DNA of 63,671 nucleotides, the filler included, from Collodictyon triciliatum (taxonomy: Eukaryota): assembly GCA_043381765.1 (NCBI GenBank). It is 12 parts of 12 records of this genome, joined end to end, with 100 filler letters (N's around TTAATTAATTAA, not from the genome) between each part and the next. Parts side by side here need not be neighbours in the genome. Positions count along the whole stretch, not along the records: positions 1 to 10,949 come from JBHJMP010005539.1; 11 more parts are not named here. One strand, given 5' to 3'. The notes under the pieces are model-generated. The model did no database searches. It saw nothing but the letters and a program-made list of their open reading frames with translations, and was not told where the DNA came from. Shown in pieces: positions 1-63,671 of the stretch. The translations under genes were made by a program, and so were the position numbers. Every line of letters begins with the position of its first letter. Position 1 is the first letter of the stretch.

Positions 1-94
<94 letters not shown>
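1..94. repeat. (TAA)n microsatellite, intronic in the GMC gene
   Basis: Perfect TAA run from the window start. Confidence 0.95.
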
Positions 95-95
<1 letters not shown>

Positions 96-103
96 TGCAT
101 TAC

Positions 104-3100
104 TGGGTGGTAGCAAGTCCAGGAAAATTGCTTGGCATATTCCCGGAGGTCCTATGACAGGGAAATTGTAAGGACACCATCCGTTGGACATTGATCGACT
201 TCACAATATCCCGAAGCAGGAAGTATTTCCTTATATTAAAACCTTTTTGTCGGTTATATGAGCTCCAGGCTGAACTTCTTGAGCAACATATTTCATTTTT
301 TGTGCAATTCTTCTCACTCTCTCAACACTTTCAATAAACGGATCTAAGTCTTCGTCATTCTTTAGATAATTTAACAAAGTAAATGCTTCATGTTTTTTTC
401 CCCATAAGCGCATACCGCCAACATGTGTGAATTACGAATGTTTGTTAGAAATGTGGATGAGAAATACTTGTAGGAACTGAGGGTCAATGAGTGGAGCATC
501 CGATGGATTATTTGACTGTAGGCGGACGGTTCCCTTGGATTTGTAGTGAAGTAAAGTGTGGACTGCAACAAAACACGAAGCCTTTTTATCTTCTACTCTC
601 TTTGCAAAACCACTGTCGATTAAATGTTTGGGATACCCAGGGTCCTTCGGCAATGGAAGACCATACCTAACTGACATTTCCTATAGGTAAGTATGAACAA
701 GTCAGTCCCAAACCAAAATTTAATTATCTGTTACTTTTTTGGTTCCACAGATAACAAATAACAAATAACAAATAACAAATAACAAATAACAAATAACAAA
801 TAACAAATAACAAATACCAGATATAATAAAAATAACAAAAAATAACAAAAAATAACAAAAAATAACAAAAAATAACAAAAAAATAACAAAAAAATAAACA
901 AAACATCAAACTATAAACAAACAAACAAACAAACACACAAACAAACAAACAAGCAAACAAACAAACAAGCAAACAAACAAACAAGCAAACAAACAAACAA
1001 GCAAACAAACAAACAAACAAACAAAAAAAGAGAGGGAGAAATAACGGATAAACCTCAAATGTCCCAGCAGGGGAAAAGTGAATTTGGACGTCAGGTTGTA
1101 GGTGCTTCTGGTCAAAGTCATTAGAGGGCTCTATAGCGCGCATGAACCCAGATGCTTCCAAAGCGCCGGTCGAGATTGGACCTTTGCCTGTGGAAATCCA
1201 GCTAGCCGCAGCCTAAGGGAAGATAATAACAGAGAAGAAAGAACATATCCATATATGAAATACAAAGAAGTCACAGCTATTTGAAGTAACTTTAAGAGTG
1301 CCCCAGAAAAGGGCGACTTCATTCTTGATGTGAAATGAGATGGTCTAATCATTCATGAAACCCATCACGGTAGTATAAGTATGGATATATTTCCTACCGA
1401 AACAATGCTGACATTGTGTTTATCATAAGTGATAGGTTCTTTGGACTCAAATGAATGGAAGACATTAACATGGTCTTGGAGGTTGGCTCCAACACCCGGA
1501 AGATCGACAAGAGTATGAATCTGAAATGTTTTTTTTTTTTTTTTTTTAATGTGAACGGGTTCATATGAATGGCCAAATCTAATTTTCTTTCACCAGAAGA
1601 CTAATTGCACTGAAATGACTAGGATTAGGAATATGATTAGGAATAGGAATGAGTTCTTTGATGTGCTAGTTACCTTGAATTGCGACAGATGTTCTTTTGG
1701 TCCAATTCCCGATAGCATGAGTATTTGTGGAGAATTGATAGCCCCAGCACACAGGATTACTTCTTTTTGACAAAACAGCTGATATGTCCTTTATTATTGT
1801 CATCATGGTTGTTGAAAATAAAAATGAGAAAATTTATGCTGTTTGATAACTAACTTTGAATCAAATAAAGGGGAAAAAATGTTGTTTGATAACTATTATA
1901 CAAAAATAAATAAAAGAAAATATCACTTCTTTTCATGAACAAATTCAACCCCGACGCTTCGATTACCCTGGAATAGAATCTTGTTTACATGGCAATTTGT
2001 AAGGATTTTGAGATTTTTACGACCAGAAACCTGTTTGACAAATATAGTTTAGGTTTATTCACACCACAAAGCTTAATAAAAATTAAAGAGTATGTTAGCA
2101 GAAGTAGAATTCTCGTAGGTCAAATTTCAAAGCAGAAAAACTATTGAAATAAAACTTACCGGGCTGATAAATGCCCTTGCAGTACTACATCTATAGCCGT
2201 TTCCAACGGTCAATTGCAGGGGACCGAAGCCGAACTGGGATGCTCCGTTATGATCGGGATTCATTATTTCACTACATTTTTGTAAACCCAAACAGAAAAT
2301 TATATCATTTGAATATAAAACAAATCCTGATTTTCCATATGACTTTAAATATGGGTGCTTATATAAAAATGTATTTCATTTTCGCTCAATGAACTGTTGA
2401 AATGAAATAAAAAAAAAAAAAAAGGGGGGGGGGGGGGGGGAAGGTTTCATTACCCAGCCTTTTTAGAAGCTTCCAAAAAATCTTTTGTGATAGGGTTGAG
2501 ATCTGGTGAGGTTACTTTCAACATGCCCCCAGAACCGTGATAAATAGAAGCACCGCGGTCATTATCCTCAGATTTCCTAAAATATGACAACACCTAGCAA
2601 GCAATTAAGTGACACAGGCGATAACATGCATGAACTATGGAACCGAAGGAATACTAGAAAAGTTCTCGGAATACGAAATAGTGGGCTGACCAACCTTATC
2701 ATACGACCAAGAATCATCACCAACCAATTCAGCCCATCGGTTAAAGTCGGCAGCATTTCCTCTGATATAAACCATGGCTTGTGATTTGATGAAAAGCGGT
2801 CATTCAAGTGAGTACAAATTGGTTTCGAAGCAACTCGCATGGAAAAGGCCTGAAAATTTACTCGGAAAGCAACATCTATGTACGAAAATGAATGCACATG
2901 ATACAAATGATACCATTAGTAGAGCTGCATCCACCCATGACCTTTCCACGGGGATATATCCTTATCATAAAGAAGAGCTGTCAGATATATGCTTCCGATA
3001 CATTTTTTTTTTATTCTTCCTTTCAATTTTGTGCAGGATGGTGAAGATGTTGGATATGCTTCCGATACATAAAAGATACTCGATACTTTTCTTTTATCCA

Positions 3101-3825
3101 TGGTTTTCTTTTAGAATGCCAAAGGGGCTCACCACTTATCTCCTCTCTTCCAAAGTGGGTTTCCAGTTCCCGGCTGACTTGTTGTCCAGTAGCCCCAATC
3201 GTACTTCTCTGCTAATGAAGCATCCACGTGAATCTCAGGCCATAACGCTGGTAGCTGGATGAAGAGGGAGGAATCCGGCGGCCCGGACTCTAACAAAACA
3301 ACGCGGTTTCGTGGATCTTCACTCAAGCGAGAGGCCATAACGCAGCCTATGAGGATTTTTTTTTAAAAAAAAAGTAAAGAGATTGAGTTATAGTAATATC
3401 TTTGACAAATCAAACAGAAAAGGAATAGATTTTAATCCTCGGGGACATTGCAGTTCAGCAACATATCATTATGATGAAAATCATTACCAGCCGAGCCTCC
3501 TCCGATGATAATATAATCGCACCCTTGGTGAACAACTGAAAATATGGCGAAGTCGGTCACAGAAATGAAATAGACGACGAAAATAAAAAGAATGAAACAT
3601 AAACCGAGAGGGTGGGATGAATATCAATATTTGGTGTGCGAGGTGTTTGTATAGACAGTTCTCCCTCCAAGCACCTTGCAAGCTCTTTGGGTCTTTGCAC
3701 AGATAAAAGAAAATTGAGTCGATCTTTTGGTTCTATGCACCTTGTTCTGGGGTGGGTGTGGAACGCGTGAAGTAGTACGCCAAAGAAGCTCCTACGAAGG
3801 TGCCTGCTACAACCTTTCCGTCCAT
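104..3825 (-). CDS. GMC oxidoreductase (choline dehydrogenase/alcohol oxidase-like), multi-exon, 3' end outside the window
   Basis: Spliced reading: [59 protein letters not shown] (FAD-binding Rossmann motif), [64 protein letters not shown]. Confidence 0.92.
750..1030. repeat. Compound (AAATAAC)n/(AAAC)n microsatellite in a GMC intron
   Basis: Directly visible; it produces the spurious CLFV-repeat ORFs. Confidence 0.9.
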
Positions 3826-4229
3826 TTCCTGGGGACAGGTATTCATAAGTTTATGGGCAAAAGAGCAGAAGTTTTTCTGGTTCGAGTTTTATTCATCTGG
3901 TGGAGGAGAACGGGGGCGATTGGAGGGCCTCAGTAAAAAAAAACAAAAACAAAAAAAAAGTATGGCCCTCAAAGCCTTTCGTGGGGGTTTGCGATGGTTG
4001 AAACCAAGTGGGAGTTGTGGAGGTGAGCAATCTTTGACTTGTTTTGTTTTTCTTAGGCGCGAGTGTAAGACAATTCACATTTCGCTAAATTGGAATTTAT
4101 AGTAAATTATATGTATTACGGATAATATTCGACTTCAGTCTGCCATTGTTATTATCCTTTTCTTTTATTCAGTTTTTTAGTCTTAATGAAATAATATATT
4201 ATGACACATGTTTTTTTATTCTAAAAGTC

Positions 4230-4795
4230 TTAGCTGTCGAGCCCATCTCAACAATCTTTCATTCAACCATCAGGCAAGTAGTTCCAAAGTAGTTGGGATG
4301 TGTGGGAGATAGAAAAAGAAAAACAGGGATAAAGGGATAAAAAAGAAAAAAGGGAAAAGAGAGGTCCTTGAGGCTTGATAAGAGACGCATGGATTTCTTT
4401 TGGGGACGCATGATAGCGTCCCATGAGCGTGAGAAAAAAAGGGACGGGTGATGTTGATTGGATGGAGGAGGGGAAATACTGCTTTGATGGCGCAAGCTGT
4501 CGAAAAGGATAGTGAAAAGAGAAGTGAGGTTCGTTTGATAAGCACTAGGTCGAGTGCAAAGAGGACTTCTCTGCATGGTTGACTCACCTCCTTCCAGACC
4601 GTGTTAGGGTCTTTTCAGTGGGGTTGTCGAAGGGATTTCTCCCTCTTGCTTGCAAAAGAAACCTCTGACTATAAGCTTCCACTCCCTGGTATCTCTCACA
4701 GCCAAGGTCGGGAGTTTTGGCTTTGTTACCTCAGGTCTTGCAAGTGGATTTGGTCAGCTATTCAGGACTCACATGTCATGAGGTGTTAGCTGCCT
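4230..4795 (-). mobile_element. Possible degenerate non-LTR retrotransposon 3' fragment (CCHC zinc-knuckle relic)
   Basis: The minus strand gives RSPLCTRPSAY and, after a frame change, NEPHFSFHYP. This resembles the CPLC..E..HFLFHCP knuckle at the end of LINE ORF2. GC is higher than in the flanks and the sequence runs into an assembly gap. Confidence 0.35.
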
Positions 4796-5667
4796 NNNNN
4801 NNNNNNNNNNNNNNNNNNNNNNNNNNNNNNNNNNNNNNNNNNNNNNNNNNNNNNNNNNNNNNNNNNNNNNNNNNNNNNNNNNNNNNNNNNNNNNNNNNNN
4901 NNNNNNNNNNNNNNNNNNNNNNNNNNNNNNNNNNNNNNNNNNNNNNNNNNNNNNNNNNNNNNNNNNNNNNNNNNNNNNNNNNNNNNNNNNNNNNNNNNNN
5001 NNNNNNNNNNNNNNNNNNNNNNNNNNNNNNNNNNNNNNNNNNNNNNNNNNNNNNNNNNNNNNNNNNNNNNNNNNNNNNNNNNNNNNNNNNNNNNNNNNNN
5101 NNNNNNNNNNNNNNNNNNNNNNNNNNNNNNNNNNNNNNNNNNNNNNNNNNNNNNNNNNNNNNNNNNNNNNNNNNNNNNNNNNNNNNNNNNNNNNNNNNNN
5201 NNNNNNNNNNNNNNNNNNNNNNNNNNNNNNNNNNNNNNNNNNNNNNNNNNNNNNNNNNNNNNNNNNNNNNNNNNNNNNNNNNNNNNNNNNNNNNNNNNNN
5301 NNNNNNNNNNNNNNNNNNNNNNNNNNNNNNNNNNNNNNNNNNNNNNNNNNNNNNNNNNNNNNNNNNNNNNNNNNNNNNNNNNNNNNNNNNNNNNNNNNNN
5401 NNNNNNNNNNNNNNNNNNNNNNNNNNNNNNNNNNNNNNNNNNNNNNNNNNNNNNNNNNNNNNNNNNNNNNNNNNNNNNNNNNNNNNNNNNNNNNNNNNNN
5501 NNNNNNNNNNNNNNNNNNNNNNNNNNNNNNNNNNNNNNNNNNNNNNNNNNNNNNNNNNNNNNNNNNNNNNNNNNNNNNNNNNNNNNNNNNNNNNNNNNNN
5601 NNNNNNNNNNNNNNNNNNNNNNNNNNNNNNNNNNNNNNNNNNNNNNNNNNNNNNNNNNNNNNNNNNN
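4796..5667. other. Intra-scaffold gap (872 N, no linker)
   Basis: Run of N without the TTAATTAATTAA spacer. Confidence 0.98.
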
Positions 5668-8419
5668 TGTAGATTCTGGAACAACACTTATAGAAAAAAT
5701 GAAAACAATGAAAGCTTTAAATTTTGGAAAGGGAGGTGAGTTTAACACTGCGGTGAGAGAATCGTTAATCGCATTTGCTAACTCACTAAAAGCTCCAGGT
5801 GAAACACGAGAGTTTGGAAAATGGACAGTCAATTCAATTAATTATTTTTTTGATAATGTTCAATTAGTTAATGAAAAAATACCAACAGCATCCAATATAT
5901 ACGAAACTCATCAACAGGCAGGAGTAGCAAGGTCTGCAAGTGCAAGTTTAGACCCTTCAAGAGCTGGGTCACAAGTAACCTCAGGAGTTGTAACCAGGTC
6001 ACAAAGCAAACAAGCAAGTGAAGCACCTTCTCAGCAAGAGTCAAAAAAAAAACTGTCACCTGAAAAAGAAAAAGAAAAACCAAAGACTCATCCAAAACCT
6101 GCACCAACTTTAGATATAGAAGCCGTATTAAAAAGCCCAAAGTTAAAACCATTAATTGAAAAGAAAAAGTCAAAAAAAAAAACCAAGACCAGTGGTTGAT
6201 GAATCAGAGAAATTTGTAGCTGCTGACACTTTTGATTTCGAAACCAATAGACCTAAAGATACACCTTCACCTCCAAAAGAAAAAACTCCTCCTCCAAAGG
6301 AAAAAACTCCTCCTCCAAAAGAAAAAACTCCTCCTCCAAAAGCAAAAACTCCATCTCCTCCTCCAAAGGAAAAAACTCCACCCAAAAAATCACCACCGAA
6401 ACAACCAATTCCTCAAGAAAAGCCAATTGTAAAAAAAAATAATTATCTTTCTCACCGATGGAAGAGTCACCTAAAGAACGTCGCAAATCATTATTTGAAA
6501 CAAAATCGGAGCCATATAAACAAATGGTGATGCAAAGGTGGGGCAATCAATTAAAAATAATGTACAGCACTAAAACTACTGTATCAAAGTTTTTAGGTGT
6601 GTTGAGTGATTTTCTTGAAACAACATCAATTCCTGACAAAGTAAAAAAGCGTAAATTTTTGTTAAAGAAAGTAGGTTTGTTGTTGGGTGATGATTCTCAT
6701 AAGTTTTTTAATAAATCATTTGGATTTAGGATGCCTGACATAGATAATGATGCTGATTTAGATGGGGACGACTTGTTTATAGATTTGACTGATTTTGTAA
6801 TGAAAAAACAGGTTGCACAGCCTGCGATAATTGAAAAGTTTATTAATTATATTTTGTCTCTTACCAAACAAAGTGAAATTACAAAGGGTGTTAAAGTTAT
6901 TGAAGCAGAAGCGACACCTGTTAAATCAGACGCAGTTAGAAAAAGTTTTAAAAGCCCAAAGCAACTGGCTATGGAAGAAGAGCTTGCAAAGAGAGCAAAG
7001 GAGAAGGAGGGGAAATCAGCAAAGGCTATAGAAGAACAAGAACAGAGGAAGGAGCAGATAAAAAAAGAAAAAGAGAGGACTGAAAGAGAAATATTTGCGC
7101 AGGCAAAAGATCAGGCAGTAAATAGAGAAAAAACAGAAAAAGATAAAGAGGAAGGATTAGAATATCAAAAAATTCCATTGATGGACCGATTTAATTTTTA
7201 TAAAACAGATGAAAGTTATCGATTTGCGACCAGTCAAGTATTGACTAGCATTAACACACTACCTCCAGAAAACGAAAGTTTAAGGCAGTCATTCTTAAGA
7301 CAATTGTACACGGAATTTCAAAAAGTTTTAGAACGATTGGGATACGATTTCAATAGAGATAGGTTAGGAATCAATAATCTAACTTTGGATATCGTAAACG
7401 ACCCTGAAGACCGATTGAATTTTACAAATAATATATACTTTGCAGTATTTAACGAACTGAATGCATTAACCTATATTAGTGTTACACGAGTTGTAAGAAA
7501 TTTGGGTCAGTTGAAACCCTATATAATTGATAATATGAATCAATATGCCAAAGATTATAGTAAAACTAGATTTGGGGAAACATCTACTATGATTGCCGCT
7601 AAATAAAGCAAGGGGTGAAAAAGAAGTGGATATATCTGAGTTGTATGGGACTGCTTAAAAAAATACTTCTAGGAGAGTCGTTTATTTTGGGTGATGAGAC
7701 AATTTGTTCAAAGACTATTTTTGATTGGGACTATGATATTTCAGTATATTTTGAGGATGCTGAAGATATAGTCAATGCTATTGCAAAAGGAAGAGCTGAC
7801 CGTGTCACACTAAATGTTTTTGTAGATAACGTTACTAATCATTCGGAATGCATAAGATGTCTTATGATAATATTAAAAGAATGAAAACATTTTTTGAAGG
7901 TATTAATGAACCGTTGGAAATTCTATTTAGTCCAGAACAATATTCATTGGTTCCATTAGATCATTGGCATTTAGACGGAAAAGCTACATCTATGTTTTTA
8001 AAAGCAGTTCGTGAATTATTTTTGGGTTTACAAGTCGAATATTCCTTTGAGAATTATTTAAGATTCGTTGATAAATATCGAAAAAGAATGTTGGATGTCT
8101 CAGAACATATGGTAGGGTATCGTGTTGATGATGTTTGGATATATCTGATGTCAAAAGATACTAACCACAGGAAGATGATTATGCAGACGCCCAGACAGAT
8201 TTCAATATAACTTTTAATACGGTTTTAGCAGAGGATGTTGATTTGCTAGAAGAGTTTGGAATAGAACCAGATGATCGACAAGGTATGATTGAAAGTAAAA
8301 AATCTTCAGCGCGCCCACCATCTTTAAAATATAGGACTATTGCAAGAGGACGATCAAAATATTTATTTAAAATCTGGTTAGATGAGAATAGAACAAGATT
8401 TATAGGTATAACTGCATAA
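5668..8419 (+). pseudogene. Large disrupted intronless orphan gene (or two genes), Lys/Pro/Glu-rich
   Basis: ORF pieces 5669-6199, 6156-6530, 6458-7606, 7615-7884, 7848-8210 and an unlisted frame 8165-8419 (PQEDDYADAQTDF...RFIGITA*) chain together through single-base shifts at A11 6172-6182, 6431-6442, ~7600-7680, ~7845 and 8163. Confidence 0.65.
6270..6385 (+). repeat. 21-nt coding tandem repeat encoding PPKEKTP
   Basis: cctccaaa(a/g)gaaaaaactcct, about 5 copies. Confidence 0.9.
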
Positions 8420-8439
8420 ATAAATTTCTAAGTAGGTAT

Positions 8440-9288
8440 ATGGCTGATACTAGTGGGGATACGATAGCTTACACAGGTAAAGGAACTCAAGGAACAGGAA
8501 GCAGATGTACAATTGTAAGAGAGGTAGGTGGACGCGCCCCTCGTGAAGATGAAGATGACCCAGCGGGTGAGTTTACATTAAGTGTATTTAAAATTGAAAT
8601 TGCTGAGGGATTTCGTATGGCTCAGGGTGAATGTTTTGAAGCTGAATTGACAAGAGTAAAACAGAGTGAAAATATACCAACGAGAAATCTGTCAGACTTT
8701 ATTGAAAGTCTTAATGACCCAGATGTATTCCTACAGCAAAAGAAACAGAACCTAATCAAACAATTTGAAGAGCTAGGTGCGCAATATATTCAATTCCCCA
8801 ATGAAACTAATAGGGACATTGTGAGACGACTAGACTTAATAAAAAAAAAAATAAAGATACAGAACGAAGCATATGCATCTATGCGCACAGGTGAGCCTTT
8901 GAAATTAGAAAAAGGATTTATTCAAACATCTGAATTTTCCCAGGAAAAGATTTTATCAAGCGTAGTGAATAGCAGCCCCACTTCAAAAATTATAAGATTC
9001 ACAAGTGGTATTTCTGAAGTCAAAATTGTTCCTGATGGTAATGGGCAATACTTTGGTGTGCAATCTGGCAAATGATTCGGTCCTGGGAAATTCCCTGACA
9101 TCGAACGCTGGGCTCAACGCGGTGGGTTTGAGGCAAACGAGAAACGTGAATTAAAAAAATATTATGGGCGCTATCAAGGACCCCGAAAAGATGAAGGCGG
9201 TTGTATTCAGAGCACGCAAACTTTAAAGGGATTGGTTATTTTATTCAGAAGACGAATGCAGTCCCATAATGGCGGTACAGCAGCGTGA
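8440..9288 (+). pseudogene. Intronless orphan gene with an internal TGA at 9073-9075
   Basis: 211-aa ORF. The same frame stays open for 70 codons past the TGA (QSGK*FGPGKFPDIERWAQRGG...). Confidence 0.6.
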
Positions 9289-9553
9289 AGGCAATCAGTT
9301 GAAGTTCTTCATCGTCGTCGTGGTCTTCATTCCAGTTAATAACGAGTCCTCTTAAATTGTCATATAGTCCTTCTTCCTCAAAGTTTGGCCAGGCTTTGCT
9401 GATGCGGTACATCGTCACAAGTTTAAGTTTTTTGTGTTCGTAACTTTGCAAATGTTGCCGTCTGGGATGTATATCAATTGTAAGTGCGCGGGTCACGGAG
9501 TCGAATTCGATTGTGGCCTCGTGATTGCCGAATTAGAAGATTTCGTCTTTCAT
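9245..9553 (-). pseudogene. Small intronless orphan gene with a premature TAA at codon 7
   Basis: ATG at 9553 gives MKDEIF*FGNHEATIEFDSVTRALTIDIHP..., in frame with the listed ORF 9245-9496. Confidence 0.6.
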
Positions 9554-9622
9554 TTTAATAAGATGTATTCTGAGTATTTGAGCTGGTGTGAATAATATTA
9601 AATATCAACTTTATACAACATT

Positions 9623-9630
9623 TCAATTTT
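9623..9630 (-). promoter_or_regulatory. AAAATTGA, matching the Mimiviridae early promoter octamer
   Basis: Exact octamer ~70 nt upstream of the ATG at 9553. The same octamer also occurs in host introns of this window, so support is weak. Confidence 0.3.
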
Positions 9631-10007
9631 ATAAAAATCTATCGGCGCTGGGTCGCTGGGTCGGTGGTAGGGCCAAGCATCGCCGTAGGAAATTGTTGTT
9701 ACTGCAAAACTGCACAAGTGCATAAGCTAAAGTATAAAATATTAAACCAACCTACATAATCTGATATTATATTTATCTATATAGTTAGATAAAAATAATA
9801 CCATAATCTTTATATTATATAATAGTAACTAGGATAATTATCTATGTAAATCATAGGGTTGGATTCTATGTTAGTGTGTCAGTGTTTGCAGTCTCGCCTG
9901 TCATCGGCACACATCTTTCAGTGTCAGGGCATATACTCGGAAAGCATTGCAAATATAGTATCAGAAAACGGTTTTGGGTGAATTTTTGGGATTGCGGGCT
10001 TTAAGTG

Positions 10008-10008
10008 A

Positions 10009-10066
<58 letters not shown>

Positions 10067-10192
10067 ACTATTATTACTATTATTATTACTATTATTACTA
10101 TTATTATTACTATTATTACTATTATTACTATTATTACTATTATTACTATTATTACTATTATTATAACTATTATTCCTAGTATTAGTATTAGT
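10008..10192. repeat. (ATT)n/(ATTATTACT)n microsatellite
   Basis: Directly visible. Confidence 0.95.
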
Positions 10193-10949
10193 AATCTTAA
10201 AAAATGGATTTTATTTTTCAGTTTTCTTTGATTCCCTTCTGCTCTGCCTACACCAATAATTATTTCTTTTTATGAACCACAAGTCCGTTGGTGATGTGTT
10301 ATTTTCGTCGGTTTTGCTCATTCTCTGTATATAAGAACTCATTAATACGAGTTAATCTTTCGTTTTTTCTTTTCTTTGTTCTTCATTTTCTCATTTTATT
10401 TCACGCTCTGCAAACACTGTCGTGGTGATGAATGGTTTACGTGCTTCTCTTGAGCAGATTAATGACAAAAATCAAGATTCTATCGCAGTCAACACCTCGC
10501 ATGTAAACCCCTCCAAAAAAGAACCAAAAGCAAAAAGCAAAAAGGTATTCTACACCCAAACCAAATTAAATATTATAATCCAGATATAGAAAAAACAGCA
10601 GATAGGAGAATCCGTTATTGTGGGTGGTGATCATCAACGCAATCAGTATGGAACAACCCTCCGGCACTGAAGCCTGCAAAGAGTGCCCCTCTCAGATGGA
10701 AACAGAAATAAAAGGCTGAAAAGAAAAAAAAATAAAAGTGATAGTTACGGACTACATGCGTTTTAAGAAAGTACCTCTTGTGCACCCACTTGCCGGGCTC
10801 ATCCCCGGCTCCGAAGGGCGAACAGAGTCTCAGAGCAGACTCCTTTTGCCTTTTGCTTTTTGCTTTTTGCTTTTTGCTTTTTGCTTTTTGCTTTTTGCTT
10901 TTTGCTTTTTGCTTTTTGCTTTTTGCTTTTTGCTTTTTGCTTTTTGCTT

Positions 10950-11049
10950 NNNNNNNNNNNNNNNNNNNNNNNNNNNNNNNNNNNNNNNNNNNNTTAATTA
11001 ATTAANNNNNNNNNNNNNNNNNNNNNNNNNNNNNNNNNNNNNNNNNNNN
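10950..11049. other. Artificial contig spacer (44 N + TTAATTAATTAA + 44 N); the 12-mer starts at 10994, 16133, 21272, 26402, 31530, 36657, 41780, 46900, 52020, 57139 and 62256
   Basis: Identical palindromic six-frame stop linker inside N runs; spacing falls steadily from 5139 to 5117. Confidence 0.98.
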
Positions 11050-11221
11050 CTTTAATTTAAGTGTTGAGCCACGATTGTTTGTCAGATAAAGAGAAAAGAA
11101 AAGAAAAAAAGAAAAAAAGAAAAAAAGAAAAAAAGAAAAAAAGAAAAAAAAGAAAAAAAGAAAAAAAAGAAAAAAAAGTAAGAGAAAGCCGTGCCAAGTT
11201 TGCCCTGTTTTCCCCTCGCGA

Positions 11222-14200
11222 CTACCGACGTTTTTTTGGCTTCGTGTCATCGCTATCTACCTTCCCACCCTGCAAAGGCGGCGAGGAAGAGCCAATCTCC
11301 CTCTTCCGCAGCGACCGGCCTCCCGTCTCCGGAGGCGACTTGACTTCGGAATCAGACGATTCCAAGGGCGATGGATTGCGCCGCGTGCCGCGGGTTTTTG
11401 CGCGGGTTACAGGCCCGTTGAGAGCAGGACTTGTAAAGTCGACAGACGAGTTTGCAGCCTCCTTCGCTCGCGGAGTGTCTGAGGGAGACGAGAACGTAAG
11501 AGAGGACGATGAACACGAGGACGATGCCGACTGGGGCGCATTCGGCGATATTGGCTCGGTAAGGGGATATGAATTCGGAGTGGCTGGCTCGATGCGTGGC
11601 GGCGGCTGTGCTGGACTGCCGCCAATCGGCTTCTCCTGGGCGGGACTTGGCAGAGGATTTGGCAGCGGTTGGGGCGGCGGCTCGCTTGTTTCTGATGCCG
11701 ACATGACAAACTGGGACTGCATAATCCACGGGTCGTTGAAGCCGTTCTGGATCCGGTGAAAAAGCTCGGTGCGCTTTGTGTGGCCCAGCTTCGGCTTTTC
11801 GAGACACAGCCAGGGACTGGTCAGAAGCTCTGCGGCTGACGGTCTTGATTGCGGCTCCCTTATGGTGCACTTCTTGACCAAATCACTGGCTGTGCAGTGT
11901 TGATGATAAGAAATATGTTGCCAAAAACAATAATACCGTTCTTACTCGAATAAAAAAAATATATTAGTGCGGTCACACAATCTCCAACAATGATCTATTT
12001 CACACAAGGCTATTTTTTTTTCTTTTAATCCATTGCTATATGTAATGCTGCATTATACGATTATCATCGTCTATTCATATATTGTTTCACCTCATGACGG
12101 CTTATTTTCTTCTTTTTTTTTTTTTCATAAAAAAATAAAATAGAATAAATTATTCAGCAATACGCATATTCCATATAGACACAAATGGATGGAAATATTA
12201 ATGATGTATTCAAGGTAAAGAGAGGAGCAGAAATAGCCATATATGTTTGGTTCCGAGATAAAAAATGCGATATAATATTTCAGCTACTGAAATAATTCAA
12301 CCTTCGGGTGATGATTCGTCCCAACATTTCCCTTCTAGTAAAATCGTTGCGGCATGTTTCTGTTGAAGAGCATGTCCCATAAAATTTGCGATTTCTACTG
12401 GGCTATTCCCGCTGATTCTAAGAAGACGAGGTGTTGCAAATAAGATAAAAGACGCTTAATTTTTATTTTATTACTTATTTACTCAATGCTTATAGATACA
12501 TTTCTGGTATATACTAGTGCATTCACACACACAAAAATTTTTTTTTTATCAATAGAATAATATAAGTACAGAAAATGCAAAATGGCTCCATAGCTCCATA
12601 TGTCAGCACTATTTGTATAACTTGGAGAGAGCCCGTTTCCAATTTCAGGTGCTTTTAATTGTGGGATATATTGGCAATTTTTTTTTTTACTTGGATTTCA
12701 AGTTGAAATTATTTTTTTTTATTTTTTTTACAGTAATAAGACAATCACTGAATCACATAAAAAAATCAACATGCTGTGATTGATAGAGTTGGGGCTTGCC
12801 TTGAAATAGTGGAGTTCCAATTACGGTTTGGGGCTGGGTGCCTTGTCGACATATTTTTGCTGTGCCAAAGTCAGATATCTTGGGTATTATATAACCCTCA
12901 TCTGTTTGGGATATAAGAATATTTTCTGGCTACAATGGTAATATTCTCAAATTAAGTTGGATAAAAAGGAATATAGCACATTTATTTTATAGAGCATTAT
13001 TTTACCCTATACATCAAGATATGTATTAAGGCGAGCATGAATAAAATATACAAACTTTTAATGTATGAATAATAAGAGCAGGCGCCAGAATATTTAGGAA
13101 AGGAATGGTTCTATACTTTTAAGTCGCGATGGATGATATTCTTCTCGTGAAGATACACGATTCCTTGGACAACTTGCTTCAAAATTTGTTGTATTTCGTA
13201 TTCTGAAAGCCCAGCTTTTCTTTCGACGTGCCCAAGAAGGTCGCCTCCATTTACGCTATATTTAAAGCAAGTTTTTATTTTGTTTGTTTGTTTGTTTGTT
13301 TGTTTGTTTGTTTGTTTGTTTGTTTGTTTGTTTGTTTGTTTGTTTGTTTGTTTGTTTGTTTGTTTCTTTGTTTCTTTGTTTGTTTGCATATATATACTCC
13401 ACAACTTTGATCTGAAACGCACAAAACGGAGAAAGATAGTAAAATAACCCACTATTCCATTACTATGGACACATAGCTTTCATCCACAAATCCTGCATAT
13501 GCAGCCACAATATTGGGATGGCGTAGCGACTGCATTATATGCAGCTAGAAAAAATGATAACGTTACAATGATCGAAAGGTATAATGATTCCTCATGAAGG
13601 TGGCCCTTTCATGTACATATATGTCTTAAGAATTCCGAAATAATTTTAAACCTTATCTATGGGTATATTATTTCAATTTTTTTTCAAGACGAAAATACCT
13701 CGCGAAAAACCATTTCCTGATGTTTCAGCGCGAACATACTTTTTGCCTGTATCTTTGTTCTCTTTACAGCGTGCGTCTCCCCATTCGATTTACATTTCAT
13801 GGAGTATACTGTTCCGAAAGCACCGCTACTCATGGAATGGATAAAAAAAACATTGTTGAAGCAAAAGCGATAGCACTGAAATAAAGAATAGAAGAGAACA
13901 GAAGAGAACAGAAGAGAACAGAAGAGAACAGAAGAGAATAGAAGAGAATAGAAGAGAATAGAAGAGAATAGAAGAGAATAGAAGAGAATAGAAGAGAATA
14001 GAAGANNNNNNNNNNNNNNNNNNNNNNNNNNNNNNNNNNNNNNNNNAACAGANNNNAACAGAAGAGAACAGAAGAGAACAGAAGAGAACAGAAGAGAACA
14101 GAAGAGAACAGAAGAGAACAGAAGAGAACAGAAAAAGTATGAATGGAAAGCAAAATGAAACAAGTTTACAGGACATATTTTATACCTCCCAATTTCCTTT

Positions 14201-15724
14201 ATGATAGAATAGTAGTTTTCAATCGGCTCCTATGTTCATGTTCAAGAATATGAAAATAGTGTTGGCATCGATCCCAATTGCATGCGTATTTTCCCTCAGG
14301 TTAAAACAAGCAAATTATTATGCTATTAGAACTATCAACTTAACAAGGTATAAAGCTAACATTTTTTAAAAACAGTCCTAAGTGCTTGTCCATTACATCG
14401 TGTATTTCTTTCGCTCGTTTTTGATTTGCAGTCAATGATGAATGAACATTACTTCCTCCTGGTTCATGTTTAAATGGCGCTTTAAAAGGCTCATTTACAT
14501 TACTTGACGTCACTGTTAAATGAGTAAAATATAAGATGCTTTCAATCTGAATGAAAAATAAAAATTAGAAAAATCTTGTCTGCACATAAAAAGACAAAAA
14601 AAAAAGAAACTTTTATTACCTTCTTTCTTGAAGGACAGTAGTGTGAATTTAAGCATATAAAAGGCTAAGGATAAAAGAAAATAAGACGCCTATACTTTAT
14701 GAAATATGTTAAATGTATACTCTCTTATACCAAAGCAAATTCAATTGATAAAAAAAATGTATGGTGCGGTTCACTATACTTCCATATGTCTTTATATACA
14801 CGCTCAGTTTTGATAGTAAAGAAAATAAAACAAACGAGTATGGCTATTCTCGGATTGCATATGCTCCTCTTTGGTTGGATATAGAATAGTAATAATGTCT
14901 CCAGATTTCAATAAGTGTTGGGCCTTCACTGATACTTTGTTTACGAAGGTCGGGTTGGTTCTAGTATGTCGATGCAGAAAGACATTAATCATAGCTTGAA
15001 ATCATTCTCTTCGATTCCGTTGTTAGTTTCACTACAGGCAACACTTCAAATAGGATGGATGCGTCTCTTATTTTAAACTAAATAAAATTGAATGGTTTAA
15101 TGCAAACATGGACTTAATGGTCATTTCGGCTGTATCAATGGAATCCTTGACCCGATTTATAAAAAACTGAACTCTACCGATCATACTTCCCTCGGCAACC
15201 AAACTACAGCAATTCACGTCCCGGCCAAATCCAAATATCTTGGATCAAACCATTGATGCATGCCAAAGAGTTTATCATTATGAGAAAAAAAAAAGAGCGA
15301 GGTTAAAATAAAAAAAATCAACAAAACAAGTGTGAAAATCAGTGTAAGAAGGCCTGAAAAGATTTTCAGCGTTGCTCCAAAGGTTGAAACATGTGATGTC
15401 GTGTGCTCTTGAAAATATTATTTCTGGAAGTATTTTTGAAAGAAAGGAAGAAAGGAAGAAAGGAAGAAAAGGGAGAGAAAGAAAGAGAGAAAGAAAGAAA
15501 GAAAGAAAGATAAAAAGAAAGAAAGATAAAAAGAAAGAAAGATAAAAAGAAAGAAAGATAAAAAGAAAAGAAAAGAAAAGAATGTTTCCTCTACTGAAAG
15601 GAAGAATAAACAAATAATAAAAACATACTTCCTCTGTGACTTGATATTTGGTTTCTTTGGGACTCAGAAGCTCCACCTCGGCCCATGGTTCTTGCACAAA
15701 GCCCTGGTTGCTCGCTCGATCCAT
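11222..15724 (-). CDS. FHA-domain Ser/Thr kinase (Chk2/Rad53/Mek1/fhk-like), multi-exon
   Basis: FHA-like FGFGRD...TNPTFVN...LKSGDIITI. Kinase motifs EIG|SGAFGTVY, HAVK, HPNIV, IIHRDLK|PENIL, KISDFG, GTPLFQ|APE, ADIWSYG, RPSAAELLTSPW. Pro/Ser-rich tail ending in a PKKRR NLS-like motif. Confidence 0.92.
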
Positions 15725-16360
15725 AGCCTGCAGCCAAATATAGGAAGCTGACCCTCACCACTTTGAATCGAATAAAGGAAAAAAAAAAGCTGACCCTCAC
15801 CAGCATTAAGATAGAGAAGAAAAGAGAAGAAAAAAGAAAAAAGAAAAGAAAAAAGAAAAGAAAAAAGAAAAGAAAAGAAAGAAAGAAAGAAAGAAAGAAA
15901 AGAAGAAAAGAAAGAAGAAAAGAAAGAAAAGAAAGAAGAAAAGAAAGAAAAAAGAAAGAAAGAAAAAAAGAAAAAAAGAAAAAAAGAAAGAAAGAAAAAA
16001 AGAAAAAAAGAAAAAAAGAAAAAAAGAAAAAAAGAAAAAAAGAAAAAAAGAAAAAAAGAAAAAAAGAAAAAAAGAAAAAAAGAAAAAANNNNNNNNNNNN
16101 NNNNNNNNNNNNNNNNNNNNNNNNNNNNNNNNTTAATTAATTAANNNNNNNNNNNNNNNNNNNNNNNNNNNNNNNNNNNNNNNNNNNNTCTTTTTCTTTT
16201 TCTTTTTCTTTTTCTTTTTCTTTTTCTTTTTCTTTTTCTTTTTCTTTTTCTTCTTCTTTTTCTTTTTCTTTTTCTTTTTCTTTTTCTTTTTAAAAGAAAA
16301 AAGTAAAGTTCAAGTCAAACCTATATGATCGGCTGTGATGATTTTGTTTTATGACCATGG

Positions 16361-17984
16361 ATGAAGGACTCATCATTTGATGACCAGGAAGTCGAAGAGT
16401 TCGTCGAAAGGCACGAAAAGGGGACATCTATCGACTCAATCAAGAGTGATCTACCTATAGTCTACGAAACCCATGCGCAGTGGGTTCTGTTCTTTTGCCT
16501 TGATTTGTTTTTGTATCTTTTGTCTATGTTATGTTTTGGATTCTTGTGTTGCATTATTTCACGATCTCTATCACAAAAAAAAAAAAAAAAGGGGGGGGGG
16601 CTTACCATATGCTGTTATGCTCTGATTGGTTGATTTTTTATGACAAACCTTAACTCGTCGATGTATGCGTGAGTCTAATTTAGTTCGTGGATTGAAACAT
16701 TTTTAATCTCGATATTTATGTTCATAGACTCAAAGCCCAGTATCGTTCGGCCTGTTTTTTATCGAAAAAGAATTATCAGGCTGAATTGAAAAGAAGGAAA
16801 GAGTACGTTCATTTTAGAAATTCTTTATTTCTTCAACATCCCTCTTTTTTTAAGGTATTTATATTTATTTATTTTTTCGTAATCGAATGTAAAGATCTAC
16901 CTTTCAAGCTGATGGCATCGATATTAGAAAGCGGCAACAACTCCGGTTTGACTTAAAATAGAAACGATGCTACCCTATCAAACATGCTTTTTCTCTCATC
17001 TACAATCATCCTTCCTTTAGTTTATGTATGTAATTTTTATTGAATGATTTCATTTGCAAAATCTATTTTCTTTTTCTCTCTTCTTCCTCTTTAGGTCCGA
17101 ACAGGGTCAAATTGACGCAGCTTCAGATATCATAGAGAGTTTACAAAGGTCGAGAAGGGTTTGATTTTGCTTTGATTCTTTTTTGATGTTATTTTGGTTT
17201 TGACTAAGAGACTGTAAAATATTATTAGCATTATTATTATTAGTATTAGTATTTCGATCTCCATCAAACTCTATCCCGTTTTCTTCACATTGATGAGAAA
17301 AATAATCCTTGAATCATAGAGCATAGAGAATAATATTTCTCTCTCTCGGGATACAATGTCGACTTTATGTATGAATATCAATCTGCAGTGAACCATTTCG
17401 GCTATTTAAAATCGATGATATGTCACAGCTTTTATTTCTTGCATGAAACTCCGTACGTATATATGGAAGGCACAAAGCTGCAATGGCTAATTATATATAA
17501 TCTTTTTCGTTTCTCTCCAGCGGCCTCGTCAGAAATATTGGGGCACAATCTTACAGAAAATCGGGACATCGATGTCAACATCAAGGGAGCGAAGTGTTTG
17601 TCGATTATTATTTTTTAAGAGAAATGAATAGAAGCTGAAACCATCTGAGAAATATTCATATCCTCTTGCTCAAATGCTATATTGTTTCTTTAGTCATTTG
17701 CCAGACTATAACATCATTATTAGATTTACAGAACAAATCTCAAATATAAAGAATTAGCGAGCCCATTCGTCTAGTTTCCTAGTGGAATTAACTTGCACAT
17801 CTACACGCATTCAATAGCAAGACTATCACATTTGCAAAGGAGGGATGTTGCAGACCGAATTATGGTGTTTTTTGCAGCCTTGTTCTTTTTTCTAGTTGTG
17901 CTCTACATAATCAATCGGAGAGTCGGGTTTCTTTCCCTCGTCTCGTGGGTGTGGTCCGTACTGTCGTATCTCTATCCCTTTTAG
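16361..17984 (+). CDS. SEC20: Sec20/BNIP1-like ER SNARE, multi-exon, probably 5'-truncated
   Basis: AASDIIESLQR, SSEILG and a C-terminal LQRRDVADRIMVFFAALFFFLVVLYIINRRV tail anchor typical of Sec20. Confidence 0.75.
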
Positions 17985-18608
17985 ACATTAAATCGACTCA
18001 ATTATGTTCTCTCCTTGTCTTTTTTACTCCTTGTCTCCTTGTCTCTCCCTCTATCTTTGAGCGAGTATGAGAAAGGCATTAGGCGTATGACATTTCATCT
18101 TACCGATTTGCAAGAAAAAGAAGAGGAGGGTGGCAATATTTTTAATATATGGTAAGTATGAAGCGAGCTTTGGTGCCAAATTCTATGTTCTGCTCAGTAT
18201 CGCCTTTTGGTAATCTGTCTATTCTGCGATTATTGTGCTGCTTCTTCGTTTCATTGTTTCTTTTTTCTTTTTTCTTTTTTCTTTTTTCTTTTTTGAAGTT
18301 TCAAAGATTCATTCTGCCAAGATGTATTATTTATGTATGAAATTAAGTTTTCCATGTAAAAAGGAAAAATTCTTCACATATCGGTGACACGCGTATAATC
18401 AATATAACGTTAGGTGTTTTGAAAAAGTATTTCCTTAATGTGATTTATTAATATCATTATTTTCTTTTGAGCTCAGACGCATTTTGTGAAGACGGAAAAC
18501 AATCGTTTCAAGGATTTTGGAAACGTGGTAAAATACTGTCTTAGTTGAGATTAAAAAGAGTATAAAAGAAAAAAAAGAAATCTTAAGAGAAATTTAGAGC
18601 GCCGTTGA

Positions 18609-20501
18609 TCATCTTAATAAAGGGCGAGTGGAACCAAAAACCAAAACTGTACTATTTCTTCTTCTTGACTTGAGGCAGTTTCTTCGCCTCGCTATTCGAG
18701 CCCAAACCTTGGATCTGGCATTGTCGAGTATTTTAGTATTGGAATTTCATATTACATATATCTTGACGGAAAGTATCTCTTTTGATTTTCCGAACAAGAT
18801 GCCGAATGAATCAGATACCTCTTGCTTCATAAAATTAACCAGGCTCGTTCGACCCTCCACATTAGCGATGTCCAACGCAGTCTTGTCATTCCTGTATTGA
18901 TGATAAAAAAAAAATTGATGCGTTTTTCTGCAGACGGGTTCAAAATAGAAAAATGAGAAAAAAAATGCAGCGATAATCTTCCTACTCAAAAAACCAACGA
19001 AAAGTAATTATTGTTGATATTATACTTGTTTTTCAAATCGTATAAGTCTGGCCGGCAGCGAAGCAGAAGTGATATGATATCTTCGTTTCCACCACGGACT
19101 GCTAAATGCAAAACGTTCTCTTTATCATAATTTGTAGCAGCCAAATCTACTCCTATCTCAATCAACTTTTGAAGTAGAAGAATACAACCGCGCCTGGCTA
19201 ATAAGGTTAAGTAGATTTTGGTTGAGCTCCCAAAAAATTGTGCACAAAATGACTATGATTATGACTATGACTGTGACTGTGACTGCTTCTGTACATACGA
19301 TATGAAAAATATGAGTACCAAATATATGTATCAAGTAGTCCCCCTGATTGTTGCGAAAAGAGGCATATTCGTTTGATTTTGATAATTCGCTTGGAATTCG
19401 CGAGCCGACAAACTCAACTGATTTCTGGCAGCCATTTTCAACAATAAGTACCAACGGCGTAGCTTTCGATTTATCAATAACGTTCCAATCAGCACCATGT
19501 TCAAGCAAGAGAAGGCAGATTGTATCATGTCTGTATCTCGCGGCCTTTGATTTGTAAATATTTCATTATGAAGGACAAAGTAGTAAACAGTATACTAGAG
19601 TTATCATTTAAAAATTGGATATTTAAAAGAGATGAGATGGTCATGAGAGATTCGATAAGGAAATTAGGCATAAGTGACTGTTTCACTGGCACAGAAGTAT
19701 ATATAGAATGAATGTTCGATTATGTACCAAGTGCAAAGGAGTTCGCCCATCTACTGTCTGTGCATTACTATTTGAATTATTATCTAGAAGCATCTTGGCA
19801 CACGATATATGGCCATGAGTCTGAAGTAATTTAAAGGTATGGATTACTCAACAGCGGTTAGAGATTTCGTTTCAAACAAACTCTGGTCTAAATATTTAAT
19901 CTTTCCATATTTTTGGATATTCACACACATCCGGTCATATATTTATACTACTATATTGCAAACGACTATCAAGTTATTTTATCTTTAAAATAACCATAAA
20001 TTTTATCGTACCGAGGCCCAATGAAGCGCTGTCATGCCATCAACTGAGGACGAATCCACAGGACATTTGGCACGAATTAGAATAGCTGCGCATTCATCAG
20101 AACCATTCATGCAGGCATAGTGCAAAGCTGTCCATCCACGCTCATTTGTTAGACAAGCATTTGCCCCAACCTTAACCAGGAATTCGACCACAGAGGAACG
20201 GTTTCGCGCTGTCGCATACATCAGAGGTGTATTTCCATTGAAGTCTTTTGAATTCACATCAATGCCACTCTGCGATATTAGTTCCACATCCTCCAAGTCA
20301 AAGTGTTCGGCTGCGTGGTGAATGGGAAGACGACCGCGGGACAGCGAGATGGATTGAATCCGGCCGAGTAACTACATTAGAGTTTATTGAGGATTGAGCT
20401 AGAGGTATAATTTGAAGCGACTGAAGTAAGCACTGCTGTTTGGTTTTGCTTACCCCAGGAAAGAATATGGAAATTGGCTTTGGTTCGAGGATCACTTTCA
20501 T
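18609..20501 (-). CDS. Ankyrin repeat protein, multi-exon; ends approximate (an exon-like ORF at 20599-20784 may belong to it)
   Basis: GRLPIHHAA, GNTPLMYA, GWTALHYA, GMTALHWA, GRTPLHL, NVLHLAV, KTALDIA. Confidence 0.88.
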
Positions 20502-21327
20502 TATATCAGAGGGAATTATGTGTAATCCGGCACAACATTCCCTGTCAGAAATAATGAAGGTAGGTTGAAAGGTTAATAGAAAGAGAAAACCCCCTAACCT
20601 GAATGAAGTGTGCATCTCTCTTATCCAGTCGGAATGATTTCATGTCTCTCAGCGCACTCGGAAAAGTCATTGCCCTGTCTACAAAAGGGGATGGGGAACC
20701 AATGTTCTGCAGCGTGCCGGCTAAATTCTCATTTATGCGCGCATCCTTTTCAAGCGGTCGTAGTTTAACCATTTCTTTTAACATTATAGAATTAGAAATT
20801 AGATAATATAGAAAAAACTTGGATGTTTGGGGATTTATCTATTTCTCATTTTAATTTCATGATTGCTTGGCTCTTACGCTTCCCGAGCTTATTGGTGAAA
20901 AATGGACAATAAATCGTTATTTGGAGTATCATATAGAATATCCTTTAATATGTACACAGAAGAAGAAAATATATATTGATAGTTCAGACCGGGGGGGAAA
21001 CTATATGATTTTTGGATATAAATTCATTTATCACATATGTATGACCCAGCATGAGCCCATAATTTTATCATTGATTTCGCTATTATATAGGTTGATTTGT
21101 TTTTTGTTTTTTTTTGTTTTTTTGTTTTTTTGTTTTTTTGTTTTTTTGTTTTTTTGTTTTTTGTTTTTGTTTTTTGTTTTTTGTTTTTTGTTTTTTGTTT
21201 TTTGTTTTTTGTTTTTTTTTTTTTTTTNNNNNNNNNNNNNNNNNNNNNNNNNNNNNNNNNNNNNNNNNNNNTTAATTAATTAANNNNNNNNNNNNNNNNN
21301 NNNNNNNNNNNNNNNNNNNNNNNNNNN

Positions 21328-21485
21328 ACGCTTGTTGGCGCGCGTTCAAGCGTCCGCGTCTTGGACCGCAGATCAGACCCGCTCCCGCCGATCCACACGT
21401 ACTCCGCAAGCACTCGCTCGTCTCCGAGGGCTGCGCTCGCTGCGTGCAGCTCCAGGTATCGGGCCAGAAGGGGCTTGTCCGTCAT
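21328..21485 (-). CDS. GLN1: Glutamine synthetase type II, N-terminal fragment (cut by the contig end)
   Basis: VLAEYVWIGGSGSDLRSKTRTL is the GSII N-terminal signature. Confidence 0.92.
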
Positions 21486-22472
21486 CTCTTGCTTTCGTTT
21501 GCTTGGTGGGTGGTGGTTCCTGTGGGTGAGGAGAAGGGAGAAGAGGGCGATGAGGGCAGTGAGGTCAACATATGTAGCTGTCTGGTGCTGACTGATTCGT
21601 TTTTGTTTCTGGGTTGTTTGGATGCCTCGTTCCATAATGGAATTCCGCCTCGTCGACTGGCCGTGATCTGATTGACATTTGATCTTGACACATGGACGAA
21701 TCGTCGCGGTCTACAGCGGCCCATATATATAGGCAACGCCCACTCAATAGCGGTAGCCCCCAACCCCTCCCCATATATGTATGTGACCACACGGAACTCG
21801 TTCCGCTCCCAGAATTTATGCTTCTATCCTGCTAATATCTATGTACCGTCGATTCGCCTGCCCTGTGGTGTATTTGGGAATTGGGAAGAACCCGAATGTC
21901 TGTGGTCTTTTCTTTTTATGCATAAGAGCCGGTAGATCAGGCTGGAGCCGTTCCCACAAACTTGCTCATCCACGCTGTTGCGCGCATCTGGTGTCTGGCC
22001 AGCCATCCAAAAGCAAAATCAAATAAAAAAAAAACAACAACCCAATGGCAATAACCATGTTAATCAAAATCATAACAATCGTAATGGATACTAAACAGTA
22101 AGTATACATTAATCTCACATTGAATTAACAACCGCACTTTAGATGCCAAACACTTCATTTTGCTGTAGACTAGAAGCAGATGTACATCGATACACGCAGG
22201 TGATGAGGTATGCAGCAAGGAAAATGAATCTGAGAGTCAAATAACAGCCCTTTTCTTTCGTTTTTTTTTTATCTCTTTCTGGATGCTCTGGTAGATCTTA
22301 TTATATAATTGGATATGAACAACTTTTCTTTCCCTACATTAGATGGTGCGCTCTTGTCCAAATAGGAGCAGGAGGTGAAAGAAAGAAAAAAAAAGCCCAG
22401 CGAGAAAGTGAGACAGGATGAAGGCTAAGAAAGAGACAGAGGGGGAAAAAAATATTGAAAAGGAAAATTGTA

Positions 22473-24361
22473 TCATTTTGATTGGAGCCATGAACGAAGG
22501 CTATTCGTTGTGGCATCAGAAAGCTTCGTCATGTTGGAGATTTCATACAATATCATCTGGTATGACAGCCAAACAACAACCGCATCGTCCTCGTTCTTTG
22601 AAAGGCTATCCAATCTCTAAATCATTGAGTAGCATCAATACACATGCTTTATTATTGTGCTCATTCAAAAGGTATCTTGGAAATGCGCATAAAAAAATTA
22701 ATTACAATCAATAAATCGAAAATAATCTTTTCTTCCATTTTTTGCTTCTCTTGTGTGTCATAATTTTTATGTTTTTGATAAAGAGACACTTTTCTTTTTC
22801 TATTTCTTTTTGAAATTTTCATCAAACAAAAAAAAAAATTGCTCGCAAATTACCAATTCGAGAAATTATTTATTCCTTTTTTATAAACACATTTGTTTAT
22901 CTTTTTGGTAATTTTTTTCCTTTTTGTTACCTTTCGAAATAATGACATTCTTTCCTTCAGTCCGTTCACACGCTCTCGGTCAGAGTTCTGCAAAGCTGCG
23001 ACAAACTTGACTTCCGTGTTTGCTCGCTCAGTGGCCCAAAGTTTCGATATATACGCAGACACCACGTGTGACTATAAATCAAATAGAGTATTCTTTCATT
23101 AATCCAATAAATATCAAAAAGATAAAGCGCCCTCATGTTCATAACCTTTATTTTTATTTATTTTATTTTCTAGATAAATATATATCCTCCCTGTCTGATA
23201 CTTGCGCATGACTTACATAATCTTTTTCTGGAATGGATTCAATCATCTTTGTCATTTCAGTATGATTTGGAGCTCTGATGAAAAATGAATGGGACTTTGC
23301 TGTGAACAGAAACTCGTTCAAATCAAAGTCATCGCCGTCTCCTTGCTCCACGACCTCCCGAAACATCGAGAGAACCTAAAAGGCATTATTTCATTTATTT
23401 ATTTATTTATAAAATCCGTAAATTCAATTTCCAATCAGGTAACATACCTCATTTTTTGTCTTCATGGTATCAAAACTAGATATCATTGTTCGAAACTCAT
23501 CCCATGATAGCTTCCCATTGCAGTTGACATCTCCTGCTATAAATAATTTTCGAACAAGCTCTTCATTAAACCCCAACGACCGCTCTCGAAGCCGAACAAC
23601 AATCGAGAGAACTTCGTCCAACTTTATCACCTCGGTTTCTAATCTGTAAACACAAATGATAAAACGTATCAACGAGCCATTTCTTGTACGACAGGAATGA
23701 AACACATATTATTAACCACGTACGCTTCCGATATTCGGCTGCTGGTTTTCAGTTCTCCAAAACATGCGTTCAGTAAATGGTCAGGTATTTCCACACAGAG
23801 CATCTCATTACAAAACTGTAAAACAGCACTAACTAGCAGTTATGAAAATAAGTTCATTTGCAAAGTGACAGATAAAACCAAACACCAGTCACTCAGAGAT
23901 AGCCACTGAATCAGAGAATGAGAGAATCAGAGAATGAGAGAGAACATATCATTTATACAAGCAAGCTATTTCATACACTCACGTGAAACAAAGGGGGTGA
24001 CGCGATCTGCATCCATAAAGATAAAGTCTGTCGATCTTTTGTTGAAATACGCTAAAGTATAGCTGTGCAATATCAAGGTTTAATCTTTTTTTCCAAAAAA
24101 GTAATAATAATGCCCGACAGGAGATGTAAGAGATACATAATGTAATATTTAGATTTCCGCTTTAGTTGCTAGTTTTTTTTCTTCGTATTTTGTACTAGAA
24201 GCATATTTTTAAGGATACAAGTACAGCTCTATACTCGACGGAGAGGGTAAACCAGAGCTTACACCAAGCAAAGTTCCAAAGAAAGCAACTCTGGGCGACG
24301 AATGTCGATGGTAGCTTGCCGATGCCAGAAGGTCGGTCATATCCTTTTTTTTTTTTTTTTG

Positions 24362-24406
<45 letters not shown>

Positions 24407-26174
24407 GTCTGTAGCTGAAAAAAATGGTTCACTCTCGTGATAAAATAGAGACTAAAAAGAGACTGCAACCGATTACAATACTTAAACAAAATAAAAAAGG
24501 AAAGGAGGGGAAGAACGATACAGTCCATACCTTTTCAGCAACAGATTTTTTACTACTCTTTTGTAAAAATGTCTCAAAAGTAAAATCGAACATGGACACG
24601 GTGTAGCCAGGTTTTGCAATCCATGACTTCTCACAGAGCAAATCGAATCCATCTGTAAATGGATCATATAATGTAAAAGTAATATTTATAAAAAATTAAA
24701 AAAAGCTACATGCTTGTAATTTTTGCTCATGTACTAATTTAAACATATAAATTTATTGTAAATAATTGCCTATTTTAATCTTCTCTTGATACAGTTCATT
24801 CACCAAGCGAAGAATCCAGTAAAGCGATTTGAGCTTTTCTGTTAACTGAACCCCTATTCGATTGTTAACGTACGCAAAGGGATTACATCATAGTATAAAA
24901 AATATACAAAAGAAGGTATGGGAATAGAACCATCATAACGAAAGCAATGGAAAGGAACCTCTCGAGTTTGATATCAGGGAATCTGCAAGAGGGTGGCTTT
25001 GGATGTGCATTTTGTGAGATGCTGCTCTTTTCTACTCAGATGATATTACCACTTTTATGAACGTATTTCAAACAATCTTGTTTTCTTTCCATATTGTTTT
25101 CATGTGTGTTACAGCTATTTTTGTTTACATTTAAATCATGGCGACCAATTGTCAAACCTTTGCATGATTGCGATTTCCTGTCGCATTTGGTTTCAATTTC
25201 CCAGCCAAGGACATGTGTGCTGCACTTCCATGGTGCGTATTTGACCTTGTTGATGAAACGGACGTCGGGGTATTTGGGGAGTTTTCGTGTTGGTGCATTA
25301 TTGCTGCGGTGATATTCACGGGAGTAAGGGTCGTTTTGTCTGTCTGACAGGATACAGTATTTTTCCTGTTGATAGCATAATAGTCATTTTTATTCAAAAT
25401 ATTTGGTATGCACGTAAAATTTTAGCAGTGTAAATTTTCTATCAAGAATACCCGTAATGTGCTATATCTATGGTATCCGTGGCCTTGTTATTGCCCATCA
25501 ATAATTCTGCTGTATTATATATTTTAAATGGAAGGTCAAAAGATGAAAACCACACTGAACTAAACACTAAATTCAAAAAAAATATTTAGTTTTACCTTCA
25601 TCAAACAATATTCCAGATTGTGAAAACTTTCCCTTCAATCTGAATTAATAAATTAGATCAATTTTAATGCCGTACATATTTAACATAAAATAAAATAATA
25701 ATTAAAATAATTTAGTTTGGTATAATCGCAATTTGTAGGAATATACGCTGATGTGTCTCTGGATAACAACTGTTTGGCCGGATCTCTCTAATAAAGATAA
25801 CAATTAAGCCCATATATCTTGCTGCTAAGAAGTAAATGCACTAAAAGGATATTACTTTGGGAAACACATCCATCATTAAGTTGGCGGAGGATATCCCTAT
25901 TTTGCTTGAGGACATAGGATTGGATTGCACAGATATATTCGACATATCTACTGATGCTTGCACTTCAGACTCTGATTAACCACCATTAATATTTAGTTAT
26001 CTCCCTTTTTTTTCTTCGAATTTCCCGAATAAAATTGAGATTTTGATTGATTCTAAAAATAAATTCATGGTTGGTAAGAAATATTATTCAGATGTCAATA
26101 GCTTGAAGCTAATAGATATTACCTGTGAACCGTGCAACATTGTCCATTTTAGTGTCCGTCATGGCATCCTTCAT
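22473..26174 (-). CDS. Multi-exon EF-hand protein of unknown function
   Basis: LFIAGDVNCNGKLSWDEFRTMI (EF loop) and a degenerate second hand (GDGDDFDLNEF). A consistent GT-AG exon chain runs from MKDAMTDTK to ...SWLQSK*. Confidence 0.7.
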
Positions 26175-26224
26175 ATTTGATTTTCCTTTCAACAGTTCGG
26201 TTTCATCATCGGCATTCTAAGTTT

Positions 26225-26266
<42 letters not shown>

Positions 26267-54012: not shown

Positions 54013-56953
54013 ATGGCCACGCGACCACGCCGCAGAGGGAGCCAACGCCGGGCAGTCGAGTTTTCGCTGGTTGTCTCCGAGCAGGTTGCACAGCGTTTGC
54101 AGCTGCAGGGGAAGAAGGACTGGGCCGACCAGACTTTGCCTGATTTGCTGTCGTCGCCGGTCTGCGTCACGTCGCTGCCGCTCGCTTTGCTGCCGGACGA
54201 CCCGAGCGACTCAGCGACGACCGCTCCGGCCGAAAAGGCAGACGAGACACACAATCCTTTGCGTGCGGAGGAAATCTACTTCGAGGGACTGCGCGCGGCG
54301 CTTCGTTGGACGTATCATTCGATCCGCCTTTTGCAATGCGGCCTGATTACGCGATGCTTGCCGAGCGTGCAGGAAATCATCATGTCCCATAACGAGGTGC
54401 CTCCCGACTTCTGAAGAGAATGCATATCGCCTTTTCTCTTTCTTTTTTCTTTTTCTTTTTTCTTTTTTCTTTTTCTTTTTCTTTTTTCTTTTTTCTTTTT
54501 TCTTTTTTCTTTTTTCTTTTTCTTTTTCTTTTTCTTTTTCTTTTTTCTTTTTCTTTTTCTTTTTCTTTTTCTTTTTCTTTTTCTTTTTCTCTTCTCTCTT
54601 TCTTTTTTCTCTTTCTTTTTTCTCTTTCTTTTTTCTCTTTCTTTTTTCTCTTTCTTTTTTCTCTTTCTTTTCTCTCTATCTTATTTCTTTTCTTTTTTCT
54701 CTATCTTATTTCTTTTCTGTTCTTTTCTTCGTTTTTTTTAGATTTGTCATCTTTTCAAAGTATAATACATCCTTTATTATGTCATTTTAACGTATCTAAT
54801 TGGTCTCTTTGTCTTGTTACTTATCTGTTGGTTAATGTCATTATGATCTCGTTGGTCTTTAATTATTTTTCCTTTTATTTATTTTTTGTCCTTCTGTTCA
54901 TTTTCATCTCTTTTTCATATGGCATAAGGCACATGTCTTTCGGTCTATTTCTTATTTTTCTGCCCTAATCCATCGAGATATATATATATATATTTAATTA
55001 TATCTTTATCAGTTGTCATTAAATAAATTACTATGTTAACGCACAGATCGATTCTCTCCCTGACGATATGGGCCTACTCCAAAGGCTCACATCCCTATCA
55101 GTGGAAAACAACATGGTTTGTAGGGCCGAGCAAATAAAGCAACATTCCACTTATTATCATTGTTGCGAAATCCTTCATGGTAATCCACAAGACTTTGCAA
55201 ACACAGATTTCACAACTTCCCGAGTCTTTATCACAGCTTACACTTCTGAAGATATTGTCCCTGCGCTGTAACAAGGTATCTGTATCTATATGATATGATA
55301 AACCTCATTCAGCTGATAAATTGTTTCTAAAATAATACCTATGTCGCAAACAGAATGACTGAACTCATCAGGATTTTTTTTTTTTATTATTCAAAATTGA
55401 TAAAACAGATTAAGCAGCTGTCTCCATCACTGTCCAACCTGCAATCACTCTCTAAACTTCGAGTTGGAATGAATCTGGTCTGCATCTTACATTCGTAATA
55501 TACAAGTTCACCTTTTCTCAGTATGATAATTCTCTTCTCCATCTCCTAGATTCCTTGTAATCTAATTTACGCTATTTTGATAAAAAAAATTGAGAGAATT
55601 TTTTTTGTATTATAGATTGCTTCATTTCCATCTGAATTGTCTAATCTTTTATCTCTTGAACATTTTGGATGCGACAAAAACCCGGTAAGGCCTAAATTAT
55701 AGGCGCACTCTCGCTTAAAGAATATAAAAGAGTGTTTGCTGCTATTCATGATATCTTTTCTTCATAATATATATGAATAACCGCCTCAGATACACGAAAT
55801 TCCACCTTTCATTTTTTCGCTGGCCTCCCTTGTTATGTTGGACTTCAGCCACAACCAGGCAATACGTTGAAACATTTTATTCTATACTACAAAAACAAAT
55901 AATATCTTAAAAAAACAGTCCGTTTTTCTCCTCAAAAAACTTATACTTGCTTAGATTCGAAACGTCCCATCAGAGCTCAGCCGACTGACAAACCTTGAAG
56001 GACTTCACTTGAATGGGTGTCTGGTAAGGATATATTGTCTCTATTCCAGTCCACTCCTCGATTTCTTGTCTTTTATTAATGTGAAAATCTTTAATCTTAT
56101 AGATTGAAAGAATTCCTCCCAGCATTTCGCATCTAGTAAAGCTAAAATATGCCCGATTCCGAGATAATAAACTTTCCTATGTGGATGCATGTGTTTGGGA
56201 CGCAATTGATTTTTCAAGAGACTCGTTAGAGTTGAGCGCAAGGAATCTCGTTTCAGTCCCAAATCATTTTACATACGTATCAAGGCTCCAATCAATAAAG
56301 TTTCATCGTTGTGGGGTGGGTCTTTGTCTGACTAAATCGTGTACAATATTACCTACAAAACAGTCAAATATTTATTTCTTCAGACTGTGTGCTTCTTTGG
56401 CGATTGTCCCATACTCATAATTCCAGGAGTGGTCTTTTTTTTTAAAAAATAAGTTAAGTGAAGAATTTTGGTGTTGATGACTGTTTTACTTACATATTTT
56501 TTTTTGTGCCGAAATAGATCACCGCCATCCCGAAATCAATATCGAACTTGCCTTTGCTTGAAACCGTGGACTTTGGTTCCAACAACGTAAACCCCTATTT
56601 TACATGCTTACAATGAAATACTTATGATAAATGTTTACCCTATAGTTTTCTACAATCTCATTCATTGAAACCACCGCTTCTCTAGATATCCGATATCCCA
56701 TCTACCTTATCCCTACTTACAAATCTTACATTTCTTTCACTGAGAGTCAATCAGGTTTCTGATTTCCACATTTTATTAGTCATTTTAAAATAATTTCTAC
56801 TTTGATGCTTCTAACTGATGTCGCTGAAATTCTCGATTATCAATTATCTCAGCTTTTCTTTTGCTTTATATTATTTCCTTGAAGATTCAAGAGCTTCGTG
56901 AGGTTTTTGATCCACTCACAAAAATAGAGCAGTTAATATTGAATTGTAATCAG
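54013..56953 (+). CDS. Leucine-rich repeat protein, 3'-truncated
   Basis: First exon 54013-54396, then 23-aa LRR exons such as IDSLPDDMGLLQRLTSLSVENNM and ISQLPESLSQLTLLKILSLRCNK. Confidence 0.93.
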
Positions 56954-58083
56954 GTAAGTTTATTTCTTCCTCACTATTTTTTTATTTTCTCTGTCTCTTT
57001 CTCTTTCTCTTTCTCTTTCTCTTTCTCTTTCTCTTTCTCTTTCTCTTTCTCTTTCTCTTTCTCTTTCTCTTTCTCTTTCTCTTTCTCTTTCTCTNNNNNN
57101 NNNNNNNNNNNNNNNNNNNNNNNNNNNNNNNNNNNNNNTTAATTAATTAANNNNNNNNNNNNNNNNNNNNNNNNNNNNNNNNNNNNNNNNNNNNTCCCGA
57201 TCTCCCGCAGGAGGCGGCGTTTGCGATCGGGCCAGCTTGGGCGAAGCTGCTGAAGGCGGAGGGCAGGTTCAGTTGCAGTGGGGCTGTTTGGAGCATCTTG
57301 GCGTCTGGTTCTGTCGGCTTCCCTTGGGTCTTGGTGTTTGGTTTCTGGGAGCTGCTTTGCTCTCTCTCTCCTTCTGCTTTCCGTGGGTTTTGGCTTTTGT
57401 TTGCTGTGATGAGTGTAGTTCCAACCGCACAGGCCGCTGATCGAAAATCCTGAAACCCTTTATATGCCGCCTGCTCCGAGGTGGTTCAGCGCGAGTCCGG
57501 CAAGAGATTCCTTGAAAATTCCGAATCACGAACAGGGTAATCATGCTATTTTTGGATATTCCAATCTCATTCTCAGGCTCCACACGTTTTCAAGATCAAA
57601 AAGTACTCAATTTGGCAAGGGCATTCCGAGACGGTATCTTTCTTTCATCATATAATTTAGATAATTTTAGAATGTTATTATATATATAAATTTAAAATTG
57701 GGGATATTGATAATGTAAAGGCGTTATATATTAAATTCCATAAATATAATTATACAAATATGGAATATTAATTTTTTTTATTAATATAGATGGCTTTTAA
57801 CATTCTTATACTATTTTAAGACTAATATTATTACATAATTTATAATGCATGATATTTTGGCAACCAAATAACCAGAGTGGTCGCTTAGCAGGAGGCAGAG
57901 CTTTGTTGCAGATCACACCCGTGCGATATTAATCTTTTTCTTTGAAAACAAACAAACAAACAAACAAACAAACAAACAAACAAACAAACAAACAAACAAA
58001 CAAACAAACAAACAAACAAACAAACAAACAAACAAACAAACAAACAAACAAACAAACAAAATATTTCGTTTTTCAGGGAAATA

Positions 58084-61000
58084 ATGATGCGTGGATCACT
58101 TCCGGAGGTTTCTCTCTTTGCAGAAGAACACGCCAACTCAGAAGCCAGGCCCGAAGCAAAGACCCAAACCGCCAGAAAAGCTCACTCCTCAGGATCAAAT
58201 TCTTCCTTTTCTATTGTCCCCGCCACAAAGCCAGGAAATAAGAAACTAAAAAAGCGCCACCAATCAGAAGGAGAAGCCTTTTCATCTCTGTCATTTGAGG
58301 GCAAGATGCACCAAAAAATGCATTCAAATAGGCTAAGCTCACTTCGCGAAAGTACCCATCAACAAAGATCTAATTCAGACAAAGAATCTGATGAAGAGAA
58401 AGATTTTCAATCACAATACATGTCTGATGCTACTAATGCATCTAGCAAAGTTTCATATGCGACCGCAGTCTACAAAAATGGTCGCCTTGTCATGCAAACA
58501 AAAGATGTAGAGTTTACTCGCATTCAACCCGGGTTTTTAGTCGATAACGGTGACATATTGGATGAAGAAAGAGGAACAGATATGTTGCAAGAGTTTGGCA
58601 TTAACCCCGATGAATACAAGACTGATTATAGTACATCGGATAATATTGCATCCATGGGTTTATCTCAAGTAAATGTATCTCACGACGATGCTAATCGTAA
58701 TACGATGCAATTATCAACATTAAGGAAAATGATCCACAAAAATGTTCATTCCTTTTGGAGAAATGTCGACACGTCATTTTACACGCTCAGGTACTATATT
58801 TTGTTAATCGAATCAAAATATGAGGATAATATTCATATATTTATAGTCTTTTTTAAAAATATATATCTCCTTGATTTTATGGTCTTATTTAAAATAACAC
58901 TTTGCTGTATTTTTTAAGTCTCCTTTTAAAAGTCGGAAACTATGTACAATTGCTTAGGTTTTCGGATGCGATTCTGGAGGAAAAATACAAGCAGACCATA
59001 CCTCCTAAAATGCACAGAAATTATATATTTATAAGCACTTTGTTTTTGCTCACTGCACTTTTTTGGATGATGGGCCTTGAATCATCGTATGTTTTCCTGG
59101 AAAAGAATTATTTAATTACGATATCATGACTCCATTTTTTCGTATCACAACCAGAGAGTGAAACTTACATTAGAAATTATGACAATAAAGAGACAACATC
59201 ATACGTGCCATCAATCTCACTCAAATAACCACGATGGTGCTTGGAATCGCCATGACTTATAAAAAGGAAAACCAAAAAAAGTGACATTCTTTATTATCAT
59301 GGTTATTATCTATAAAAAAAAAGAAATCCGTTATTCAAATAATTTATCTGTACATGTACACACATAGCCATTTAGGTTTTTGTTCAAATCTAATTAGGCC
59401 ATATCCTTCACTAACAACGATTCATTCATTTCCTATTTGGTTAGATACTACTTCTTTTTCTCTGTTCAAAATTTCATATCCGCATTATTGGGGAGTCTTT
59501 CTCTTATATTACTAAATGAAAAAAGCGAAGGGCCAACTATTCATGGATTTGGGACAATTTTTGTATGTATTTTACTAAAAAAATGATTATTTCACGTAAA
59601 TTTGTAATTTATCGCATTGAATAGTTGACTTTCCAACTTCCCAAAATAAACATCTTTCCCTTACAGGCAGCGACTACTTTTGTTACAACACTTTTTCGAT
59701 ATAGACTGAGAGATGTATTGGTATTATCAACGACATACACAGTATTTTACATTATTTCGATGGGTGTTTCTCATGGGTTAAGATATGCAACTGTTCCTTG
59801 GATAGCAACAATAATGGGACTATACACTTGTTATTTTTTAGAGTCATCCGATAGAGAGTAAGGATTTGCACGTTATGTGAGCATCGCCGAATATATTCAA
59901 ACAATTTCATAGTCGTATTTTAATACGTAATATTTATGATTCATAGGAAATTTATACATAATGAGAAATTCGAAATATGTCGGCAAATTCTACAGTACGA
60001 AGACGAGAAAGTATTTGATATCCTGAGGCTCCTTTACCCACGGTCTATATACTAAATCTAATATTTAGCCTTTCAATTTATTTTACCTTAAGATGCGAAT
60101 AGAAGCAATTTAACAATTCAAGGCCCCATCAAATTCTCTTAACTTGAACCATAGACAGAGGATTATGTGAACATTTAATATTTCGTTGAATAGTTGCCAT
60201 AATCTTGGTTGATTTGTAGGTGGTATGCTGACTATCTGAAAACAGAACCCATATCATCAGCTCCGTATTTTATCACTTACAAGGCACTCACTATGTTTAT
60301 ACGGATAAATTTGAAGAGTTCTTCAAGTATCACAGCGGAGCAAAGGCATACCACTTTTCGAAATGCAATAGAGTAAGTATTTTGTCAGTGTTACAATAAG
60401 TTTTTTTTCTTTTTCTTTTTCTTTTTCTTTTAAAATTGGCCATTCACTTCAATACGATGCATCCAAAAAATTATTTTTTCGATTCAAAGACCATTCATCC
60501 AAGATTATGTAACATTCTAGATTGATTGAAAATGCGATGGACAGGCATGCTTACTTCATTTGATTAGATATTTTCTTCCTTGTATTTTGATTTATATATT
60601 TGTGTTAAAAATTATACTGCCTTTCATCACAACATCTTAAAATGTTATTAGATACGGCTTCACAAAGATTAAAACTTTAAGTAGGAATAGCTTGTAAAAT
60701 AACATGAAAGCAAATTTAACTATAAGATGCATCGTTGTCACTTTTTTGTTTAAATACTTTTGTACACATGAAAAATTTCTAACTTATCCTGGTATTGCAT
60801 GAAAATCAATTAGACAATGAGATTCTGGTAAGCTATCAACATGCTCTGATAAATCTTGATTATAAAAGGATTTTGCTTTAGACTAATTTTATCTACATCA
60901 AGTCACTTTTTTTTTCTATGAAACAAAAGGCTACTACCGGTCTATTTCCTGGAGAACTCACAGTTACCCCAGAAGAAGCCATATTCTGCGTGAAAGAAAT

Positions 61001-62211
61001 CCAAACCACATTATCACAAAAGATCTCTAAATCAGATATTCAAGTAGATTATAATGATATATCCTTAATACAATACTAATATGGATCGAGTTTTAATTTC
61101 TAGCGCCCACATCTGTCTTAAAAATTAATTTTTTTTTTTTTAAAAAAAAAAGGTGGATACTTTATTTTCTCTGAGCATGGGCACCGTATACGGGGGTATT
61201 ATTATTAGCTCCACAAAGACGTTGGATGTATTTGGCCCAGGTTTTTTTTTCTTGTAATAATGCCATATTTTGAATCTTGATACAAAAAATAAAATAAAAT
61301 ATAATGCATCGACATCATAGAGCACATACTTTTAATGATTTGAATTCTCTGTTAGCTGTGGATGATGTACATAGAATGGCAGACTTGGCCGCTGCATTAA
61401 ATATAGACACGATTGTGTGTCAATCCCTTGCAAATATCTTTGGGGTTAGTCTCGTCAAATGACCCTTATGAGCTATTCAGTATCATTTATTTTATGTAAT
61501 TATATATCATTTTAAATTCACACAGAATAACTTGATTGTTTTCGCGCCACACACTCTGTCGTAAAATATTATAGAAAATCTGCAATGTAGACGAGAGACT
61601 GGTAAACACGCAGATAATTTACACAATTGATACAAATTCCATTAAGTCACTAGAAAGGGAAAACAGTTTCGAAAATATGATACATGCGAATCAAAATGCA
61701 GTCGAACAGGATAGTATCAAAGAATTACTAGATTTGGGCGGAGATACTTACCCTCCTGACCCCAAGGTGTGATATAGTGTTGTTTTGTAAAAGATTTTCT
61801 AGAATATAACCGTTAAAAAACAAGAGGCAATACGTTACGTTAATCCAAAATATAAGAAAAGCATACATAATCATTCTACTTTGACAATATCAAGGTTTTT
61901 TATCTTTATTTACGAACAAATTTCACCCAAATCTACTTGTAGACTAAAGTGACGACCTCAGTGAATACACGGAAATCGGATTTCGATGAGCACCCCATGG
62001 GCTTTGAAAAGCAAAAAGTTATTAGTCTTTCTTCTGAAAAAGTGATGGACATCCAGGACATTCGATGGTTATTCTGGGGGTCAAAAAAGACACTGAATTT
62101 TGCAAAATACCATCAGTATATTTCCGTCTTGATATTTTTCGTAACTGGTGCGATTGAGATATCGTTTCTTATGGACTACGGACTAGTTGAAAAGGATGCA
62201 ATCAAATGGAT
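58084..62211 (+). CDS. Membrane class III nucleotide cyclase-like protein (TM cluster, degenerate cyclase domain, start of a second TM cluster), 3'-truncated
   Basis: FYTLR|FSDAILEEKY, several TM exons, ILRLLYP, YGFTKIKTL, ATTGL, SMGTVYGGII, LDVFGP|AVDDVHRM. Confidence 0.75.
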
Positions 62212-62340
62212 NNNNNNNNNNNNNNNNNNNNNNNNNNNNNNNNNNNNNNNNNNNNTTAATTAATTAANNNNNNNNNNNNNNNNNNNNNNNNNNNNNNNNN
62301 NNNNNNNNNNNTTTTTTTTTTGTTGTTATTTTTATAAATG

Positions 62341-62381
<41 letters not shown>

Positions 62382-63671
62382 CGCTCATGCCAGAGATAAA
62401 ATGGTCACGAGAAATGGCTCCAGTATGGCAAAACAGATACCAAAGTATTACCACACAACATAGAGCAAAGAAGTCATGTAAGATAGAACAGCAGCCATCG
62501 CAGTCAGGGATTTTCTATTTGACTCGACCTTTCCCTTTTTCTTGTCGTGGTTCACCTCACTTCGATCACACCAACGACGCGATTCATCAAAGTTAGTCTG
62601 GCTGAATGACTTAGTTCATGAGTTGCGTAACGCCTTTGCGGTTTTGCCTGATCAAAAAAAACCGTGCCCGAAAAAGAAGTTTAAAAAAATGAAGAAGAGA
62701 GATGAAAAGAAAAGAAAAGAAAAGCCAGATGGACAGAAAATCGGTCTTTTTTGCCAACAAGAGGATGGCGCAGGAGAACGTCCAATTGAAGGCGCCGGGT
62801 GACAGTTTGCGTCGCTGGCGAATATCATATCAAAGGAAAAGAGGAAGGAAAGAAACTATTGTGTATTTAAATCTATGTGTGGCTCGCTATCATAATAAAT
62901 ATTAATATCGGATGATTAGAATAATGTATATATAGTTTGTGTGGTTTTCAAAAAGGGAAAGGAAATTTTGTATCTGGCTTTGCTGAGGCGAGAAAATTAA
63001 CCACAAGAAACGAACGGAGGAAAAAAAAGGATGCGATTGTTTGTTTCGAGAGGGAAAAAAACATTTGTGAGGGAAAAAAAGGAAGATTTTTTTGGTCGAT
63101 TTTTCCAGATATGTCTAGGATCAAGTGACAAAAATCCGATATGAAAGGTGTGCGCCAGAGGAGAAAAAGCAACAATACCCCTTGCCGGAGGGAGGAAGTG
63201 AGTCAGGGTGGGAGATTGATCCGATCAAGTGCCCTACAGGGGGAGAAAGCAGAGGCAATAGAAGGAATGGGCGGAGGAGGGCTGAGTCATAGAAAAAGGA
63301 AGAAGCAATATGATTGGTGGTGGCTTCATAAAAAGAAGCTTTTGGTTTTGGAACTCGGTAATGATCAACCTTCATCTTTTTCATCCGATTTTCCCATCAG
63401 AAAAAAAGGTAAAAAAATAATCGATCATTATTATTCAAAACTGATTAAAAATTACACGGGTGTTTGATTTGCTATTCGACTGAGATCCTTCATCTCGATT
63501 GACCTTTCAATTATTCTTTTTTTTTCTTGATAACTATCGGATCCGATCGAAATAACCAGTTTTTTTTTTTGTTATCTGTTTTGTTTTTGTTTTTGTTTTT
63601 GTTTTTGTTTTTGTTTTTGTTTTTGTTTTTGTTTTTGTTTTTGTTTTTGTTTTTGTTTTTGTTTTTGTTTT

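Follow-up and report, generated by a model that had tools for sequence, protein, structure and literature searches.

A broken, intron-free two-gene island in the Collodictyon triciliatum assembly has uninterrupted relatives in metagenomes

The window, that is, the whole stretch of DNA analysed, comprises 63,671 nucleotides from Collodictyon triciliatum (GenBank assembly GCA_043381765.1) and is a concatenation of 12 scaffolds, with N44-TTAATTAATTAA-N44 linkers between them. The island under study lies on the first of these scaffolds (positions 1-10949), where positions 5668-9557 are dense intron-free coding sequence made up of a large gene, AB, a small gene, C, and a small reverse ORF, D. An earlier note on this DNA had described about 4 kb of wall-to-wall coding sequence without introns, and open frames on the plus strand indeed follow one another from the end of an N gap up to 9224, in the frame order 2, 0, 2, 1, 0, 2, 1. 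The note had also spoken of an island of orphan genes, which holds in that no library names the family but not in the sense of many genes, there being two genes and one small reverse ORF.

Gene AB (5668-8419, plus strand) encodes proteins of 1057 to 1168 amino acids in its relatives. Here its first ~200 codons are hidden, according to tblastn, in a scaffold gap of 872 N (4796-5667); the left part is thus missing, as the note had stated, the alignment to relative P0024 opening at residue 204 and base 5669. The first preserved part (5668..6440, plus strand), a conserved domain followed by a basic proline-rich linker, has a frame break near 6172 and is 57.6% identical to residues 204-356 of P0024 (tblastn). 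The linker contains the PPKEKTP tandem repeat reported earlier (6255..6390, plus strand; period 21 nt, six copies), whose copy number differs among relatives, a contig from X1 skipping 42 nt, from 6269 to 6312. The frame shifts again between 6440 and 6458, and the second part (6458..8419, plus strand) comprises a domain, then a long coiled coil and then C-terminal domains, with the conserved tail KYLFxIWLDxxxTxxIGIT at its end. It has frame breaks near 7604, 7655, 7846, and 8133 as well as a TAA stop in frame at 8162, and its pieces are collinear with the relatives in frames 2, 1, 0, and 2. No match to the AB piece was returned by a word-indexed protein search, while the full HMMER search gave two clusters of relatives (phmmer; P0024, E 8.7e-65, and P0025, E 7.6e-43); the ESM Atlas held nothing for this piece. 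Altogether, six pieces of AB in the window are collinear with one protein, the frame being broken at least five times and closed once by an in-frame stop. The protein is built of several small globular domains, with basic proline-rich repeat joins and a coiled coil of 70 residues. Two candidate activities were considered and set aside: an RNA-dependent RNA polymerase, because the GDD of P0024 is kept neither in the window nor in P0025, and a GIY-YIG nuclease at the tail, where only a hairpin-like motif is present and the protein ends in all relatives.

A spacer of 20 nt (8420..8439) separates AB from gene C (8440-9224, plus strand), in agreement with the spacing given in the note, the AB stop codon occupying 8417-8419 and the next ATG lying at 8440. 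Relative P0001 starts with MADTSGDT, the same start as that encoded from this ATG. Gene C encodes 226 to 304 amino acids in relatives, seven of which were found (E 3e-112 to 2e-43), P0001 (260 amino acids) being 88% identical. In the window, a TGA lies in frame at 9073-9075, the frame breaks near 9153, and coding resumes in another frame from 9155 to 9223 (tblastn). The N-terminal arm of the family is variable and often charged, and the C-terminal 148 residues are nearly invariant (95 of 148 columns invariant in 15 sequences). Between otherwise diverged members, this C-terminal domain is kept even at synonymous sites. Where the window has its TGA, 14 of 15 relatives have R and the remaining one K, and not W; as indels explain the frames, an alternative genetic code was rejected, as was the idea of very short introns at these breaks, which the relatives do not need in order to be collinear. 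The ESM Atlas offered leads for the gene C domain (0.90-0.92), which were unnamed or misnamed bacterial and phage clusters and were not built upon.

ORF D (9245..9557, minus strand) has ~100 codons, with an in-frame TAA after the sixth, and converges with gene C, its stop lying at 9245, ~20 nt past the end of gene C, where the note had placed convergent gene ends. It matched no family in Pfam, PHROGs or NCBIfam and behaves as a cassette present in only part of the relatives: contigs from X1, X4, and X8 cover 9172-9443, and other X1 and X8 contigs leave the window sequence at 9230. The right end at 9700 proposed in the note needs qualification, since a non-coding segment beyond it (9873..10004) is also common to a high-depth metagenome contig. 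The element may end on the right with this segment; in X8, depth is ~40 over 9873-10000, and a loose end at 9974 goes on with similar letters. The segment had no Rfam match, and the predicted fold of 9855-10007 was not more stable than that of shuffled sequences (z +1.5). Neither Rfam nor tRNA scans gave a match anywhere in the island.

The island is coding far beyond chance. In eight of its nine frame segments, GC content is 0.11-0.29 at third codon positions (GC3) and 0.42-0.53 at first positions, and every frame segment is collinear with uninterrupted relatives. Composition also sets it apart from its host, the island's GC3 of about 0.2-0.3 lying under the 0.35-0.89 of 11 host ORF pieces. 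AB and C thus have neither the intact frame nor the introns nor the neighbor-like codon composition of ordinary host genes, and together they carry at least six checked frame breaks, the frame change near 6440-6458 and two in-frame stops.

Uninterrupted protein relatives are present in metagenome-derived collections, and four metagenome runs from four studies, two of them labelled freshwater, were compared with the window. All four contained contigs 85-99% identical to the island, one of which, 3686 nt long, spans 5668-9201 with 215 substitutions, and contigs of 90-99% identity that differ in length at each checkable frame break were present in all four as well. Evidence on habitat comes from these four runs, 16 others with small word shares being set aside. 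At the places where the window changes frame, every contig truly covering the position differs from it by one base in length; counted as runs with real cover at that position, this was the case in 3/3 runs at 6172, 7604, 7655, 7846, and 9153 and in 4/4 runs at 8133. Judged from these alignments, the frame-break lesions appear to be private to the window copy. Furthermore, 40 of the 342 differences that separate the window from the runs covering it were listed, and the 39 coding ones among these were even over the three codon positions (12, 14, and 13), which points to neutral drift on the window branch. Other scaffolds carry long host ORFs (1.2 and 1.7 kb) that are unbroken, which indicates that a general indel error rate is not the cause of the breaks. 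Relatives of AB and C were also found on Logan contigs of equal length (4945 nt for P0024 and P0015; 6620 nt for P0027 and P0004), which suggests that the two genes are linked in relatives as well. In the X8 run, which has 415 million letters, a relative on a Logan contig of 6270 nt reached a word depth of 40, a value not expected of a single-copy gene in a genome of tens of megabases, so that the parent element would be small or multicopy.

We then considered the surroundings of the island. There is no N between 5668 and 10949, and the island is therefore contiguous with microsatellite-bearing sequence: an (ATT)n/(ATTACT)n microsatellite (10008..10170) directly follows the conserved segment as a host-type flank, and the (ATT)n repeat type recurs on three other scaffolds of the window. 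The gap-free run into microsatellites described in the earlier note was thereby confirmed. To the left of the N gap, the same scaffold carries a host GMC-oxidoreductase gene that is split (about 400..3620, minus strand), with exon-sized ORFs and GMC_oxred_N matches in two separate pieces (profile positions 35-65 and 181-210). The claim that nearly every host gene here is split is correct for this gene, but most of the host genes sit on other scaffolds. The link between the island and the split GMC gene crosses the 872-N gap. From the end of this gene (~3620) to the microsatellite (10008), the space for an insert is at most ~6.4 kb. No further copy of the island was found on the other 11 scaffolds (53 kb). 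Comparison of the right end (9225-10007) with the end of the left contig (3600-4795) for terminal repeats gave only a 16-nt match at chance level, the true left end possibly lying in the gap, and no target duplication was seen at the island, whose left end is lost in that gap.

Database searches agreed with the idea of an undescribed family. Against Pfam, PHROGs, and NCBIfam, all window ORFs and their relatives gave only matches above E 0.001, below the cut-offs, and the best match of the gene C profile to PDB sequences had an E value of 0.017. The assignment to giant viruses, virophages or Polinton-like viruses, in contrast, found no backing, and neither a jelly-roll or penton fold, nor linked capsid, ATPase, polymerase or integrase genes, nor terminal inverted repeats, all of which the note had expected to be informative, came to light in the material searched. 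Signals of integrase, transposase, reverse transcriptase, polymerase, ATPase or capsid were absent from the island and from full-length relatives; packaging ATPase, protease, polymerase/primase-helicase, and integrase were likewise absent from the relatives and from the 3.9 kb present, the left part being in the N gap. No Pfam or PHROG match to a jelly-roll capsid or penton was obtained with nine window ORFs, P0024, P0025, and P0001, and neither Pfam nor NCBIfam detected transposase, reverse transcriptase or recombinase domains in window ORFs or relatives; some transposase families have no library models. Protein and DNA pattern searches of IMG/VR (2.9 million contigs) yielded zero relatives of AB, C or D. 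Since JGI contigs of 8-15 kb do carry relatives, P0025 on one of 14,737 nt, P0021 on one of 13,111 nt and P0010 on one of 8,317 nt, a usual viral classifier did not flag those contigs. There was no tblastn match among phages and plasmids, GTDB genome contigs held zero relatives, and none of the AB and C relatives came from an annotated eukaryote source (UniRef). Structure models were obtained for gene C (pLDDT 52; four strands plus helices) and for a 382-amino-acid piece of AB (pLDDT 65; mostly helical). Neither of these two models, of low to middling confidence, contained a jelly roll, and fold searches with them returned no match with Z greater than 6.5 or with E ≤ 0.001, the latter being true of BFVD as well. 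Finally, the Mimiviridae-type motif AAAATTGA occurred at chance level (13 matches versus 16.8 expected).

On these grounds, we lean, with slightly better than even confidence, towards reading the island as a fragment, integrated and dead, of a compact and so far undescribed mobile DNA element, be it virus-, plasmid- or transposon-like. The earlier view of an endogenous element would thus survive in its general form, the island being foreign-looking, intron-free, and compact, but not in its choice of a viral class. The metagenome relatives, 90-99% identical and free of the window's frame breaks, fit a decayed integrated copy. According to this model, the parent element would still circulate intact in freshwater microbial communities. 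The conserved core seen in the sequences is a two-gene module, AB followed after ~20 nt by C; ORF D in reverse orientation and a non-coding end that is conserved are additions found in some copies. One copy would have entered the eukaryote genome from outside and then drifted neutrally. As neither AB nor C is enzyme-like, they probably form a structural or nucleic-acid/chromatin-binding pair with a packaging, partitioning or virion-type role, and replication and integration functions would reside in other regions of the parent. Some of the apparent decay could stem from short-read assembly, since Bellas et al. (2023; PMC10120064) attribute many of the stop codons seen in endogenous viral elements of short-read protist assemblies to faulty assembly.

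An origin from an endogenous virus (Polinton-like virus, virophage or giant virus), of which the island would be a fragment, with AB and C as lineage-specific accessory or structural genes and the hallmarks lost in the gap or never integrated, would explain the compact packing with 20-nt spacers and convergent ends, the AT-rich composition unlike that of the host, the relatives in freshwater metagenomes, and the contigs of up to 14.7 kb that carry relatives, in the size range of these viruses. Endogenous Polinton-like viruses, virophages, and Mavericks, as described by Bellas et al. (PMC10120064), resemble the island in their tight intron-free genes and foreign composition within a eukaryote genome, in genes broken in the assembly and in their aquatic metagenome relatives, and they are abundant in aquatic systems and protist genomes. 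They differ in what the island does not detectably have, namely, a double jelly-roll capsid, penton, packaging ATPase, protease, polymerase/primase-helicase, integrase or visible terminal inverted repeat, and in length, since an insert of at most ~6.4 kb could at best be a fragment of an element of 14-40 kb. With zero relatives of three proteins in IMG/VR, no viral family matched in PHROGs or Pfam, models that are helical or small alpha/beta rather than jelly rolls (at limited confidence), no BFVD match at the threshold above and AAAATTGA at chance level, we regard such a viral origin as unlikely. The likeness to Nucleocytoviricota fragments in eukaryotic genomes extends to orphan AT-rich intron-less ORFs and low-complexity linkers, but no hallmark, giant-virus orthologue or BFVD fold match was detected, and giant-virus spacers are typically wider than the 15-20 nt of the island.

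To an assembly chimera or contaminant, in which a 5.3-kb contig would stem from another organism or a free element and the breaks from low-coverage or collapsed multicopy assembly, we assign a similarly small probability. The same element does occur in environmental DNA, the split host gene is joined only across the 872-N gap, two of the breaks (6172 and 9153) fall in A runs, and stop codons in endogenous elements often vanish after error correction, as Bellas et al. (2023; PMC10120064) report. However, the breaks at 7604, 7655, 7846, and 8133 lie outside long homopolymers, two in-frame stops arise by substitution, the listed substitutions are even over codon positions, other scaffolds keep unbroken ORFs of 1.2-1.7 kb, and the contig ends in microsatellites, as other scaffolds do. 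No more credence is due to the view that AB and C are host-lineage genes or a multicopy transposon of poorly sampled freshwater eukaryotes, the window holding a pseudogenised paralogue and the metagenome contigs deriving from related host species. Low-complexity linkers and a coiled coil make the proteins eukaryote-like, viral, phage, plasmid, and prokaryote collections hold zero relatives, and the single run X2 contains several variants that fall into four classes of identity (4, 14, 11, and 14 contigs), as diverged repeat copies would; yet the 20-nt spacing without introns is unlike the split genes of the genome, GC3 is unlike that of host exons, no relative has an annotated eukaryote source in UniRef, and a depth of 40 in the 415-Mb run would speak against single-copy cellular DNA. 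Eukaryotic transposons without library models share with the island the diverged copies per sample, the short contigs breaking at variants and the decayed genome copy, but in the island no catalytic domain, terminal repeats or target duplication was seen, nor any second copy in 53 kb.

A bolder proposal is possible, if tentative and rather improbable: AB and C would be the signature module of an unrecognised class of small DNA elements, episomes or viruses, of freshwater microbial eukaryotes, lacking known viral or transposon hallmark genes, with a C domain that docks on a highly conserved host machine or doubles as a cis-acting nucleic-acid signal, and the window would provide the first host link. 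Dictyostelid small nuclear plasmids and mimivirus transpovirons are small, high-copy, and AT-rich, with few large ORFs without known relatives; their likeness to the island lies in these general descriptions, and no search revealed sequence similarity.

If the reading as a decayed element is true, a eukaryote genome keeps the fossil of an element alive in lakes and listed in no viral or mobile-element catalogue, although the element catalogues of the cited papers may already contain the AB and C module. The otherwise anonymous metagenomic gene family would also gain a host lineage, an integration event would be on record as dated (decayed), and two protein families would be new, one of which has a domain under unusual constraint. 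A note of caution concerns the hallmark-based pipelines behind the viral catalogue searched, which missed the AB/C family.

Relatives of the module also turned up on JGI contigs of 8-15 kb, and the elements carrying it are mosaic, as seen from the presence or absence of ORF D and from the 6270-nt contig, which matches the window only over 8844-9201, at ~91% identity.

The stretch at positions 5668 to 9557 (the island) proved to be as densely coding as the earlier note had described. Its plus strand is open from 5668 to 9224 in the successive frames 2, 0, 2, 1, 0, 2, and 1; the reported 20-nt spacing lies between a stop at 8417 to 8419 and an ATG at 8440, and a minus-strand ORF (9245 to 9557) terminates some 20 nt away from where the preceding gene finishes, giving the convergent ends. 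The PPKEKTP tract corresponds to a 21-nt repeat at 6255 to 6390, and the sequence is free of N from 5668 to 10949, so that the island runs without a gap into (ATT)n from 10008. Together with a strong codon-position periodicity (GC1 of 0.42 to 0.53 and GC3 of 0.11 to 0.29 in 8 of 9 segments), these features confirmed the observation. The description of 4 kb of orphan genes needs correction: since six pieces were collinear with one protein and the following gene has relatives of its own, the island consists of a large gene, AB (5668 to 8419), a small gene, C (8440 to 9224), and the reverse ORF, D.

For the 382-codon ORF at 6458 in gene AB, a word index of the protein collection gave no match; an exhaustive HMMER search with the same ORF retrieved two clusters, P0024 (1057 aa; E = 8.7e-65) and P0025 (1168 aa; E = 7.6e-43), aligned at residues 445 to 819 and 574 to 942, respectively. 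By tblastn and alignment, six plus-strand pieces (5669 to 6172, 6174 to 6437, 6458 to 7603, 7657 to 7845, 7848 to 8132, and 8165 to 8416) were collinear with P0024. The match begins at P0024 residue 204, in agreement with the earlier suggestion that the left part is lost in the 872-N gap (4796 to 5667), where about 200 codons are hidden. The relatives P0024 to P0027 are fused across 6440 to 6458, where the window passes from frame 0 to frame 2 and no indel was among those listed; in the window's sub-lineage, the A and B parts may instead form two ORFs with 15 nt between them.

The 211-codon ORF at 8440 (gene C) had seven relatives in the word-indexed collection (226 to 304 aa; E = 3e-112 to 2e-43), all from metagenome-type sources (JGI/IMG, Logan, ENA, and NCBI) and annotated no further than "hypothetical protein." The nearest, P0001 (260 aa, 88% identity), has identical starting residues and continues beyond the window TGA at 9073, its tail corresponding to window 9155 to 9223 in another frame. 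When 15 family members were aligned, 95 of the last 148 columns, at the C-terminal end, were invariant and the N-terminal arm was unalignable, while the residue at the TGA was arginine in 14 members and lysine in 1. Contig sizes match between relatives of the two genes (4945 nt for both P0024 and the gene C relative P0015; 6620 nt for both P0027 and the gene C relative P0004), which suggests but does not prove that the two genes are adjacent there as well.

Contigs 85 to 99% identical to the island were present in all four metagenome runs, from four studies, that were compared with 5668 to 10000 (two labeled freshwater, one labeled "metagenome," and one unlabeled), and one contig of 3686 nt spans 5668 to 9201 with 215 substitutions relative to the window. 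All truly covering contigs showed a one-base length difference relative to the window at 6172, 7604, 7655, and 7846 (three of three runs each), 8133 (four of four), and 9153 (three of three), six places that coincide with frame changes in the window. Depth in run X2 lacking the difference at 6172 came from short matches to an A-rich tract (loose ends at 6046 and 6080) and was set aside. In addition, a TAA at 8162 stands in the frame demanded by the AB relatives, and another directly follows the sixth codon of ORF D. As a caveat for these lesions, Bellas et al. (2023; PMC10120064) found that, in short-read assemblies of protists, many of the stop codons within endogenous viral elements disappear once errors are corrected. 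Against artefact alone, four of the frame breaks are away from any long homopolymer, substitutions account for two lesions, and other scaffolds carry intact ORFs of 1.2 and 1.7 kb. The 39 listed coding substitutions between the window and the covering runs fell evenly on codon positions 1, 2, and 3 (12, 14, and 13; the tally covers the 40 differences listed out of 342), as would be expected of neutral drift on the window's branch. Positions 7944 to 8015 in AB, with 17 listed substitutions relative to all four runs within 72 nt, at every codon position, appear to be a locally diverged or recombinant patch.

The island looks foreign to this genome. Its GC3 (0.11 to 0.29 in eight of nine segments) was lower than in any of the 11 host ORF pieces sampled (0.35 to 0.89). 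The relatives are uninterrupted ORFs, whereas the genes of the island's scaffold and of the others are split. A 6270-nt contig from run X8, which comprises 415 million letters, had a word depth of 40 and matched the window, at about 91%, only at 8844 to 9201, and depth at 9873 to 10004 was similar. Because no gene present once in a genome of tens of megabases could attain this depth in so small a run, we infer a parent entity with a small or multi-copy genome. X8's much more abundant (depth 40 to 50), otherwise diverged relative matches at these two segments alone, with about 90% nucleotide identity, and synonymous and noncoding sites seem to share in this conservation. The 3' half of gene C and the noncoding segment just before the microsatellite are probably conserved at the nucleotide level among otherwise diverged members, which would result from recombination or a cis-acting role. 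Some contigs of X1 and X8 depart from the window at 9230, their loose end carrying a 16-nt motif also present near 9640, while others continue through ORF D up to 9443. ORF D therefore has the appearance of an optional cassette, and 9231 to 9640, which holds it, seems to be polymorphic for insertion or deletion in the metagenome relatives.

AB and C matched no named family in Pfam, PHROGs, NCBIfam, or PDB sequences, the island proteins had no relative in IMG/VR, and relatives were absent from phage and plasmid records and from 185,579 prokaryote genomes. The AlphaFold model of gene C was weak (pLDDT of 52; 15 sequences) and that of an AB piece middling (pLDDT of 65, with residues 12 to 150 at 85 to 90 and a 70-residue helix); fold searches with both returned only coiled-coil matches. 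Comparison of the right end with the left contig revealed no terminal repeat, the left end possibly falling in the N gap, and no second copy occurs elsewhere in the window. The giant virus, virophage, or Polinton-like virus proposed earlier thus received no positive support, and neither did any known class of transposon.

Neither AB nor C has the look of an enzyme. AB strings together small domains, repeats that are basic and rich in proline, and a long coiled coil; the repeats, PPKEKTP in the window and of the KSPxK type in P0025, presumably resemble S/TPKK DNA-binding motifs. C joins a variable, often charged arm to an invariant domain. From this makeup we favor a pair of structural or nucleic-acid-binding proteins that would serve in packaging, in partitioning, or in a virion-type role. 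The element's replication or integration genes would then be located elsewhere, and a fragment no longer than about 6.4 kb would have inserted upstream of a GMC oxidoreductase gene and decayed, now standing about 6% from its nearest environmental relative.

The 63,671 bases of the window are 12 separate scaffolds, with lengths of 10,949 nt, about 5.0 kb (ten scaffolds), and 1.36 kb, rather than a single locus. They are joined by six-frame-stop linkers, N44-TTAATTAATTAA-N44 (10950 to 11049; others at 16089, 21228, 26358, 31486, 36613, 41736, 46856, 51976, 57095, and 62212), and since the scaffolds are independent, neighborhood across a linker has no meaning. The first scaffold (1 to 10949) comprises a left contig (1 to 4795), the gap, and the right contig with the island (5668 to 10949). 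On the left contig, GMC oxidoreductase lies in exon-sized pieces on the minus strand (about 400 to 3620), GMC_oxred_N being matched in two separate pieces (profile positions 35 to 65 and 181 to 210), and partial RRM, PH, L28e, ankyrin, and HEAT matches on other scaffolds follow the pattern expected of split genes.

One host scaffold carries both tRNA-Val(GAC) (27866 to 27940, minus strand) and tRNA-Leu(AAG) (30564 to 30645, plus strand). On another, an unbroken frame of 399 codons (32214 to 33410, plus strand), without a Pfam match at E ≤ 0.001, is unusually long for an otherwise split-gene genome. Finally, a 581-codon frame with HEAT repeats (44898 to 46640, minus strand; HEAT_EZ, E = 3.5e-11) has 66% GC and a GC3 of 0.89, against about 36% GC in the surrounding scaffold and genome, and the next piece in this region (44895 to 45150) has a GC3 of 0.53, an extreme compositional jump inside one apparent gene.
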